NCBI GenBank assembly: GCA_902388345.1
Contig: CABMOY010000001.1
Location: 9,357 to 73,356 of the forward strand
From: an uncultured Collinsella sp.
GTDB taxonomy: Bacteria; Actinomycetota; Coriobacteriia; Coriobacteriales; Coriobacteriaceae
Length of the DNA stretch: 64,000 bases
Direction: 5' to 3'
Shown: positions 1 through 64,000 of the stretch, piece by piece
How the letters are laid out: every line of letters begins with the position of its first letter
How positions within the stretch are numbered: the first letter of the stretch is position 1
Position numbers and translations under genes: made by a program
Notes under the pieces: model-generated
The model's database searches: none
Told to the model about the DNA's origin: nothing
The model's input: the letters and a program-made list of their open reading frames with translations, nothing else

Positions 1-439
1 ATGTGACACACCGGGGGTGCCGCACTTGGACTTGCACCTTTGCACCACGAAGACGGATGTCGCACAAATGTCGGCACCTTGGACGACCGAGTGGTATCAC
101 GGTGCCGCAAACGGTCGATTTTTGGCGGCGAACGGTGCATATTTTGGAGGGGCACCGTCCTGCCCGGGATATGTAGTCAACCTTGATAAAACGTTTGCCC
201 AGCTTGGGAGTATGGATGCCGCACAAGGGTCTTCAGGGATAGAAAAAACGTTTCATCATTGGCGGCTTTAGGTGAATAACTGACCAACCAGAACGGTAAA
301 ATAGTGTTTGTCTGAGCGTTGAGACGTTTAGACATCGCGCATTGTCATCGCCGGCAACGCGCAAAATGGTCCTAACGGAGCCAATCGGGTGCTCCGTTAT
401 ATACGCAAGTCTAAGAGGGGCTTGTTTAGGAGGCACAGT

Positions 440-1663
440 ATGGGACGTTTTACCAATCCTCGCGATCTGTACTTTGGTGAGGGCGCTCGCCACGAGGTGA
501 AGAACCTCAAGGGTAAGAAGGCCATCATCGTTTCTGGCGGCAGCTCTATGCGCCGCGGCGGGTTCCTGCAGGACGTCGAGGCCGACCTCAAAGAGGGCGG
601 CTTCGAGGTCAAGCTGTTCGAGGGCGTCGAGTCCGACCCGTCCATCGAGACGGTCATGAAGGGCGCCGAGGCCATGCGCGAGTTCGAGCCCGACTGGATT
701 ATCGCCATCGGCGGCGGCTCGCCCATCGATGCCGCTAAGGCCATGTGGGTCTTCTACGAGTATCCCGAGGAGTCCTTCGACAACATCATCCAGCCGTTCA
801 GCTTCCCCGAGCTGCGTCAGAAGGCTCATTTCTGCGCCATCTCCTCTACCTCCGGTACCGCTACCGAGGTCACCGCGTTCTCCGTCATTACCGACTACGC
901 CAAGGGCATCAAGTACCCGCTGGCCGACTTCAACATCACCCCTGATGTCGCCATCGTTGACCCCGAGCTCACCTACACCATGCCCGCCAAGCTGTGCGCT
1001 CACACCGGCATGGATGCTCTGACCCACTGCATGGAGGCCTACGTTTCCACCTTCGCCTCTATGTTCACCGACGCCAACGCTCTGCACGGCATCCGCGAGA
1101 TCGTCGAGTGGCTGCCCAAGTCCTATGCTGGCGACCATGAGGCTCGTCAGCACATGCACGAGGCTCAGTGCATCGCCGGTATCGCCTTCTCCTCGGGCCT
1201 GCTCGGCATCGTTCACTCCATGGCTCACAAGACCGGTGCTGCCTTCGAGAACGGCCACATCATTCACGGCGCCGCTAACGCCATGTACCTTGGCAAGGTC
1301 ATCCAGTGGAACTCTAAGGATTCCCGTGCTGCCGAGCGTTACGCTTACGTGGCCAAGGAGATCCTGCACCTTCCCGGCGAGACCAACGAGGAGCTCATCG
1401 CTGCGCTCGTCCAGAAGATCCGCGACCTCAACGACCAGCTCAACATTCCGCAGTCCATCAAGGATTACGCGAATGGTGGCGTGAAGGTCGACGCCGAGAA
1501 CCCGCAGATGGTTTCCGAGGAGGAGTTCCTCGCCAAGCTGCCCGAGATCGCCGCGAACGCCGAGCAGGACGCCTGCACGCCCGAGAACCCGCGTGAGACC
1601 AAGGCTGCTGACTTCGAGAAGATCCTCAAGGCCTGCTACTACGACACCGACATCGATTTCTAA
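440..1663 (+). CDS. Iron-containing (group III) alcohol dehydrogenase, 1,3-propanediol/lactaldehyde reductase-like
   Basis: GGGSPIDAAKA and histidine-rich Fe-ADH motifs in the translation. AGGAGG RBS at 428-433 ahead of the ATG at 440. The upstream part of ORF 389..1663 is probably not translated. Confidence 0.85.
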   Translation: MGRFTNPRDLYFGEGARHEVKNLKGKKAIIVSGGSSMRRGGFLQDVEADLKEGGFEVKLFEGVESDPSIETVMKGAEAMREFEPDWIIAIGGGSPIDAAKAMWVFYEYPEESFDNIIQPFSFPELRQKAHFCAISSTSGTATEVTAFSVITDYAKGIKYPLADFNITPDVAIVDPELTYTMPAKLCAHTGMDALTHCMEAYVSTFASMFTDANALHGIREIVEWLPKSYAGDHEARQHMHEAQCIAGIAFSSGLLGIVHSMAHKTGAAFENGHIIHGAANAMYLGKVIQWNSKDSRAAERYAYVAKEILHLPGETNEELIAALVQKIRDLNDQLNIPQSIKDYANGGVKVDAENPQMVSEEEFLAKLPEIAANAEQDACTPENPRETKAADFEKILKACYYDTDIDF

Positions 1664-1685
1664 TCGACTCTTGTTATCGTAACGA

Positions 1686-1725
1686 GGGGCTCCGCACGTA
1701 TCTGTACGGAGCCCCTTTCTTTTTT
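1686..1725 (+). terminator. Rho-independent terminator after the Fe-ADH gene
   Basis: GC-rich hairpin ggggctccg...cggagcccc followed by a T-run (tttcttttttt). Confidence 0.6.
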
Positions 1726-1741
1726 AGAGAATGGGATAGTT

Positions 1742-2842
1742 ATGGCTGCAATTTTCAATAGCCCCAGCAAGTACATCCAGGGCCCGGACGAGCTCGCCAA
1801 GCTCGGCTCCTATGTCGAGCCGCTCGGCGCTAAGGCCCTCGTTATCGTGACGCCTTCGGGCAAGAAGCGCGTCGGCGCCAAGATCGAGGGCGGCTTTGCC
1901 GAGGCTAAGGCCGAGCTGCTGTTTGAGGACTTTAACGGCGAGTGCTCCAAGGGCGAGGTCGATCGCCTGGTTGCGCTCGCTCGCGACAACGGTTGCGACA
2001 TCATCGTCGGCGTCGGTGGCGGCAAGATCCTCGACACCGCGAAGGCCGTCGCCTATTACCTGGAGTCCCCGGTTATCATTTGCCCCACCATTGCTTCGAC
2101 CGATGCCCCGTGTTCGGCGCTTTCGGTGCTCTATACCGATGACGGCCAGTTCGACAAGTACCTCTTCCTTAAGGCAAACCCCAATATCGTCCTTATGGAT
2201 ACGACGGTTATCGCGGCGAGCCCGGTGCGCCTGACGGTTTCCGGTATGGGCGATGCGCTCGCAACCTACTTTGAGGCCCAGGCGACGCACGATGCCGACG
2301 GCGGCACCTGCGCCGGCGGTAAGGGCGGAATGGCCGGCCTGGCGCTCGCCAAGCTCTGCTATGAGACGCTCATGGCCGATGGCGTCAAGGCCAAGGTTGC
2401 GCTGGAGAAGGGTGCGCTCACGCCTGCCGTCGAGCACATCATCGAGGCCAATACGCTGCTCTCTGGCATTGGCTTTGAGAGCTCGGGCCTTGCTGCTGCT
2501 CATGCCATCCACAATGGTCTGACGATGCTGCCCGAGTGCCACAGCATGTATCACGGCGAGAAGGTCGCCTTCGGCACCATCGTCCAGCTGGTACTCGAGG
2601 ATGCCCCGACCGAGAAGCTCGAGGAAGTCTTGGGCTTCTGCATTGAGCTGGGCCTGCCAGTCACGATGAAGGAACTTGGCGTTGCCGAGGTTACGCGCGA
2701 GAAGGCCATGATTGTTGCCGAGGCCGCGTGCGCGCCCGAGGACACCATGTGCAACATGCCGTTTGAGGTGACGCCCGAGATGGTCGCAAACGCCATCCTG
2801 GGTGCCGACGCACTGGGCCACTACTATCTCATGGATGAGTAA
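1742..2842 (+). CDS. gldA: Glycerol dehydrogenase
   Basis: GVGGGKILDTAKAVA NAD-binding motif and GldA-like overall architecture (366 aa). Confidence 0.85.
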   Translation: MAAIFNSPSKYIQGPDELAKLGSYVEPLGAKALVIVTPSGKKRVGAKIEGGFAEAKAELLFEDFNGECSKGEVDRLVALARDNGCDIIVGVGGGKILDTAKAVAYYLESPVIICPTIASTDAPCSALSVLYTDDGQFDKYLFLKANPNIVLMDTTVIAASPVRLTVSGMGDALATYFEAQATHDADGGTCAGGKGGMAGLALAKLCYETLMADGVKAKVALEKGALTPAVEHIIEANTLLSGIGFESSGLAAAHAIHNGLTMLPECHSMYHGEKVAFGTIVQLVLEDAPTEKLEEVLGFCIELGLPVTMKELGVAEVTREKAMIVAEAACAPEDTMCNMPFEVTPEMVANAILGADALGHYYLMDE

Positions 2843-2955
2843 ATCAAGCTAAGGAAGGGGCAAAGCCAGCAGATGGCTTTGCCCCTTTTTGCTATGGTGC
2901 AAAGGGGCAAGGTTACTTTGCACCAATTGTTGTTGATGAAAGGGCGGATTCTCGT

Positions 2956-4023
2956 ATGGCGCTTCCCATGGTTTATGGCGGTCCCGGACGATATGTTCAG
3001 GGGCCGGGTGAGCTTTCGCGTCAGGGCAGGTATTTGTCATGGTTGGGCTGCGCTGCCTATGTCTTGTTTGACCGGGGCACCGAGGATCGGCTGTGCAGGC
3101 AGATCGTCGATGGATTTCTGGATGAAGATCTAAGCGAGCCGTTCTTTAAGATTTACAACGGTCCGTGTACGGAAGATGCCGTTGTCGAAATGGCCAAGGA
3201 AGCCCGGGCCGAGTATTGCGACATGGTGGAGGGCATTGGCGGCGGCAAGATGCTCGATATCGCCAAGGCCGTTGCGTTTTATGCTGAGCTGCCGTTGTGC
3301 GTATGCCCCACGGCGGCATCGATGGATGGTCCGTGTAGCGCGATTTCGGTGCTGTATCACGAGGATGGGTCGTTCGACCGCTACCTGATGCTCGAGAAGA
3401 ATCCAGACCTGGTCGTGGTCGATACCAGCGTGGTCGCGGCGGCCCCACTGCGTATGACGGTCGCTGGTATGGGCGATGCGCTGGCAACGTACTTCGAGGC
3501 GCGTTCGTGCGCCGCGGCGCATGGCGCCAACGAGCACGGTGGCACGCCGGGACACTTGGCCCTGGTCGCGGCACGTGCCTGCTACGACACGCTCATGGAG
3601 TGTGGCGTCGCTGCCAAGCGCGATCTCAAAAAGGGCCGTACATCGCCAGCGGTTGAGCGTCTGATCGAGTGCAATATTTTGCTCTCGGGTGTCGGCTTTG
3701 AGAGTGGCGGCCTAGCGCTCGCCCATGCCATTGCCAACGGCCTGACGATTTTGCCCGAGTGCAAGGCTATGCACGGCGAGGCCGTGGCATTTGGCCTGGT
3801 GGTGCAGCTTCGTTTGGAGCGTGCGTCCGAGCTTGATCAGGTGCTCGAGTTTTGTCAGCGCGTCGGTCTGCCGACGACGCTCGCGGAGCTGGGCCTTGGC
3901 GGGATTTCCGATGCCGATCTGCAGGGTGTTGCAAATGCGGTCTTTAGAAACGAGCGCAATATGGCTAACGAACAGGCCAAGGTGACCAAACAAAAACTCG
4001 TGCAGCTCATGTGCGAGGCATAG
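2956..4023 (+). CDS. Glycerol dehydrogenase paralog (GldA family)
   Basis: GIGGGKMLDIAKAVAF motif. Colinear similarity to the preceding gene. Confidence 0.8.
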   Translation: MALPMVYGGPGRYVQGPGELSRQGRYLSWLGCAAYVLFDRGTEDRLCRQIVDGFLDEDLSEPFFKIYNGPCTEDAVVEMAKEARAEYCDMVEGIGGGKMLDIAKAVAFYAELPLCVCPTAASMDGPCSAISVLYHEDGSFDRYLMLEKNPDLVVVDTSVVAAAPLRMTVAGMGDALATYFEARSCAAAHGANEHGGTPGHLALVAARACYDTLMECGVAAKRDLKKGRTSPAVERLIECNILLSGVGFESGGLALAHAIANGLTILPECKAMHGEAVAFGLVVQLRLERASELDQVLEFCQRVGLPTTLAELGLGGISDADLQGVANAVFRNERNMANEQAKVTKQKLVQLMCEA

Positions 4024-4175
4024 TTTGGCGCTTGATTGATCTTGTGCAATCGAGACGGCGATAGGCCATGGGCTATTTGCCGCAAAGGTGCTCCGCGTGT
4101 AATTTGCCCGAGGCGTGGGCCGATAGCGTATCATTATCTCTTGCTTGTTTGCACTGCTCAGGGAGGGGCCGCGCA

Positions 4176-5428
4176 TGGCGCAGGAACACGATCTGTTTGA
4201 TGACATTATCGAGATCAGCAAGGGTTTCGACTTTCTTAAAAACCCGCTTGGCGGTGTGACCGATGCACTCGATCCGTCGGCACCGCAGTGGAATCCTGCC
4301 GACTACAAGGAGCGTCCGCGCGGCAACACCATTCCGTGCCTGACCTGCAAAAACGAAAAGAGCGGCTGCACCGCGTGCATGGACGTGTGCCCGGTCAACG
4401 CTATCGAGGTCGAGGAAGACGCCATCGAGATCCTCGACTCCTGTCGCAAGTGCGGCCTGTGCGCCGCTGCCTGTCCGACCGAGGCGATCATCTCTCCGCG
4501 CCTTGCACCCAAAAACGTCTACGACGACATTGTCTCGGCGGCTACGAGCCATGAGACCGCCTACGTTACCTGCACGCGTGCCCTTAAGCGCATGCCGCGC
4601 GAGAACGAGGTCGTCGTCGCCTGCGTGGGCGATATTACGGCAGAGACTTGGTTTTCGGTGCTGGCCGACTATCCCAACGTGAGTGTGTACCTGCCGCTGG
4701 GTGTGTGCGATAAATGCCGCAACACCGGCGGTGAGGATATTCTGGGCGAGGCGATTGCGAAGGCCGAGGAGTGGTCCGGCACGGGTATGGGCCTGGAGGT
4801 CGACCCCAAGAGCCTCAAGTGCCATAAGCGCCGCGAGTACGAGCGCAAGGAGTACATGGAAAAGATCGCCCGCACCACGGGCCTGACGGTGACCAAGCTC
4901 AATCCGGCGACGGCGGCGCTGGCCTCGGTGACGCAAAAGCTCAAGGCCCATCGCCATCAGATTACCCAGCTGGAGCGCACGCTCAACACCATGTGCGGCA
5001 CCACGACGACCAAGCGTCGCCGTTCGCTCACGCACGGGCGCCAACTGGTGCTCTCGACGTTGCAAAACCACCCCGAGCTTGCCCAGAACATGCAGGTGAG
5101 CACGCCGGAGTGCGATTTTGACAAGTGTACGTCGTGCGGCGAGTGCGTCAACGTGTGCCCCACGTTTGCCTGCGATCTGGTGGGAAGCGGCCGCTTTGCG
5201 TTGGAGTCCACGTATTGTTTAGGCTGCGGCGCCTGTGTCAAGGTTTGTCCCGAGCATGCGCTCAAGCTTGTTGATCACGACGCGTCCAATCTGGTCGTCG
5301 TCGATCCCGAAGCCGAGGAAAAGGCCGCCCAGAAGGCGAAGGCTCACGAAGAAGCTGAGAAGGTCAAGGCCGAAGCAAAGGCCAAGCTCGACAAGATGCT
5401 CGATCAGGTGGAGAAGCTCGCGGACTAG
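4176..5428 (+). CDS. 4Fe-4S ferredoxin-domain protein (four CxxCxxCxxxCP clusters) with a Lys/Ala/Glu-rich C-terminal tail
   Basis: Four CxxCxxCxxxCP-type motifs, for example CRKCGLCAAACP and CLGCGACVKVCP. GGGAGGGG RBS before the ATG at 4176. Coiled-coil-like KAEAKAK tail. Confidence 0.75.
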
Positions 5429-5559
5429 CTAAAAGAGCGTAAATGATGGCCGGTGGGACAGGTACTGCCCCGCCGGCCAAAAAAGTTGCGGTGGAATAGT
5501 TCCTGTTTTGCCCTTAAGCTGGCAATTCTAGGAACTATCCCACCGCAACTAATAGATGG

Positions 5560-6315
5560 TTAGTTCATGCTGCTTTGGTGGCCGGTTCGACCGGTACCGT
5601 TGCGCGTCACGGTTTCATGGAGCAAAAAGAACCCGGGGACCTGTTTGGTCTCGGTGTATTCCATAAGGATGCCGTCGGCGTTGTAGGTCTGCCCGCGTAT
5701 AACGGCGAGTGCGTTAAAGTCGTCGAGATCGAGCACGCGCGTATCCTCGGGCGTAGGATGCTCGATCGTTACATCGCGTTTGCCCGTGGCAATCTTAATG
5801 CCAAGGTCTTCTTCGAGGTAACGATAGATCGAGTCGTTGACAATCTCGGGTGTCAGCCCCGGTACTTGTGAACTTAGGTAATAGGAGTCGTCGGAGCACA
5901 CGGCTTGTCCGTCTGCATAACGGATGCGTTTGGCGCGTGTGAGCTCACAGCCTTCGGGAAACCCGGTAATCTTGGAGAGCGCCTTGCTGCAGATGAGGAG
6001 CTCAAAGACGGTGGTGACAGTCTTGAGCTCAAAGCCTCGGTTGACCGCGATTTCCTTAAAGGTCTCGAGTCCGCCGCCGCCACGACTCGTCTCGTCACTG
6101 ATGTTGCGAATGACGCGCATGCCTTTGCCTTGCTGGGGGAGCACGTAACCATCTGCCGCAAGCATCGAGATGGCGCGACGGACCGTCATGCGCGAACAGT
6201 CAAACAGCTGCGTGAGCTCAGTCTCCGAAGGCAGATAACTCTGATAGGCGTATGTGCCGTCGTCAATCGACTGCTTCACGTTGTCATAAATAGTTTGGAA
6301 GATGGCTCGCGCCAT
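5560..6315 (-). CDS. GntR/HutC-family transcriptional regulator (HTH plus UTRA effector domain)
   Basis: N-terminal GntR HTH (ETELTQLFDCSRMTVRRAISMLAADGYV) and a UTRA-like C-terminal domain. Confidence 0.8.
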   Translation of the reverse strand: MARAIFQTIYDNVKQSIDDGTYAYQSYLPSETELTQLFDCSRMTVRRAISMLAADGYVLPQQGKGMRVIRNISDETSRGGGGLETFKEIAVNRGFELKTVTTVFELLICSKALSKITGFPEGCELTRAKRIRYADGQAVCSDDSYYLSSQVPGLTPEIVNDSIYRYLEEDLGIKIATGKRDVTIEHPTPEDTRVLDLDDFNALAVIRGQTYNADGILMEYTETKQVPGFFLLHETVTRNGTGRTGHQSSMN

Positions 6316-6380
6316 GACGGTCTCCTAGAGCTGGGCGCGTGAACGACGGATGAGGGCCGCCCGCGCAGGTGTCAATCGAT

Positions 6381-7406
6381 TTACTTGCTGGGGTCGATTA
6401 TATATTTGCCCATGGCACGCAGGGCCGGGTCTGACAGGATAGCGCCGAGTTCGTCGAGGGAGGCTACCTTTGCGACCATCGAGGATACGTCGAGCCTGCC
6501 TGAGTCGATGAGTTCGAGCGCGCGACGCTGTGTGTAAGGGTTGATGTAGGACGAGGTGAGCACAAGCTCCTTCTGGAAGACCTCGAAGGGCTTGACGGTG
6601 ATCGTCTCATCGGGCTTGGTAAGTCCGAACATCATAACCGTGGCCTTGTGGCCGGCGATCTGGATGGCCTGCTCGATGGTGACGGGCTTGCCAACACACT
6701 CGATAACGACATCGACGTTGCCGACGCCCTCCTGCTTCAGGCGGGCCGGGACGTCCTCGTGGATGGAATCAATTGCCAGGTCGGCGCCGAGTTTGAGCGC
6801 AACCTCGCGCTTGCCTTCGACAGGCTCGAGCAAGACAACCTTGGTGGCGCCGGCGTTTTTAGCAAGCTGCATCATGAGCAGACCGATCATGCCACCGCCG
6901 ATAACGACAACTGTGCTGCCGGGCTTGATGTTGCACATATCGATGCCGTGCAGGCAGCAGGCGACGGGCTCGGTCATGGCGCCCTGCTCGAAGCTGGTGT
7001 GATCGCCCAACTTGTAGACTTGCTGCATATCGACGGAGCAGTACTCGGCAAAGCCGCCGTTAACGGTGGTGCCGTAACCGGTCATATGCTCGCAGTAGTG
7101 GTTGATTCCGTCGCGGCAGGGTTCGCAGCAGCCGCAGGGATGGTTTGGGTCGATGCACACGCGATCGCCCGGTTTAAAGCCAGCGACGTCGCTGCCCACG
7201 GCCTCGACAACGCCCGCAAACTCATGACCAAGAATCGTGGGCGGGGTAACGTCGGCTGCACCCTTGTCGCCTTCATAGATATGAACGTCGGTACCGCAGA
7301 CGCCGCAAGCTTTGACGTTGATCAGAACGTCGCGCCTGCCCACGGCCGGCTTTGCCGATTCCTCGACTCTGAGGTCGTGCTTTCCATAGAAGACCGCGCT
7401 TTTCAT
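6381..7406 (-). CDS. Zinc-dependent medium-chain alcohol/polyol dehydrogenase (sorbitol or threonine dehydrogenase-like)
   Basis: GVCGTDVHIYEG catalytic-Zn motif, a structural-Zn Cys cluster (CGCCEPC) and a GGGMIGL Rossmann motif. Confidence 0.85.
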   Translation of the reverse strand: MKSAVFYGKHDLRVEESAKPAVGRRDVLINVKACGVCGTDVHIYEGDKGAADVTPPTILGHEFAGVVEAVGSDVAGFKPGDRVCIDPNHPCGCCEPCRDGINHYCEHMTGYGTTVNGGFAEYCSVDMQQVYKLGDHTSFEQGAMTEPVACCLHGIDMCNIKPGSTVVVIGGGMIGLLMMQLAKNAGATKVVLLEPVEGKREVALKLGADLAIDSIHEDVPARLKQEGVGNVDVVIECVGKPVTIEQAIQIAGHKATVMMFGLTKPDETITVKPFEVFQKELVLTSSYINPYTQRRALELIDSGRLDVSSMVAKVASLDELGAILSDPALRAMGKYIIDPSK

Positions 7407-7419
7407 GGTGACTCCTTAA

Positions 7420-7712
7420 CGTAGCGGTGAATGTTGTAATGAAGTATAGGTATGTCTATAGATATAGACAAGCACATCTAGACAAGTAGAAAAGAAATTT
7501 ATAATGCAGCCATCAGCTATGTCAGATTTAACAGGCGAAATACTGGACATATACCGTTTACGGCAAATAATCAACCGTTTACCGACCATAGTATTTATAC
7601 TAACTTGTCTAGATAAGTGATATGATAAAAATGGAAGCGCAAGAAGTCAGGGAAGCGGGCCCACCCGTCCTATTGCACGAGGTACACGCAAACGGCGCGT
7701 CTGCGGTCTCGA
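7420..7712 (+). promoter_or_regulatory. AT-rich promoter/operator region upstream of the alpha-glucoside PTS operon, with paired TCTAGACA-core palindromes
   Basis: This is the only AT-rich stretch in the neighbourhood. An 11-bp inverted pair (TCTAGACAAGT at 7477-7487 and ACTTGTCTAGA at 7603-7613) plus the GTCTATAGATATAGAC palindrome at 7454-7469. Confidence 0.35.
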
Positions 7713-7763
7713 GTGAAGCCAAAACCGCAGCCGCTCCGAATGAAGAGAGGGGGATTCCCCGTC

Positions 7764-9374
7764 ATGATGCAAAAGATACAACGTTTCGGCGGTGCAATGT
7801 ACACGCCTGCAATTCTTTTCGCATTTTCCGGAATCGTCGTCGGCCTGGGTACGTTGTTTACCACCGAGGCGATCTTTGGCGAGATGGCCACAGCGGGTCA
7901 TCTTTGGTTTGATTGCTGGAATGTGCTGCTCCAGGGTGGTTGGACGCTCTTTAACCAGATGCCGTTGCTGTTTTGCGTAGCGTTGCCAATCTCGCTCGCG
8001 AACAAGCAGAACGCTCGCTGCTGCATGGAGGCTTTGGCCATCTACCTTACCTTCAACTACTTTGTAAGCACAATCTTGGGGCAGTGGGGCCCTGTCTTTG
8101 GAGTCGACTACTCTGTCGAGGCGGGCAGCGGTACTGGTCTTGCCACTATCGCAAGCATCAAAACGCTTGATATGGGCATCATGGGCGCGCTTATCATTTC
8201 AGGTATCGCCACGATGCTTCACAACAAGTACTTCGACACCGAACTTCCTGAGTGGCTGGGCGTGTTCTCGGGCTCCGTGTTCATCTATATGATCGGTTTC
8301 TTCGTTATGGTTCCGGTCGCTATTATCGCCTGCCTGGTATGGCCGCATGTTCAGGCTGCTATCGCCGCCTTCCAGGGATTCATCCTTTCCGCCGGTACGT
8401 TTGGCGTGGGCGTCTTTGCTTTCTTCGAGCGCGTGCTGATTCCTACAGGCCTGCATCACTTTATCTATACGCCGTTCTATTACGACAACGCGGCGGTCAA
8501 CGGCGGCATCTTTGCCGCTTGGGCCAACATCCTGCCCCAACTGGCTGCCGATCCGAGCATTGCTCTTAAGGATGCCGCACCCTGGGCCGCCTATACCTGC
8601 CCTGGTTGGACTAAAGTCTTCGGCTCGCTTGGCGTCGCCATTGCGTTTTACATGACCGCCAAACCCGAGCGCAAGCAGCGCGTCAAGGCTCTGCTCATTC
8701 CCGTCACCCTTACCGCTATGCTTTGCGGTATTACCGAGCCGCTTGACTTCACCTTCCTGTTCATTGCGCCCGGCCTGTTCGTCGTCCACTGCGTGCTCGG
8801 AGCGCTCGGCTGCATGGCTCAAAACCTCCTTGGCGTCGTGGGCATCTTCGACGGCGGCATCATCTCGATGCTCTCGTGGGACTGGCTGCCCCTTTGGGCC
8901 GCACACGGTCTGCAGTACGCCATCTCCATCCTTGTCGGTCTGTGCTTTACCGCTCTTTGGGTCGTGGTCTTCCGTTTCCTGATCGTCAAGTTCGACTTTA
9001 AGACCCCCGGTCGCGAGGATGACGATGTTGAGGTCGAGCTCAAGTCCAAGGCCGACTACAAGCAAAAGCAGGGCGGTGCTGCTGCTGGCAAATCGGTCGC
9101 CCAGAGTAAAGATGATGAGCGCTTGGTGCTTGCCGAGAACATCCTCGATCTGCTCGGTGGCACGGATAACATCATCGATGTAACTAACTGCGCTACCCGT
9201 CTGCGCGTTAACGTCAAGGACAAGAGCGTCGTTGCACCCGAGGCTTCCTTCAAGGCGATCGGTACGCATGGCTTGGTGGTCCAAGGTCAGTCAATCCAGG
9301 TCATCATTGGCCTTACCGTCCCGCAGGTTCGCGAGAAGTTCGAGAGTCTTCTGAAGTTCGAGACTCTTCTGTAA
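7764..9374 (+). CDS. PTS transporter subunit EIICB, glucose/alpha-glucoside family
   Basis: Multi-TM EIIC domain. C-terminal EIIB domain with the phosphorylatable Cys (NCATRLRVNVKD). RBS before the ATG at 7764. Confidence 0.85.
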   Translation: MMQKIQRFGGAMYTPAILFAFSGIVVGLGTLFTTEAIFGEMATAGHLWFDCWNVLLQGGWTLFNQMPLLFCVALPISLANKQNARCCMEALAIYLTFNYFVSTILGQWGPVFGVDYSVEAGSGTGLATIASIKTLDMGIMGALIISGIATMLHNKYFDTELPEWLGVFSGSVFIYMIGFFVMVPVAIIACLVWPHVQAAIAAFQGFILSAGTFGVGVFAFFERVLIPTGLHHFIYTPFYYDNAAVNGGIFAAWANILPQLAADPSIALKDAAPWAAYTCPGWTKVFGSLGVAIAFYMTAKPERKQRVKALLIPVTLTAMLCGITEPLDFTFLFIAPGLFVVHCVLGALGCMAQNLLGVVGIFDGGIISMLSWDWLPLWAAHGLQYAISILVGLCFTALWVVVFRFLIVKFDFKTPGREDDDVEVELKSKADYKQKQGGAAAGKSVAQSKDDERLVLAENILDLLGGTDNIIDVTNCATRLRVNVKDKSVVAPEASFKAIGTHGLVVQGQSIQVIIGLTVPQVREKFESLLKFETLL

Positions 9375-9380
9375 ACCATC

Positions 9381-9440
9381 GTCCATCGAAAAAATCGGCC
9401 TTGTAGAGCCGGTATGCACCGCAAGGCCGATTCTAGAGAT
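9381..9440. terminator. Hairpin after the PTS EIICB gene, possibly a bidirectional terminator
   Basis: aatcggccttg...caaggccgatt stem flanked by A-run and T-run. A weak terminator call. Confidence 0.3.
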
Positions 9441-9502
9441 AAAAAACTCCACTTCTAGGTAACAATTCCAAACCGTACAGGCCGCGTGCGGGGATGGATT
9501 GA

Positions 9503-10873
<1,371 letters not shown>

Positions 10874-10999
10874 GGACTGCTGTCTCGAACCCTCACGCAT
10901 CTCTGCTTCATTTGCGCCGTCGTGGTGTCCGGATTCGCCCGGATGCTGCGGCGGCGCTATACTTATGCAGTTTGAAGTACCTGTACCAAAAGGAGCTGT

Positions 11000-12077
<1,078 letters not shown>

Positions 12078-12088
12078 GGACGACGTGC

Positions 12089-12472
12089 ATGTTTAAATAT
12101 GGTAAAAAAGCCGGCTACATGGGCATCGCACTGCTGGTGCTTGCGGTGCTTCCGCTGGTGGTCGCAGCGTTTGTGATTCCCAACATTGGGTCCGAGGTGG
12201 CAACAAAGTTTAATGCCGCCGGCGAGGTGACGCGCTGGGGTAAGAGTTACGAGCTGTTGGCTCTGCCGGTGCTCAACCTGCTGCTGAGCGTGGCGACGTA
12301 TTTTACTGCCGGTCGTCAAGCAAAGAACAACGAGGACTCCGCTGTAATGGCACGTCTTACGTGTGAGCGCTACCTGCGAAACGGCTGCATCACGGGTGTG
12401 TTCCTCAACGTAATCAACGTTTACTTTATGTACTCGGCGATTACCGGAACGGGCTTTGGCTTTGGTTTCTAG
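12089..12472 (+). CDS. Small membrane protein, DUF1648/SdpI-YhfL-like N-terminal architecture
   Basis: TM helix followed by the VIPNIGSEVATKFNAAGEVTRWGKS motif typical of DUF1648. Second hydrophobic segment. Lies 12 bp after ychF. Confidence 0.5.
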   Translation: MFKYGKKAGYMGIALLVLAVLPLVVAAFVIPNIGSEVATKFNAAGEVTRWGKSYELLALPVLNLLLSVATYFTAGRQAKNNEDSAVMARLTCERYLRNGCITGVFLNVINVYFMYSAITGTGFGFGF

Positions 12473-12481
12473 CTTGTCCTT

Positions 12482-12895
12482 TTAGGCAACGAGCCTGCAC
12501 GCATATTCAATGGCTGCTGCGAGGCCGCCGCTCGATCGTGGTTTAAATACCATGTCGGCGGCGGCCTCGTTTTCGTATCCGGCGCCGCGAAGGGCGAGTG
12601 CGATACCGGCTTCGAGGAGAAGGGGCAGGCCACGCTGGCTGGTTGCGATTACGGCAGCCTGATTGAGCGAGCAGCTGTGCGCCTGGCATTGGATGGCAAG
12701 TTCACCTTGCGCCGGGCAAGGGACCAGAACGGCGGAGACGCGACTTGATAGCAATGCAAATGCTGTGCGCTCATCGGGCGAAAGACATTCAGCTTCAACG
12801 ACGACGAGCTTGGGCGGCGCGCTGTTTGTGCGAAGCGTGGCTCGGTACATGCGGATCGAAGAACCCGACATAGAAAACTCCTGTGTATTCGGCAA
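12482..12895 (-). CDS. Hypothetical protein (Ala-rich, no recognisable domain), divergent from the XRE regulator
   Basis: ORF only. Positioned divergently from an XRE HTH gene with a perfect palindrome between them. Could be spurious. Confidence 0.3.
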   Translation of the reverse strand: MPNTQEFSMSGSSIRMYRATLRTNSAPPKLVVVEAECLSPDERTAFALLSSRVSAVLVPCPAQGELAIQCQAHSCSLNQAAVIATSQRGLPLLLEAGIALALRGAGYENEAAADMVFKPRSSGGLAAAIEYACRLVA

Positions 12896-12917
12896 AACGT
12901 AAACTATAGTTTACGTT
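12896..12917. promoter_or_regulatory. Perfect 22-bp palindrome AACGTAAACTATAGTTTACGTT, candidate operator of the XRE regulator
   Basis: Seen directly in the sequence, centred between divergent ORFs. Confidence 0.4.
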
Positions 12918-12947
12918 TATGTTCGGCTCCATTTCAAACTCGGCTGC

Positions 12948-13166
12948 ATGGACGAACGTGCGAAACAGATTCTTGGCAGGCGGGTCGAAGAGACACGCAG
13001 GGACCTTGGTATCTCCAAGGTTGATTTTTGTGTGGCAACGGGAATCAGCCGACCCTACCTCGACCGAATCGAAGATGGGACGGCAAATTTCACGCTCAAG
13101 GTTCTATTTAAGATCGCGCCCGCACTCGGCATGACGGTGTCAGAGCTTCTCGAGGGCATCGAATAG
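12948..13166 (+). CDS. XRE-family helix-turn-helix transcriptional regulator (72 aa)
   Basis: HTH_XRE signature LGISKVDFCVATGISRPYLDRIEDG. Confidence 0.7.
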   Translation: MDERAKQILGRRVEETRRDLGISKVDFCVATGISRPYLDRIEDGTANFTLKVLFKIAPALGMTVSELLEGIE

Positions 13167-13188
13167 GGGATACCCGTCGACAACTGAA

Positions 13189-14202
13189 TTACGCCATCGG
13201 GATGCGGTCGTGGTTGACTTGGCTGTAGAACAGGCGCTGAATCTCGGCCGCATCACGTGACTGGCCGAGTGCCCACATGGTTTTGGCCACGAGCGTCTCG
13301 GTGGTCATGTCGTCGCCGCGCAGAATGCCCGGATGATCGGCGTAAGCACGGCCGACCTCATAAACGCCCAGATCGAGGCCCTCTTCGGGGACCTGCGTGG
13401 TCATAACGACGGTACGGCCCGAATCGACCCAGCGGAAAATTGCCTCTTGGAACGACTCACCCGACTCACCAAACTCGGGAATACCGCCAATGCCAAAGGT
13501 CTCCAAAATCACGGCGTCGTAGCTATCGGCAAGGGCGTCGAGGATGCCCGGGTTTACGCCGGGCGTAAGCTTGAGTACAAACACGCGCGGGTCGATGCTG
13601 TCGTAGAAACGCACCGGGTTTTCACCTTGATGCGTGCCGTGAAGCCCGTTGCGCACGATGCGGTCGTTGCGGATATAGGCGATGGGCGGATAGTTGACGC
13701 TAATGAACGCGTTAAAGCTCATGGTGCGCTGTTTGCGGGCGCGCGTGCCGGCAATGGCTACGCCGCCAAACACGATCGAAACGTCGTGAGAGTGTTCGTC
13801 GAGCGCATAGAGCAGGCTCTGGTACAGGTTGAGCTTGGCGTCGGTAAATGGATTGCCCATGGGCTTTTGCGAGCCGGTGAGCACGATGGGCTTGGGGCTG
13901 TCCTGAATCAGGTAGGAAAGCGCTGCCGCGGTGTAGCTCATGGTGTCGGTGCCGTGCAGAATCACGAAGCCGTCGTGGTTGGCATAATCCTCGACGATGA
14001 CGTCGCGGATACGCATCCAGTCACTGGGGCGCATGTTGGTGCTGTCGATGTTCATGGGCTGTACCACGTCGAGCGCGCAGAGGCCCGAGATCTCGGGGAC
14101 GCTCTGGGCGAGCTCCTCACCGGTAAGGGCGGGGGAGAGGCCGTTGCCGTCCTCGGTCGATGCGATGGTGCCGCCCGTGGCGATGAGAAGGATGCGCTTC
14201 AT
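13189..14202 (-). CDS. ansA: L-asparaginase, type I
   Basis: MKRILLIATGGTIAS N-terminal threonine motif. HGTDTM and the remaining asparaginase signature. True start at the internal M (about 14202), not 14274. Confidence 0.85.
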   Translation of the reverse strand: MKRILLIATGGTIASTEDGNGLSPALTGEELAQSVPEISGLCALDVVQPMNIDSTNMRPSDWMRIRDVIVEDYANHDGFVILHGTDTMSYTAAALSYLIQDSPKPIVLTGSQKPMGNPFTDAKLNLYQSLLYALDEHSHDVSIVFGGVAIAGTRARKQRTMSFNAFISVNYPPIAYIRNDRIVRNGLHGTHQGENPVRFYDSIDPRVFVLKLTPGVNPGILDALADSYDAVILETFGIGGIPEFGESGESFQEAIFRWVDSGRTVVMTTQVPEEGLDLGVYEVGRAYADHPGILRGDDMTTETLVAKTMWALGQSRDAAEIQRLFYSQVNHDRIPMA

Positions 14203-14470
14203 GCTGGTATTCCTATCGTATTTGCCGCCGCAGAGGCGGAGTCGTTCGGCAGTATTGTGGCACAGGGCGTCCAATGTTCAAACGTATTACATCATCTGTA
14301 ACGTTTGGTAACACTTCAATTGTCGTCAAACAGGGGCCCAGGTCGTGCGTTTGCCGTGCGCTGATGGCTGCGAGGGACGAGAAACCCCATATAACGTGTA
14401 CACTATGAAAGATAATTTCGTTCATTCGCGCGGGTGGGCACCGGCTCCCCGCCAACAAGAGGGGGAAACC

Positions 14471-16069
14471 ATGGATCAAAAGGCTTCCGTAAAGGTCCTC
14501 GTACTCGACTTTGGTGCGCAGTACGGTCAGCTCATTGCCCGTCGCGTCCGCGACCTCAACGTGTATTCCGAGATTGTCCCCTGCGACATCTCGGCCGACG
14601 AGATTCGCGAGATGAACGCCTCTGCGCTCATCCTTTCCGGCGGCCCGGCTTCTGTGTATGCCGAGGACGCTCCGTCCATCGACCCCGCCATCTTTGACCT
14701 GGGCCTTCCCGTCCTGGGCTTCTGCTACGGCCATCAGATCACGGCCGTGACGCTCGGCGGCAAGGTCGGCCACTCCGAGGTGGGCGAGTACGGTCGCGCC
14801 ACCATCACGCGCACGGCCGGCGCCAAGCTCTTTAACTCCACGCCCATGGAGCAGACCGTGTGGATGAGCCATCGCGACGCCGTTTCCGAGGTGCCCGAGG
14901 GCTTTACCGTTACCGCCAGCACCGACGTATGCCCGGTTGCCGCCATGGAGTGCGTCGAGCGCAAGATCTTTACCACGCAGTTCCACCCCGAGGTCAAGCA
15001 CTCCGAGTATGGCCAGCAGCTGCTGAGCAACTTCCTGTTTGAGATCTGCGGCCTGGAGCCCAACTGGAGCATGGACAACCTGGTCGAGACCATGACGGCC
15101 GAGTTCCGCGAGAAGGTCGGCGACGACCGCGTGATTCTGGCCCTGTCCGGTGGCGTCGACTCCTCCGTCGTGGCTGCGCTGGGCGCCCGCGCCGTGGGCA
15201 AGCAGATGACCTGCGTGTTCATCAACCACGGCCTGCTGCGCAAGGGCGAGCCCGAGCAGGTGGAGGAGGTCTTCACCAAGCAGTTCGATGTCGACTTTAT
15301 CCACGTCCACGCCGAGGACCGTTATGCCGAGCTTCTGGCCGGCGTGACCGAGCCCGAGGAGAAGCGCCGCATCATCGGTACGCAGTTCTGGAAAGAGTTC
15401 TTTGCCGTGGCGCAGCAGCTCGAGACCGATGGCAAGCCGGTCAAGTATCTGGCTCAGGGCACCATCTACCCCGACATCATCGAGTCCGGCGCGCGCAAGA
15501 CGGGCGGCAAGACGGCCACCATCAAGAGCCACCACAACCTGATCCCGTTCCCCGAGGGCGTGCATTTCGACCTTATCGAGCCGCTCGACCACTTCTTTAA
15601 GGACGAGGTCCGCGCGCTTGGTCTGGCACTAGGCCTGCCGGGTCACATCGTGTTCCGCCAGCCCTTCCCGGGCCCGGGTCTGGCCATCCGCATCATCGGC
15701 GCGGTCGACAAGGAGAAGCTCGAGATCCTCAAGAACGCCGATGCCATCGTGCGCGAGGAGCTCGACGCCTACAACCAGCGTCTGTTTGAGCAGACCGGCG
15801 AGCGCAACTCCGAGCACAGCTGCTGGCAGTACTTCGCGGTCCTGCCCGACATCAAGTCCGTCGGCGTTATGGGCGATGAGCGCACCTACCAGCGCCCGAT
15901 CATCCTGCGCGCCGTCGAGTCCAGCGATGCCATGACCGCCGACTGGGCCAAGCTGCCCTACGACGTCCTGGCCCGCATCTCGGGCCGCATCGTTGCCGAG
16001 GTCCCCGGCGCCAACCGCGTGTGCTACGACATCACGTCCAAGCCGCCGGCGACGATCGAGTGGGAATAA
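14471..16069 (+). CDS. guaA: GMP synthase, glutamine-hydrolysing (GATase plus ATP pyrophosphatase domains)
   Basis: Class I GATase Cys motif (GFCYGHQ). [10 protein letters not shown]-loop. C-terminal dimerisation domain ending TIEWE. ATG at 14471 with a GGGGGAAACC RBS. Confidence 0.95.
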   Translation: MDQKASVKVLVLDFGAQYGQLIARRVRDLNVYSEIVPCDISADEIREMNASALILSGGPASVYAEDAPSIDPAIFDLGLPVLGFCYGHQITAVTLGGKVGHSEVGEYGRATITRTAGAKLFNSTPMEQTVWMSHRDAVSEVPEGFTVTASTDVCPVAAMECVERKIFTTQFHPEVKHSEYGQQLLSNFLFEICGLEPNWSMDNLVETMTAEFREKVGDDRVILALSGGVDSSVVAALGARAVGKQMTCVFINHGLLRKGEPEQVEEVFTKQFDVDFIHVHAEDRYAELLAGVTEPEEKRRIIGTQFWKEFFAVAQQLETDGKPVKYLAQGTIYPDIIESGARKTGGKTATIKSHHNLIPFPEGVHFDLIEPLDHFFKDEVRALGLALGLPGHIVFRQPFPGPGLAIRIIGAVDKEKLEILKNADAIVREELDAYNQRLFEQTGERNSEHSCWQYFAVLPDIKSVGVMGDERTYQRPIILRAVESSDAMTADWAKLPYDVLARISGRIVAEVPGANRVCYDITSKPPATIEWE

Positions 16070-16831
16070 ACGATATTCGTTGATTTTAAGCCTCTGACTT
16101 GCGAAAACAGGTCGGGGGCTTCTTATTTTGCAACCTCTGTGCAACCTTTGCGGTTTCGCGCCCCGTGAACAGGGGACGTAGCACTGTTCACGTCTGGGCC
16201 CATGTCGGCACCGATCAATGCCCGCGCTGCTTCTGCTTGCGCTTCAGCTTCCGCTGCTCGAAGCACGTCGTCGGGAGTTCCGCGTCGGCGCCCCGCCTTC
16301 CCGCCGAAGGAGGGGGTGGCGGCTCCCTGCAGAGCCGCGGAACCTCCTATATCCGCTTGCTGCGGGCTTGCTTGAGCCAGTTCCTCTTGAAAGAGCCTAT
16401 ACCTCCGAAGAACTTGTTGTACGTCTCACCGTTCTCCTTGGCCTCGTACTTGACCAAGGCAAGTTCGATGGTGCAGAGGTAATCCGCCACTTGCTCGAGG
16501 CGGTAGTCGGTCATCGAGGTCTTGCGGCGTCGGACGACTCCTTTTGAGAGGGTCTTGCCCACCGAGCGGTCTCGCCCGCGGAACAGAAGGAGCGCATCCT
16601 CGCGACCTTCGGCGACCTGTGCTGCGAGATGGAGGGCTGCACCATCGCGCAGGGCCCTTTCCAAAGCGAAGTGTCGAGCCGAAGTGTTGAGCGTCGGCCC
16701 TGAATGTTCAATGGCCGTTGTTTTCTGCCCCTCAAGTGGTGAACTTCTCCTCGGGGCTGTTGATTCCCCCACGCGCCCCCTTCCGTTCTCTGTGTTCCCC
16801 TTATACTCCTTGTACAAGGAGGTAAGAAGTC

Positions 16832-19573
16832 ATGGACAAGACCGCACAGGACAGCTTGGCAAAGAAGCCCGTCGACATGAGGGACAGGATTCTCGAGCAT
16901 CTCGAGGCCCTCACCTCTGCCGTCTCGCTCGACGACCTTGCCCGTCTGTCCACCTCCGACATCGCCGAGACGCTCATCATCTCCAGGAGCCTGGCGAGCC
17001 AGTACCTCAACGACCTTGTTCGCGCCGGCCTTGTGGTTAAGGTGGCGGGCAGGCCTGTCCGTTATTTTCATCGCCGCGCGTTCCAGAAGCGTTTTCAGGT
17101 AAAGCTCTCTGCAAGCGAGTACGCCTCGCTCGCCGACCTCATCCAGGCGACGGGAATCGCCGATCACCGCGACTTCGCGCGTGCCGTGGGCTTCGACCTG
17201 AGCCTCAGCTCCGTTGTCGAGCAGTGCAAGGCTGCGGTTCAGTACCCTCCGTTTGGCCTACCCATCCTCTTGAGCGGCGGCGTGGGTGTCGGTAAGTCTT
17301 TCCTTTCTCGCCTTGTGTACGAGTACGGCAAGAACCAGGGCTTGCTGTCCCGCGACTCCTCCTATGTGCGCATCGACTGCGCCGGGGTCCCGGACGCCGC
17401 CTCGTTCAACGGGCTTCTTGACGAGTCGATCGCGAAATCGCGCGGGGGTGTGGTTTTTGTCAACGGCATCGAGGCGCTCTCTCCCTCTGCGATGGAGCAC
17501 TGCCTTGCGACGGCCCTCGGGCTCGATGCCTCCCAGGATGCGCCGCGCGCTCGCCTCGTTCTTTCGACGACGCTTTCCGCCGATGACCTGAAGGTTTCCT
17601 CGGCCTACAGCAAAATGCCCATCTGTGCCCGCGTCCCCTCACTCAAGGAGCGGACCCCCGAGGAGCGCGAGGATCTCATCTTGAGCTTCCTGCGCAGCGA
17701 GGGGTGCCGAATCGGTTCTGATGTGAAGATCAGCCGCGGCGCATACCGTTGCCTCGTGAACGCGGACTTTTCCGATAACATCGCCGGCTTGCGCGCCTGC
17801 GTGACGAACTGCTGCGCCAAAGCGTTCCTCAATCGCGAGGGCGACTACGTCGTCGTTCGCCCGTATCTTCTTCCCAGCGGGCTCCTCTCCTCCGCGCAGA
17901 TCGATCAACAGCCCGACGATGGCGTTCTGATCGACGCGTCCCTGGATGCCGCCGAGAGCACAGGGCCGGTCGAGCAGGCGCTCGATGCCCTGTGCTCTCT
18001 CGATGAGCGATTCTGCGCCGGGGAGCTCTCTGTCTCCGAGCTCGTCTCGCAAGCTGTCTCCGCTGTGCGCGGCGTTGAGGATCACTTGATCTTCGGCCGC
18101 GGCGTTACCTCCTCGAGGTCGCGCGCCTTCGAGCGCATCGTGGGCGCGGTCCTTGCCGACGCAGGCTCTTCTTATGGCATCGAGCTTTCGAGGAAGGTCG
18201 CTTTTCTACTGGCCCAGGAGATTTGCCTGCAGTTGTGGCCGGGCATCGGCCTGGCTAAGCGAAAGTCTGCCTGTGCGGAGCAAATCTCCCATCTCCTCGG
18301 TGCCGTGACCTCCGAATTACCGTTTGCCTCGAGCGTCTCCGATCAGGTCGCCGCAGACGTGGAAGGGGCGCTGGGAATCTCGCTCGATCACTTCACGAAG
18401 ACGCTTCTGACGCTGTGCGTCGCATCGGAGTCTCGCGATGCGAAGGCCCTTCGGACGCTCTGCGTCATCTTGTCCCACGGCTACTCAACGGCGACGAGCA
18501 TCGCCGACGCGGCGAACCGTATGCTCGGCATGCATGTGTACGAGGCGGTCGACATGCCCTACGACCAGCAGCTGAAGGACATCGTCGGTCCGCTCCAGCG
18601 CCTCGTCGACCGCCATTCCTACTGCACCGGGGTTGTGTTCCTCGTCGATATGGGCTCCTTGGAGGAGGCCTATAAGGCCCTCGAGAACGTTACCGACTCC
18701 ACTATCGGCGTGGTGAACAACGTCTCTACCGGTCTTGCGCTCGAGATCGGGGTCGGGCTGCTCGGCGGCAAGTCCATCGCCGAGGTTCTTGGCGATGCGA
18801 CCGCCGCGTGCGTGACGCACTGCAAGGTGATCGAGCGCATCAACCGTGAGGACGCCATCGTCTTCTGCTCCGAGTCCGGGGTCGACGCCGCGGAGAGGAT
18901 ACGCCAGCTCGTCTCGCAGAGCCTCCCGCGCACCATAGGCGCGCGCCTGCTCACGAGGCCCTTCAAGCAGCTTGTCGCGAACGGGTCGAACGACGCCGTT
19001 TTCTCCGAGCACCGCGTCTGCGCCGTCATCGGCACGGGAGACCCCGGGGTCGCCTCCGTCCCCTTCGTCGCCCTCGAGGACATCATGTCGACGGCGTCCG
19101 CCTCTAAGGTCGATGCCGTGTTCGGCAGGTGGCTTGACGCTTCCGAGCTCTCTTCTTTCCACGAGAAGCTGCTCTCGAACATGACGCTGCAGAACGTCAT
19201 CCGCTCCATCACCATCCTCGACCCGGAGCGGCTATTCCACGAGATCGAGAGCGCCGTGCACGAGCTTCAGCGCAGGACAGGCGAGAAGATCGGCAGCAAC
19301 GCCATCATTGGGCTCTACGTCCACCTCTGCTGTCTCGTCGAGCGCCTTGTTACCAGAAACCCCATTGAGACCTACGTTGGTCAGGACCGCTTCGAGGAGG
19401 AGCGTGCCGATTTCATCGAGTCCTTCAGGCAGAGCTTCTCGAGCATCTCGACGCGCTATCGCGTAGAGGTTCCCGTAAGCGAGATCGCATATGTCTTCGA
19501 CTACATAAGCGTGAGCGCCGCCCCGGCGCGAGAAGAGCGCCTCGGCTCCTCGGACCTCCTGCTCGACGAGTGA
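16832..19573 (+). CDS. LevR/ManR-like PTS regulator: HTH, sigma-54-activator-like AAA+ domain lacking GAFTGA, EIIA(Man)-like domain, PRD domains
   Basis: Walker-A-like GGVGVGKS and a Walker-B-like VVFVNGIEAL. No GAFTGA loop. ILSHGYSTATSIADAANRM EIIA-Man-like segment. C-terminal PRD-like segment (IIGLYVHLCCLVERL). Sits immediately upstream of a man-family PTS operon. Confidence 0.7.
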   Translation: MDKTAQDSLAKKPVDMRDRILEHLEALTSAVSLDDLARLSTSDIAETLIISRSLASQYLNDLVRAGLVVKVAGRPVRYFHRRAFQKRFQVKLSASEYASLADLIQATGIADHRDFARAVGFDLSLSSVVEQCKAAVQYPPFGLPILLSGGVGVGKSFLSRLVYEYGKNQGLLSRDSSYVRIDCAGVPDAASFNGLLDESIAKSRGGVVFVNGIEALSPSAMEHCLATALGLDASQDAPRARLVLSTTLSADDLKVSSAYSKMPICARVPSLKERTPEEREDLILSFLRSEGCRIGSDVKISRGAYRCLVNADFSDNIAGLRACVTNCCAKAFLNREGDYVVVRPYLLPSGLLSSAQIDQQPDDGVLIDASLDAAESTGPVEQALDALCSLDERFCAGELSVSELVSQAVSAVRGVEDHLIFGRGVTSSRSRAFERIVGAVLADAGSSYGIELSRKVAFLLAQEICLQLWPGIGLAKRKSACAEQISHLLGAVTSELPFASSVSDQVAADVEGALGISLDHFTKTLLTLCVASESRDAKALRTLCVILSHGYSTATSIADAANRMLGMHVYEAVDMPYDQQLKDIVGPLQRLVDRHSYCTGVVFLVDMGSLEEAYKALENVTDSTIGVVNNVSTGLALEIGVGLLGGKSIAEVLGDATAACVTHCKVIERINREDAIVFCSESGVDAAERIRQLVSQSLPRTIGARLLTRPFKQLVANGSNDAVFSEHRVCAVIGTGDPGVASVPFVALEDIMSTASASKVDAVFGRWLDASELSSFHEKLLSNMTLQNVIRSITILDPERLFHEIESAVHELQRRTGEKIGSNAIIGLYVHLCCLVERLVTRNPIETYVGQDRFEEERADFIESFRQSFSSISTRYRVEVPVSEIAYVFDYISVSAAPAREERLGSSDLLLDE

Positions 19574-19696
19574 CCTTCCCCGCGCCGCCGCAAGCTGACT
19601 GCGCGTCCTCAATAATCCGATAACCCCTTGCCCGGCGCGAATCCGGATAGCGCCGAGGCAGTACCGAACGTAAAACTTCATTTGATAGGAGCAAAC

Positions 19697-20170
19697 ATGA
19701 GTGTTGTTATGGCACGAATCGACAATCGCCTGCTTCACGGCATCATCGTGACGCAGTGGGCCCCGGTGTCGGGCGCGACCCGAGTCATGGTCATCGACGA
19801 CAAGGTCGCCGGCGACGAGGTCCTGAAGTCCACTATGAGGATGGCGCGCCCCGCGGGCATGGCCGTCTCGATCATCTCCGAGCAGACCGCGCTCAAGAAC
19901 TTCGCGGCGGGCAAGTACGACCGCGAGAAGGTCTTTGTCATCGCCAAGGAGCCCGAGACGATCCTTCACCTGGTCGAGTCGGGCATCGAGCTCCCGTCGC
20001 TGATCGTCGGCGGCTCGCTCGTCAAGGAGGGCGGCGTCCAGCTCACCCAGCGCGCCTATGCCTCCGCCGAGAACGTCCAGAGCTACAAGGCGCTCATCGC
20101 CCGCGGCGTCAAGGTGACGGCACAGTTCGTGCCCGCCGACAAGCCCGTCTCCGTCGCCGACCTCATCTAA
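19697..20170 (+). CDS. PTS mannose/fructose/sorbose family EIIB
   Basis: ARIDNRLLHGIIVTQW motif with the phosphorylatable His. Confidence 0.85.
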   Translation: MSVVMARIDNRLLHGIIVTQWAPVSGATRVMVIDDKVAGDEVLKSTMRMARPAGMAVSIISEQTALKNFAAGKYDREKVFVIAKEPETILHLVESGIELPSLIVGGSLVKEGGVQLTQRAYASAENVQSYKALIARGVKVTAQFVPADKPVSVADLI

Positions 20171-20179
20171 GGAGGGATC

Positions 20180-20965
20180 ATGGTCAACTTCACTATCCTG
20201 CAGGTCGTCCTTTTGACCCTGCTGGCCTTCATCAAACACGTGGACTACTACGGCATCCCGATGATCTTCGTCAACTATGCCGTCTTCTGGGGCCTTATCA
20301 CCGGCGTCGTCATGGGCGACTGGCAGACCGGCCTCGTCATCGGCGGCACCATCCAGCTCATGCAGCTCGGCGTCGCGGGCTTCGGCGGCTCGTCGATTCC
20401 CGACTACGGCACGATGGCCATCATCGCCACCGCCTACGGCGTGACCCTGGGCGCGGACACGGGCCTCGCCATCGGCCTGCCGGTCGGCATGCTCGGCATC
20501 CAGCTCGACGTCATCGTCAAGATCCTCAACGGCTTCGTCGTCGAGAAGTCCCAGAAGTTCTGCAACGAGGGTAAGTTCAATCAGATGAACGCCATCCTGT
20601 GGGTCTGCCCCGCGCTCTTCGGCCTGTGCGCCGCCCTGCCCGTCTTTGTCTCCGTGACGCTCGGCCAGCCCGCCGTCAACTGGCTCCTCGAGGTCATGCC
20701 TCAGTGGTTCCTCTCCGGCCTCACCCTCGCCGGCAAGATGCTCCCGGCCATCGGTATCGCCATGCTGCTCCGCTACATGCCCACCGGCAAGTACTTCCAG
20801 TACCTGCTCGTCGGCTTCTTCCTCTCGGCCTTCCTGAACGTGCCCATCATCGGCGCCGCCATCGTCGGCGTTGCCCTCGCGATCGCGTTCTACCAGCGTG
20901 CCGAGAGGGACACCGAGCTCGCCGCCCACGCTTCCGCAGACGCCTTCATCGGAGAGGATGAGTAA
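20180..20965 (+). CDS. PTS mannose-family EIIC
   Basis: Multi-TM protein with typical EIIC-Man features. Sits between the IIB and IID genes. Confidence 0.85.
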   Translation: MVNFTILQVVLLTLLAFIKHVDYYGIPMIFVNYAVFWGLITGVVMGDWQTGLVIGGTIQLMQLGVAGFGGSSIPDYGTMAIIATAYGVTLGADTGLAIGLPVGMLGIQLDVIVKILNGFVVEKSQKFCNEGKFNQMNAILWVCPALFGLCAALPVFVSVTLGQPAVNWLLEVMPQWFLSGLTLAGKMLPAIGIAMLLRYMPTGKYFQYLLVGFFLSAFLNVPIIGAAIVGVALAIAFYQRAERDTELAAHASADAFIGEDE

Positions 20966-20967
20966 CC

Positions 20968-21801
20968 ATGGAAAACGAGAACATCACCGCCGTCGCCGAG
21001 GGCAAGCCCTCCGGCTACAAGGTCACCAAGAAGGATCTGCGCAACGCGAACTGGCGCTGGCTCATGAGCGTGTGCACCTTCAACTACCAGACCCAGCAGG
21101 GCGCCTCAGTCGCCTACGCCCTCTCGCCGGTCCTGAGGAAGATCTACACGAACGACGAGGACTATAAGCAAGCGCTCAACAACCACTTCCGCTACTACAA
21201 TACCCAGCCTTGGCTCGCCGCCATCATCCTTGGCGCCTGCGTGGCCATGGAGGAACGCGACGGCCTAGCGGCGGCGGACGCCGTCCAAGACCTGAAGATC
21301 GGCACCATGGGACCGCTCGCCGGCGTCGGCGACTCCCTGCTCATGACCATGATCCCGACCATCATGGGCTCCATCGCCGCCTACATGGCCATCGAGGGCA
21401 ACCCCGTGGGAGCCGGCATCTGGTTCGCGCTCATCCTGGCCATCTTCTGGGTCCGCATGCACGCCCTCGAGTTCGGCTACAAGCAGGGCGTGAAGCTCGT
21501 CACCGACTTCAGCGAGAAGCTTCCCAACCTCACTGCCGCCGCCTCCGTGCTCGGCCTCACCGTGGTCGGCTGCCTCATCGCCTCGGTCATCGGCGTCACC
21601 TGCCCGATTAGCTTCAGCTTCGGTGACGTCTCGATGGAGATTCAGCCGCTGCTCGACAAGATCCTGCCTGCCATGATCCCCGCCACCATCACGGGAAGCG
21701 CGTATTACCTTCTTACCAAGAAGAACGCGAGCATGACGGTCCTCATCCTCGTGGTGATCGTCCTCGCGATGGTCGCCTCCGCCGCTGGCATCCTCGCTTA
21801 G
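20968..21801 (+). CDS. PTS mannose-family EIID
   Basis: EIID signature region NFNYQTQQG...YFNTQP-like (LRNANWRWLMSVCTFNYQTQQG). Confidence 0.85.
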   Translation: MENENITAVAEGKPSGYKVTKKDLRNANWRWLMSVCTFNYQTQQGASVAYALSPVLRKIYTNDEDYKQALNNHFRYYNTQPWLAAIILGACVAMEERDGLAAADAVQDLKIGTMGPLAGVGDSLLMTMIPTIMGSIAAYMAIEGNPVGAGIWFALILAIFWVRMHALEFGYKQGVKLVTDFSEKLPNLTAAASVLGLTVVGCLIASVIGVTCPISFSFGDVSMEIQPLLDKILPAMIPATITGSAYYLLTKKNASMTVLILVVIVLAMVASAAGILA

Positions 21802-21827
21802 CTTCGACCCAAGAGATTGGTGAATCA

Positions 21828-22226
21828 ATGAGAAAGATAGTTGTGGCGAGCCATTCCCTTCTCGCCCAGGGCTTCAAGGACACCCTCGAGTTCCTTACGG
21901 GTAAGAGCGACGCCGTCAACGCCGTGTGCGCCTACGTGAACGACAACGGCGAGGGGCTCGACGCGGCGGTCGAGGCGGCTCTTTCGGGCACTGACGAGGT
22001 CGTCGTCCTCACCGACGCGCTCGGCGGCAGCGTGAACCAGCGCTTCTCCCGCTTCGCCTCCGACCGGATCCACGTGATCGCGGGTGTCAACCTCCCGCTC
22101 GCCATGACGGTCGCGCTCGCGCGCCCCGACGAGAAACTCGACTTCGACGCCCTCGTCGACGAGGCGCGCCAGCAGATCGTCTACGTGAACGGTGCCAGTT
22201 CCGCCGAGTGCGAAGACGACGAATAG
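21828..22226 (+). CDS. PTS mannose-family EIIA
   Basis: MRKIVVASHSLLAQG, with the His of the EIIA-Man fold. Confidence 0.8.
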   Translation: MRKIVVASHSLLAQGFKDTLEFLTGKSDAVNAVCAYVNDNGEGLDAAVEAALSGTDEVVVLTDALGGSVNQRFSRFASDRIHVIAGVNLPLAMTVALARPDEKLDFDALVDEARQQIVYVNGASSAECEDDE

Positions 22227-22238
22227 AGGAGGTCGACG

Positions 22239-23363
22239 ATGAGAGAGTTCCTTAAGGACGTGTGGATGCACGGCGGTGAGGAAAGCCGCGCCATCACCCC
22301 CGAGAACATCACGGGCGAGAAGGGCCGTGCCGCCATGTCGGCCAGCCACCTCGGCGTCGGCCGCAAGGGCTCGTGCTGCGTGCCCCTTGAGTCCGGCGAG
22401 ACCATCACGCTCGCGGACATCGAGGGCCCCGGCATCATCCGCCACATCTGGATGACCGTCCCCGACAAGACCGCCGCCGGCAGCTTCGTCATGCGCGACC
22501 TCGTGCTGCGCTTCTACTGGGACGACGAGGAGACCCCCTCGGTCGAGTGCCCTGTCGGCGACTTCTTCTGCAACGGCTTCGGTGAGCGCGCCATCGTCAA
22601 CTCGATGCCCATCTGCGTGAACCCGACGGGCGGCATGAACTGCTACTTCGAGATGCCTTTCAGGAAGCACGCCAAGGTCACGCTTACGAGCGAGCACCCC
22701 GGGTTCATTAAGTACATCTTCTACACGTTCAACTACGCGCTCACCGACGTGCCGGACGACGCCATGTACTTCCACGCCCGTTTTAACCGCGAGCGCAGCA
22801 CCAGCAGGGGCGTCGACTACACCGTGCTCGACGGCGTGCGCGGTAAGGGCTACTACGTCGGCACCTACATGGCCCTGTGCGCCCTGGAGCGCTATTGGTG
22901 GGGCGAGGGCGAGATGAAGTTCTTCCTCGACGGCGACGAGGAGTTCCCCACGGTCACCTCGACGGGAGCCGAGGACTACTTCGGCGGTGCCTGGGCCTTC
23001 CTCGACAGGCCGCCCCACGCGCTGCCCGAGGCGCAGTGCTTCAACACGCTGTTCGCCGGCTACCCGTACCGCTCGACGCGCGACGCCACGCGCGACCGCT
23101 TCAGCGCGGGCAAGCCGAACCCGAACCCGATGCTCGCGACCAACGACGACGCGCTGCCCAGGCATGGCCTCTACAGGTGGCACCTTCCCGACCCGATCTC
23201 GTTCAAGGAGGACCTGCGCGTGACGTTCCAGGACCTCGGCAACGACGACATCAAGCTCTACGAGCGCGAGGACGACATCTCCACCGTCGCCTACTGGTAC
23301 CAAAGCGAGCCGCACGCCGTGCTCGCCCCGTTTGCCGCAAGGCAGGACCGCGTGCCCAGGTAG
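22239..23363 (+). CDS. DUF2961/GH172-family glycoside hydrolase (difructose-dianhydride or fructo/arabinofuranosidase-type)
   Basis: 374-aa protein. My recognition of the DUF2961 fold from conserved blocks (IRHIWMT, FFCNGFGE, GEGEMKFFLDGDEEFPT, YRWHLPDPI). Operon position suggests an intracellular sugar hydrolase. Confidence 0.7.
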   Translation: MREFLKDVWMHGGEESRAITPENITGEKGRAAMSASHLGVGRKGSCCVPLESGETITLADIEGPGIIRHIWMTVPDKTAAGSFVMRDLVLRFYWDDEETPSVECPVGDFFCNGFGERAIVNSMPICVNPTGGMNCYFEMPFRKHAKVTLTSEHPGFIKYIFYTFNYALTDVPDDAMYFHARFNRERSTSRGVDYTVLDGVRGKGYYVGTYMALCALERYWWGEGEMKFFLDGDEEFPTVTSTGAEDYFGGAWAFLDRPPHALPEAQCFNTLFAGYPYRSTRDATRDRFSAGKPNPNPMLATNDDALPRHGLYRWHLPDPISFKEDLRVTFQDLGNDDIKLYEREDDISTVAYWYQSEPHAVLAPFAARQDRVPR

Positions 23364-23442
23364 GGTCGCCTCGAAACAAGCCAACGTTATGGGCGCCCGC
23401 GGTTGACCATGACTGCGGGCGTCCCTTTGTAAGGAGGATCAC

Positions 23443-24327
23443 ATGAGCGAAAAGCAAATGAGGCTCGGCGCGCTCGAGGCCGGCGGGACCAAGATGGTCT
23501 GTGCCGTGGTGTCCGGCGACGGCGAGGTCCTCGACCGTATGGAGACCCCGACGCTTATGCCCGCCGAGACCGTCCCACAAATGGTCGAGTGGTTCACCGC
23601 CCGTGATGTGAACGCGTTGGGCATCGGCGCCTTCGGCCCGACCTGCGTCGACCCCAACGATGAGCGCTACGGTTCCATCCTTCAGACGCCCAAGCTCGCG
23701 TGGCGAGGCTATGGTCTTCGCGCCGCGTTCGCCGACGCCCTCGGGATTCCGGTGGCCTACGACACGGACGTGAACGTTGCCTGCCTCGGCGAAGTAGTCT
23801 TCGGCTGCTGCAAGGGGCTCGAGGACGCCGTCTACGTGACCATCGGCACCGGCGTGGGCGCGGGCGTCATGTGCGCGGGCAGGCTCCTTCACGGCATGCT
23901 GCACCCCGAGGCCGGCCACATGCTGGTAAGGACCCGTCCCACCGAGGAGGGACGCTGCGTCTGCCCGAGCCACGCGAGCTGTCTCGAGGGCCTCGCCTCC
24001 GGCCCCGCCATCGCCGCGCGCTGGGGAAAGCCCGCGGCCGAGCTCGCGGACAACGCTGAGGTGTGGGCGCTCGAGGGGGATTATCTGGGGCAGATGTGCG
24101 CGAACCTCGTGCTCATGTACTCGCCTCGCCGTATCGTCCTCGGCGGCGGCGTGATGCACCAGGAGCAGCTCTACGGCATCGTCCGCAAGAAGACCCTCGA
24201 ATATCTGGGTGGCTACATCCAGACCGCCGAGCTTAAGGACATAGAGAGCTACATCTGCGCCCCGGGCTGCGGCGGCGACCAAGGAATCCTTGGCGCGGCC
24301 GAGCTGGCAAGAAGGGCGCTCGCGTAA
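23443..24327 (+). CDS. ROK-family sugar kinase (putative fructokinase)
   Basis: N-terminal ALEAGGTKMVCAVV ATP-binding motif. ROK Cys/His zinc motif CVCPSHASCLEG. Confidence 0.8.
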   Translation: MSEKQMRLGALEAGGTKMVCAVVSGDGEVLDRMETPTLMPAETVPQMVEWFTARDVNALGIGAFGPTCVDPNDERYGSILQTPKLAWRGYGLRAAFADALGIPVAYDTDVNVACLGEVVFGCCKGLEDAVYVTIGTGVGAGVMCAGRLLHGMLHPEAGHMLVRTRPTEEGRCVCPSHASCLEGLASGPAIAARWGKPAAELADNAEVWALEGDYLGQMCANLVLMYSPRRIVLGGGVMHQEQLYGIVRKKTLEYLGGYIQTAELKDIESYICAPGCGGDQGILGAAELARRALA

Positions 24328-24360
24328 CTTGCGCTCTCTCCGCCATACAACGCGTTAAGA

Positions 24361-24412
24361 AAAGACGAGCGCTTCTTGCCAATTGGGCGGCAAGAAGTGC
24401 TCGTCTTTTGCA
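24361..24412 (+). terminator. Rho-independent terminator closing the man-PTS/GH172/ROK operon
   Basis: aaaagacgagcgcttcttgcc...ggcaagaagtgctcgtctttt hairpin followed by ttttgcattttc. Confidence 0.65.
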
Positions 24413-24422
24413 TTTTCGCCTC

Positions 24423-25254
24423 TCAAAATCTTATTTTCACGATTTGCATTTTCATCCCGTTGTCACCGACCCTTGCGAGAAACCGGAAAAAGCCGCTGAC
24501 GGAAGGGTCTCTCAAATCGTTGTAACCCAGCATATAGCCGCGACTTGTGACCTGCAGACGGCTGTCCCACGCGCCGATTTCCTTGGCGGCATCCGAAACC
24601 GCAAAATATGCCCCAACATCCTTGATTTTTGCAGTCTTAAGCCATGTTTTTGCGATCATCTTTACTGCCGTCCGATTGGCAGCATCAAAGATCAGCACAC
24701 CGCCGGGGAAAGCGTCCGCCATCTCCCGCACCAGTTCCCGGACCTGCTGGGTCAGAAAGTAATAGAACACCCCGGAGGCAAAGAACACCGCCCCGCCGGA
24801 GGCATCGATTTTGCCAAACCATGCGGTGTCTTTCAGATCGCAGGGGATATTTTGTTCTCGATCCTCGGCGGGCAGCAGCTGCTGCCGCAAGGCAATCACA
24901 TCCGGGAAGTCCAGATTGTAGATCTTGCATCTACCGTTGTCGCAGGTTCTGCCGGTGTTGTCCAGCCCACAGCCCAGATTGACCACCGCCGCATTGGGGT
25001 GGCCTTTCAGGTAATCCCGCACCTCGAAAGCAAGATCACCCTGCCGCATGGCCACCTCCAGCGCACCAAAGCGCTGCATCAGGCTGCGGGAGTTTTTCTC
25101 TGCCTCTGAAAAGTCGTAGTCGATCTGGTCGAGCAGGCGAACCGCTGTTTCATCCCTGTAAAGGTTCGGGTACAGCTCCGTACACAGCTTCCGGGAATAC
25201 AGCGGGAGGATCAGCGTCTCCTGCACGGTGTTTTTCTCAATTTTACATTTCATA
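24423..25254 (-). CDS. Class I SAM-dependent O-methyltransferase (TcmP/leucine-carboxyl-methyltransferase-like)
   Basis: Internal ATG (MKCKIEKN) at about 25254 starts a 277-aa product with the VNLGCGLD SAM motif. Visibly lower GC than the flanks. Confidence 0.65.
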
Positions 25255-25319
25255 GGTTTCTTCCTCAGTGAATAAGAACTGTCATAATTGCCGCCAGCAC
25301 AGCCGCTATGACCGTCATG

Positions 25320-25685
25320 CCTATCGCCATGTGCAGGATGGATGCAAAAATGCCCGCATGGCGTTCTCAAACGCCATATCCGCCACACTGCCTTGCAGAA
25401 CGGCGCAACGCCCCTCCTGAATTGCAGTTCGGTTGAGCTTTCTTGCCTTCTCCACGCTGACGGGCGAATAGTCGATGCCCTTGACGACGCCATGCGGGCA
25501 TTTTTCAGCAGTCGTTTTATGTTTGCCCCGCCGCCGCAGCCGCAATCTAGCACCTTGGCGTTTGGCGCAAGTCGTAGAAATCGAAGTCCCCACCGCGCCA
25601 CAGGGCCGTGGCCCAGATTCATCATGGCAACCATAAGTTTTCCGCCGAGGCCCACGGGCTTGCGGGTGTTTTCAAAGAACGACAT
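25320..25685 (-). pseudogene. Frameshifted class I SAM methyltransferase (Methyltransf_11-like)
   Basis: N-terminal SAM motif VLDCGCGGGANIKRLL in the frame that starts at 25685. The continuation (GIDYSPVSVEKARKLN...VLQGSVADMAFENA) is in a different frame (ORF 25321..25593). A frameshift is therefore required. Confidence 0.55.
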
Positions 25686-26352
25686 CTGGCCCCTCCGATT
25701 TCGTGCATTCCGTATAGGTCAACTGGAACGAGGCCTTCAGCACCGCGCTTTTCTGCACCGCCCAGCCGTTTTGACGCAGGAAACGCAGGTATTCCTCGCT
25801 TGTCCACCTGCTGTGGAGGGGGAATCCCGCCATGCTCATGAAAAGGGCTTTTGCTTTGCCGGAAACCGAGTTCCCCGCGTGGGTGAAGGTTGGCGCGATG
25901 AGCACGCCGTCGTCCTTCAGCACCCGCCTGATTTCTTGCAGGGCCTTTTCCGGATGCGGCACTATGTGAAGCGCGTTGGACACGATCACCACTTCGAAGG
26001 ACTTCTGTGCATAGGGCAGGCGGAACATATCTTGTACGGAAAAGTGCAGCTTTGCGGATTGATTGTCCCGTTTTGCTTCAAGGATCATCTTTGCAGAAGC
26101 GTCCGTAGCCTCGATGTGCGCCGCCGCATTCACGATGCTCTTTGCGATAAGCCCCGTGCCGGTGGCAACCTCCAGCACGGTTTTTGCTTTCACCACCGGC
26201 CGGATCAGCCCATACATCTTCTCATACGCCGCCCGGTCGTTTCGCATGAAGCGGTCGTACCGACCGGCATTCTTGTCCCAGAAGTCCTTGCGTTCGTGCA
26301 TGGCTATCGCCCCCAAAAAGTTAGAGCCATCTAACCATAACACACGAATCAT
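25672..26352 (-). CDS. Class I SAM-dependent methyltransferase (UbiE/Methyltransf_11-like)
   Basis: VLEVATGTGLIA motif I, DASAKMI post-I, VVIVSNALHIV motif. Confidence 0.75.
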   Translation of the reverse strand: MIRVLWLDGSNFLGAIAMHERKDFWDKNAGRYDRFMRNDRAAYEKMYGLIRPVVKAKTVLEVATGTGLIAKSIVNAAAHIEATDASAKMILEAKRDNQSAKLHFSVQDMFRLPYAQKSFEVVIVSNALHIVPHPEKALQEIRRVLKDDGVLIAPTFTHAGNSVSGKAKALFMSMAGFPLHSRWTSEEYLRFLRQNGWAVQKSAVLKASFQLTYTECTKSEGPDVVL

Positions 26353-26864
26353 GCAGTAAGATAAGGCTAACTTTATTTTCTTGGCTAAGACGCATCTCTT
26401 CTGTTTTCGCTTATAGCGGCGCGAGTCGGATACTAGGCTGGAGCGGAAGAAGGAGCTTGGCGGACAGGTAGGTCGATACCGGTTCCCGGAACGGTGATCC
26501 AGCCAATTACACCAGGGCTCGAGTCATTGAGTGGGAATAGAAAATTCCTTAGTTATGGGGGTATAAATTTGATTCCCTTTAGGATAAACCCCCATGACTA
26601 TATGAATTGACCTGCTGACTTCAATGAAGATTGGAGGGTAACGGTCAGGGGTGACGGCCCAGCGAGTGTTATTTTGCGAGCTATGCGCATTGAAAGCGAC
26701 CTTTCGTGGTATAAACTACTTGCCGGAAGCCGCGGCTTTCAGAGTACGGCTTACGTGTACGTTTAACCTCCGTGGGCGACGGGGTGCCGCAAGGCGTAGA
26801 ATATCGCCCACCTGTAGGGGCCTGCAGCGATGTGGGCCCCGCTTCGTATGAAGGGGGCGAACCG

Positions 26865-27314
26865 ATGAAGATCGTATCCATCTCCCAGGACTTCTTCGAC
26901 CTCGTCGAGGGCGACCGCGAACTCATGCTTAAGCACAATCGCCCCTGCATCGTGGTAGTGAGGCTGCGTTTCCGCGGGAAGCGCAGGGACTTCGCCGTGC
27001 CGCTGCGTTCCAACATCGCCCCTAACGTGCCCAAAAACCAGTACTTTGCGTTGCCACCCCGCCCCACGACGCGCCCCGGCTGCCGCCACGGCATCCACTA
27101 CATCAAGATGTTCCCCATAACCAAGGCCTACCAGCGCCGCTTCAGGACCGAGGGCTCGACCTACTACGAGACGCTCCAGCGCATTATCGACGGCAACACC
27201 AAGCGCATTGTCTCCGAGTGCCAGGCATACCTCGACCGCTACGAGCGCGAGGGAAGGCCTCGCTTTGCCGTCGACATCGACCGCATCGTGGGGCTGCTGG
27301 AGGGCGAGAAGTAG
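26865..27314 (+). CDS. ToxN/AbiQ-family endoribonuclease-like protein (candidate type III toxin or abortive-infection protein)
   Basis: 150-aa product from the internal ATG (MKIVSISQDFFDLVEG...). Block-wise resemblance to ToxN: ISSKYIEYL versus SISQDFFDL, KYLAPLTSPK versus DFAVPLRSNI, LINLKFMIPI versus IHYIKMFPI. Preceded by a 520-bp non-coding structured region. Confidence 0.5.
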   Translation: MKIVSISQDFFDLVEGDRELMLKHNRPCIVVVRLRFRGKRRDFAVPLRSNIAPNVPKNQYFALPPRPTTRPGCRHGIHYIKMFPITKAYQRRFRTEGSTYYETLQRIIDGNTKRIVSECQAYLDRYEREGRPRFAVDIDRIVGLLEGEK

Positions 27315-27439
27315 GGCACCTCGGCTCAGTCTCGAGTCATGCGGAGCCGCTCCGCATTTTTGAACGCCGCGTGTGCGTCCCAAATACTTGAGAAATAAGC
27401 TGTGAAATGCAGTGGCGCGCCCGTGCCCGTGCATAGCCG

Positions 27440-27793
27440 TCGCCATCAGCGTCTACGGTGCGCTACGACATCACGGGCAAACCGCCTGACAAGCCGAGCA
27501 TCCTGATCGTTCCGTCTATGAGCTACGTTGCCGTGCGGGGCAAGGGCGATCCCAATGCCGAAGGCGGCACGTAGCAGAACGCGTTGCCCATGCTCTACGG
27601 CGTTGCCTATACCATAAAGATGTCGAAGAAGGACCTGCGGGAAATCGAAGGCTATTTCGACTTCGTCGTGCCGCCGCTCGAGGGCTTCTGGTGGCAAGAC
27701 CGCGCCGATGGCGAGATCGATTACACGAGGAAAGACGACTTCAACTTTATCTCGTGCATCCGCCTGCCCGATTTCGTCACTTGCGATAGTTAG
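27440..27793 (+). pseudogene. GyrI-like small-molecule-binding domain remnant with an in-frame TAG
   Basis: Reading from about 27446 gives RYDITGKPPDKPSILIVPSMSYVAVRGKGDPNAEGGT*QNALPMLYGVAYTIKMSKKDLREIEGYFDFVVPPLEGFWWQDRADGEIDY. That is a GyrI-like fold interrupted by a stop at about 27571. Confidence 0.5.
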
Positions 27794-28138
27794 TGGTCGG
27801 GGACGTTCTTTAACGACTAGTCATTTAAGAACGATCCCAATGACTATGCTGCTTGCCTTCGTTATCTGACGACCTGGACGGCAAGTGCGCTCAACTGGAT
27901 AAGAAAAAGCCGGGGAAAACGTCCCTGGCACTTGGAAGCCTTGCTTGCGGAAAACCAATTATTTTTAAATCATGGGCTGTGCGAAAAGGCAAGTACATGA
28001 AACGATCGCTCCAATGGCGAAGTCCCAGCCTGCGCGCCAGCCCATAGGCAAGCCACCTGAGACCACTCACTTTGCTCACCGCTGACGAAGACTTGCGACC
28101 TGGGGTTTGCGAGCTGCTCGCAGAACCCAGGTCGCATA

Positions 28139-28699
28139 TCAAGCTTTAGACTGACTCAGCCAATCACTTCTCGTCAGGCAAGTGATCTGTTCTGTACGGA
28201 TGTCGTCCATCAGCTCACAGCAGACGTCCTTACGGGTGTGGTGCCAAATAAAGCCGCATTTTTCCTGAACGCGTTTCGATTTCTCGTTCCCGTCGAAGTA
28301 TCCGCACCAGATTTTGTCCAGTTTCAAGTCCTCGAAACCATGGCGGACGAGCTCTCGAACCGCCTCCGGTATCAGCCCCTTGCCCCAGAACGGGACGCCG
28401 ATCCAGTAGCCTATTTCTCCCTCAGTGTCCGGAATCTCCTTGTCGGACCGCGCGCCAATCATCAACCCTATGCTTCCGATGGCCCTGTTGTCTTCCTTCA
28501 GGCAAACGGCGTACGTCTCCGGCGCGGAAAACACGGTGCGGATGATTTCGGCGCTGTCGTCAACGCTCGAGTGAGGCGGCCAGCCGGCAATCGGCCCCAC
28601 CCTGTCGTCCTTCGCGTATCTGTACAGGTCCTCTGCGTCCGTTTCGGCCCATGGGCGCAGTATCAGCCGCCCGGTTGCCAGTTGTATATCCATCTCCAT
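28139..28699 (-). CDS. GNAT-family N-acetyltransferase (RimJ/RimL-like)
   Basis: Acetyl-CoA binding region GYWIGVPFWGKGLIPEAVRELVRHGF. Confidence 0.8.
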   Translation of the reverse strand: MEMDIQLATGRLILRPWAETDAEDLYRYAKDDRVGPIAGWPPHSSVDDSAEIIRTVFSAPETYAVCLKEDNRAIGSIGLMIGARSDKEIPDTEGEIGYWIGVPFWGKGLIPEAVRELVRHGFEDLKLDKIWCGYFDGNEKSKRVQEKCGFIWHHTRKDVCCELMDDIRTEQITCLTRSDWLSQSKA

Positions 28700-28895
28700 C
28701 GACTACTTTCGATTGATGCTCAGTGCCCATTGTATTCGCTACGATTAAACTCGGCACAGGGGATACTGGTTTTCCGTGCGAAAACGCTCATGCCGCTAAA
28801 TTGAGCGACCGCCTGTACTGCAGCGGGATCATCCGCCCGAGCGATCCCTTAATCCGTCGCCCGTTGCGCCAATCGGCAGAAGCCACGCGTGGACG

Positions 28896-29838
28896 CTAAT
28901 CGCTCGAGCGAATCGTCGTCGGTTTCCGTTTAAGATTTCTTTTTCCGCTATTATCCGACCCTCGGACTTCCTCGTGATAGAAGTAGTCCACGATCACCGG
29001 ATGCCCCTGGGGGACTCTGCCATAAGGCATTTCGTTGTCCACAAAGGGGCAATCGTACTTCTTGGCCATTTCCTCGGCTTTTACTTCAAGCGCTTCAAAA
29101 TAGCTACGGTTGCGCTTGTTATAGATCTCATCGTAAAGCGGTACGAGATCGGGATGTTTCTTGGCGATATAATCCAGGATCGCTTTTTTGAAACCACCCC
29201 GAAGATTGAGATTTTCGAGCCAAAACAAATCGCACCGATCCTTTACTCGCTCAAAAATCATCTCAAAATCCGTGATGCCGGGAAATACCGGGGACACGAA
29301 GCAGACCGTACGGATACCTTCGTCATACACCTGCTTCATAGCAGCGATACGACGCTCGATGCTCGACGCGGAGTCCATATCGTTCTTGAAGTTCTCATCC
29401 AGCGTGTTGATCGACCATGAAACGGTCACTCGTCCAAGCTTCTTCAGCAGATCGATATCCCGTACCACAAGATCGGACTTTGTGCAGATCAGAATATCTG
29501 CATCGCTGCCAATCAGCTGCTCCAGGAGTTTCCTGGTATTCCCGAATCGCTCCTCCTGTGGATTGTAGCCATCCGTCACAGAACCGATAACCACCCGCTG
29601 TCCAGCGTATTTCTTCGGATTCTTGATTTCCGGCCAATGCTTCACATCAAGAAAGGTGCCCCATTCCTCCTTGTGTCCGGTAAAGCGCTTCATAAAGGAG
29701 GCATAGCAATACTTGCAGGCATGCGTGCAGCCTACATAGGGATTGACCGAGTAGCCGCCCACCGGCAGGCTGGACTTGGTCATGATGTTCTTTGCTTCCA
29801 CCTCATTGATGAGGATTCCATCGATCACTTCCGCCATG
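28896..29838 (-). CDS. Radical-SAM protein of the spore-photoproduct-lyase/SplB-like (COG1533) family
   Basis: CTHACKYCYA (Cx3Cx2C) cluster motif near the N-terminus. Start taken at MAEVIDG (about 29838). It overlaps the upstream gene by 14 nt. Confidence 0.8.
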
Positions 29839-30514
29839 TTCTCTGCACCTCCAGCACTCTTTCGAATTCTTCCGGCAATTCCTGAATCATGTTTTCGTCC
29901 CCTATGACAGAGACGAGGTCTTCCTTCATAAACATTGGAATGCCAAGCGCGTGCGCCTGGTCCGTCAAAGACCATGCCCACTCCGGTTCCGTATGAACCT
30001 TCCTGCTCTGCGCCCCGGTCATGGTACCGACGACGATCCAGTTGATTCCGGAAAGGTCGACCGTACCGGGATCGTCGAATAGCGGCTCAAAAGTAACGAA
30101 GAAGTGATTTGCTTTGACGTTTTTCCGAAGGGCGTCGATACGCCACAGCTCCGCTTTCCTCGTCACCGTAACGCCGAACCATGCGTTTTCCAGGTCGGTA
30201 TCTAAATCCAGCAAATCGGGTCTCTTGGTCAGGAACAGGAACTGATGCTGTGGATTCTCATGGATCTTTGCAAATACCTCGTCTCGCCATTCCAGCTTCC
30301 ACCCGGAGAGATCGCTCATGCCGGTAAGGAGAAAGTTCTGCGGGCGTTTCTTTTCCATCATCTTGAGCTTGCTCGGGAAGAACGCAGGATCAGCGAAGTC
30401 GTCAATCATATGCCAACGTTTCACATTGTTACGGGCATAGCAATATGGACACCCCACCGTGCAGCCGATGACGATATTCATATTCTGAATCTGATTTTTG
30501 ATGCAGATGCTCAT
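29825..30514 (-). CDS. Phage Gp37/Gp68-like (DUF5131) radical-SAM-type protein
   Basis: IGCTVGCPYCYA Cx3Cx2C motif. Family recognised from the overall pattern. Its ATG overlaps the stop of the upstream sirtuin fragment (ATGA at 30511-30514). Confidence 0.6.
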   Translation of the reverse strand: MSICIKNQIQNMNIVIGCTVGCPYCYARNNVKRWHMIDDFADPAFFPSKLKMMEKKRPQNFLLTGMSDLSGWKLEWRDEVFAKIHENPQHQFLFLTKRPDLLDLDTDLENAWFGVTVTRKAELWRIDALRKNVKANHFFVTFEPLFDDPGTVDLSGINWIVVGTMTGAQSRKVHTEPEWAWSLTDQAHALGIPMFMKEDLVSVIGDENMIQELPEEFERVLEVQRTWRK

Positions 30515-30711
30515 AACGCCTGCCTACCTGCCTCTCCCGTAAACACGCAATCAGCCTCCCCCACCTTGCGGGCAAAAGCCTCGATATCTTGCTTGCAAGC
30601 AGCAGGCTCGCAATCGCTCAAATCGTATGACGTGCCGCCGTTTCGATAGACGGCCCGATGGGAAAACGATCGGCTGACAAGCCCGATGCCGAGCTTCTCG
30701 CACAGGGTCAT
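30511..30711 (-). pseudogene. 5' fragment (66 codons) of a sirtuin-like gene, paralogous to the N-terminus of the 33037..34008 gene
   Basis: MTLCEKLGIGLVSRSFSHRAVYRNGGTSYDLSD... aligns with MTLYEQLVIELTNQSFSLQAAYRSGGTPYELSD.... The similarity ends at about codon 57, and a stop follows. Confidence 0.6.
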
Positions 30712-30854
30712 CCGTGCTCCCTTTCAGCTATAAAAAACAGGTGTCTATAAACAGTATCCTTGTTGATTTTCGCAGGGGCAATGAACAAACGCGTGCACCT
30801 GTCGATAAACGAACAGCTACTGGACATTGTCAAACGACTCAGATTGGAGAGGCG

Positions 30855-31415
30855 ATGGGAGAAACCAAGATCGACCGCCGGCTGCGCTACACCCTCTCGG
30901 TCATACAGGAGGCGTTCTTCGCGCTGCTGGCCAAGGTCGGCTTCGCGAAGATGACGGTGGCGGACATCTGCCGCCGCGCCGAGATCAACCGGGGAACGTT
31001 CTATCTGCATTACGAGGATAAGTACGCGCTGCTCGATGCGCTTATCGACGAGGCATTGGCAGCGGCTCCCCCGCTTGAGGGGGTTGAATCGGCAACGCTT
31101 TGCCAGTGTCCGCCGGCAGACGACGATTATCGCCTGCTTTATTCGGACGGCGACGCATACGCTCGCGTAGCCCAGCGCGTCATAGAACGCGGAGCGGAGC
31201 AGATGGTTCCCTGGGTCATGGAGAAAACAGGGCTTTCACGCGAAGACGCCTTCCTGCTCTTCGTCCACAACGTCCAGGGCAATCTGGTCGTCAACCGCCT
31301 GCTCGGCTGGAGACGAGGCCCCGAGTTCGCCCATGCCCAGGAGCTGCTCAACGCCTATTCCGAAGGGGGCTTACTGGCGGTATCCGCTCTTCGCGATTCC
31401 GATAACCCATCGTGA
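30855..31415 (+). CDS. TetR/AcrR-family transcriptional regulator (copy 1)
   Basis: HTH region GFAKMTVADICRRAEINRGTFYLHYEDK. ATG at 30855 with a GGAGAGG RBS. The sequence upstream of that ATG within ORF 30714.. is intergenic. Confidence 0.8.
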   Translation: MGETKIDRRLRYTLSVIQEAFFALLAKVGFAKMTVADICRRAEINRGTFYLHYEDKYALLDALIDEALAAAPPLEGVESATLCQCPPADDDYRLLYSDGDAYARVAQRVIERGAEQMVPWVMEKTGLSREDAFLLFVHNVQGNLVVNRLLGWRRGPEFAHAQELLNAYSEGGLLAVSALRDSDNPS

Positions 31416-31498
31416 CCTGCGATTCAGGAATACCAGCCTCCGAGCCCTCTCGTTCGGAGGCTGTGGCTAAAACCTCATTGCGCGTCTACCGCTCCGCG

Positions 31499-32347
31499 CT
31501 ACTCGTCGCCTGCCTGCGCCGCCGAGAGCAGTGCGCTCAAATCGGCCTGGATCGCCTCCGCCTTGCTCCCGAGTTGCAGCGGAGCCGAGTCGCCCGAGAT
31601 GTTTACGCTCAGCAGGTGCGCATCCGGCAGCTTCGCGGTCATGCTCCAGAACGGGAGCGTGATGATGCCGGGGGTCATCTCGCCCACGCCGAGCTCCAGC
31701 AACAGCACGTGGCTACTACCGCGCTCGCGCACGAAGCGCTCGTATCGTCCGAGGCCCTCGCGCCAAGCCACGCCCTGCAGAAACGTGTCGTCGCGCACCC
31801 ACGGTACGAGCTGCCAGCCGCAGTGCGGGCATCGGGGGACATCCTCGCTGCGGATCTCGAACCCCGCCATGCCCGCGAGCATGCGCTCGACGTAGGGGCT
31901 CGCCTCGAAGAGCTCGTCGCAGCATGGCTGCTTGCACTGAAGGTGCGCGAAGCTTCCCTGATAGTTGCAGATTCTCTCGGCGGGAAACGTCTTCTCGACC
32001 TGGGTGTCCACATTGGTGCTCAGGGTGAAGTAGTCCTTATGGCCGATGAGGGACTGCAGGTCGAGATAGAGCTGTGAGGCAGGCTCGCGCAGCATGAAGT
32101 CGATGTATCGCGCGTAGTAGGCCCATTGCTGCTCGAGGCTGGGGTAGAGGTAGTAGAAGCCGTCGAAAAGGCTCTTGAAGCCAAAGGCTTGCTGCCAGTC
32201 CGTCATTCCGGCGCGCGCCATGCCTGCGCGGTTGTAATGGTTGAACCCGGCGGCGCTTGACATGCCCGAGCCGATGCCGACGATGATGGCGTCGGCATCG
32301 TCGATAAGGCTTCGAAGCCTATACGCTTCCCTCTCTAGAGACGGCAT
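31499..32347 (-). CDS. Sirtuin-like (SIR2-family) protein, paralog a
   Basis: IVGIGSGMSSAAG NAD-pocket Gly-rich motif. TLSTNVDTQ (TQNxD-like). Zn ribbon CKQPCC...CPHCG. Confidence 0.6.
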   Translation of the reverse strand: MPSLEREAYRLRSLIDDADAIIVGIGSGMSSAAGFNHYNRAGMARAGMTDWQQAFGFKSLFDGFYYLYPSLEQQWAYYARYIDFMLREPASQLYLDLQSLIGHKDYFTLSTNVDTQVEKTFPAERICNYQGSFAHLQCKQPCCDELFEASPYVERMLAGMAGFEIRSEDVPRCPHCGWQLVPWVRDDTFLQGVAWREGLGRYERFVRERGSSHVLLLELGVGEMTPGIITLPFWSMTAKLPDAHLLSVNISGDSAPLQLGSKAEAIQADLSALLSAAQAGDE

Positions 32348-33033
32348 TGGGCAATCTCCTCGAAAGCCGGGGCCATATCGCCGTCAACGAGAATCGTCTC
32401 GCACGATGCATCGGGCGCCATAGCCTGGCTGTAGTTGAACACGATGTAGGTGGCGTGCTCGCAGACGTTCGCGATCTGGGCGAGCATGTGCTTTATGATG
32501 CCGTTGCGCAGTCCCACGCCAAGTTCGAGGATGGCGACCCTGCCGTTGCGATGGGCTTGCACAAGGCGCTCGAGCTCCTCGAGCTGGGTCATGGCGAGGG
32601 CGTCTGGATGGGCGAGGCGCCGCTCGTCAACCGACGTGCGCGTGCTCCCCTCAGTCTCGAGCACGCGCTCCTCGTCGAACCCGGCGCGCGCGAAGTGCCC
32701 GTCGATGTTGCATGTGACCACGAAGGTGTCGGCGTGCTCCGTAAGACGCCGCAGCCCGTTCATGAGCGAGCCGGGCTCATATTCGAGATACTCCTTTTGA
32801 TGGAACCGCTCGGCCCATCGGCGTCGCACGCTGGCATCCGGGGAAGCGAGCCCCTGCAGTATGCAGCCGATGCCGTCTGCCTGGGCGAGGTCCCCGTACG
32901 CCTCTTGGAAATGAGCATCGGCGCAGAAAAGGTTGAGCCCCTCCGCCATGTCGAGTCCGTTGCTAGCGCCGATGATGACAAGATCCGCTTCGGCTAGCGC
33001 CCTGCCTATGCGAACTGCTTTCGCCGTCTCCAT
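32335..33033 (-). CDS. Sirtuin-like protein, paralog b (degenerate: no Zn-ribbon cysteines, no catalytic His)
   Basis: VIIGASNGLDMAEG Gly-rich motif and VVTCNIDGH (TQNxD-like) are present. The HGS...CxxC...CxxC region is replaced by ETEGSTRTSVDE. Confidence 0.5.
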   Translation of the reverse strand: METAKAVRIGRALAEADLVIIGASNGLDMAEGLNLFCADAHFQEAYGDLAQADGIGCILQGLASPDASVRRRWAERFHQKEYLEYEPGSLMNGLRRLTEHADTFVVTCNIDGHFARAGFDEERVLETEGSTRTSVDERRLAHPDALAMTQLEELERLVQAHRNGRVAILELGVGLRNGIIKHMLAQIANVCEHATYIVFNYSQAMAPDASCETILVDGDMAPAFEEIAQCRL

Positions 33034-33036
33034 GCG

Positions 33037-34008
33037 CTACCTCCCCAGCGTCTTGCGCACGTCGGCAAGCACGTCGGCGATGTCGGCGCGAACGGCGAGC
33101 CCCCGATCCTCGATCGCGCGGGGGAGAAACTGCGTCTTGTTGTTTACGGCGATGTAGCTGGCCTGCGGTAACTGCGCCGTGAGGGCCCAGAACGGCTCCT
33201 GGATAAACGCGGGCGTCATGCGGCCCACACCCAGCTCGAGGAAGAGGATCCTCTGCCGTGCGTGCGCGTCGAGCCATTCGGACACCTTGCGGTACTGCTC
33301 CTCGTAGAGTTCGCCCTGCAGGAAGTTGCCGTAGCCGCGAACCCAGGGGAACGCCTCTGCCCCGCAGTGCGGGCAGCGCGGCACGAGCTCTGTCGGAACC
33401 TCAAGGCCGTCTCCCATGGCCTCTACCATGTTGGAGACCGGTTCGACCGCATCCCACACCGCGTCGGTGCAACAGCGGGAGCACTGAAAGAAGCGGTGGT
33501 CGCCTTGGATCTCTGCCACTTTCTCCCAGGGATAGAGCTTCACAAACTGCGTGTCCTGGTTGGTGGTGAGCACGAAGAAATCCTTCTCGGCGAGAATGGC
33601 GTCGAGGTCCTTGTAGGGCTTGCGCAGCGGGGCGTTGAGCGTGGTGTCGAGGAAGGTGGCGAGGTATCCCCAGCGCGCCTCGGCGGTGGGCCAGCGGTAG
33701 AACGACCCCTCGAAAGCGCCCTTGAAACCGTAGCGCTCGGCGAATTTGCCGAAATGCCTGCGATAGGTTGCGTTGTCCTCGTAATAGAAGTCGCCGCCGC
33801 CCGCCGCGGAGAGCCCAGAGGCCCCGCCCACCAGCACGCAATCGGCTTCCTCGATCATGCGGGCGAAGTCCCTGATTTGCTGGTCGTAGGGCTCGGGCTC
33901 GCGGTCACTCAGCTCATAGGGCGTGCCGCCGCTGCGGTAGGCGGCCTGAAGGGAAAACGATTGGTTGGTGAGCTCGATAACGAGCTGCTCGTACAGGGTC
34001 ACTGGATA
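33037..34008 (-). CDS. Sirtuin-like (SIR2-family) protein, paralog c
   Basis: VLVGGASGLSAAGG motif. LTTNQDTQF. GDHRFFQCSRCC...CPHCG Zn ribbon. Probable GTG start at VTLYEQ (about 34008), by homology with the 30711 fragment start. Stop overlaps the start of paralog b. Confidence 0.6.
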   Translation of the reverse strand, partial: YPVTLYEQLVIELTNQSFSLQAAYRSGGTPYELSDREPEPYDQQIRDFARMIEEADCVLVGGASGLSAAGGGDFYYEDNATYRRHFGKFAERYGFKGAFEGSFYRWPTAEARWGYLATFLDTTLNAPLRKPYKDLDAILAEKDFFVLTTNQDTQFVKLYPWEKVAEIQGDHRFFQCSRCCTDAVWDAVEPVSNMVEAMGDGLEVPTELVPRCPHCGAEAFPWVRGYGNFLQGELYEEQYRKVSEWLDAHARQRILFLELGVGRMTPAFIQEPFWALTAQLPQASYIAVNNKTQFLPRAIEDRGLAVRADIADVLADVRKTLGR

Positions 34009-34145
34009 CCTTCTTTCAGCTATTATAAACAGGTGTCTATAAAAAGTATCCATGTCGATTTGCTTAAGAGCAATGAACAGCTTCGGCCTGCTGTCGATAA
34101 ACGAGCGTTTGCCGGGCATTGTCGAGCGTTGCAATTGGAGGGGTA

Positions 34146-34706
34146 ATGGAAGCGGGGAAGATCGATCGTCGCCGACGCTATACACTCTCGGTCATACGGG
34201 AGGCGTTCTTCGCGCTGCTGGCCGAGGTCGGCTTCGCGAAGATGACGGTAGCGGATATCTGCCGCCGCGCCGATATCAACCGTGGCACGTTCTATCTGCA
34301 CTACGAGGACAAGTTCGCCCTGCTCGACGCGCTTATCGACGAGGCCTTGGCGGCGGTGCCGCCGCTCGAGGGAACGGAGGCGGGTGCCCTCTGCCAGCGT
34401 CCGCCGGCAAACGATGACTATTATCTGCTCTACTCGGATGACGACGCGTACGCCCGGGTGGCACAGCGCGTCGTCGAGCGCGGCGCCGAGCAGATGATTC
34501 CCTCGATCATGGAGGAGACTGGGCTTTCGCGCGAGGACGCCTATCTGCTCTTCGTCCACAACGTCCAGGGAAATCTCGCGGTCAACCGCCTGCTCGGTTG
34601 GAGGCGAGGGCCCGAGTTTGCCCACGCTCAGGAGCTGCTCAGCGCCTATTCCGAAGGGGGCATGCGGGCGGTGTCTGCCCGCTATGATTCTCGTAGTTCA
34701 TCTTGA
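34146..34706 (+). CDS. TetR/AcrR-family transcriptional regulator (copy 2, about 85 percent identical to copy 1)
   Basis: Same HTH as copy 1 (GFAKMTVADICRRADINRGTFYLHYEDK). ATG at MEAGKIDRR. Confidence 0.8.
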   Translation: MEAGKIDRRRRYTLSVIREAFFALLAEVGFAKMTVADICRRADINRGTFYLHYEDKFALLDALIDEALAAVPPLEGTEAGALCQRPPANDDYYLLYSDDDAYARVAQRVVERGAEQMIPSIMEETGLSREDAYLLFVHNVQGNLAVNRLLGWRRGPEFAHAQELLSAYSEGGMRAVSARYDSRSSS

Positions 34707-34930
34707 CCACGGGTTCATTTCAAGTAAGCAGTGCAGCTATGAGCTGAGGATAAAGCGCCACAGTGTGCCCCGCGTTCTCGACTTCCCGGCAGAAACGTGA
34801 GTCCTTTGGTTAACGCATCTCAAGATTGAGCGTTGGTTCCGCTTTTGATTTGGTGGCATGACGGAGTGGACGGCATGGCATTGTCGCATCGCCGTGCTGT
34901 CGCAGCGCCAGACGTCTTCGTGGCTGCCGT

Positions 34931-35275
34931 TCAGCCCTCGTCGAGCTCCTTCAGCCGGGAGAGGCAGCGGTCCAGAAACCCGCTCCTAGCTTGCGCGGCA
35001 AGGAGTCCGTCGCAAAAGCGGTCGCCACGAACGCACCACGTGATGCATGCACGTATCAGGTCAATGTCCCCATGGTCGATGTCGCAGCTGTCTATACCTT
35101 CCGAGGTGTCGATGCTATGGCGTTCAAGCGTCTCGAAGTAGCTGGTGTCCGCGAACCCGTCCAGTCCATAGAAATCGTCGACGAAATCCTCGAGTCCGAA
35201 CGTCCCGCCCCCAAACTCGACATTCATGTTTCTGTCCGCCAGCTTGCCAGCGTACTTGGTTAGTCTTTCGAACAT
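34931..35275 (-). CDS. Small acidic protein, possibly DUF4375 (DMP19 DNA-mimic C-terminal domain-like)
   Basis: 114 aa with many Asp/Glu residues. C-terminal ITWCVRGDRFCDGLLAAQARSGFLDRCLSRLKEL block recalled as DUF4375-like, which is uncertain. Lies 10 bp downstream of the GmrSD-like gene on the same strand. Confidence 0.4.
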   Translation of the reverse strand: MFERLTKYAGKLADRNMNVEFGGGTFGLEDFVDDFYGLDGFADTSYFETLERHSIDTSEGIDSCDIDHGDIDLIRACITWCVRGDRFCDGLLAAQARSGFLDRCLSRLKELDEG

Positions 35276-35284
35276 GTTCGCTCC

Positions 35285-37020
35285 TTAGCTCAAAAGTCCG
35301 TTGTCGCCCAGGTAGTCCACGAAGGCATCGATGATCCGTGCCGTGCGAGTCGCGATGTCTATTTCGGTGAAGTCTCCCATGACTTGTGCCAGGCGCTTGA
35401 GTTCCGTGATCTTTGTTCCGGCTTTGCGCTTGCCATTGCCGTCGGTGTATCCCTCATAGTATTTGCGTTTATCGCAGAATCTGTAGTCGGCCGCGCGGAT
35501 GTTTACACGCTTCTCGAGCAGCGCCTTGTTACCCAGCGCCTCCAGGCTGGATTGATCGACGAGCGGGTCTATCTCGTTGCGCTTCTTGGCATAGATGTGC
35601 TCAATTTCGAGCGTGGTGTCTAGGTCCATGAGTGGTTGATCTGGGTCTGCGTACGCCCACCAAGTGAGTATGGACTTTGTTACAGGCCTGCCGTTGGTGA
35701 ACACGTAGGTTCGGAATCGCTCAGCAATATTTGCGCGATTGAAGTGGTGGTTAGGAAACTCCACCGGGCGGTGCTCCACGATGTTGATCATCTCGGGATA
35801 CACTGGCGAACGCAGCGCGTTCACGCCGGGTCGCTCAATGGCGTAGGCGAAAATGAATGCCGTGATCTTGTTTAGAAAGCCGTAGAGTGCCTCGTCATCG
35901 AGGACACCTTTGCTGTCGCTGTTGGCAAGGAACCAGACGCTTAGCAGATAGGTCCACATGCCGTTGGGGGCGTAGTTCAGCACGAAGAGCCTGCGGAGCA
36001 CGCGCTCGCTGAACCCTTCCTGCGCGTCGACGCGTTTCCAGAAGCCGAGCAGCGCCTCGAGATCGGCGAGCGTGGCGTCCTCCTTGAGCATGGCGTAACC
36101 ATCGGCACCGAAGAAGTCGCGCAACGATGCGGTGGTCGTGTCGCGGATGCCTTTCTTCGCGCGGCGGTAGTACATGTAGCGCGTAAATAGCTCATCGGTT
36201 GGTGTGCCGCGCATGGGCCGGAAGATAGCGTTCGCTCCCTCCTCGAGTCCCTTCCAGCGACGGATGAACTCGTCCTTGCGCCCCGTGTCGGAATAATGCT
36301 TGTAGAACTGGCTCTTGAAGATGTCGGCATCCGAGAGAGGCAACCCTCGGTCGTTTAGAGTCGAGAAGATGCGTAGCGCGGTGTCCTGCGATTCCGCTTC
36401 AATGGGCAACAGTATCACATTGTTGATGACGCGTGTGGCCATGTAGACGGTGTAGGTGGGCCACTCGCTCACCAGTTGCTCAATTTTCCTCTGGAAGAAA
36501 GCGAAGTTGCGGGCATAGGCGCTCTTCCAGCCATCGCCTACATTGCCCTCTCGTAAAATCTCGAGGAATTCATTCTTGTCGTTGTCCGATGCAACCTCGG
36601 AGTCGATCTTGAGGCGTTCCATGTCGGGCTCGTCGAACTCGTCGGTTTTCCATACACAACGGGCGATTGCCTCGCGCATCTTCACAGACTGCTTATCCTT
36701 CATGTTGGTGAACTTGTCGTAGAACGCGCGGAGCAGCAGCATGATGGTGGTGAGGCGCTGCTGGCCGTCAATGATTTCGAGTTGGCCAGAGAGGTTCTTA
36801 AAGGTGACGATGGGTCCTAGGAAGTATTCGTCGTTCTCGCTGTCGAAGCGCTCGTAGTCATCGCCCGGAAAAGCGAACGCGAATAGGTCATCCCACAGCG
36901 TTGCGCATTCGTCCTCGCCCCAGGCGTAGGGCCTCTGGTAGTCGGGGATGAGGAAGTCTGATCGCTTATCGGTGAGAAGATCGCGAATCGATCGCTGGTC
37001 GATGTTGAGCTTGGACATGA
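35285..37020 (-). CDS. GmrSD-family type IV (modification-dependent) restriction endonuclease (DUF262 ParB-like NTPase plus DUF1524 His-Me nuclease)
   Basis: IIDGQQRLTTI (DUF262 hallmark) in the N-terminal half. C-terminal EIEHIYAKK...GNKALL block typical of DUF1524. Start at MSKLNIDQRS (about 37020). The upstream extension of the ORF is not coding. Confidence 0.8.
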
Positions 37021-37307
37021 GCTGTACCTTCCGCGCGGGAACAATCAAGATGACACGGATTATATCGCCGAAGTCGTCATTCGCTCTATTGCTGCGAGCT
37101 ACTGAATCTGGCAACCTCTGGCCAACCCTTACGGTTTCATGTCGTGATCCATATCGGCGCTGATTAATGTCCGTGATGCTTTTGCTTGCACCTTCTTTGG
37201 AGAGCGCGAGCGAGAGATGCGATCTACAGACGTCTGAATAGCTCCATCCGTTTTGGTTACAACAAAATGTGTGCCGCGCGCCTGCGGCATGAAGAAGGGA
37301 GATTCTT

Positions 37308-37838
37308 GTGAATATCGTTGTATTGAGCGGTAGCCCGCGTAAGGGCGCCAATACAGATACCATGGTCGAGGCGTTTGCCGAGACCGCGCGTGAGGGCGGC
37401 AATACGGTCGAGGTCGTCCGCGTTGCCAGCAAGAAGATCGCCGGCTGCTTGGGATGCCAGTACTGCTTCGCTCATGAGGGCGTCTGCGTGCAGAAGGATG
37501 ACATGGTCAACGTGATCGAGTCGCTGAAAGACGCAGATATGGTCGTCTTTGCCTCGCCTATCTACTGGTTCGATATCACTGCGCAGGAGAAGGCTGTCAT
37601 CGACCGCCTGTACGCCTTCGGTGCTACGGGCTTCCCGTTCACCAAGACGGCCCTTTTGCTCGATAGCCACAGCGAGGGCGTCTATGATGCGGCGATCGCC
37701 ATGTACAAGTCCACGTGCGCATACTGCAAGTGGGAGGACCAGGGCATTGTCACCATCAGCGGTATGACCGAGCGCGACAGCATGGCCTCCTCGCCCAAGC
37801 TGGAAGAGGTGCGAGAGCTCGCTCGCAAGCTCGCCTAA
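37308..37838 (+). CDS. NAD(P)H-dependent FMN reductase / flavodoxin-like oxidoreductase
   Basis: VVLSGSPRKGANT motif. FASPIYWF flavin-binding block. GTG start. Confidence 0.75.
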   Translation: MNIVVLSGSPRKGANTDTMVEAFAETAREGGNTVEVVRVASKKIAGCLGCQYCFAHEGVCVQKDDMVNVIESLKDADMVVFASPIYWFDITAQEKAVIDRLYAFGATGFPFTKTALLLDSHSEGVYDAAIAMYKSTCAYCKWEDQGIVTISGMTERDSMASSPKLEEVRELARKLA

Positions 37839-38018
37839 GGGCAAGAAGAGCGCATGGCAATCGGTGTTGGTGGAAATGCTTGCTGTCCTTACCGAGAGAT
37901 AGGGGCGCATTCCCTCAAGCGCCGTATGGAACAATTTTTAAACGCAGAAAAATAACTGAAAACAAATTAATCCGCGTTAAAATATTGTCAAACAGAAGTT
38001 AATGAGGGAAGGTTGCGT

Positions 38019-39308
38019 ATGCGTCGCAAGGCAGACGAGCTACTTAGGGAATGGCGAGACAGAGCTGATAGAAAACCTTTGCTGGTCAAAGGCGTGCGCC
38101 AGTGTGGCAAGACCTATTTGCTCAGAACGTACGCCCAGGATCTTTTCGAATCGGTTGTCTACGTTAATCTTGAGAACGACCGGTCGGCGCGAGCGGATTT
38201 TTCGGGCGGTCTTGACCCTCATTCGATTGTGCGCGCGATCGAGGCTCGTACGGGACAGCGTATCGTGCCTGGCAAAACCTTACTGTTCATTGACGAGATC
38301 CAGGCATGCGAGGAAGCGCTCACTTCCCTTAAATACTTTTGCGAAGATGCTCCCGAGTATTACGTTGCGGCTGCCGGGTCGCTTCTTGGGGTTGCCATTA
38401 ACCATCAGTCGTATTCGTTCCCCGTCGGAAAGACCGACTTGATCGAGATGACTCCACTCGATTTCGAGGAGTTTCTCTGGGCAATGGGGCACGATCAGCT
38501 GGTCGATGAGATACGCTCGTCATTCGAGTTAATGGGTCCTCTTGCGCCAAGCCTTCATGAAAAGGCGCTTAGGCTCTATCGACAGTATCTTGTTGTTGGC
38601 GGAATGCCCGAGGCGGTCCAAACGTATATCGATGATCAGTCAATCATTGATGTGGCCGAAAAGCATCGGATTATTCTCGACGGATATTCCGCCGACACCA
38701 ATAAATATGCTGATGAACGCTTGAGCGCAAAGACGCGTGCGTGCTTCGATTCCATTCCACAGCAGCTTGCCAAAGAGAATCGCAAATTTCAATACAAGGT
38801 AGTGCGAGCGGGGGGCAATGCGTCTCTCTTTGGAGATGCTCTCGACTGGCTTGTATTGTCGGGTACGGTGGCGCGCTGCAGCCTAGTCGGGCAGATCGAA
38901 AGCCCTTTAGAGGCCTTCGTTAACCCTTCTGCTTTTAAAATCTATCAGGCGGATACAGGGCTGCTCGTCTCCAAGGCCGGTGCTCAACGCGCCGATATTC
39001 TTGCCGGCATCGGCGGCACATTCATGGGTGCACTTACCGAAAACTACGTCGCCCAACAGCTTTCAGCCATGGGCTATCCGCTGCATTATTGGGCGCGAGA
39101 TAATCGTGCGGAAATCGACTTTGTAGTAGAGAAGCAGGGATGCTTGTCTGCGATTGAAGTCAAGGCGGGAGAGAACACAAGATCTCGAAGCCTGTCCTCA
39201 CTTAAAAAGACCCATCCGGGCGTACGCCTTATCAGGCTATCGACTAAGCCCTTTGGAATGAATGATGGGCTTATGTCTGTTCCACTTTATGCGGCATTTT
39301 GTCTATAG
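38019..39308 (+). CDS. AAA+ ATPase of the DUF4143 (COG1373) family
   Basis: Walker A VRQCGKTYLL. LLFIDEIQ Walker B. C-terminal DUF4143-like region. Preceded by an AT-rich promoter-like stretch at 37900-38000. Confidence 0.8.
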   Translation: MRRKADELLREWRDRADRKPLLVKGVRQCGKTYLLRTYAQDLFESVVYVNLENDRSARADFSGGLDPHSIVRAIEARTGQRIVPGKTLLFIDEIQACEEALTSLKYFCEDAPEYYVAAAGSLLGVAINHQSYSFPVGKTDLIEMTPLDFEEFLWAMGHDQLVDEIRSSFELMGPLAPSLHEKALRLYRQYLVVGGMPEAVQTYIDDQSIIDVAEKHRIILDGYSADTNKYADERLSAKTRACFDSIPQQLAKENRKFQYKVVRAGGNASLFGDALDWLVLSGTVARCSLVGQIESPLEAFVNPSAFKIYQADTGLLVSKAGAQRADILAGIGGTFMGALTENYVAQQLSAMGYPLHYWARDNRAEIDFVVEKQGCLSAIEVKAGENTRSRSLSSLKKTHPGVRLIRLSTKPFGMNDGLMSVPLYAAFCL

Positions 39309-39407
39309 GGATGATGCTGGTGTAATGCATGGGGCCCAGGGCGCAGCGTTTACTGCGCTCCGGGCCCCGCTGCTTAGTTAAACCATGACGGTTTGGTCGC
39401 CGTCGTC

Positions 39408-41648
39408 CTAGTCAAACAAACTCGGCATGTCGTTTTCCTTCATGAGGGCACCGGCAGAGGGCAGGCTCTGCGCGGTGAACTTCTCGGCCGAGACGCCGGC
39501 GCCAAGAATCTCCTCGGTCGTGCCGACAGTGGTGACCGAGCGGCCCTTCTTGGCCGTGAAAGCCTGGACGCCCTGCGTGTTGGTGGTCGTCTTGGTCTTG
39601 AGCAGCGACGTGTTGAAGTTCATCAGGCGGTAGTCGCTCGAGACCAGCGCGATGTCGCGATCTTCCTTGAGCACCTGGGCATACAGCAGCTTGCTGCCAC
39701 CATAGATGGCGTTTTTGAGGCGCTTGCGGTTGGTCTTGGTAACGTATCCGGCAAGCGCGACACGCACCACGCGGCCGTTCTCAAAGACGAACAGCACGTC
39801 GGCCTTGTAGTCCTCGGGGTCGATGACCCAGATGACGTTCTCGTCGGGTTCCATCTCAAGATCGGTCGGCAGGTACGAGCCCAGCTGTGCCGACTTGGTG
39901 TCCTCAAACGCCGTGACCTTGCACTTGTACACCTGGCTCTTGTTGGTAAAGACCAGCAGCTCGTGGGTGTTGGAGGACGGGAACTCGATAAAGGGTTTGT
40001 CGCCGTCCTTGTACTTGAGCGTGGTCGCCTTCTTGAGCACGCGGTCCGTCATCTTCTTGAGGTAGCCATCGCGCGAGAGCATGATCGTAACCGGGTACTC
40101 CTCGACCTCGGGCTCCAAGCTTACCTCGATAACCTCATGGGGCTCGATCCTGCCCGTGCGGCGCGGCATCACGTACTTCTTGTTGACCGCGGCCAGCTCG
40201 TCGCTGATGACCTTCTTGATGTTCTCTTCGCTCGAAAGGATCTCCTCAAGCTCGGCAATCTCACCCTCGAGCTTGGCGATGTCCTTGGTGCGGTTGAGGA
40301 TGTACTCCTCGTTGATGTTGCGGAGCTTGAGCTCGGCGACAAACTCGGCCTGGGTCTCGTCGATGTCGAAACCCTTCATAAGGTTGGGTACGACCTCGGC
40401 CTCGAGTTTGGTGCCGCGGATGATGGCGATCGCCTTGTCGATGTCGAGCAGGATCGCCTCAAGGCCGTGCAGCAGGTGCAGGCGCTCGGACTTTTTGCCC
40501 AGGTCAAAGTTAATGCGGCGACGCGTGGACTCAATACGCCACTTGACCCACTCGTGCAGAATCTGGCGCACGCCCATAACACGGGGATAGCCGTCGACGA
40601 GCACGTTGAAGTTGCACGAGAACGAATCCTGCAGCGTGGTCGAGCGATAGAGCTTGGCCATGAGCTTGTCGGGGTCGACACCGCGCTTAAGGTCGATGGC
40701 GATACGCAGACCCGAAAGGTCGGTTTCATCGCGGATGTCTGCGATCTCCTTGACCTTGCCCTCCTTGGAGAGCTTGACGATGCGCTCGATGATGACATCG
40801 GTCTTGGTGGTGTAGGGGATCTCGTAGACCTCGATGATGCGCTCTTCGGGAATCCAGCGCCAGCGGGAGCGAATCTGGAAGCTGCCCAGGCCGGTCTCGA
40901 CGATCTTCTCCATCTCCTCGCGGCGGTAGATAATTTCGCCGCCGGTCGAGAAGTCGGGCATGGGCATGTACTCGAGCAGGTCGCAGTCGGGATCCTGCAG
41001 GTAGTGCATCGTGGCGGTGCAGACCTCGTTGAGGTTGAAACCGCAGATGTCGGACGCCATGGCGACGCCGATGCCCTTGTTGGCCGAGACGAGGATGTTG
41101 GGGAACGTGGTGGGCAGCAGGCGCGGCTCCTTCATGGCGCCGTCGTAGCTGTCGACGAAGTCGACCGGGTCCTTGTCGATGTCCTTGAAGATCTCGGCGC
41201 TGATGGGGGAGAGCTTGGCCTCGGTATAACGAGAGGCGGCGTAGCTCAGGTCGCCCGAATAGTACTTGCCAAAGTTGCCCTTCGACTCCACGAAGGGGGC
41301 AAGCAGCGCTTCGTTACCCGTCGCCAGGCGCACCATCGTCTCGTAGATCGCGGCGTCGCCGTGCGGGTTGAGCTTCATGGTCTGACCCACGATGTTGGCG
41401 CTCTTCTGGCGCTCGCCCTTGAGCAGACCCATCTTGTACATAGTGTAGAGCAGCTTGCGATGCGAGGGCTTAAAGCCATCAATCTCGGGGAATGCGCGCG
41501 AGACGTTGACGCTCATGGCGTAGGGCATGTAGTTGACCTCGAGCGTCTGCGTGATCGGCTGGTCGGTGACCTCGGAGTGCAGGCCGATGACGTTCTCGGC
41601 GTTGACCTGCTTTTTCTTTGGCTGGTTCTTCGTCTTCTTCTTTGCCAC
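39408..41648 (-). CDS. Type II topoisomerase subunit A (ParC/GyrA-like), with a Lys-rich N-terminal tail
   Basis: Catalytic region AMSVNVSRAFPEIDGFKPSHRKLLYTMYKMGL with the active-site Tyr context. 746 aa. Confidence 0.8.
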   Translation of the reverse strand: MAKKKTKNQPKKKQVNAENVIGLHSEVTDQPITQTLEVNYMPYAMSVNVSRAFPEIDGFKPSHRKLLYTMYKMGLLKGERQKSANIVGQTMKLNPHGDAAIYETMVRLATGNEALLAPFVESKGNFGKYYSGDLSYAASRYTEAKLSPISAEIFKDIDKDPVDFVDSYDGAMKEPRLLPTTFPNILVSANKGIGVAMASDICGFNLNEVCTATMHYLQDPDCDLLEYMPMPDFSTGGEIIYRREEMEKIVETGLGSFQIRSRWRWIPEERIIEVYEIPYTTKTDVIIERIVKLSKEGKVKEIADIRDETDLSGLRIAIDLKRGVDPDKLMAKLYRSTTLQDSFSCNFNVLVDGYPRVMGVRQILHEWVKWRIESTRRRINFDLGKKSERLHLLHGLEAILLDIDKAIAIIRGTKLEAEVVPNLMKGFDIDETQAEFVAELKLRNINEEYILNRTKDIAKLEGEIAELEEILSSEENIKKVISDELAAVNKKYVMPRRTGRIEPHEVIEVSLEPEVEEYPVTIMLSRDGYLKKMTDRVLKKATTLKYKDGDKPFIEFPSSNTHELLVFTNKSQVYKCKVTAFEDTKSAQLGSYLPTDLEMEPDENVIWVIDPEDYKADVLFVFENGRVVRVALAGYVTKTNRKRLKNAIYGGSKLLYAQVLKEDRDIALVSSDYRLMNFNTSLLKTKTTTNTQGVQAFTAKKGRSVTTVGTTEEILGAGVSAEKFTAQSLPSAGALMKENDMPSLFD

Positions 41649-41693
41649 GATTTCCTCTTGAACTTCTTATAGGCCGTCGTTATCGATTTGCTG

Positions 41694-43691
41694 CTACTGC
41701 AGGTCCAGCTGGTCCAGGTATTCCTTGCCGTGCTCGGAGATATGGCGCTTGCGGCCCGCCTCGTCGTTGCCCAGCAAAAGGTTGAACATGGTTTCCATCT
41801 TGGTGACGTCCTCGGGCTCCACCTTGATCAGGCGGCGCGTCTCGGGATTCATAGTGGTGAGCCACATCATGTCCGGGTCGTTCTCACCAAGACCCTTGGA
41901 GCGGTTGATGGAGCACTTTTGGTCGCCGACTTCTTTGAGGATGCCGTTCTTCTCGAGCTCGGTGTAGGCAAAGTAGGTCTTCTCTTTGCAGTTGATCTCG
42001 TAGAGCGGCGACTCGGCGATATACACGTAGCCTTCGTCGATAAGCGTGGGCACCAGGCGATAGAGCATGGTGAGCACGAGCGTGCGGATGTGATAGCCGT
42101 CGACGTCGGCGTCTGTACAGATGATGACCTTGTTCCAGTTGAGGTTGTCCAGGTCGAAGGCACCGAGGTTCTTGATCCGCTTGTCCTTGATCTCCACGCC
42201 GCAGCCCAGCACGCGCATAAGGTCCATGATGATGTCGGACTTAAAGATGCGCGGATAATCCTCCTTTAGGCAGTTGAGGATTTTGCCTCGGACGGGCATA
42301 ACGCCCTGGAACTCGGCATCGCGCGAGGTACGAATGGCGCCTGCTGCCGAGTCGCCCTCTACGATGTAGATCTCGCGGCGGCTCTTGTCCTTGGAGCGGC
42401 AGTCGATGAACTTCTGCACGCGGTTGGCCATGTCGGTCTTCTGCTGCAGGTTGGTTTTGATGCTCTGGCGCGTCTTTTCGGCGTTCTCGCGCGAACGCTT
42501 ATTGATGAGCACCTGCTCCATGATCTTGTTGGCGGCATCTTTGTTCTCGATCAAGTAGGTCGAGAGGCGCTCCTTAAAGAATGCCGTCATGGCCTGCTGG
42601 ATAAAGCGGTTATTGATGGCCTTTTTGGTCTGGTTCTCGTAGGACGTCTGGGTGGAGAAGCAGTTGGTCACCAGTACCAGGCAGTCCTGGACGTCTTGCC
42701 ACTTAATGCCAGTCTCGTTTTTGTTGTACTTGCCCTGTTGCTTAATGTAGGCATCGATGGCGCTGGTCAGAGCGCTGCGGGCGGCCTTCTCGGGCGAGCC
42801 GCCGTTCTCGAGCCACGATGAGTTGTGGTAGTACTCCTGCATCGTAAGGGTGCGCGAGAAGCACATGCACGCGGTGATCTTTACGTTGTAATCGGGCAGG
42901 TCCTCGCGATCGCGACCGCGACGGTCGGCCTCGATAAAGAAGGGCTCGGTAAGGTAGTCGGCACCGACCTTCTCGAGCACGTAGTCCTCGATGCCCTTGG
43001 GGTAGCAAAAATCCTCTTCGGAAAACTCGCCGTCGTCGCCTTCGATGCGCAGACGGAAGGTCACGTTGGCGTTGACCACGGCCTGGCGGCGCATGGTCTC
43101 GCGATACCAGTCGTGGGGAATGCTGATCGAGGTAAAGACCTCAAGATCGGGGCGCCACTTGATGGTGGTGCCGGTGCGGTTCTCATCGCTGGGCTCAATC
43201 TCGAGCGCCTTCTTTTTGGTGCCGACGACCTTGCCCTTCTTAAAGTGCAGGGAGTACTTGTTGCCGTCGCGCCAGACGGTGACGTCCATGTACTCGGAAG
43301 CGTACTGGGTCGCGCACGAGCCCAGGCCGTTGGTGCCGAGCGAGAAGTCGTAGTCGCCGCCCTGGTTGTTGTTGTACTTGCCGCCGGCGTAGAGCTCGCA
43401 GAAGACGAGCTCCCAGTTAAAGCGCTTCTCGGAAGGGTTCCAGTCGAGCGGGCAGCCACGGCCATTGTCCTCTACCTGAATAGAGCCATCGCGAAAGGCG
43501 GTGAGGGTGATGAGCTTGCCGTAGCCCTGGCGCGCCTCGTCAACGGCGTTGGACAGGATCTCGAAGGCGGCATGCGCGCAACCGTCGAGTCCGTCCGAGC
43601 CAAAGATGACGGCGGGGCGCAGGCGTACGCGCTCCTCGTCCTTGAGCTGGCGGATACTGTCGTTACCATAGTTTGCGGTGTTTTTTGCCAT
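41694..43691 (-). CDS. Type II topoisomerase subunit B (ParE/GyrB-like ATPase)
   Basis: GHKL ATPase motifs (ILSNAVDEA, DNGRGCP). TOPRIM region (EGDSAAG). Start at MAKNTANYG (about 43691). Confidence 0.8.
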   Translation of the reverse strand: MAKNTANYGNDSIRQLKDEERVRLRPAVIFGSDGLDGCAHAAFEILSNAVDEARQGYGKLITLTAFRDGSIQVEDNGRGCPLDWNPSEKRFNWELVFCELYAGGKYNNNQGGDYDFSLGTNGLGSCATQYASEYMDVTVWRDGNKYSLHFKKGKVVGTKKKALEIEPSDENRTGTTIKWRPDLEVFTSISIPHDWYRETMRRQAVVNANVTFRLRIEGDDGEFSEEDFCYPKGIEDYVLEKVGADYLTEPFFIEADRRGRDREDLPDYNVKITACMCFSRTLTMQEYYHNSSWLENGGSPEKAARSALTSAIDAYIKQQGKYNKNETGIKWQDVQDCLVLVTNCFSTQTSYENQTKKAINNRFIQQAMTAFFKERLSTYLIENKDAANKIMEQVLINKRSRENAEKTRQSIKTNLQQKTDMANRVQKFIDCRSKDKSRREIYIVEGDSAAGAIRTSRDAEFQGVMPVRGKILNCLKEDYPRIFKSDIIMDLMRVLGCGVEIKDKRIKNLGAFDLDNLNWNKVIICTDADVDGYHIRTLVLTMLYRLVPTLIDEGYVYIAESPLYEINCKEKTYFAYTELEKNGILKEVGDQKCSINRSKGLGENDPDMMWLTTMNPETRRLIKVEPEDVTKMETMFNLLLGNDEAGRKRHISEHGKEYLDQLDLQ

Positions 43692-44059
43692 ACTCGCTCT
43701 CTCGGTGCTCCTTTGCTGCGTTTTAGTCATATAGATAGTCAAGGTAGCATAGCCCAGGCCTTGGGCGATTCCAACCAACACGAATTCCATCGAACAATCG
43801 TTCGGATTAACGGGTAAAACGTGTCGTGCGGATTGTTGTTCCGAATCGAACATTGGGACAAGCGTCTCGTTTTATGGGCCACGGGCGTGCGTGTGCGAGT
43901 CCCTTTGGCCCATAAGGAACGCTGGCGGGTCGTTATTTGGGCCGTGGGTCACTTCGCCGGCGTCGTGTTTCGTCATACGCTCATAGTGGAAGCCGATGCC
44001 ACGGGGTCGACTTGGGACTCGGGCAACGGATGAGCTGCAAGCCGAAAGGAGCGGTGAGG

Positions 44060-45076
44060 ATGATGAAGCCCATGACGAAGAAGCTGCTGTTAGGAATTCC
44101 CACCGTGACGCTTTCGGCCGTGCTGGCATGTACGGTGGCCGGCTGCGGCGGTAATGCGCCGAGTGGCTCGGGCGGGAGCGCACCTGTGCAGGAGAAGGCC
44201 GAGAAGCCCAAGGCCTATGAGTCGCAGACGGTCGAGGTGGCAGGCATTACCTATGAGTCGGTGGCTCACGGTACGTTCTATCGCGGTGATGCCAAGAAGC
44301 AGGACGGCTTTTACCTGCACATCAAGATTACCAACAACAACACAAAGAACAGGACGTTCAGTTCCTTTAACGTGCATGCTGCCCAGGGCGATCTTGAGGC
44401 AGGCGACCCGTTGTTTACTTCCGGCAAGGCGGCCGTGCTCGACTACGTTGCAAGTGAGGCTCCCGATGAGCTTCACGAGGGCATCGATCTTTCCAAGAGG
44501 CCAGATATCGGCCCGGGCGAGACCGTTGAGTACGTGTATTTCTGGGCGCCCAAGACGGCGTACTACGGGCCCATCACTGTCGAGTTCGTAGACGCTTACG
44601 CCCCCGCCAAGAATCATGAGGCCATGCACTTTGACACCACGGGATGCGAGACCAAGGAGTTCAAGGCGGCCGGCGGCGTGGCCGATTCTGGCGAGAAGGC
44701 AGATTTAACGGGCATCGACTGCGCATCGTACAGCATCGAGGCCGCCGATGGGTACACGCTGGATTCGTCCGACGAAGAGCACGAAAAGGCAAACTTCTTC
44801 CACGACGAGACTGGAGGACGCCTGAACATCAGCATCTTCCTACGCTCGCCGGAGGAAGAGGTTGCAAGCCTAGAGCAGGTCTACGAAGGTAAGGAGACAA
44901 CAACCGACCAGGTCGAGTACAACGGCATAACGTGGCTGCGCTTTACCGGTCCCGACAACGGCCATACACTGTTTGCGACGGCTCCCGCAACGGGTGAAAC
45001 CGTCCGCGTGTCGATTGGCTGGAAGATCGATTGGGACGCCGCCGTGCCCATGATGGAGGCGCTGAAGCTCAAGTAA
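44060..45076 (+). CDS. Lipoprotein, DUF4352-like
   Basis: Signal peptide with VAGC lipobox. RBS AGGAGCGGTGAGG. Two repeats of a beta-rich domain. Confidence 0.55.
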   Translation: MMKPMTKKLLLGIPTVTLSAVLACTVAGCGGNAPSGSGGSAPVQEKAEKPKAYESQTVEVAGITYESVAHGTFYRGDAKKQDGFYLHIKITNNNTKNRTFSSFNVHAAQGDLEAGDPLFTSGKAAVLDYVASEAPDELHEGIDLSKRPDIGPGETVEYVYFWAPKTAYYGPITVEFVDAYAPAKNHEAMHFDTTGCETKEFKAAGGVADSGEKADLTGIDCASYSIEAADGYTLDSSDEEHEKANFFHDETGGRLNISIFLRSPEEEVASLEQVYEGKETTTDQVEYNGITWLRFTGPDNGHTLFATAPATGETVRVSIGWKIDWDAAVPMMEALKLK

Positions 45077-45211
45077 CGCCGCGATTCTTACGTCAGGCGA
45101 CTCAGGGCTGGCTCCGAGTTATCGGGGCCAGTCCTTTTTGGTGCTCGATGAGCCGAGCCGGCGTCTCTCACAAAAATAACTAGGAGCTAGCGAGACTTAT
45201 CCGAATTGACC

Positions 45212-48200
45212 TCATTGGCGGTGTCTTTTTCGAGCGCCGTGCGGCGGGCCCGCGCCTGCCGCGGCGAGTGCTGCAGCGGCTGCTGTAAGGGGAGCGTTGA
45301 CATCGCCCGTGCCCGCAAGCGCGCCCGCTTTTCCGGAGCGCTTGTTATTGCCGTGGTTCTTGCCGCTGCCGGAGCTGCTTCCGCCGGAGCCGCCGCCCTC
45401 GTCAGTACCGCTGCCACTCGAGCCACCATCGCCGTCTGCTGTCATCGGGGCGTCGTGAAGTCCTGTCGTATCCGCGCTGTCGCATACGCCGACCTGCACT
45501 TCTGAGCGTTCGCATGCCGCGTCGGGCACATGAAGCTCGTGCAGAACGGCACTCAGCGCCGAGTTTGCGCCCGGTCGGATCTCCTCGAGCGTTACGGGAT
45601 CGAGCGCCACCAGATTACGCGCCTTCGCATACAGCGTGACGCGTTTGCCCACTTCGTCGCTCCAACTCTCGGGGATGGCGAAGCTCATGCGGAACTGTGC
45701 CGTGCAACCCGGTGCCAGCACGGCGTTGCCGTTGTCGGCTACCAGCGGGTGCGTTGCAAAACGTGCGCCCAGCGTCTCGAGCGCGTACTTTACGTGTGTC
45801 ATGTCGTTGGCCGAAGCGTCTTCGGCAAGCTCTGGATCGTAGATCGAAGCCATGCGTGCGTTCGCTCCGAATCCGATGGATGCGCTGGAGAACGGCTGGC
45901 TGGAGCCCTCTCGGTACAGATCGATTGTGCCGGCAGTCAGCAAAGTGTTGCCGTCGTTTCGCACCGTGACCATGAAGGATTCGCCTGCTGCTCCGGGCAC
46001 CACCGCGCCCGAGGTAGCGACCGCGCCCGTCGGAGTGGCACACGCCACCAGAGGCACTTCGATGCCGTGCAGCTCTGCCTCGCTCTTCTCCGCGCTCACA
46101 ATGTGCGTGGCGAGCGCGGAGAGCATGCCTCCCGACGTCAAAAATGTCGTTATCTGATCGACGGGATGGTCCAGCTCGCACATCACGAACGGCTCCGTGA
46201 ACAGATCGCCTGCCAAGGTGCTGGCGAAGATGCGGAAGTGCTTGCCCATCACTGCTACCGGGTTGCCTTCTTCGTCGTAGGTTTGCCCCACCTTGCCATC
46301 GGTGTTCTCTACATAGAGCGCGCACCTGCCGTTGTTGCTTACGCTAAACGATGCCGGGCCACAGCCTGCGGCACCCACGGGCTGCGTTGCAAATGCCGAT
46401 GCGCCTCGCGTCCAAGTAATATGCTGCAGCTGCTCGTTGACGGTGGCCAAAAAGCCCGAATGTTGTGGCCACGGCACCGCATGGGGCACCGTGGCGTCTG
46501 GTGGCATAACGCCCCAGCCCGCAATGGACTGGCCGATCACGGCGTACGATGCGCAGCCGCAACCGTCTGCGGTCTCGTACGCAACGGGCACCACCATTTT
46601 GCCGTTGATATTCTCGGGCTCGCTCAGCTCGATACTCGACGGTGCCTGCGGAAAGCGAAGAACTTGGCGGAACGTCAGGCTGTCGCCCAAATCATCCGAC
46701 CACAGGGTAAAGCATTCCAGCGCAACCTCGGCCTCGCTGCCGAGCGCCTTCTCTGCGGTGGTTCCGCGGCGGTGGAGGTAGGCACCCGACAGGCGTCCGT
46801 CGACCAGCGTCTTGCCTGCCGTGATGCGCGGGCACTGCAGGCAATGGTAGCCATCCTCTTGCAGGCGGCCGCGCGAGATGCTGCGCCATGACGTATGCGA
46901 CACCACGCGGATCTCGTCATTACTTATGCGCAGGCGCACAACGGACAGTATGCCGGCTGTGCTTGCCGTATCGAAAAGGGTGTTGTCGCCGGCGGGGCGC
47001 TCGCCCGAGACCAGCAGCACGTAGGCGTCCTGGTTTCCTCTTCCGTCCGTATATTCCACCACGTCGAAGTCGTAATCGAATATGCCGTCGCGCTCCACGT
47101 CGCCCTCGCCAAACCCAAGGGGAAAGTCCACGGGCGTGGGAGCGGACCACGTGCCGTTTGCCTTTGTGTGCACCACCAGGCGCGAGCGGCCATTGTCGCC
47201 GTAGCGCACCGAGGCGATACGGAACAGGCATTCTACGCCGGCAATCATCGTTAGCTTCATGTGGGCTTCGCTGAGCACGCCGGAAAACAGCACGTTGTCG
47301 CTCGAGGGTTTTATGCCGCCACGCTCGTCCTCCGACACGCCGGCAGAATTGGCGTTCGGGTCCGCAACGGCGTTCGTTGACTGACCGATGTAGGTGTACT
47401 CATACATCGGCGCGGCGTTTTCGTCGTTTTCCATCAGTGCGTGGACGAAATGCTCAACCTGTCCCGTGTCGTCGCTTTCTGCATCCGCCTCGAGCTCAAT
47501 GCGCGTGACCGCTTGATCCCAATCGCGCACGACAGGCGCGACGTTTATCGCGGCGGCTGCAACCTCGGCGCGTGCGAGCAGCTCGGAATTGGTGACGATG
47601 GTGGCCGACGCGATAAACTGCGGCACACCACCTGCCTCGGTGTTGCCGGGCGTGCCGAAGCAGGCATCCAGCGTGTAAGGCGTATCTCCACCCAATGCCA
47701 GCTCAGAGCGTTGGGGCACATACCGGTCGTCATTGTTCACCGACATATTCCACGAATCGATGAGTGTGGGCCACGACCCCGACCAAGCCTTGGTGGTCCA
47801 CTTGAACATTACGAACTGGAGTATCACATCGACATCGACGTCTGCACCCACGCGCAGCCGCGGAAGCTGGTGTCCATCTGCCTTCTCGTACCCAATGAAC
47901 AGCGTGAGGGATGCGGCACCGCGCACGGCAGACGAAGCGACGCCTGCAACGCCGGCTCCAAAGGTGACGGCAAGTCCGATCTGGATGGTGAACGAGCCCG
48001 ACGTGTTGGAATAGTCGAGCGAAATGTTCTTGAAAAACGCCGCGCCGCTGCCGTGCGTGTGGGCACCCACAGCGAGCGCCAGCTTCGCCAGCACCCAAGG
48101 GTTGACGTTTAGGAAAAATGGCACCGGTCCTAGGGTAAACTGCTCGGTCCAATTGAGGTCAGTTCTTACCTGGAAGAGGGCCTTAATATTGCCGTATGCA

Positions 48201-49536
48201 GGGTCGTTGTTGTTACCCCAGGTTTTGCCCACCCAATCGTAGGCGAGCGAGCCGTACAGCTGTGTGGCGATATCCATCGTGAACAGCGGCGTGCAATGGT
48301 GGCGAAGGAGCTTGGTGTTTCTTGGATCGGTGCCCGAACCGGCACTCATACTCTTGTACTGATTCCACTTCCCCTCCATCTCGTCGAGGTAGCGGTTTGC
48401 CTGCTTGGCGCCCGACTCACGCGGCGATTTCTTCCAGTATTCCGGATCAGGGTTGCCCGAATCGTTCATATAGCTGGCTGGTTTGTATCCTCCGCCAAAC
48501 AGTACGTACCCGGCAAACGAGAAATCGAACAGAATGGGGAACGAGGGCATCCAGCACGTGAACTTATTACCACCGATGCCGGGAAACGATGCGGGGAAAT
48601 CAAACGGAGTGATCTCTTGGTCCATAGTGGTGGGGACGATAGTGGTCGATCCGGATTCCGCCTTTGCCGCCGGCGCGGTAACAACGGCCATGGGGGAGGA
48701 GAGCGTGTAGGTTTTGTCCTGGTAGTCGAGGACAAAGCGCAGCTTGCATCCTTCTTCCAGAAGGCTCGACGCTGCATCGAGGAACTTGTCTTCGAGTGTG
48801 AACGTCGCCAGATTATCCGCGCTCGATGCGCTGGCCTTGATCTGACCAATCTGCGTGACGGTTTCGGTTGAGCTGCCCGCAGCGGGCATCACTTTATTGA
48901 TATGCAATGTTGCCTGCCCGCCCTGCGGCAGATGAGCCTGCACGGTAAATGCGTGCGTATCGGGCTGCTCGTTTGCCGTGTCGTCCTTCGGCAATGCCAT
49001 GAACGTGGCTTCAGCGTACTGGATGTCCCATTCGTCGAATGTGAGCTGGCGGAAGTACGGCTCGCCGTCGGAAAGCGGACGCGTGGGCGCGGTTATGGCG
49101 GTGCCGCCCTGGATACGCGCAAGGGGAATCTCGACATCGCGGTAGCCCGCCATGCTAATGGAGATGCCGCCGTTAAAGTCGTACGCGTCAAGGAGCTTTG
49201 CCTCGTCTACGTAGCCTTCCGAAAGCGAGGCAATCTCAAAGATGGCGGTGCCTTCGTCATCGGTCGTGGCGGCGAGCTGCTTGCCTGCGGCGTAGCGCGA
49301 CGTGAGCGTGACCTGCGCTCCCTTGATGGGCATATTCTTGTTGGCGACGTCGACCACGACCACACCAAACATGGTGCGCGAGAGAACGAGCACCCTGAAG
49401 GGGTCTTTTTCGTCGGCATAGGCCGCGGTGGGCGCGAACGGCAGCAGGAAGGCATTTTCGCTTCCCGGCACGCGAGGCAACATGATGCTCGCTAGTGAGG
49501 ACGCTCCGGCAACAAGTAACGAACGGCGATCAAGCA
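45212..49536 (-). CDS. Giant (about 1441 aa) cell-wall-anchored surface protein: Tat/Sec-type signal, C-terminal LAGTG (LAXTG, class E sortase) sorting signal
   Basis: N-terminal MLDRRSLLVAGASSLASIMLP. C-terminal ...ALAGTGDVNAPLTAAAAALAAAGAG (hydrophobic) then PPHGARKRHRQ (cationic tail). Gly/Ser-rich linker before the anchor. Confidence 0.7.
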
Positions 49537-49692
49537 TCTTGGGCTCCCATCCCGCAAATATCGGTGGAAATAATCCAATTTTGCGAGAAGACGCTTCGTG
49601 GCGGTAGTGCCGTTCAAGGGTCAAAATGTCCAAATTGATCGAGCGAAGCGCCGGGTTCCGGAACGCGTTCGATGCGCTTGGCAGCCCGGTCG

Positions 49693-50668
49693 CTAACGCA
49701 ACATGTGCGCGACCAGCTCGGCGCGTGTGCCGATGCCAAGCTTTGCGTATACGCCGGATAGGCGGTTTTTGACGGTGCCCGGCGATACTCCCATATGGCG
49801 TGCGATTTCAGCGTTGGTCCATCCGCGGCAGGCGAGCATGGCCATGGTGAACTCTGTGGTCGTTAAATCGTCGGCAACGTCCTCGCCCGAATCGGGGTTG
49901 TGGATGCGCCGCCAGCCGTAGCTGAAGCGGTACGTGATCTCGATGATGCGTGCGAAGTCGTCAGGGTATTGCGTTTTTAGGCATGCCTCGATGAGCCCCT
50001 GCAAAAGGCCGTGGTGCTCGCCAATGAGCTCGATAAGGCCGTCGGGGCGCGCAATGTCCCAAGCGGCTCCAAAATGCGCTTTTGCGGCGTCGATGTCCTT
50101 GAGGCTCATGCATGCCATGGAAGCTGCCAGGTGCAGGAACAGTTCCGAGATGGGATAGCTTCCCTGTTTCATAATTAGGGCGTTTTCCGCCATGCCCAGG
50201 CTGCGGCCGTATTCGCCGCGCAGATACAAGGCGTGCGCCATCACGTAGCTGGCGAACAGTCGCAGGCCTTCGGGTAGGTGCGCCGCAAGTGGATAAAACT
50301 CTTCGGCAGAATACGGGGAAGGCAAGTGCAGCAGGACGCTCGCGGCCGAGGCGAACAGGATATGCGTGGCGTGGACGGCGGGCGATTCCTCGTCGGCCGG
50401 CGTATCGAGGATGCCCGCAAGGCACCGGCGGGCGTCGGCGATACGGTTGAGCGACAGACTGGCGTATCCGCAGATAAAGCATGCGGAATAGCGCAGCGCG
50501 GGATCGGTGACGTCAAGATAGGGGTGCGCCGTCTTGGCGGCGAGTGCGGCCTGTCCGCGAAAGTACAGCGCTTCTGCCGTGGCGATGGCGCGTGAATCGG
50601 GGTCGGAAATGCCTGCAACCGCAGCGTCAATCTGCCCCGGCACAAAGGCGGTGCACATCAACGGCATG
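49693..50668 (-). CDS. LuxR-family transcriptional regulator (helical TPR-like N-terminal domain plus C-terminal LuxR HTH)
   Basis: C-terminal EFTMAMLACRGWTNAEIARHMGVSPGTVKNRLSGVYAKLG. The ORF-track extension to 52164 overlaps the opposite-strand guaA paralog and is not coding. Confidence 0.7.
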
Positions 50669-50994
50669 GGAACGCATGGGTAGCCATCGCAGTCCATCTT
50701 CCATCTCCCAACAGCTGGCAACACTAGCAGCAATTGTACTCTTGTTGCTCGGGACTGGAATTTGTGGGTATCGCCTACGATTGTGCCGAACGTATAAAGG
50801 AAGAGTCTATTGGCGATGCTCCCAAGGTGGCTACCGAAGTCTAGCTGACCTTGGGATATAGAAAAACTGCCGCCCCTGCAAAAAGCTCTGTCGCAGCGAT
50901 GGGAAACGTATCTCGTTCTGCATATAATGAGGTCATATGACGGTGCGTCTGCATACGCGCGGCGCATTTCCATCGAACCGAGAAGGAGCTCTGC

Positions 50995-51975
50995 ATGGAT
51001 CCCAACAAGCGTCCCGACGACATGGTGCGTATCACCACTCCCGAACTTGCCCAGGTGTTCATCGATGAGCAGGTCGCTGCAATCCGCGAGCAGATCGGCG
51101 ACAAGAAGGTCCTGCTGGCTCTTTCCGGCGGCGTCGACAGTTCGGTTGTCGCGGCCCTGCTCATCAAGGCCATCGGCAAGCAGCTCATTTGCGTGCATGT
51201 GAACCACGGCCTGATGCGCAAGGGTGAGAGCGAACAGGTCATCGACGTCTTCAAGAACCAGATGGACGCTAACCTGGTCTATGTGGACGCGACCGATCGC
51301 TTCCTGGATAAGCTCGTGGACGTCGAGGAGCCCGAGGCCAAGCGCAAGATCATCGGTGCCGAGTTTATCCGCGTGTTCGAGGAGGAGGCCCGCAAGGTTG
51401 GCGACGAGGTCAGTTTCCTCGCCCAGGGCACCATCTATCCCGACATTCTTGAGTCCCAAGACGGCGTGAAGGCTCACCACAACGTGGGCGGTCTGCCCGA
51501 GGATCTGCAGTTTGAGCTCTGCGAGCCCGTCAAACTGCTGTACAAGGACGAGGTCCGCGTCGTGGGTCGCGAGCTCGGCCTGCCCGAGAACATGGTCGAG
51601 CGCCAGCCGTTCCCCGGTCCCGGCCTGGGCGTCCGCTGCCTTGGTGCCATCACCCGCGACCGTCTTGAGGCGCTGCGCGAAGCCGACGCGATCGTGCGCG
51701 AGGAGATCGACAAGGCGGGTCTGACCATCTGGCAGTATTTTGCCGTCGTGCCCGACTTCCGCGCCACCGGCGTGCGCGAGGGCAAGCGCGCCTACGATTG
51801 GCCCTGTATCATCCGCTGCATCAACACCGTCGATGTCATGACCGCCGAGGTGCCTGAGCTCGACTGGGCGTTGCTCAAGCGCATTACCGCCCGCGTCACC
51901 GCCGAGGTTCCCGGCATCTGCCGCGTGTGCTACGACCTCACGCCGAAGCCCGTCGGCACGGTGGAGTGGGAGTAG
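50995..51975 (+). CDS. Stand-alone GMP synthase ATP-pyrophosphatase domain (GuaA C-terminal paralog, no GATase domain)
   Basis: [16 protein letters not shown]-loop. Colinear similarity to residues about 200-532 of the guaA product at 14471..16069, including the identical C-terminal motif VEWE. No glutamine amidotransferase domain in this ORF or nearby. Confidence 0.75.
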
Positions 51976-52007
51976 GCTTCTACTCTTTTGGGCGAATTGC
52001 ATTGACA

Positions 52008-52050
52008 GGGAGGGGGTCCCGCGCAAACGTGTGCGGGACCCCTTTCGTTT
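52008..52050. terminator. Bidirectional Rho-independent terminator between convergent genes
   Basis: gggggtcccgcgcaaacgtgtgcgggacccc hairpin followed by tttcgtttt. Confidence 0.6.
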
Positions 52051-53201
52051 TACTGTTCGGTTAATGCTGCGGATCGTTTTGGAAGGCTTGCGAGCATAGT
52101 GGTCCCGTTCTCGGAACTTGCTTCGACCTCTACAGCGCCACCGTGAAGCGCTGCAATCTCCCAAACGAGCGCGAGTCCGAGTCCTGCGCCGCCGTATGCC
52201 CTGCTGCGGGATTTATCCAGGCGAAAGAACGGTTGGAAGATGCTCTCGTGGTACTGCTTGGGTATTCCCGGGCCCTGGTCCTCGACTCGCAGGAACACGC
52301 GGCTGTTGTTGTCGCAGATGGAGACGTTGACAGTCGAGCCGGGGCGGCTGTAACGGATGGCATTTTCGACCAGGTTAAACACCAGCCGATAGAGGAGCGT
52401 GTCGCTCCCGATTACTAAAGCGTCTCCAGCACAATTGAGGGCTATGCCCTTATTTTCGGCAAGTGGCGCAAGGTCGGTGAGGACCTCTTCGGACAAGGGA
52501 CCAAGTTCAACATCGTCCTCGCAAGGAACGCTGCGGAGCTCACTCATCTCGAGCAACACCTTGGTCATCCGCGACATCCGCTCAGTTTGTTCTTGTAGCA
52601 GGCCGAGCAGCTCGGCTGTTTCGGGTTGCAAACCGGAGTGCTCGGAGATGAATAGTTCAATCTGTGCTTGCATAAGGGCGAGCGGGGTGCGAAGCTCGTG
52701 TGCGGCGTTGCCGGTAAACTGACGCTGTGCAGAGAACCCTTCGCCAAGACGAGCGATCATGTCGTTGAAAGAGGCGCTGCATCGTTGTAGCTCGGTGGGC
52801 ACATCTTCATTGAGTCTGATTTCGCTTAGGTTGTCAGGCTGCACACGCTCAACCTGAGCTGCAAAAGCCCGTAGCGGTTTGAGTGCACGGCCGCTCACAA
52901 AGTATGCCAGCGCGCCGCCAAGGAGTGTGACTCCAGCCGTGATGTACCAGGCTGTCGTGCCAAAAGACTCCTGTGCGTCATTTACGACGATTGTGACCTT
53001 GTCATCGAGGGCCGCTTTCGTTGGGTCGAACGCCTGGAGCGAATCTTCGCCGGTTGCGTTAAAGGCCGAGATGTCGCTGCCGATGGCATCCATGTAGCGC
53101 ATGCCCGTATAGCCGACCAAGCAGTTCGTCAGTACGCATGCCGCACACGTCAGCAGTGCCGTCATAATCGTTATGCGCCATTGCAGCGAAAGCCCTTTCA
53201 T
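52050..53201 (-). CDS. Two-component sensor histidine kinase
   Basis: H-box HELRTPLALM. HATPase_c G-boxes. Two N-terminal TM segments. Confidence 0.85.
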   Translation of the reverse strand: MKGLSLQWRITIMTALLTCAACVLTNCLVGYTGMRYMDAIGSDISAFNATGEDSLQAFDPTKAALDDKVTIVVNDAQESFGTTAWYITAGVTLLGGALAYFVSGRALKPLRAFAAQVERVQPDNLSEIRLNEDVPTELQRCSASFNDMIARLGEGFSAQRQFTGNAAHELRTPLALMQAQIELFISEHSGLQPETAELLGLLQEQTERMSRMTKVLLEMSELRSVPCEDDVELGPLSEEVLTDLAPLAENKGIALNCAGDALVIGSDTLLYRLVFNLVENAIRYSRPGSTVNVSICDNNSRVFLRVEDQGPGIPKQYHESIFQPFFRLDKSRSRAYGGAGLGLALVWEIAALHGGAVEVEASSENGTTMLASLPKRSAALTEQ

Positions 53202-53872
53202 TCTCCATCCTCCATAACGTAGCCCTCTCCAATCCGATTGCGAATCGGGTCGTATCCCAAAGCGCTGCGTAGCTTTTTGCGGAGCGACGAGATATGAACG
53301 CGGGTTGCGTTGCTAAAGCTGTTGACGCTGCTGTCCCATACATGCTCGATAAGCTCTTCCTGGCTCACCGGCCGCCCCTGGTTAAGCATCAGGTATTCCA
53401 AGATGCCGGTCTCCTTGCGCGTGAGGGATAGGGTCTCGCCGCCCACGGAGGCGAGGCGCGCCTTGGTGTCAAAGCTCAACAATCCACAGGCTAGAACAAC
53501 GTCGTTTTGCGTAAAGCGCCTGAGCGTGAGACTGCGTATGCGTGCCGCCAGCTCGTCAAGATGGAACGGCTTGGTGAGGTAGTCGTTGGCGCCCGCATCG
53601 AGCCCCGCTACCTTGTCGGAGACCTCGCCACGTGCCGAGAGCACAAGCACCTTGGTCTCACAATCAGTTGTCCTGAGTTGCCTGAGCACGGTCATGCCGT
53701 CGACATGGGGGAGATTGAGGTCGAGCACGACAAGATCAAAGGTCTCGACATCGAGCAGATCGAGGGCCTGCTGCCCGTCGTAGCAGCAGTCGACGCTATA
53801 GGCTAAGTTGCGCAGGCTGCGTGCGATCGCATCGCACAGCGCCCGCTCGTCCTCGACGACCAAGATGCGCAT
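53198..53872 (-). CDS. OmpR/PhoB-family response regulator
   Basis: Receiver domain (DLVVLDLNLP with phospho-Asp). Winged-helix trans_reg_C. Overlaps the kinase gene by 4 nt. Confidence 0.9.
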   Translation of the reverse strand: MRILVVEDERALCDAIARSLRNLAYSVDCCYDGQQALDLLDVETFDLVVLDLNLPHVDGMTVLRQLRTTDCETKVLVLSARGEVSDKVAGLDAGANDYLTKPFHLDELAARIRSLTLRRFTQNDVVLACGLLSFDTKARLASVGGETLSLTRKETGILEYLMLNQGRPVSQEELIEHVWDSSVNSFSNATRVHISSLRKKLRSALGYDPIRNRIGEGYVMEDGE

Positions 53873-53961
53873 AACGTTCTCCTTGCATAGTCATTCGCGC
53901 TTAACACGGATTTTATAGTCGGTATGGTCCAATGGGTCGCGAAACGAAAGGAGTGGTCAGA

Positions 53962-54108
53962 TTGTTCAAAGCGATTAAGCCTGTGGCGCAGGTGGCTTTG
54001 CTGATCGTTGGGGTAGCCATGGTTGGCTTTGGCATTATGCGCGGCGAGGCAGATGCCGTGCTGGCCAAGGCAATCAGGCTGTGCTTGGAGTGTATCGGAA
54101 TTGGTTAA
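53962..54108 (+). CDS. CD1871A-like small CxxC-motif membrane peptide (about 48 aa)
   Basis: LFKAIKPVAQVALLIVGVAMVGFGIMRGEADAVLAKAIRLCLECIGIG. One TM helix and a C-terminal CLECIGIG motif. Family assignment from memory. Start codon uncertain, TTG or GTG. Confidence 0.45.
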   Translation: MFKAIKPVAQVALLIVGVAMVGFGIMRGEADAVLAKAIRLCLECIGIG

Positions 54109-54132
54109 AAGAAAAAATACCGTATCGCATCT

Positions 54133-55012
54133 TTTGGCGAGATTTCGCGGATTGATTCAGGCGGCGGCAACGCTTGCGACCAATATTCACCTGCCTAACT
54201 TTGCCAAGGGAGGCATCTACCAGGGGGCGGGCAAAGCCGTCTGCGTGCCGGGGCTCAACTGCTACTCGTGTCCGGCGGCCTCGGGTGCGTGCCCCATCGG
54301 GTCGTTTCAGTCGGTGGTGGGCTCGTCTAAGTTCAGCTTTTCGTATTACGTCACCGGAACACTCATTCTGATCGGCGTGCTGCTGGGGCGTTTTGTATGC
54401 GGCTTTTTATGCCCGTTTGGATGGCTGCAAGAGCTTCTGCATAAGATTCCCGGCAAAAAGCTCTCGACGAAAAAGCTCAAGCCGCTCACGTACATCAAGT
54501 ACGCCGTGCTGCTGTTTGCCGTGGTGCTGCTGCCCGTTCTGGTAGTCAACGATGTGGGCATGGGCGACCCGTTCTTTTGCAAGTACATCTGTCCGCAAGG
54601 CGTGCTCGAGGGCGCGATTCCGCTGTCCATCATGAATACGGGAATCCGTTCCGCGCTGGGAAAGCTCTTTACCTGGAAGCTCGCAATCCTCATTGTGGTT
54701 GCGGTGCTGAGCGTGCTGTTCTACCGCCCCTTCTGTAAATGGATTTGCCCCCTCGGTGCGTTTTATGCACTCATGAACAAGGTGTCTTTGCTGGGGATCC
54801 AGGTTGACCAGTGCAAATGCGTCTCGTGCGGCAAGTGCGCCAAGGTGTGTCAAATGGACGTGGACGTTACGCGTACGCCCAACCATGCCGAGTGCATTCG
54901 TTGCGGCAAATGCGTGGGCGCGTGCCCCGTCGATGCTATTAGCTTTCGCTATGGGCTGGGTGTGACGGGCGACAAACCCGCGCAGTCCACGCAAGCCTGC
55001 GAAAACAAATAG
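54133..55012 (+). CDS. 4Fe-4S-binding integral membrane protein (NapH/MauN-like polyferredoxin)
   Basis: CxxCxxCP-type motifs (CVSCGKCAKVCQ, CIRCGKCVGACP), additional CxxC pairs, and TM segments. The true start is probably a non-ATG codon near 54133. The ORF-track start at 54023 overlaps the peptide gene. Confidence 0.65.
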
Positions 55013-55047
55013 GTACCTATATAAGTTTCGATATAAACGGAGGAACC

Positions 55048-56010
55048 ATGAAACTGTCAAAAATTGCGGCTCTGTTGATGCTGCCCGTGCTGGCGCTGAC
55101 TCTCGCGGCGTGCTCTGCCCCCAAGGGCGACGCGAAGGGTGCTACGAGCGGCGATGCGCAGATTGCCGAGCTTGTGGCACAAAAGCCGTCGAGCGCCGAG
55201 GAGGCGGCCGAGCTGTACCAGCAGCTGCTGCAAAAGGAAAACGAGATCTTTGCGAGCGATAACGCCCTATGGGAAAAGGTGTTCCTTGCGGCCAACAAAG
55301 ACACTCCCATGATTGAGGACGGCAAGAACTACGGTGACTTCTTGCTCGATACCATCGAGGGCGCCAAGGATCAGTTTGCGGCTGACGAGCTTAAGACGCT
55401 TAAGGCCGGCGCGCAGCAGGTCAAGGAGATCGAGGACAAGCTCATGGCGCTGGAGAAGGAGTTCCCCGGATGTGGCAGCACGCCCGGCGAGGGGGAGAGT
55501 GTTGATGCCTCGACCGCGGGCATGACCAACGGCGAGAGCGGGGAGACGAAGTTCCCCAGCTTTAAGGGCAAGGACTTGGACGGCAACGATGTAAACAGCG
55601 ACGAGCTGTTCTCCAAGAACAAGGTCACCGTCATGAACTTCTGGTTTACCACCTGCAAGCCGTGCGTGGGAGAGCTGGGCGATCTGGAGAAGCTCAACAA
55701 GGAGCTTGCCGAGAAGGGCGGCCAGGTCGTGGGCGTTAATTCCTTTACGCTCGATGGCAACAAAGACGAGGTGGCCGATGCCAAGGACGTGCTTTCCAAG
55801 AAGGGCGTAACGTATAAGAACATCTGGTTTAAGTCGGACAGCGAGGCCGGAAAGTTCACCTCCAACCTGTACTCGTTCCCGACCACCTACGTGATCGACC
55901 AGAACGGTAACATTGTGGGAGAGCCGATCATGGGCGGCATCAACTCCGCTGAGCAGCGCGAGGCGCTCAACAAACTGATCGATCAGGCACTCGCGAAGAG
56001 CGAACAGTAA
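55048..56010 (+). CDS. TlpA/ResA-like thiol-disulfide oxidoreductase lipoprotein (thioredoxin fold)
   Basis: Signal peptide with LAAC lipobox. WFTTCKPC CxxC active site. Confidence 0.8.
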   Translation: MKLSKIAALLMLPVLALTLAACSAPKGDAKGATSGDAQIAELVAQKPSSAEEAAELYQQLLQKENEIFASDNALWEKVFLAANKDTPMIEDGKNYGDFLLDTIEGAKDQFAADELKTLKAGAQQVKEIEDKLMALEKEFPGCGSTPGEGESVDASTAGMTNGESGETKFPSFKGKDLDGNDVNSDELFSKNKVTVMNFWFTTCKPCVGELGDLEKLNKELAEKGGQVVGVNSFTLDGNKDEVADAKDVLSKKGVTYKNIWFKSDSEAGKFTSNLYSFPTTYVIDQNGNIVGEPIMGGINSAEQREALNKLIDQALAKSEQ

Positions 56011-56033
56011 GTCCGTGGGACAGACAACTGAAG

Positions 56034-56066
56034 GGGAGTCGCTGGAAACAGCGACTCTTTTTTCTG
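56034..56066 (+). terminator. Rho-independent terminator after the TlpA-like gene
   Basis: ggagtcgctggaaacagcgactc hairpin followed by ttttttctg. Confidence 0.6.
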
Positions 56067-56080
56067 CTTCGGGGTAGCAT

Positions 56081-56233
56081 CATGGGTATACGTCGAAAGG
56101 GCACGCAGCTTTTCGTGCATTGCCTGAGCGGTGCGCGAAGCAACCAAGCTGTGAGTTTTCTTAAGCGTTCTGGGTATGGCAGTGTCAAGAATATCGGCGG
56201 CATAAGCGGCTACACGGGAAAGGTGGTGCGTTA
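56081..56233 (+). CDS. Truncated rhodanese-like domain (about 50 aa, active-site Cys loop only)
   Basis: MGIRRKGTQLFVHCLSGARSNQAVSFLKRSGYGSVKNIGGI. It has the CxxGxRS catalytic loop but not the N-terminal half of a rhodanese fold. Either a gene remnant or a mis-started small rhodanese. Confidence 0.4.
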
Positions 56234-56236
56234 GCT

Positions 56237-57928
56237 ATGAAGGTGGTTATCGTTGGAGGCGTCGCGGGCGGCGCATCGGCGGCGGCACGTTTGCGCAGAC
56301 TCGACGAGCAGGCCCAAATTGTCATCTTTGAGCGCACGGGTTTTGTATCGTATGCCAACTGTGGGCTTCCGTACTACATTGGCGGCGTGATAGAAGAAGA
56401 GAGCGCATTGACGCTGCAGTCTCCCAAGGGCTTTTGGGATCGCTTTCGCATTGCGGTCAAGACGAGTCACGAGGTGTTTGCCATCCATCCCGATTCGCAT
56501 ACGGTCGAGGTTCGCAATATGCTGACGGGCGAGGAATTTGTCGAGACGTATGACAAGCTCATCCTGTCGCCGGGTGCAAAGCCGATTCGCCCTGCGTTGC
56601 CGGGCATCGACTCGGATAAAATCTTTAGCCTACGCACCGTTGAGGACACGCTGCGTATTCACAGCTATGTTCGAGAGCGGCGACCGAGCAGTGCCGTCGT
56701 GATCGGCGGCGGCTTCATTGGCGTCGAGACGGCGGAGAATCTGTGCGAGCTGGGGCTCCAGGTGACCCTTCTGCAGCGTCCCGTCCAGCTTATGAACAAC
56801 CTGGATTACGACATGGCGACCCTTTTGCATACCGAGGTGCGTGAGCACGGTATCGATCTGCGCCTCAAGGCCGATGTGACAGGTTTTGAGGAAGTTGATG
56901 GCCGCGTTGTCACCCATGTTGCGGGCGATGACCCTATCGGAGCCGATATGGTGCTGCTTGCCATTGGCGTGGCACCTGAGAGCCATCTGGCGCAAGAGGC
57001 GGGGCTCGAACTGGGCATCAAGGGGGCTATTGTGGTCAACGACCGCATGGAGACCTCTGCTGCCGACGTGTATGCCGTGGGCGATGCCGTGCAGGTCACG
57101 CATCAGGTGACCGGCGAGGACGCGGTCATTTCGCTCGCCGGCCCCGCCAACAAGCAGGAGCGTGTCGTCGCCGATGTCATAGCCGGCATGGACAGCTGCT
57201 ACCTCGGATCGTTGGGCTCATCGGTTATCAAGGTATTCGACTTGACGGCGGCAAGCACGGGACTATCCGAAAAGGCGGCACACGCGGCGGGAGTTGACTG
57301 CGACAGCGTGGTCCTGTCGCCCGGTTCGCATGCGGGTTATTATCCGGGTGCAACGCCCATGACCATGAAGGTTGTCTTCGAGAAGCAGGGATTGCGCCTG
57401 CTGGGTGCGCAAATCGTGGGCATCGATGGTGTGGACAAGCGTATCGACGTTCTGGCGACTGCCATCCAGGCAGGCATGCGCGGCGATAGGCTTAAGGATT
57501 TGGACCTAGCATACGCGCCGCCGTATTCATCGGCGAAGGATCCCGTCAATATGGCGGGCTTTATGATCGAGAACCTCAATCGCGGCATACTGGCGCAGTG
57601 GCATTGGGAGGATGAGCCCAACTTGCCACGCGATGGCAGCGTGCAGCTGCTCGATGTTCGTACGGAAGGGGAGTATGAGCGCGGGCATATCGATGGTTTC
57701 GTAAACATTCCCGTCGATGATCTGCGCAATCGCCTGGGCGAGCTCGACCGGGCCAAGCCGGTCTACGTGATTTGCCAGAGCGGCATTCGCAGCTACATTG
57801 CTTGCCGCATTTTGGCGCAGCATGGCTTTGAGTGCTTTAACTTCTCGGGCGGCTATCGCTTCTTTGCAGCCGTGACTGAGGCTCGCCGCGGCAGCGCTAA
57901 CGTTATGCCGTGCGGGTTCGAAAAGTAG
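56237..57928 (+). CDS. CoA-disulfide reductase / NADH oxidase-family flavoprotein with a C-terminal rhodanese domain (CoADR-RHD)
   Basis: VVIVGGVAGGASAA FAD motif. Redox-active SYANCGLPYY Cys. Second Rossmann motif. C-terminal rhodanese with CQSGIRS. Confidence 0.85.
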   Translation: MKVVIVGGVAGGASAAARLRRLDEQAQIVIFERTGFVSYANCGLPYYIGGVIEEESALTLQSPKGFWDRFRIAVKTSHEVFAIHPDSHTVEVRNMLTGEEFVETYDKLILSPGAKPIRPALPGIDSDKIFSLRTVEDTLRIHSYVRERRPSSAVVIGGGFIGVETAENLCELGLQVTLLQRPVQLMNNLDYDMATLLHTEVREHGIDLRLKADVTGFEEVDGRVVTHVAGDDPIGADMVLLAIGVAPESHLAQEAGLELGIKGAIVVNDRMETSAADVYAVGDAVQVTHQVTGEDAVISLAGPANKQERVVADVIAGMDSCYLGSLGSSVIKVFDLTAASTGLSEKAAHAAGVDCDSVVLSPGSHAGYYPGATPMTMKVVFEKQGLRLLGAQIVGIDGVDKRIDVLATAIQAGMRGDRLKDLDLAYAPPYSSAKDPVNMAGFMIENLNRGILAQWHWEDEPNLPRDGSVQLLDVRTEGEYERGHIDGFVNIPVDDLRNRLGELDRAKPVYVICQSGIRSYIACRILAQHGFECFNFSGGYRFFAAVTEARRGSANVMPCGFEK

Positions 57929-57938
57929 CGCGCATTGG

Positions 57939-57970
57939 AATGTGACAAAGTGACAGCCTCTTTGTCGCAT
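57939..57970. repeat. Palindromic repeat copy 1 (AATGTGACAAAGTGACAGCCTCTTTGTCGCAT, degenerate)
   Basis: Direct reading of the sequence. Member of the TGTGACAAAGGGAC/GTCCCTTTGTCACA family. Confidence 0.7.
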
Positions 57971-58149
57971 CGGGGATGTTATATGCGGGATGGTGCGCCA
58001 TGCGGCGTGCTGTCCCGTTCGTTTTTTGGCGCGGTTCGTTACATTCCTCACTGGTATCGGCCAAAAATGAGGATAGAGTAGGACAAACGCGCCGAACGTG
58101 AACGGCGGGGGAGCGGGCGAGCGCGCCCGCGCGAGAGAGGTTGCCGTCC

Positions 58150-61100
58150 ATGCTGGATCTCAGAGTTATTTGCAAAAGGTACGTTACGCAGTCGTTTACG
58201 CAGGTAGCGCTCGACAGCGTAAGCCTGTCTTTTCGCGATAACGAGTTCGTAGCCGTTCTGGGTCCCTCGGGTTCGGGTAAAACTACGATGCTCAACGTCA
58301 TCGGTGGACTCGACCATTTCGATTCGGGCGATCTGCTGATCGACGGCATCTCGACCAAGGACTTCAACGACCGCGATTGGGATGCCTATCGCAATAATCG
58401 CATCGGCTTTGTGTTCCAGAGCTATAACCTCATTCCGCATCAGAGCATTTTGGAAAACGTGGAGTTGGCGCTTACGCTCACGGGCGTGGGGCATGCCGAG
58501 CGCCGCCAACGTGCGCGCAAGGCGCTCGAGGCAGTCGGTCTGGGCGAGCACGTTGACAAGCGCCCGAGCCAGCTTTCGGGCGGGCAGATGCAGCGCGTGG
58601 CCATTGCCCGCGCCCTGATCAATGACCCCGAGATTGTGCTGGCTGACGAGCCGACCGGCGCCTTGGACTCAACGACATCCGTACAGGTCATGGATTTGCT
58701 CAAGGATGTTGCGCGCGATCGTTTGGTCATCATGGTCACGCACAATCCCGAGTTGGCATACAGGTACGCCACGCGCATCGTCACCCTGGCGGACGGCAAG
58801 ATCACCGACGATTCCGACCCCTTTGATGCTGCCGAGGCCGCGCGTCGCGAGGCCAAGCCCACGCGCAAAACCTCGATGAGCTTTGTGACAGCGCTGGGGC
58901 TTTCGGCGCGAAACCTTTTGACCAAGAAGGGCCGTACGGCTATGACGGCCTTTGCTGGTTCGATCGGCATTATCGGCATTGCGGCGATTCTGGCGCTCTC
59001 CAACGGCGTAAACGGCTACATCAAAAAGGTCGAGGAGGATACGCTCTCGAGCTACCCGCTCACCATTTCCAAACAAGATTATGACCTGTCGTCCATGATG
59101 GGCGGGCATGGAGCTACGGATGAGGAGGCGTCCGAGGACAAGGACGCGTCCGACGGCGCCACCGGCGGCAAGGCTCAGGGGACCGATAAGATCCCTGTGG
59201 TCACGGCCGTAAAGGATATGTTCGCAAGCGTTAAGTCCAACGACATGACGAGCTTTAAGGCATGGCTCGATGCCGGTGGCGACGGCATCGATAAAGAGGT
59301 CAACGCCATTCAGTACGGCTACGGTGTATCGCCGGTTGTCTATCGTGCCGGCAAGGGCGATGAGAAGCCTGTCCGGCTGGTGCCCAACGCTATGACTGAG
59401 GCCATGAGCGGAGGTGCGAGCTCGGCGGCAACGGTGAGCATGGAATCCATGGGAACGTCGGTCTTCAACGAGATGATTGACGACCAGAGCCTGCTCGACA
59501 GCCAGTACGATGTTGTTGCCGGCCATTGGCCTACGTCAGCCAACGAGGCCGTGATGGTGCTTTCGAGCCGCGGAACGGTGGGCGACTACACGCTCTACAG
59601 CATCGGTGCGCTGGATATCGATGAACTCAACGACCTGGTTAACAGCGCCATGACGGCCGACGGCAAGGTCGAGGCGCCCAAGACCGGCGCCGACTTTACC
59701 TACGACGATGCACTGTCCACGACGTTTAAGGTGCTGTCGCCGGCAGATGCCTATCGCAAAAACGAAGAGACCGGCATGTGGACTGACATGGCTGGCGATG
59801 CCGACTATATGGCGGCCAAGGTTGCCGACGGTATTGACGTGCGCATTGTGGGCGTGGTGCGACCCAACGAGACGGCCAACGCGAGCGCATTATCCCCGGG
59901 CATTGCCTATACGCATGCGCTGACTCGCCAGCTTATGCAGCGTGCTGCCGATTCGCAGATTGTGCAGGAACAGCTTACCCACCCCGAGACGGATGTCTTT
60001 ACGGGTAAAACCTTCGACGAGCTGCAGGGCGAGGCCAAGCAAGGCGTGGATCTGAGCAGCATGTTCAGTGTGGACGAGGCGGCGCTGAAGAGCGCGTTCT
60101 CTCTCGATTCGTCTGCGCTCTCGGGCGCGGCCGGCGGTATGGACCTTTCTGGTATCGACTTGTCCGGGCTGGACATTGACCTTTCGGGCGTTGGGAAGGA
60201 CATCGACTTCAGCGACATCATGGCCAAAGCGCCGGCTCCAGATTTCTCGGGCATTTTTGACGGTTTGGAGCTCACACCCGAGCAAATGCAGCAGGTGGGA
60301 ACGCTTGTCAACCAGCTGTTTGAGGGCTTTATGCAGTCGGATCAGTTTAAGGTGCTGTCGCCCGAAGATCTTAAGGACGCGTCAAAGCTTGCTGCCGCAT
60401 TCTCAGCGTACCTTGAGAATGATGCCGCCGCCCAGCAATGCTTGGCTCAGCTTAAGGCGCTCGGCGGCGATGCCTTGGCCGAGCGTCTGCAGCAGGTGAT
60501 GGGCGACTATGTGCAAAAGCAGCTGGCTCCGTATTTGCAGCAGTCTATGGATCAGGTGATGAAGGCGGTCAGCGAGCAGATTGCGACGACGGTATCAACC
60601 CAGCTCAAGGCGGGTGCGGCAGGGCTCATGGGCCAAATGGCGACGCAGATGTCTTCGAGTTTTGCCAACCTGGCGAGCGCCATGCGCGTGGATGCGGGCG
60701 CCTTTGCTCGTGCCATCCACTTCAACATGGACGCCGAGGACCTGAGCTCGCTCATGATGAGCTATGCCAAGGCGTCGAAGCTCACCTACGACAACAATCT
60801 GACCACGTTGGGCTATGCGGACGAGGCGGACCCCATTTCGGTCAAGATTTTCCCGCGCGACTTTGAGGCCAAGGAGCGCGTGCTCGATTACATCGATGCG
60901 TACAACAAGCAGGTCAAAGCTGCTGGCCACGATGAGCAGGCAATCTCGTATACCGACTACATGGGCATCATCATGGGCTCGGTGACCGACATCGTGAATA
61001 CTATCAGCTTGGTGCTCATCGCATTCGTGAGTATCAGTTTGGTGGTGAGCTCCATCATGATCGGCATCATCACCTACATCAGCGTGCTGGAGCGCAAAAA

Positions 61101-61404
61101 GGAGATTGGCATCCTGCGCGCGATCGGCGCGTCAAAGCGCAACGTGGCCAACGTATTCAATGCCGAGACCTTTATCGAAGGCCTCATCGCTGGCGTCTTT
61201 GCTATTGTCGTCGTGGTGGCCGTGAGCTTTCCGGTTAATGCCTGGGCGCTTGCGGCCAAGCAGGTGCCCAACCTGATGAGCCTGCCCGTTCAAGACGCGC
61301 TGATGCTCATTGTAATTTCGGTGCTGCTGACGGTCGTTGCCGGCCTGCTGCCGGCTCGCAGCGCATCCAAGAAAGACCCTGTGGAAGCCCTACGCTCCGA
61401 ATAA
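58150..61404 (+). CDS. Fused ABC transporter ATP-binding domain plus FtsX-like permease (MacB-like)
   Basis: Walker [25 protein letters not shown] signature. Walker [13 protein letters not shown] long extracytoplasmic region. C-terminal FtsX 4-TM domain. Confidence 0.85.
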
Positions 61405-61435
61405 TGTGACAAAGGGACAGTCCCTTTGTCACATT
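61403..61435. repeat. Palindromic repeat copy 2 (AATGTGACAAAGGGACAGTCCCTTTGTCACATT), overlapping the ABC gene stop codon
   Basis: Perfect 16-bp arms around a central A. Confidence 0.8.
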
Positions 61436-61441
61436 GGGTGG

Positions 61442-62575
61442 CTAGCTCGTTTTGCCCATCAACGTGATACGGATGCTTGGATGGGTGTACTCGTCAAATT
61501 CATCCTCGGGATCCGTGTCAAACGAATAGTACGTTTTGATGGGGTTGCCACTCGTCCTGATGGAGATTCTCTCGTAGAGCGAACCGTTCAAAAAAGCCTG
61601 CCTAAACTCTTCGGGGAGCTTTTGCGGTGCTAGGAGCTCGGGACTCACGGTCTTGACGTCTACGGTTTGGACGACAGAGGAAAGTTCGTCCAAGTCGAGC
61701 TCGATGCGGGCGAGGTTGTCCTCAAGGCTCGCGTCGGGGTCGATCTCTGCTATGTAACTCACTTCCTTGAGCGTTCCCTTGTTGTCGAAATCCAGGTACG
61801 TATAGGTCTTCTGGGTATCGGAGTCGCCGTCGTGAAGGTAGCCGCGGACGTGATAGCCGTAATCTTGATATCGCTCGTAAGGGTCATCGGCGGATACGTA
61901 CTCGCATGCGGGCTCTAGCGTCTTGCGGGCGATGGCGATCTGCTCGGCCGCGGCCGCGGCGTTCTGTTGCATCTCGATGTTTCCCTGCGCCAGCTGCGGG
62001 ATATAGGCACCGCACACGATTGCGAGGGGCAGTGCCACAAGCGCGACGATCCACTTTTTTGCACGGGGGATAGGCACGCCACAGGCCTCTGCCATGGCCT
62101 TTGCGTTGGCAAAGCTTTCGGCAAGCACGTCTGCCGCGGTGGCGACGGCGCCTACGGCAGCGGCGACTTCTGCCGCACCGCCCAGGTTGCGTGCGGTCTC
62201 ATTGTCGCTGTTCTTGAGCAGACGCGCGGCGGCCTGCGTGCCAACAACGCCTGCAATTTGTGCCGAGCGGTCTTTTTCGCTCTGCTCGACGGCGAGCCGG
62301 TGCTGCATTTCCCTCCACTGCTTGCCGCGCATGCCAAAGCGCGGCGCGAGCGCGCAATAGCAGAAGATGATGAGCTCGACGGCGGTGAGCGCCAAGGCGG
62401 TCATCATGCCCGTCTCCTGGAAGCTTTCATGATGGAAGACGATATCGTCAGTCATTTCGAAGGGAATGATCAAAAAAGGCAGCACAAACGCCATGGCAAG
62501 CGCCGCGCCGGCAACCTTGGGACAGATGCAGTATCGCTGGATGCGCTTGCGTTCTTGTTCGGAAAGTGTAGCCAT
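61442..62575 (-). CDS. Hypothetical membrane protein
   Basis: Start at MATLSEQERK. Two hydrophobic regions. Acidic C-terminal half. No recognised domain. Confidence 0.5.
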   Translation of the reverse strand: MATLSEQERKRIQRYCICPKVAGAALAMAFVLPFLIIPFEMTDDIVFHHESFQETGMMTALALTAVELIIFCYCALAPRFGMRGKQWREMQHRLAVEQSEKDRSAQIAGVVGTQAAARLLKNSDNETARNLGGAAEVAAAVGAVATAADVLAESFANAKAMAEACGVPIPRAKKWIVALVALPLAIVCGAYIPQLAQGNIEMQQNAAAAAEQIAIARKTLEPACEYVSADDPYERYQDYGYHVRGYLHDGDSDTQKTYTYLDFDNKGTLKEVSYIAEIDPDASLEDNLARIELDLDELSSVVQTVDVKTVSPELLAPQKLPEEFRQAFLNGSLYERISIRTSGNPIKTYYSFDTDPEDEFDEYTHPSIRITLMGKTS

Positions 62576-62638
62576 AGCTGCTCCTTGGTGTCGTGGCGGT
62601 CGTTGCGGCGCATGGGGTGCGGGGCGCATCAGTTTGAG

Positions 62639-63184
62639 CTAGCGCTGGATAAGAACATAGAGCAAGATGCTCATCGCGATGAGCAAGAAGCCCGCGATGT
62701 TAAACATCAGTGTGGCAAAGTTGCCCACGATGGGGCGTTCGACATAGCTTTTGTCTGGGTTGCTGGGGTTGTAGTACACGGTCATTTGGCTACCGAGGGG
62801 CCAAAGCTGCTCCGCGAGGGTGCCTAGGCGGGCGATGGGGCCTGTCTGCACGTGCAGCCAGCCCTTGGCGTCTTCGTAGGCGGTGGCTTGCGTGCGGATG
62901 GGGAGTCCCGACAAGCTTTTGGTCTTTATGCCACGGAATTGTTTTTTCGCGCGGTATTGCGTGCCGTCGACGGTGTATTCCAAAACGGGATTCATTCTGC
63001 CTTCACCCATAAAGCGATGGTCGATGACCGTCCCCATGGTCACGGCGGTACAGGCCTTGGCTTTCTTGCGGGCGGCGGCCTTCATGAGCATGCTCGCTCC
63101 GATAAACAGGATGCCGATGCCTCCAACCGAGATGAGCGCGAGCAGAGATATCTGCGAGGTGGTCACGGCGTTCTCCTTTGGCAC
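62639..63184 (-). CDS. DUF3592-like membrane protein
   Basis: N-terminal TM. Central beta-rich DUF3592-like block (VLEYTVDGTQYRAKKQF). C-terminal TM. Confidence 0.55.
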   Translation of the reverse strand: MPKENAVTTSQISLLALISVGGIGILFIGASMLMKAAARKKAKACTAVTMGTVIDHRFMGEGRMNPVLEYTVDGTQYRAKKQFRGIKTKSLSGLPIRTQATAYEDAKGWLHVQTGPIARLGTLAEQLWPLGSQMTVYYNPSNPDKSYVERPIVGNFATLMFNIAGFLLIAMSILLYVLIQR

Positions 63185-63246
63185 GATACCGTCATATGTG
63201 ACCCAGTATAGAGAATCCCGCCATCGATGAGCTATTGCGGGGGGGG

Positions 63247-63279
63247 GTCAATTCTGAATGTGACAAATGGACTGTTCCT
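63247..63279. repeat. Palindromic repeat copy 3 (AATGTGACAAATGGACTGTTCCTTTGTCACATC)
   Basis: Direct reading. Arms conserved, centre diverged. Confidence 0.75.
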
Positions 63280-63303
63280 TTGTCACATCGGGGACTGCGG
63301 AAT

Positions 63304-63487
63304 CGAGGTCTAATACTTTTCCCGAGAAGTGAACGAGTGAAAACGGACTCCCGAAGCATCGACACTTTTGGCGTGCAATTTCCTGCGGTTTTGCCAGTCA
63401 AATCCTGCGGTTTTGACGCCTAAAAATGTCAATGCTTCGGGGGTCCAAATACAGCCGTTCACTTCTCGGGAAAAGTATTAGACCTCG
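63304..63487. repeat. 184-bp nested inverted-repeat element (perfect 32-bp terminal inverted repeats). MITE-like or a structured RNA
   Basis: Left arm CGAGGTCTAATACTTTTCCCGAGAAGTGAACG at 63304-63335 equals the reverse complement of 63456-63487. Inner imperfect inverted repeat at 63346-63363 and 63428-63445. Tandem TCCTGCGGTTTTG at 63381 and 63403. Confidence 0.75.
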
Positions 63488-63542
63488 AAATATGGGCGGC
63501 GTTCGCGAACGGCAACTAGCTTGCGTCCGGTAGCCGGCACTT

Positions 63543-63569
63543 GGGGCAAAGGGACTGCCCTTTTGCCCC
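63543..63569. repeat. Variant palindrome GGGGCAAAGGGACTGCCCTTTTGCCCC, related to the repeat family
   Basis: Shares the CAAAGGGAC.GTCCCTTTTG core. Confidence 0.6.
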
Positions 63570-63653
63570 TTCACCATTGCATCGTATCTGGTGTGGAAAA
63601 AATATCGCCTGCGTTCTCGCGCCTGCGAAGAGTTCCTGAACCGCTTGAATGGG

Positions 63654-63685
63654 ATGTGACAAAGGGACAGTCCCTTTGTCACATT
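63654..63685. repeat. Palindromic repeat copy 4 (ATGTGACAAAGGGACAGTCCCTTTGTCACATT), about 20 bp upstream of dus
   Basis: Identical core to copy 2. Confidence 0.8.
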
Positions 63686-63705
63686 GATTTGAGAATGGAT
63701 GTTGA

Positions 63706-64000
63706 TGTATTTATCGCTGGCTCCTATGGAGGGGATTACCGGGCATGTGTTCCGTCGCGTGCATGCGGAGTGCTTCGGCGCGCTCGATTGTTATTACACG
63801 CCGTTTTTGCCGCCGCCGCGGGTGGGCAATCGCTTTGGCGGCAAGGCGTTTAAAGAGGTCGATCCTGCCAACAACCAGGGACTTAACGTGGTGCCCCAGC
63901 TGATGTCCAAGAATGCGGACGAGTTTGTGTGGGCGGCGCAGGTGCTTGCCGATATGGGTTACCGCGAGGTCAACCTCAACCTTGGCTGCCCTTCGGGTAC
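63706..64000 (+). CDS. tRNA-dihydrouridine synthase (Dus family), 5' part only, running off the window
   Basis: LAPMEGITGHVFRRV...YYTPF...VVPQLMSKN...VNLNLGCPSG. FMN-binding TIM-barrel N-terminal motifs of Dus. Confidence 0.75.

Follow-up and report, generated by a model that had tools for sequence, protein, structure and literature searches.

A TetR-linked operon of three class M sirtuin paralogues in Collinsella, accompanied by the probable stump of a second module and a radical SAM mobile pair

The window analysed (64 kb of Collinsella DNA) harbours two direct copies of a 0.85–0.9 kb unit, lying 3291 bp apart with three sirtuin genes between them. In each copy, the 5′ end of a sirtuin gene is separated by a 143-bp intergenic region from a divergently transcribed TetR gene. 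This layout had been proposed in a sequence-only reading of the locus (with ~140 bp for the intergenic region), and was borne out by a repeat search, BLAST and MAFFT, with PF00440 matches for both regulators. The repeat search (offset 3291–3292) resolved three ungapped blocks, at 30530–30710/33821–34001 (71% identity), 30721–30836/34013–34128 (77%) and 30843–31142/34134–34433 (82%). BLAST aligned 30544–31387 with 33835–34678 at 79.1% over 845 bp, and the MAFFT alignment gave a mean column identity of 84%. Homology in copy 1 starts at ~30527–30544 and ends exactly at the TetR1 stop codon (31415), matching the end of copy 2 at the TetR2 stop codon (34706).

The resident unit (31499–34706) comprises TetR2 (34146–34706, plus strand, 186 aa; PF00440, 2e-11) divergent from a tight sirC-sirB-sirA operon on the minus strand: sirC (33037–34002, GTG start, 321 aa), sirB (32335–33033, 232 aa) and sirA (31499–32347, 282 aa). 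The three genes had been read as mutually overlapping, which holds for sirB and sirA (13 nt) but not for sirC and sirB, separated by a 3-nt spacer. Convergent with sirA lies TetR1 (30855–31415, plus strand, 186 aa; PF00440, 8e-11), across an 83-bp spacer (31416–31498) in which a GC-rich hairpin, CAGCCTCCGA...TCGGAGGCTG, can be read. On the far side of TetR1, the minus strand carries a 66-codon ORF, the sirC′ stump (30511–30711), and two radical-SAM genes, rSAM A (29825–30514) and rSAM B (28896–29837). GC content of the radical-SAM block is 0.49–0.53, versus 0.60–0.66 in the sirtuin genes.

This locus structure is not an assembly artefact, a possibility that the sequence-only reading had itself raised for the repeat. 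Copies that are just 79% identical cannot be produced by a collapsed or expanded repeat, and the same layout (TetR1, stump and rSAM A/B after sirA) is present at 33 of 60 informative Collinsella species loci, isolates included, which excludes an artefact. Over the 20.8 kb compared, the Collinsella assembly GCA_900765395.1 matches the window at 100% identity, the exact sirA protein occurs on 17 contigs from independent samples, and isolate genomes such as that of Collinsella sp. OM04-5 share the arrangement. The structure is seen in 34 Collinsella species-level genome loci and in further metagenome contigs, spanning different assemblers and cultured isolates. A mis-joined or expanded repeat is thus refuted by copy identity and recurrence, and its probability is negligible.

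Searches against Pfam gave no match for A, B or C, the products of sirA, sirB and sirC. By phmmer, however, all three match Streptococcus pyogenes SirTM (SpySirTM, PDB 5a3a), their nearest solved structure, with E-values of 2.3e-35 (A), 7.4e-9 (B) and 1.5e-37 (C). C has a ~40-residue N-terminal extension. Its AlphaFold2 (AF2) model (pLDDT 92) also has 5a3a as its best PDB match (E = 2e-25, TM 0.86), canonical sirtuins lying far behind, and the same structure heads the matches for the B model (pLDDT 82, E = 2e-12). A, B and C therefore belong with the class M sirtuins (SirTM), so that the sirtuin fold proposed for these TetR-linked proteins stands.

At the motif level, A and C carry Asn, Gln-Gly and Arg in the columns of SpySirTM N118, Q137 and R192, and both have a zinc ribbon. 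These three residues are required for ADP-ribosylation, and SirTMs lack deacylase activity (Rack 2015, PMC4518038). With the trio and the ribbon kept, A and C are predicted to act as NAD-dependent ADP-ribosyltransferases rather than as deacylases. B retains the Rossmann core and the Asn, has Glu-Gly instead of Gln-Gly, and lacks the Arg and, in this lineage, the zinc ribbon; its orthologues in other lineages retain the ribbon. The B clade is separate and widespread, and E-x-E-G is conserved in 38 of 40 aligned B-type sequences. B could be active with Glu, or could be a pseudoenzyme or scaffold. Purifying selection acts on each of the three genes (dN/dS of 0.14 for sirC, 0.21 for sirB and 0.24 for sirA). 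The catalytic sirtuin His is absent from A, B and C in the motif alignment. The initial reading was right to give A and C a zinc ribbon but wrong to give them the His, in place of which they have Gln-Gly as in class M; the loss of ribbon and His that it ascribed to B is, for the ribbon, a feature of this lineage only and, for the His, common to every paralogue.

It is this missing His, replaced by Gln in A and C and by Glu in B, that makes a deacylation pathway, one of the functions first suggested, unlikely. Some homologues are publicly annotated as 'NAD-dependent protein deacetylase, SIR2 family', and NCBIfam deacylase models give weak matches (E = 4e-4), as would suit ordinary CobB-like housekeeping protein deacylases; those scores (19 bits) are nevertheless far under the family cutoff of 243. 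Gln-bearing SirTMs have no deacylase activity, and the Q137H mutant of SpySirTM is dead (PMC4518038). We regard this explanation as highly improbable.

TetR-plus-three-sirtuin arrays recur in related genomes, as a gene-neighbourhood survey revealed. The C, B and A orthogroups are adjacent, in the order C-B-A, in Collinsella, Eggerthellaceae and Atopobium, with TetR upstream in the first two (the Atopobium contig is cut inside sirC). Eight Firmicutes triad loci show the order C-A-B where complete, two being partial or rearranged, and in 8/8 a divergent Rrf2 gene is present; the triad thus ranges from Coriobacteriia, where it is TetR-linked, to Clostridia, where it is Rrf2-linked. Natural B-C fusion proteins exist (P0373, P0382), and together with the tightness of the operon they suggest that C, B and A probably form a hetero-oligomer. 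Among the Clostridia, PncA-PncB-NadE genes directly follow the triad in loci L013–15 and L098. Known SirTM systems usually have a macrodomain partner; in contrast, neither a macrodomain nor GcvH-L, LplA2 or a target gene was found within ~10 kb in any locus examined, so the known SirTM pathway is not simply transferable. The initial verdict that this is not a described system accordingly needs dividing: the enzyme class is known, while a macrodomain-less operon of three SirTM paralogues is undescribed. An FMN reductase gene adjoins TetR2 in 34 of 61 loci, and HxlR, cupin and NmrA-like genes are other variable neighbours of the triad. On the basis of these variable genes, the module could plausibly be connected with redox or electrophile stress.

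Typically, a TetR regulator responds to the substrate of the operon from which it diverges. This habit suits a triad that ADP-ribosylates a small molecule (a xenobiotic, antibiotic or metabolite) sensed by TetR or Rrf2, in the manner of drug-inducible detoxification operons, as do the lack of a protein target encoded in the operon and the detoxification-type neighbours (FMN reductase, HxlR, cupin, NmrA-like). A simple transferase, though, needs no three paralogous subunits, and SirTMs, the sole characterised relatives, modify protein (PMC4518038), leaving this explanation rather unlikely. We consider improbable an NAD-depleting anti-phage defence akin to ThsA, DSR or SIR2-HerA; the sequence-only reading had listed a defence-type NADase. 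A GmrSD/DUF262 nuclease and a DUF4143 ATPase do adjoin the module in the window, and rSAM A matches two PADLOC candidate families, PDC-M41B and PDC-M30B, at 1e-30. Yet PADLOC returned no match for A, B or C, only 3 of the 61 loci have GmrSD directly adjoining TetR2, and the proteins belong to the SirTM branch rather than the SIR2_2 branch of the defence sirtuins (PMC12700824). In many Collinsella species, moreover, the triad sits at a conserved place in the chromosome, under purifying selection and with a metabolite-type repressor, which again speaks against defence.

The two regulators, thought near-identical at first, are 82.8% identical (dS 0.72, dN/dS 0.13), with almost identical helix-turn-helix regions that differ at one position in the recognition region. 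TetR2 has 91% DNA identity to its counterpart in a single-module strain (L007), and is called at 186 aa in L001; TetR1 occurs solely with the fragment and the radical-SAM pair (34 genomes). Within the 64-kb window the motif TGTCKATAAAC has four matches at up to one mismatch, all inside the two 143-bp intergenic regions: 30742–30752 and 30800–30810 in region 1 (30712–30854), and 34034–34044 and 34092–34102 in region 2 (34003–34145). The sites of each pair are 58 bp apart, and comparison of 96 intergenic regions shows the blocks to be conserved; we infer the sites to be candidate TetR operators.

Our joint best explanation, with a probability of roughly 0.62, is a resident SirTM ADP-ribosylation triad accompanied by a copy 1 stump captured by a mobile cassette. 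Judged from sequence, the triad is most likely a ligand-induced, probably heteromeric, NAD-consuming ADP-ribosylation module; of the functions first listed, the ADP-ribosylating or NAD-consuming option fits best. TetR2 would occupy the two TGTC(T/G)ATAAA(C/A) sites of its intergenic region and leave them on binding a small ligand. C, B and A would then be made together, probably as a hetero-oligomer, and would consume NAD, with release of nicotinamide, to ADP-ribosylate a target whose gene lies elsewhere.

The radical-SAM genes are those of a known radical SAM mobile pair, protein A (DUF5131; TIGR04471, 1.9e-123, 410 bits against a cutoff of 355; PF07505, 4e-32) and the SplB-like protein B (TIGR04470, 9.4e-180, 596 bits against 410), and overlap by 13 nt. 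The sirC′ stump comprises 61 codons homologous to the sirC N-terminus (54% amino acid identity) plus five junction codons; the sirtuin is truncated as first read, only slightly later than the ~57 codons given. It aligns full-length in 34/34 genomes having it. As also first noted, its stop codon overlaps the rSAM A start, in a shared ATGA (30511–30514). Homology to the Lachnospira eligens cassette (28934–30514, 87.8%) stops at the rSAM A ATG and copy 2 homology begins at ~30527–30544, placing the recombination junction at 30515–30527. At the other end, the L031 locus follows the window at 96.7% identity as far as 28701 and diverges beyond, so that the insert common to Collinsella genomes spans 28701–30514 (minus strand). 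The suspected entry of a low-GC block into one copy by recombination is thereby substantiated. The canonical cassette has its own MarR gene, whose stop overlaps the rSAM A ATG; here MarR is lost. The TetR1-controlled sirC′ promoter would now drive the radical-SAM pair, with the stump perhaps serving, via the ATGA overlap, as a translationally coupled leader for rSAM A.

Copy 1 is the stump of a whole second, older TetR-sirC-sirB-sirA module, not the recent local duplicate of a ~0.9-kb unit that had been assumed: dS between the copies is 0.72–0.74, against 0.25 between Collinsella orthologues. In 25 of 33 Collinsella loci with the cassette it is followed by a sirA′ remnant (codons 52–282) joined to the native downstream flank, the cassette spanning the gap from sirC′ codon ~62 to sirA′ codon ~51 of the second module. 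The 83-bp spacer is a novel junction of that module, and matches neither the post-sirA flank of single-module genomes nor the post-TetR2 flank. The remnant is 93–94% identical to resident sirA in DNA, against 79% for TetR1 and the stump relative to copy 2, which disfavours simple duplication; a one-step tandem duplication does not fit these identities unless recombination or gene conversion followed.

Alternatively, TetR1, stump and rSAM A/B could have been built in another Coriobacteriia lineage and have arrived in Collinsella already assembled, through homologous recombination inside sirA (either Campbell-like or a double crossover whose arms overlapped). Such entry would itself create the sirA/sirA′(52–282) repeat, with no in situ tandem duplication gutted later. 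We take this as a serious contender, at somewhat below even odds. It accommodates the contrast between sirA′ (94%) and TetR1 with stump (79%), and the cargo is 94–100% conserved across genomes whose native modules are more divergent. In one locus (L102), a TetR1-like gene and a sirC′ leader of 21 codons accompany the radical-SAM pair, and no sirtuin module lies close by; in two others (L103, L104), an intact triad in a different genomic context has next to it a TetR with 86% identity to TetR1. Against this, the 83-bp spacer implies that sirA already adjoined a TetR gene in the donor, itself a tandem-module arrangement, and the loci sampled include no donor whose second module is both intact and TetR1-type. 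In the preferred reading, the mobile pair would have recombined into the second module, lost MarR and replaced the module interior. Downstream of the cassette, the sirA′ remnant is found in 25 genomes and a GNAT acetyltransferase gene in six; in this strain the GNAT gene (28139–28699, minus strand; PF13302, 5e-31) occupies the place of the remnant, for which it would have been swapped later.

The ORF map of the locus places the radical-SAM genes rSAM B (28896-29837) and rSAM A (29825-30514) on the minus strand, together with a 66-codon ORF, the sirC' stump (30511-30711), and the three sirtuin genes sirA (31499-32347), sirB (32335-33033) and sirC (33037-34002), while the regulator genes TetR1 (30855-31415) and TetR2 (34146-34706) lie on the plus strand. 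The gene layout and direct repeat noted in the sequence-only reading are borne out by this map and by a repeat search, where copy 1 (TetR1 and the stump) and copy 2 (TetR2 and the sirC 5' end) align in three ungapped blocks at an offset of 3291-3292 with 71-82% identity. BLAST pairs 30544-31387 with 33835-34678 at 79.1% over 845 bp; in a MAFFT alignment the copies have a mean column identity of 84%, and the stop codons of both TetR genes mark the exact end of the homology. The TetR products are less alike than the near-identity first reported (82.8% identical), and the sirtuin genes do not all overlap as had been thought: sirB overlaps sirA by 13 nt, but a gap of 3 nt separates sirC from sirB. 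rSAM A overlaps rSAM B by 13 nt and shares the ATGA at 30511-30514 with the stump. The radical-SAM block is low in GC, as described (0.49-0.53, against 0.60-0.66 in the sirtuin genes). An assembly artefact, named beforehand as the result that would undo the repeat, was rejected because the arrangement recurs in independent samples and in isolates: the window is 100% identical to NCBI GCA_900765395.1 over 20.8 kb, the exact sirA protein is present on 17 contigs from independent samples in identical gene order, and a scan of one genome per species recovered ~70 Collinsella or Coriobacteriaceae loci, cultured isolates among them. The source is accordingly a Collinsella of the human gut.

The three sirtuin paralogs A, B and C are closest to the class M, ADP-ribosylating sirtuins (SirTMs), rather than to canonical SIR2 or SIR2_2 proteins. 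Pfam returned no match at E <= 0.1 for A, B, C or the stump, and NCBIfam matched the sirtuins to deacylase models only, far below threshold. With phmmer, the best PDB sequence match of all three is the SirTM of S. pyogenes, 5a3a (E = 2.3e-35 for A, 1.5e-37 for C and 7.4e-9 for B), followed for A and C by the macrodomain-fused SirTM Mfs1, 8rsn (2.4e-17 and 8.6e-20, respectively). The AlphaFold model of C (pLDDT 92.3, pTM 0.90) ranks 5a3a first in Foldseek (E = 2e-25, TM 0.86, rmsd 2.7 Å), with canonical sirtuins reaching ~1e-11 at best; the model of B (pLDDT 82.0, pTM 0.82) also ranks 5a3a first (E = 2e-12). The structure predictions proposed at the outset return a sirtuin fold, with 5a3a the top match for the B and C models.

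Class M was defined by a Gln-Gly in place of the catalytic His-Gly, by an N118/Q137/R192 trio needed for catalysis and by linkage to a Zn-macrodomain; its members are without deacylase activity, and the Q137H mutant is dead (PMC4518038). In our alignment the N118 column is Asn in A (STNVD), B (TCNID) and C (TTNQD), whereas Gln-Gly at the Q137 column is present in A (NYQGS) and C (EIQGD) and absent from B (ETEGS), and the R192 Arg is found in A and C (PWVR) but not in B. The zinc ribbon CxxC...CPxCG follows the same pattern, as the sequence-only reading had it. Sequence and fold place the three proteins in the SirTM branch, and in A and C the catalytic residues do so too; the linkage that names the class was not seen at their loci, and B has neither the Gln nor the Arg of a SirTM. 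None of the three carries the catalytic His; the His remarked upon in A and C is a different residue, the catalytic columns being Gln-Gly in A and C and Glu-Gly in B. A canonical deacylase was rejected on these grounds, together with the sub-threshold NCBIfam deacylase scores, and by analogy with characterized SirTMs A and C are predicted to be protein mono-ADP-ribosyltransferases without deacylase activity.

The Glu of B is not peculiar to this locus. An exhaustive phmmer search with B gave 360 cluster representatives at E <= 1e-3, of which 48 were aligned with the locus proteins (64 sequences). Glu occupies the Q137 column in 40 of the 64, in 38 as E-x-E-G, and those 40 keep the Asn without the Arg, while the Arg is present in the QG-type sequences; 12 of the 40 are missing any CxxC motif. 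A rough NJ tree resolves four clades, B, A, C and canonical SirTM-like, with A and C thus separate from the canonical proteins, and suggests that the zinc ribbon was lost independently at least two or three times within B. Comparison of the window with L007, a single-module Collinsella genome, gives dN/dS values of 0.14 for C, 0.21 for B and 0.24 for A, which shows that all three are under purifying selection and that B is no decaying pseudogene. Two proteins, P0373 (688 aa) and P0382 (509 aa), are natural B-C fusions with a Glu-type B at the N-terminus and a C-type (QG+R) domain at the C-terminus, and P0389 appears to be a B/C chimera inside a single domain. The fusions and the tight gene coupling suggest that the A, B and C subunits act together.

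Three orthogroups emerged among the neighbouring genes in an all-against-all comparison, and identity between Collinsella and Clostridia is 45-62% for C, 48-52% for A and 31-33% for B. The gene order is C-B-A in Collinsella, in an Eggerthellaceae MAG and in an Atopobium MAG. The TetR-plus-multi-sirtuin arrays that had been proposed as a search target do exist: TetR is upstream of the triad in Collinsella as well as in the Eggerthellaceae MAG, while the contig from Atopobium (L078) ends inside sirC, before its upstream region. The eight Firmicutes loci have a divergent single-Cys Rrf2 regulator instead (8/8) and the order C-A-B where complete, L096 being cut and L099 rearranged. In four loci (L013:8325-11103, L014, L015 and L098:9712-12059) the C-A-B triad is directly followed by genes for a PncA-type isochorismatase, an NAPRTase (PncB) and an NAD synthase. 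PncA, PncB and NAD synthase form a nicotinamide recycling route, and triad and salvage genes would there make up a sirtuin-nicotinamide-salvage operon; this gene order lends good circumstantial support to the view that NAD is cleaved by the triad at an appreciable flux.

The partners expected of a SirTM were not found near the triads. No Macro Pfam domain was detected on called genes within 6-10 kb at loci L001-L022, no macrodomain by tblastn with one MacroD-type query in 11 diverse loci, and no GCV_H or BPL_LplA_LipB Pfam domain within 6-10 kb at the loci with precomputed gene tables. Among the neighbours of distant triads, all variable, we found no conserved fourth partner besides the regulator. 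SirTMs in the literature searched occur as Zn-macrodomain pairs, in extended GcvH-L/LplA operons or as fusions; they are described only together with a Zn-macrodomain, and GcvH-L is their sole known substrate (PMC11490716). The triad resembles the S. pyogenes SirTM (PDB 5a3a-c; PMC4518038), the best sequence and fold match of all three paralogs, in the Asn/Gln-Gly/Arg trio, the zinc ribbon and the absent catalytic His of A and C, in a predicted NAD-dependent mono-ADP-ribosylation with nicotinamide release, and in a loose association with flavin oxidoreductase genes. It differs in having no Zn-macrodomain, GcvH-L or LplA2 at the locus, three paralogs instead of one, a B clade in which Glu replaces Gln, the Arg is missing and the zinc ribbon is often absent, and a dedicated TetR or Rrf2 regulator. 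In the fungal Mfs1 (PDB 8rsn; PMC11490716) the SirTM is fused to an eraser of the Zn-macrodomain type, whereas the triad fusions seen are sirtuin-sirtuin (B-C) only. The initial view that this is not a described system consequently needs dividing: the proteins fall in the SirTM branch, but macrodomain-less triads and the Glu-type clade have no description in the literature searched, where sirtuins in Collinsella and SirTMs with Rrf2 likewise gave nothing relevant.

A defence-type NADase had also been considered. The anti-phage SIR2 NADases ThsA, DSR1/2 and SIR2-HerA share with the triad the sirtuin fold and NAD consumption (predicted for the triad), but they belong to the SIR2_2 subfamily and usually have sensor domains, either as part of the protein or as partners. 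We rejected this reading, as the triad belongs to another sirtuin subfamily and PADLOC assigned none of its three proteins to a family at E <= 0.1.

Both regulators carry the TetR_N domain (PF00440; 8e-11 for TetR1 and 2e-11 for TetR2), and their HTH regions are almost identical. Alignment of 96 intergenic regions revealed conserved blocks common to both copy types, from which the motif TGTCKATAAAC was derived. Exact matches number three over the 64 kb of the window, where 0.04 would be expected; with up to 1 mismatch allowed there are four, all confined to the two intergenic regions, two in each and 58 bp apart. One site falls between the probable -35 and -10 elements of the promoter of sirC (or of the stump). 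The motif is not a clean palindrome, and when the locus was scanned for promoters, terminators and inverted repeats, it gave no more sites than shuffled sequence and no operator in the form of a clean palindrome. It is probable that the same candidate operators, and similar ligands, govern both the sirtuin operon and the radical-SAM pair. As suggested earlier, the TetR1 promoter region would then drive the stump and both radical-SAM genes. As in TetR/TetA and QacR/QacA, a regulator gene with a TetR_N HTH and its presumed target are transcribed divergently, with repeated motifs in the short region between them; the targets here are instead a sirtuin operon (copy 2) and a radical-SAM pair (copy 1).

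As the most likely function, we postulate that C, B and A are co-expressed on ligand induction and would form a heteromeric NAD-consuming ADP-ribosyltransferase whose target is encoded elsewhere. The fuller reading, a hetero-oligomeric, ligand-induced NAD machine in which Glu-type B performs sirtuin chemistry not known before, within a new ADP-ribosylation signalling pathway with targets beyond GcvH-L, is speculative, and we give it a probability of roughly 0.2. The chemistry of B would be, for example, ART-like catalysis by Glu, a second step of transfer, or a reversal step of its own that replaces the missing macrodomain. A connection with redox or electrophile stress is plausible, though weak: an FMN reductase gene adjoins TetR2 in 34 of 61 loci, the variable neighbours of the triad include HxlR, cupin, CMD, NmrA-like and flavodoxin genes, and canonical SirTM operons are known both to be responsive to oxidative stress and to occur with flavin oxidoreductases (PMC4518038, PMC11490716). 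A conserved macrodomain-less operon of three SirTMs, one of them Glu-type, is a concrete new system, which could reveal other SirTM targets, the reversal or regulation of the modification, and whether sirtuins can act as heteromers. The triad is found in many Clostridia and in the genus Collinsella, which is very common in the human gut; if the fuller reading is true, these abundant gut anaerobes would possess a new ADP-ribosylation signalling pathway.

Copy 1 has a different history. At DNA level, the single module TetR-C-B-A of L007 matches window 31513-34680 with 91% identity but copy 1 with only 78.5%, which identifies copy 2 as resident. Of the 60 Collinsella loci that were informative, 27 show one module alone and 33 carry TetR1, the 66-codon stump and rSAM A/B after sirA; the cassette is then followed by a partial sirA (sirA', residues 52-282) in 25 of the 33 and by a GNAT gene in 6, the window included. 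The isolate L031 is 96.7% identical to the window from 34721 to 28701, ending at the GNAT ATG, and its sirA' is joined to a downstream flank matching that after sirA in the single-module genome L025. The radical-SAM genes are adjacent members of the NCBIfam 'radical SAM mobile pair', rSAM A matching the equivalog TIGR04471 (1.9e-123, 410 bits against a cutoff of 355) and rSAM B TIGR04470 (9.4e-180, 596 bits against 410); no papers on this name or either accession turned up in the literature searched. rSAM A (29825-30514; DUF5131) also matches the PADLOC phage-defence candidate families PDC-M41B and PDC-M30B at ~1e-30.

The Lachnospira eligens cassette (NC_012780) has 87.8% DNA identity to window 28934-30514, and the homology stops at the rSAM A ATG. 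A MarR gene overlaps the rSAM A start in L. eligens, via ATGA, and in Selenomonas; the window shares with this canonical cassette the A-B order, the 13-nt overlap and an upstream ORF sharing ATGA, but MarR is gone and the sirC' stump and TetR1, with a TetR-controlled promoter, hold its position. The L. eligens homology and the sirA' remnant of L031 imply that the cassette minus MarR took the place of sirC' codon ~62 to sirA' codon ~51, with the recombination junction at 30515-30527. The idea that a low-GC block landed in one copy by recombination is upheld to this extent. One value does not fit a simple tandem duplication in one step: sirA' and the resident sirA share 94% identity. The repeat copies themselves are old: dS is 0.72 between TetR1 and TetR2 (dN/dS 0.13) and 0.74 between stump and sirC (dN/dS 0.40, against 0.35 for the same region between orthologues), compared with ~0.25 between orthologues.

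A serious rival to duplication in situ is that the chimeric TetR1-stump-rSAM A/B unit was imported as a ready cassette. The 94% identity of sirA' speaks for import as well, as does a cargo conserved at 94-100% across genomes whose native genes differ more. The locus L102 (3962-6369) has a TetR 90% identical to TetR1 ahead of a short leader, 21 codons long and containing the first ~12 codons of sirC', that precedes the two radical-SAM genes, with no triad nearby; a chimeric TetR-leader-rSAM unit with another sirC' breakpoint therefore exists alone. Relatives of TetR1 at 86-97% identity occurred only in the same chimeric cassette, beside an intact triad (the TetR at 86%) or in a cassette lacking the triad, and no genome with two intact modules came to light among them. 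The in-situ and imported-cassette models agree on the nature of the stump. The duplication with its radical-SAM genes is a recombination scar with regulator capture, of evolutionary interest and not a new system. It is a clean natural case of regulator swapping, where the radical-SAM pair lost MarR and gained a TetR whose signal is probably shared with the sirtuin operon, giving a handle on when the pair is expressed.

The stump is intact in 34/34 genomes carrying it, but with ~3 independent TetR1 disruption events the sign of selection on it is not significant. TetR1 is broken in 8 of these 34 cassette genomes, by an internal ~265-bp deletion in L027, L032, L041, L050 and L062 and as split matches in L044, L094 and L095, with the stump and radical-SAM pair intact; there the pair may be constitutive or under TetR2 in trans. 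In L. eligens, genes for a NUDIX hydrolase and an O-acetyl-ADP-ribose deacetylase (macrodomain) lie ~2 kb from MarR-rSAM A-rSAM B (L017:7685-8425). Both enzymes process sirtuin or ADP-ribose products, and their nearness may be coincidence.

Elsewhere in the window, a DUF6508 gene (34931-35275) and a GmrSD/DUF262 nuclease gene (35285-37018, minus strand; PADLOC HEC-06/Orf5/SspE-like, 1e-37) occupy 34931-37018 between TetR2 and the FMN reductase gene. Just 3 of 61 Collinsella loci have this pair directly next to TetR2; other strains carry HxlR and cupin genes in that place, or nothing. The pair looks like a small variable defence islet. The slot between the FMN reductase gene and parC, here an AAA_14/DUF4143 ATPase gene (38013-39308), is also variable, since other strains hold a 364-aa protein without Pfam match there. 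No tRNA genes or Rfam families at gathering threshold were found in window 1-64000. Two GMP-synthase-like paralogs (GATase/NAD_synthase/GMP_synt_C; 14491-16068 and 51083-51978) share ~63% DNA identity. Near the window end, a 33-nt palindromic element occurs three times (61403-61435, 63257-63289 and 63654-63686), and 63303-63488 is a 186-bp self-complementary stretch with 79% identity.

Follow-up and report, generated by a model that had tools for sequence, protein, structure and literature searches.

A REP-like palindrome family of Coriobacteriales and its probable pairing with a RAYT-like Y1/HUH transposase gene

Background

To our knowledge, REP-RAYT systems have been studied almost solely in Proteobacteria. 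Short symmetric repeats of other kinds, namely the Neisseria dRS3/NIME mosaics, the Acinetobacter pdif modules and the attC sites of integrons, border strain-variable genes and are targets for other mobile DNA, and they are served by tyrosine or IS110-type recombinases at defined sites.

In E. coli, the REP/BIME sequences are short extragenic hairpin palindromes found at gene ends and between the genes of operons, and RayT (TnpA_REP, YafM; 4ER8) is a Y1/HUH protein of class 2 in which the motifs HUH and Y---NP occur together with the RayT fold; its gene is flanked by the repeats. The REPIN-RAYT systems of Pseudomonas (Bertels & Rainey; PMC3116915, PMC5581495) feature a gene of single-copy type in a conserved position, apparently inherited vertically, and repeats which persist across related genera; for RAYT groups, flanking repeats are reported to occur 12-140 times per replicon. 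A long class-2 Y1 protein with a C-terminal HTH-like extension is typical of TnpA_REP subclass 2.1, or TIRYT (Quentin et al. 2018, PMC6006769). Genes of this HTH-bearing subclass are reported to have no REP-like hairpin nearby and to carry terminal inverted repeats instead, with the flanking-repeat consensus GGGG[AT][CG]A[CG]; the same study reported Actinobacteridae with IS200-type Y1 genes only. Finally, the IS200/IS605 TnpA proteins have the same fold and chemistry and recognise DNA hairpins at the ends of their elements.

Here we describe a palindrome family in a window of 64,000 nucleotides, the whole stretch of DNA analysed, from an uncultured Collinsella sp. We consider it with good confidence to be a REP (repetitive extragenic palindrome) family of Coriobacteriales and the cognate repeat of one RAYT-like Y1/HUH transposase gene. 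The traits of the E. coli, Pseudomonas and IS200/IS605 systems listed above, and the protein architecture of subclass 2.1, are shared by this pair, the gene being apparently single-copy and vertically inherited and the enzyme chemistry predicted, and the repeat frequency falls in the range given for RAYT groups. Unlike the imperfect enterobacterial REPs, the unit is a perfect 16+1+16 palindrome; its copies number in the tens rather than the hundreds of classical REP families, and it is a single symmetric hairpin, whereas Pseudomonas REPINs are doublets of fixed spacing. The protein differs from E. coli RayT in an additional C-terminal domain of ~110 aa, 20% identity and an actinobacterial host, while the gene, in contrast to IS200/IS605, appears not to be multicopy, keeps a conserved synteny and has identical flanking palindromes which also stand alone at many loci. 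The subclass 2.1 consensus resembles the apex GGGACAG found here, but the gene flanks are hairpins also dispersed through the genome, and the likeness is one of features rather than a class assignment. REP-RAYT pairs as a kind are already known; what is new is a clear pairing of repeat and enzyme in Collinsella, Olsenella and related Actinobacteria, which are abundant in the human gut.

Results

Palindrome copies in the window

Five sites of one palindrome family are present in the window, far above chance expectation, and none lies in its first 57 kb, i.e. the cluster is local (Table 1). A search with the 33-mer at up to three mismatches gave matches at 61403-61435, 63653-63685 and 63257-63289, and none of 100 shuffles gave a match. 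The 14-nt half-site matched 14 times against 3.9 ± 2.2 expected, with paired matches at 57941/57956, 61405/61420, 63259/63274 and 63655/63670 and a single one at 63542. Furthermore, a covariance model built from 67 copies outside the window recovered all five window sites, with E-values from 2e-16 to 9e-4.

The family reported in an earlier note on this DNA is thus real, with some amendments. Position 57971 is the last base of the first copy and 63653 the first base of the fourth, and the third copy lies at 63257-63289 rather than 63247-63279. The description as perfect palindromes with 16-bp arms holds for the copy at 61403-61435 only: the one at 63653 has 15 pairs, those at 57939 and 63257 have decayed through non-compensatory changes, and the one at 63543 is shorter, keeping the family apex above a different but compensated lower stem with one G.U pair on the + strand. 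The conserved flank (C/T)GGGG claimed in the note was not recovered, as the 67 distinct copies show no consensus outside the 33 nt.

Table 1. Position and properties of the palindrome copies and neighbouring features
Feature	Position	Strand	Covariance model (bits; E)	Fold (kcal/mol; z)	Remarks
Decayed REP copy	57939..57971	.	37; 1e-8		10 nt past stop of 563-aa pyridine-nucleotide-disulphide oxidoreductase/rhodanese gene, within 3' UTR; decayed sequence common to orthologous loci L036, L087, L106
Intrinsic-terminator-like hairpin with T-run, canonical	57985..58028	+			just 3' of the decayed copy at 57939
ABC ATPase-FtsX permease fusion gene	58141..61404	+			stop codon overlapped by REP copy
Perfect REP copy, AATGTGACAAAGGGAC A GTCCCTTTGTCACATT	61403..61435	.	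60.9; 2e-16	-26; -7.2 (RNA)	16+1+16 palindrome; 0 mismatches to 33-mer
Variable segment: 395-aa gene (no Pfam match) and DUF3592 gene	61442..63184	-			REP copies at borders
Decayed REP copy, centre T	63257..63289	.	38.9		3 mismatches to 33-mer; 72 nt upstream of DUF3592 gene start; orthologues in L013, L020, L035, L087
MITE-like element IR186	63303..63488	.		-121; -13.8	67-nt arms, 87% complementary
Shorter variant hairpin, GGGGCAAAGGGACTGCCCTTTTGCCCC	63543..63569	.	21.9; 9e-4	-20.2
Near-perfect REP copy	63653..63685	.	60.3	-23.4; -6.0	15 perfect pairs, centre A; 1 mismatch to 33-mer; 13-19 nt upstream of dus start; orthologous copies in L013, L020, L027, L035, L050, L073, L076

The ABC-FtsX gene and the 395-aa gene (stop at 61442) are convergent and 37 nt apart, a gap filled by the perfect copy, and the ABC-FtsX stop codon, TAA at 61402-61404, overlaps this copy by 2 nt. 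A terminator caller called none of the window copies but did call the canonical site which follows the copy at 57939; there, the REP copy itself is not the terminator.

Hairpin structure and covariation

The unit is 33 nt long, with arms of 15-16 bp and an apex, AAGGGACnGTCCCTT, almost invariant across copies. Among the 67 distinct copies, 95.5% of cells are paired, as against 38-51% in slid controls, and pairing drops to background past position 16. Double changes affect 8 of the 16 pairs (48 cells), a level reached by none of 500 shuffles; at stem position 12, for example, UA occurs 42 times, AU 15, CG 5 and GC 4. Since the lower stem varies by compensatory substitutions, selection for the hairpin is pointed to, and the covariation of the outer stem indicates that pairing, rather than base identity, is constrained. 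The outer arm reads AATGT/ACATT or a lineage variant, and the 5' GTAG guide tetranucleotide of enterobacterial and pseudomonad REPs is absent. A comparison of G.U with A.C on the sense strand, as a test for constraint at the RNA level, gave a weak excess (16 vs 9). Rfam and tRNA scans gave no match.

Spread and genomic position

At least 120 genome stretches contain the 23-nt core of the palindrome; nearly all of them come from Coriobacteriaceae or Atopobiaceae, with Collinsella, Olsenella, Tractidigestivibacter and Paratractidigestivibacter likewise making up nearly the whole set. Phage and viral searches returned no phage record and one viral contig. Copy density is ~1 per 50-110 kb, which corresponds to tens of copies per genome: a C. 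aerofaciens replicon of 900 kb has the hairpin at 8 places, 200 kb of DNA picked independently of the motif has it once, and MITE-ascertained DNA (925 kb) has it 19 times. Copies are clustered locally and sometimes paired in tandem (L065, L083, L248, L257 and, in the window, 63257-63685), with no doublet of fixed spacing. A literature search on the motif and on REPs in Coriobacteriia returned nothing relevant.

Position relative to genes was read from the calls of a crude ORF caller on the 120 loci. On these calls, copies are extragenic at 43 of 49 distinct loci and lie -7 to +15 nt from a stop codon at 26 of the 49, compared with 12.6% of random intergenic sites; neighbours are convergent at 11 distinct loci and divergent at 6. 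Several copies separate co-directional genes, the following start being only 4-22 nt away, and leave no space for a promoter. A T-rich tail accompanies 12 of the 49 loci (4.5% in controls), the other 37 having no run of at least 5 T in 8 nt. No common function emerged among the neighbouring genes, which encode AAA_14/DUF4143 and AAA_16 proteins, an M24 peptidase, LysR and TetR regulators, an aldo-keto reductase, a flavodoxin and an oxidoreductase.

A RAYT-like protein flanked by the hairpins

A protein of 245 aa encoded at L033:7142-7879 matches the Pfam family Y1_Tnp (E 3e-12; 47 bits against a cut-off of 23). Its best NCBIfam match is the REP-associated tyrosine transposase family NF047646 (REP_Tyr_transpos), at 62.3 bits, under the equivalog cut-off of 80. 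The HUH, QxRF and Y---NP motifs align with those of E. coli RayT, NHVHLL and YIHNNP standing opposite EHMHCI and YIYINP, which is the class-2 Y1 signature (HUH and Y---NP) as defined in PMC6006769. The top PDB match of the AF2 model (pLDDT 88) is 4ER8_A, RayT with a REP hairpin (E 8e-8; target-normalised TM 0.75), and IS200/IS605 transposases follow at ranks 2-29. The extra C-terminal domain has an HTH-like end; a Pfam search of the C-terminal 118 aa gave no significant domain.

Hairpins of the family stand on both sides of the gene in all seven fully readable contexts, from at least three genera and spanning 51-100% protein identity (51-93% to the L033 protein). The upstream hairpin lies at a distance of 61-126 nt, the downstream one at -7 to +2 nt relative to the stop codon; in an eighth context, L033 itself, one full copy is present and the upstream copy is cut by the end of the locus. 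These copies keep the constant apex and have lineage-specific lower stems, and the window consensus is found unaltered in one context, L256. In five of the seven contexts the upstream hairpin has A as its centre base and the downstream one T; two of these five have a second, tandem downstream copy with centre A. The gene adjoins nadE in seven of the eight contexts, from two families, and usually lies just upstream of it; one copy was found in the 2.1 Mb searched, a figure from incomplete genomes.

In the 900-kb C. aerofaciens record, only a paralogue of 38% identity was found, without flanking hairpins. The gene was seen neither in the window nor in the window's own genome, so that hairpin and enzyme are linked by family and not by locus. 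A search of PLSDB with E. coli RayT gave no Collinsella match, the query being too insensitive (E 0.026 for the gene in a small local database).

Synteny breaks at the hairpins

Synteny often breaks precisely at the hairpin element. Between the ABC gene and dus, L057, L081 and L086 have a single copy without any gene, L050 has a gene with a copy on each side, and in L061, L076, L077 and L115 the copies are separated by 3-6 kb of other genes; the window segment at 61442-63184 is missing, or has other genes in its place, in other Collinsella species. In 13 flank families the partner flank changes exactly at the element, with 2-5 alternatives per family; most families (31 of those with at least three members) have just one partner. 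In L018, L103 and L117, single genes have a copy on either side. No empty site was found among the orthologous loci, because every locus compared had been picked for carrying the motif.

Discussion

A REP-like repetitive extragenic palindrome was one of three readings offered in the earlier note, and it is the one supported by the data, now tied to a RAYT-like transposase gene with the same flanking hairpins. Each copy would fold, as single-stranded DNA or RNA, into a hairpin of 15-16 bp, in which the apex AAGGGAC-n-GTCCCTT appears to be fixed in sequence and the lower stem to need pairing only. The RAYT-like gene has such hairpins on both sides in Collinsella, Olsenella, Paratractidigestivibacter and related lineages not yet cultured. 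By analogy with RayT and REP in E. coli, its product would recognise the folded form in single-stranded DNA, cutting and rejoining next to it, and so seed new copies or maintain existing ones. Mobility of the copies is inferred, as the comparison revealed neither an empty site nor a recent insertion. Copies would be tolerated chiefly at gene ends, many of them apparently supplying or overlapping the stop codon, and, transcribed as 3'-UTR or intercistronic hairpins, they may protect or attenuate transcript ends. Being short and identical, they probably also serve as points of breakage and rejoining at sites where species differ in gene content, and the five window copies are clustered round a variable segment with the ABC-transporter gene on one side and dus on the other. 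The family would account for breaks in Collinsella assemblies and for the breakpoints of synteny in these genomes. Moreover, the hairpin is unusually simple, with its constant apex and freely co-varying stem, and would offer a compact system for tests of RAYT-like recognition.

The earlier note had also proposed an operator of an unknown dimeric regulator controlling a small regulon, which here would comprise the ABC transporter, DUF3592 and dus genes; this reading is very improbable. The perfect palindrome would suit it, as would the copies upstream of dus, of DUF3592 and of a TetR-like gene in C. aerofaciens, and the HTH-like tail of the RAYT-like protein could bind duplex copies; however, the unrelated neighbours, the siting at gene 3' ends including convergent pairs, and the occurrence of all four Watson-Crick pairs in the co-varying outer stem, where a protein-contact model predicts otherwise, argue against it. 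The presence of the same hairpins at both ends of the RAYT-like gene in related genomes likewise indicates a repeat family and not a small-regulon operator. For the note, hundreds of copies irrespective of gene function would have marked a generic REP element; the copies are fewer, and their neighbours are indeed unrelated. An identical 23-nt core in the divergent TetR/old-yellow-enzyme promoter region of the Firmicute Dethiothermospora, considered together with the C. aerofaciens neighbour, suggested a TetR operator, an idea given up as the two TetR proteins are not orthologous. These palindromes are better not taken for regulatory sites. Hairpins with an RNA function alone, as terminators or 3'-end stabilisers without a transposase-driven origin, are quite unlikely to be the whole explanation. 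Strong hairpins at gene 3' ends, the enrichment of T-rich tails and the perfect copy as the sole sequence between two convergent genes are consistent with such a function, and ordinary intergenic hairpins in C. aerofaciens are likewise close to stop codons, but it leaves unexplained an identical sequence of 23-33 nt at dozens of loci in two bacterial families and is at odds with the majority of loci without a T-run, the canonical terminator behind the 57939 copy, the copies just ahead of the next start in apparent operons and the weak G.U excess. Hairpins on both sides of the RAYT-like gene are also unexpected for terminators. An RNA role is likely as a secondary, exapted function of the hairpins.

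The variable ABC-dus interval, the flank families with several partners and the bracketed single genes could also be read as the work of an attC-like or pdif-like recombination site at which gene cassettes are exchanged by the Y1 enzyme or another recombinase. This is decidedly improbable, as no cassette occurs at two different loci, presence and absence being confined to the same loci, and most flank families keep one partner; homologous or slipped recombination between identical 33-bp repeats, or repeats settling at the edges of gene units, would give the same pattern. In contrast to the dRS3/NIME, pdif and attC systems, no integrase or comparable enzyme, circular form or oriented site was evident at the loci compared. 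A bolder version, unlikely as it is, would make the hairpin and the Y1 enzyme a chromosomal cassette-exchange system, with bracketed genes inserted, lost and swapped by hairpin-by-hairpin joining on single-stranded DNA; in gut Actinobacteria, the repeat would then serve as a portable site of attC type, and gene content would vary through the HTH-bearing RAYT-like protein acting as a domesticated recombinase.

The remaining proposal of the earlier note, that the palindromes are the ends of a miniature inverted-repeat element, has next to no probability. IR186, which has no Rfam match, has its left end 13 nt away from the 63257 copy, and a distance of 11-13 nt to this MITE recurs for several copies at other loci, but the MITE has terminal repeats of its own and is separate from the REP family, and most palindrome copies stand alone with no MITE near. 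In loci selected for the palindrome, the MITE had seemed always to lie beside it; a metagenome scan by the MITE ends (120 loci, 35 flank families) found 29-31 of the 35 families without a palindrome. The MITE prefers REP-adjacent sites, 4-6 families having a REP at 11-13 nt.

Palindrome copies in the window

The palindrome family described in the earlier note is present around 57.8-64 kb with small corrections: the third copy had been placed 10 nt away from its true site, and a perfect 16+1+16 palindrome, a form attributed to all copies, occurs in one only. A search of the window allowing up to three mismatches to the full 33-mer recovered three of the copies, and no match was obtained in 100 shuffles. 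The 14-nt half-site matched 14 times, against 3.9 +/- 2.2 expected, and is paired at 57941/57956, 61405/61420, 63259/63274 and 63655/63670 and unpaired at 63542. Neither the 33-mer nor the half-site search returned a convincing family copy in the first 57 kb.

Copies 57939 and 63257 have decayed via non-compensatory changes. The perfect copy has a predicted RNA fold of -26 kcal/mol (z -7.2), and decayed copies reach -17 to -19 kcal/mol. Copy 57939 lies 10 nt past a stop codon, with a canonical terminator downstream of it, copy 61403 overlaps the stop of the ABC gene and occupies the whole gap to the convergent neighbour, and copies 63257 and 63653 are upstream of DUF3592 and dus, respectively. 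Cumulative GC skew in the window is lowest near 30-32 kb and climbs from there (region about 28000-32000), which could reflect an origin of replication or a switch in strand bias.

Table. Features of the window, in window positions
Feature	Position	Strand	Remark
Canonical hairpin-plus-T-run terminator	24360-24409		A-run on one side, T-run on the other
Pyridine-nucleotide-disulphide oxidoreductase with rhodanese domain	56237-57928	+	
Palindrome copy	57939-57971		
Canonical hairpin-plus-T-run terminator	57985-58028		
ABC ATPase-FtsX permease fusion	58141-61404	+	
Palindrome copy	61403-61435		perfect match to full 33-mer
ABC-dus hotspot	61404-63700		
Gene without Pfam match	61442-62629	-	
DUF3592 gene	62639-63184	-	
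Palindrome copy	63257-63289		3 mismatches to full 33-mer
MITE-like long hairpin	63303-63488		near-perfect, 67-nt arms, -121 kcal/mol
Palindrome, shorter variant	63543-63569		
Palindrome copy	63653-63685		1 mismatch to full 33-mer
dus	start near 63699-63705		

Hairpin constraint

The family is constrained as a hairpin. Arm pairing is 83-100% to position 15 from the centre, 46% at position 16 and at background beyond; the apex is nearly invariant among copies, the outer positions vary on both arms jointly and the centre accepts any nucleotide. Across 67 distinct copies, 95.5% of cells are paired and double changes are found in 8 of the 16 pairs (48 cells), with position 12 occupied by UA 42, AU 15, CG 5 and GC 4 times. 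This level of covariation was reached in none of 500 shuffles, and slid controls pair at 38-51%.

A RayT-like gene flanked by the hairpins

E. coli RayT (100% identical to the annotated rayT), searched by local tblastn against 2.1 Mb of sequence, gave a single weak full-length match (E 0.026; L033, a stretch carrying family copies, 7142-7879), adjoining a palindrome copy. The 245-aa product passes Pfam Y1_Tnp (3e-12), and its top NCBIfam model is the REP-associated tyrosine transposase, at 62 bits, under the 80-bit equivalog cut-off. The stop of the gene overlaps one copy; another, sharing its rare outer arm, starts some 100 nt upstream, where the locus ends. At E <= 1e-10 the protein family numbers 1636 homologues, and its named hosts include Paratractidigestivibacter, Candidatus Olsenella pullistercoris and Parolsenella. 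Many homologue contigs are just 0.9-1.3 kb long, a length consistent with assemblies breaking at the flanking repeats.

Seven further gene contexts (51-93% identity to the L033 protein) carry family hairpins on both sides in every case, the upstream one at a distance of 61-126 nt and the downstream one at -7 to +2 nt relative to the stop. The flanking lower stems are lineage-specific (AAGTTGAC, AACCTGCA, GATGATAC, AATAAGAC, AATGAGAC) around a constant apex, and in one context (L256) the hairpins on either side match the window consensus exactly. Of the seven fully read contexts, five have A as the centre base of the upstream copy and T in the downstream one, indicating inverted orientation; two of these five have an extra tandem downstream copy with centre A. 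The gene is immediately upstream of nadE in 7/8 contexts, and in six of these the gene on its other side encodes an amino-acid ABC-transporter ATPase. The both-sided association of the hairpins with the RayT-like gene extends across genera; the gene is absent from the window, and the association rests on related genomes.

The HUH (NHVHLL), QxRF and Y---NP (YIHNNP) motifs align with E. coli RayT, the last being the class-2 signature of Quentin et al. (PMC6006769). For P0003, a member of the family modelled with AlphaFold (pLDDT 88), the top solved structure is that of the E. coli REP-associated tyrosine transposase bound to a REP hairpin (4ER8; E 8e-8, TM 0.75), which outranks IS200/IS605 transposases. 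At its C-terminus the RayT-like protein is extended by about 110 residues that end in an HTH-like motif, and a Pfam search found no domain reaching significance in this extension. Such an enzyme may bind and process the hairpin on single-stranded DNA, and would in this way spread or maintain the copies.

Another Y1 "transposase", 38% identical to the REP-flanked protein, is encoded at L254 2986-3798 (C. aerofaciens NZ_OY725717.1 220955-221767), between nifU-like and suf genes, with no adjoining palindromes. NZ_OY725717.1 is filed in PLSDB as the 900-kb "plasmid 6" of C. aerofaciens TSDC17.2-1.1; its gene content, with recA, ftsK and genes for ribosomal proteins, aminoacyl-tRNA synthetases and the cell wall, looks like that of part of a chromosome.

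Position relative to genes and alternative readings

Many stretches are orthologous, and the 161 sites comprise 49 distinct loci. With gene positions from our own simple codon-usage ORF caller, which is a limitation, 26 of the 49 lie -7 to +15 nt from a stop codon, compared with 12.6% of intergenic positions chosen at random. The element overlaps the stop codon at 14 loci, at -2 as TAAtgt or, in the Atopobiaceae variant, at -5 as aTGA. Flanking genes are convergent at 11 loci, tandem at 21 and divergent at 6. At several tandem loci the following start codon is only 4-22 nt from the element, which must therefore be inside an operon transcript, and transcribed copies might affect mRNA ends or translation termination.

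The proximity to stops favours a family of terminator hairpins, one of the readings proposed earlier, but a T-rich tail follows at only 12/49 loci, and this scarcity is meaningful because canonical terminators exist in the same genome. The genes neighbouring the copies are unrelated in function, which, with the few T-rich tails, is evidence against both a simple terminator family and a regulon. The operator of a small regulon, also suggested in the earlier note, is further disfavoured by the outer arms, which co-vary by pairing: a compensated outer stem with a free centre base fits hairpin selection and not base contacts by a dimeric duplex-binding protein. Nor is a reading of the palindromes as ends of miniature mobile elements supported, as the 186-nt MITE beside copy 63257 is a repeat of its own. 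The REP-like reading is supported by the dispersed hairpin copies and by the RayT-like gene, hairpin-flanked in 7/7 fully read contexts; anatomically the system corresponds to a REP-RAYT locus, with a genome-dispersed hairpin repeat and one Y1 gene flanked by the same repeat.

Variable DNA at the copies

The family coincides with synteny breaks: 13 flank families have 2-5 different partner flanks, switching exactly at the element. Among Collinsella species the ABC-FtsX-to-dus interval varies in gene content from 59 nt with one REP copy up to 6 kb, and REP copies are at its bounds in every case. It holds one copy and zero genes in L057, L081 and L086 and a copy-gene-copy arrangement in L050. 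L013, L020, L035 and L087 share the window arrangement, and L061, L076, L077 and L115 have 3-6 kb of LysR/aldo-keto-reductase/flavodoxin or other genes between copies. Recombination between copies may cause these differences. The contents of some intervals include TetR plus agmatine-pathway-like genes.

The 186-nt MITE-like hairpin

The MITE-like hairpin, with terminal repeats AAATCGAGGTCTAATACTTTTCC..., has no Rfam match. A metagenome scan with these repeats returned at least 120 loci at about 18 distinct sites, common in human-gut Collinsella contigs; among the matches listed all were MITE-sized and no full-length parent element was seen. That the MITE always accompanies the palindrome was an ascertainment bias, the palindrome being beside it in only 4-6 of the 35 flank families listed, invariably 11-13 nt off. 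About a third of MITE sites among the matches listed have a REP copy at that distance, and a preference for REP-adjacent sites remains.

Spread and copy number

The 23-nt core GACAAAGGGACnGTCCCTTTGTC was found in at least 120 stretches in one scan of species-representative genomes, and nearly all matches listed belong to Collinsella, Olsenella, Tractidigestivibacter, Paratractidigestivibacter and unnamed Atopobiaceae/Coriobacteriaceae. Two stretches binned as Acutalibacteraceae and Sodaliphilus (L003 and L077) are probably mis-binned Collinsella DNA, since their flanks are identical to Collinsella loci. One match is in the Firmicute Dethiothermospora halolimnae (L009 3287-3319), solitary between divergent TetR and NADH:flavin oxidoreductase genes; it is a 33-nt perfect palindrome with the same core and outer arms CCTGG/CCAGG, and could be explained as an operator, by transfer or by chance, with about 0.07 chance matches expected over the whole scan by our own estimate.

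A covariance model built on 67 family copies detected 5 copies in the window, 1 in 200 kb chosen without regard to the motif and, in the 50 kb surrounding the top match, 3 inside 800 bp. BLAST placed the palindrome at 8 positions on the 900-kb C. aerofaciens replicon, and in 925 kb of metagenomic Collinsella DNA retrieved through an unrelated repeat, 19 copies lay away from that repeat. About one copy per 50-110 kb therefore corresponds to tens per genome, clustered along the DNA. The earlier note had associated a generic REP element with hundreds of copies irrespective of gene function; the number found is low, and is inside the known RAYT range, with flanking 16-mers per replicon of 57 and 140 in classical RAYT groups and 12-31 in other groups (Bertels et al., PMC5581495).

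In comparison with the E. coli and Pseudomonas systems, the Coriobacteriales repeat is without the GTAG guide, has a single symmetric hairpin as its unit, with no REPIN doublet of fixed spacing seen, has tens of copies instead of hundreds and is associated with a longer protein. In the survey of Quentin et al. (PMC6006769), the sampled Actinobacteridae had IS200-type genes only, and the HTH-bearing subclass 2.1 had no REP-like sequences nearby. Our literature search found no paper on this repeat.

At L121 22650-23560 (C. aerofaciens 662.6-663.6 kb), 800 bp of non-coding DNA contain three family hairpins around a 41-codon ORF, annotated as hypothetical; its small hydrophobic peptide with an arginine tail looks like a type I toxin.
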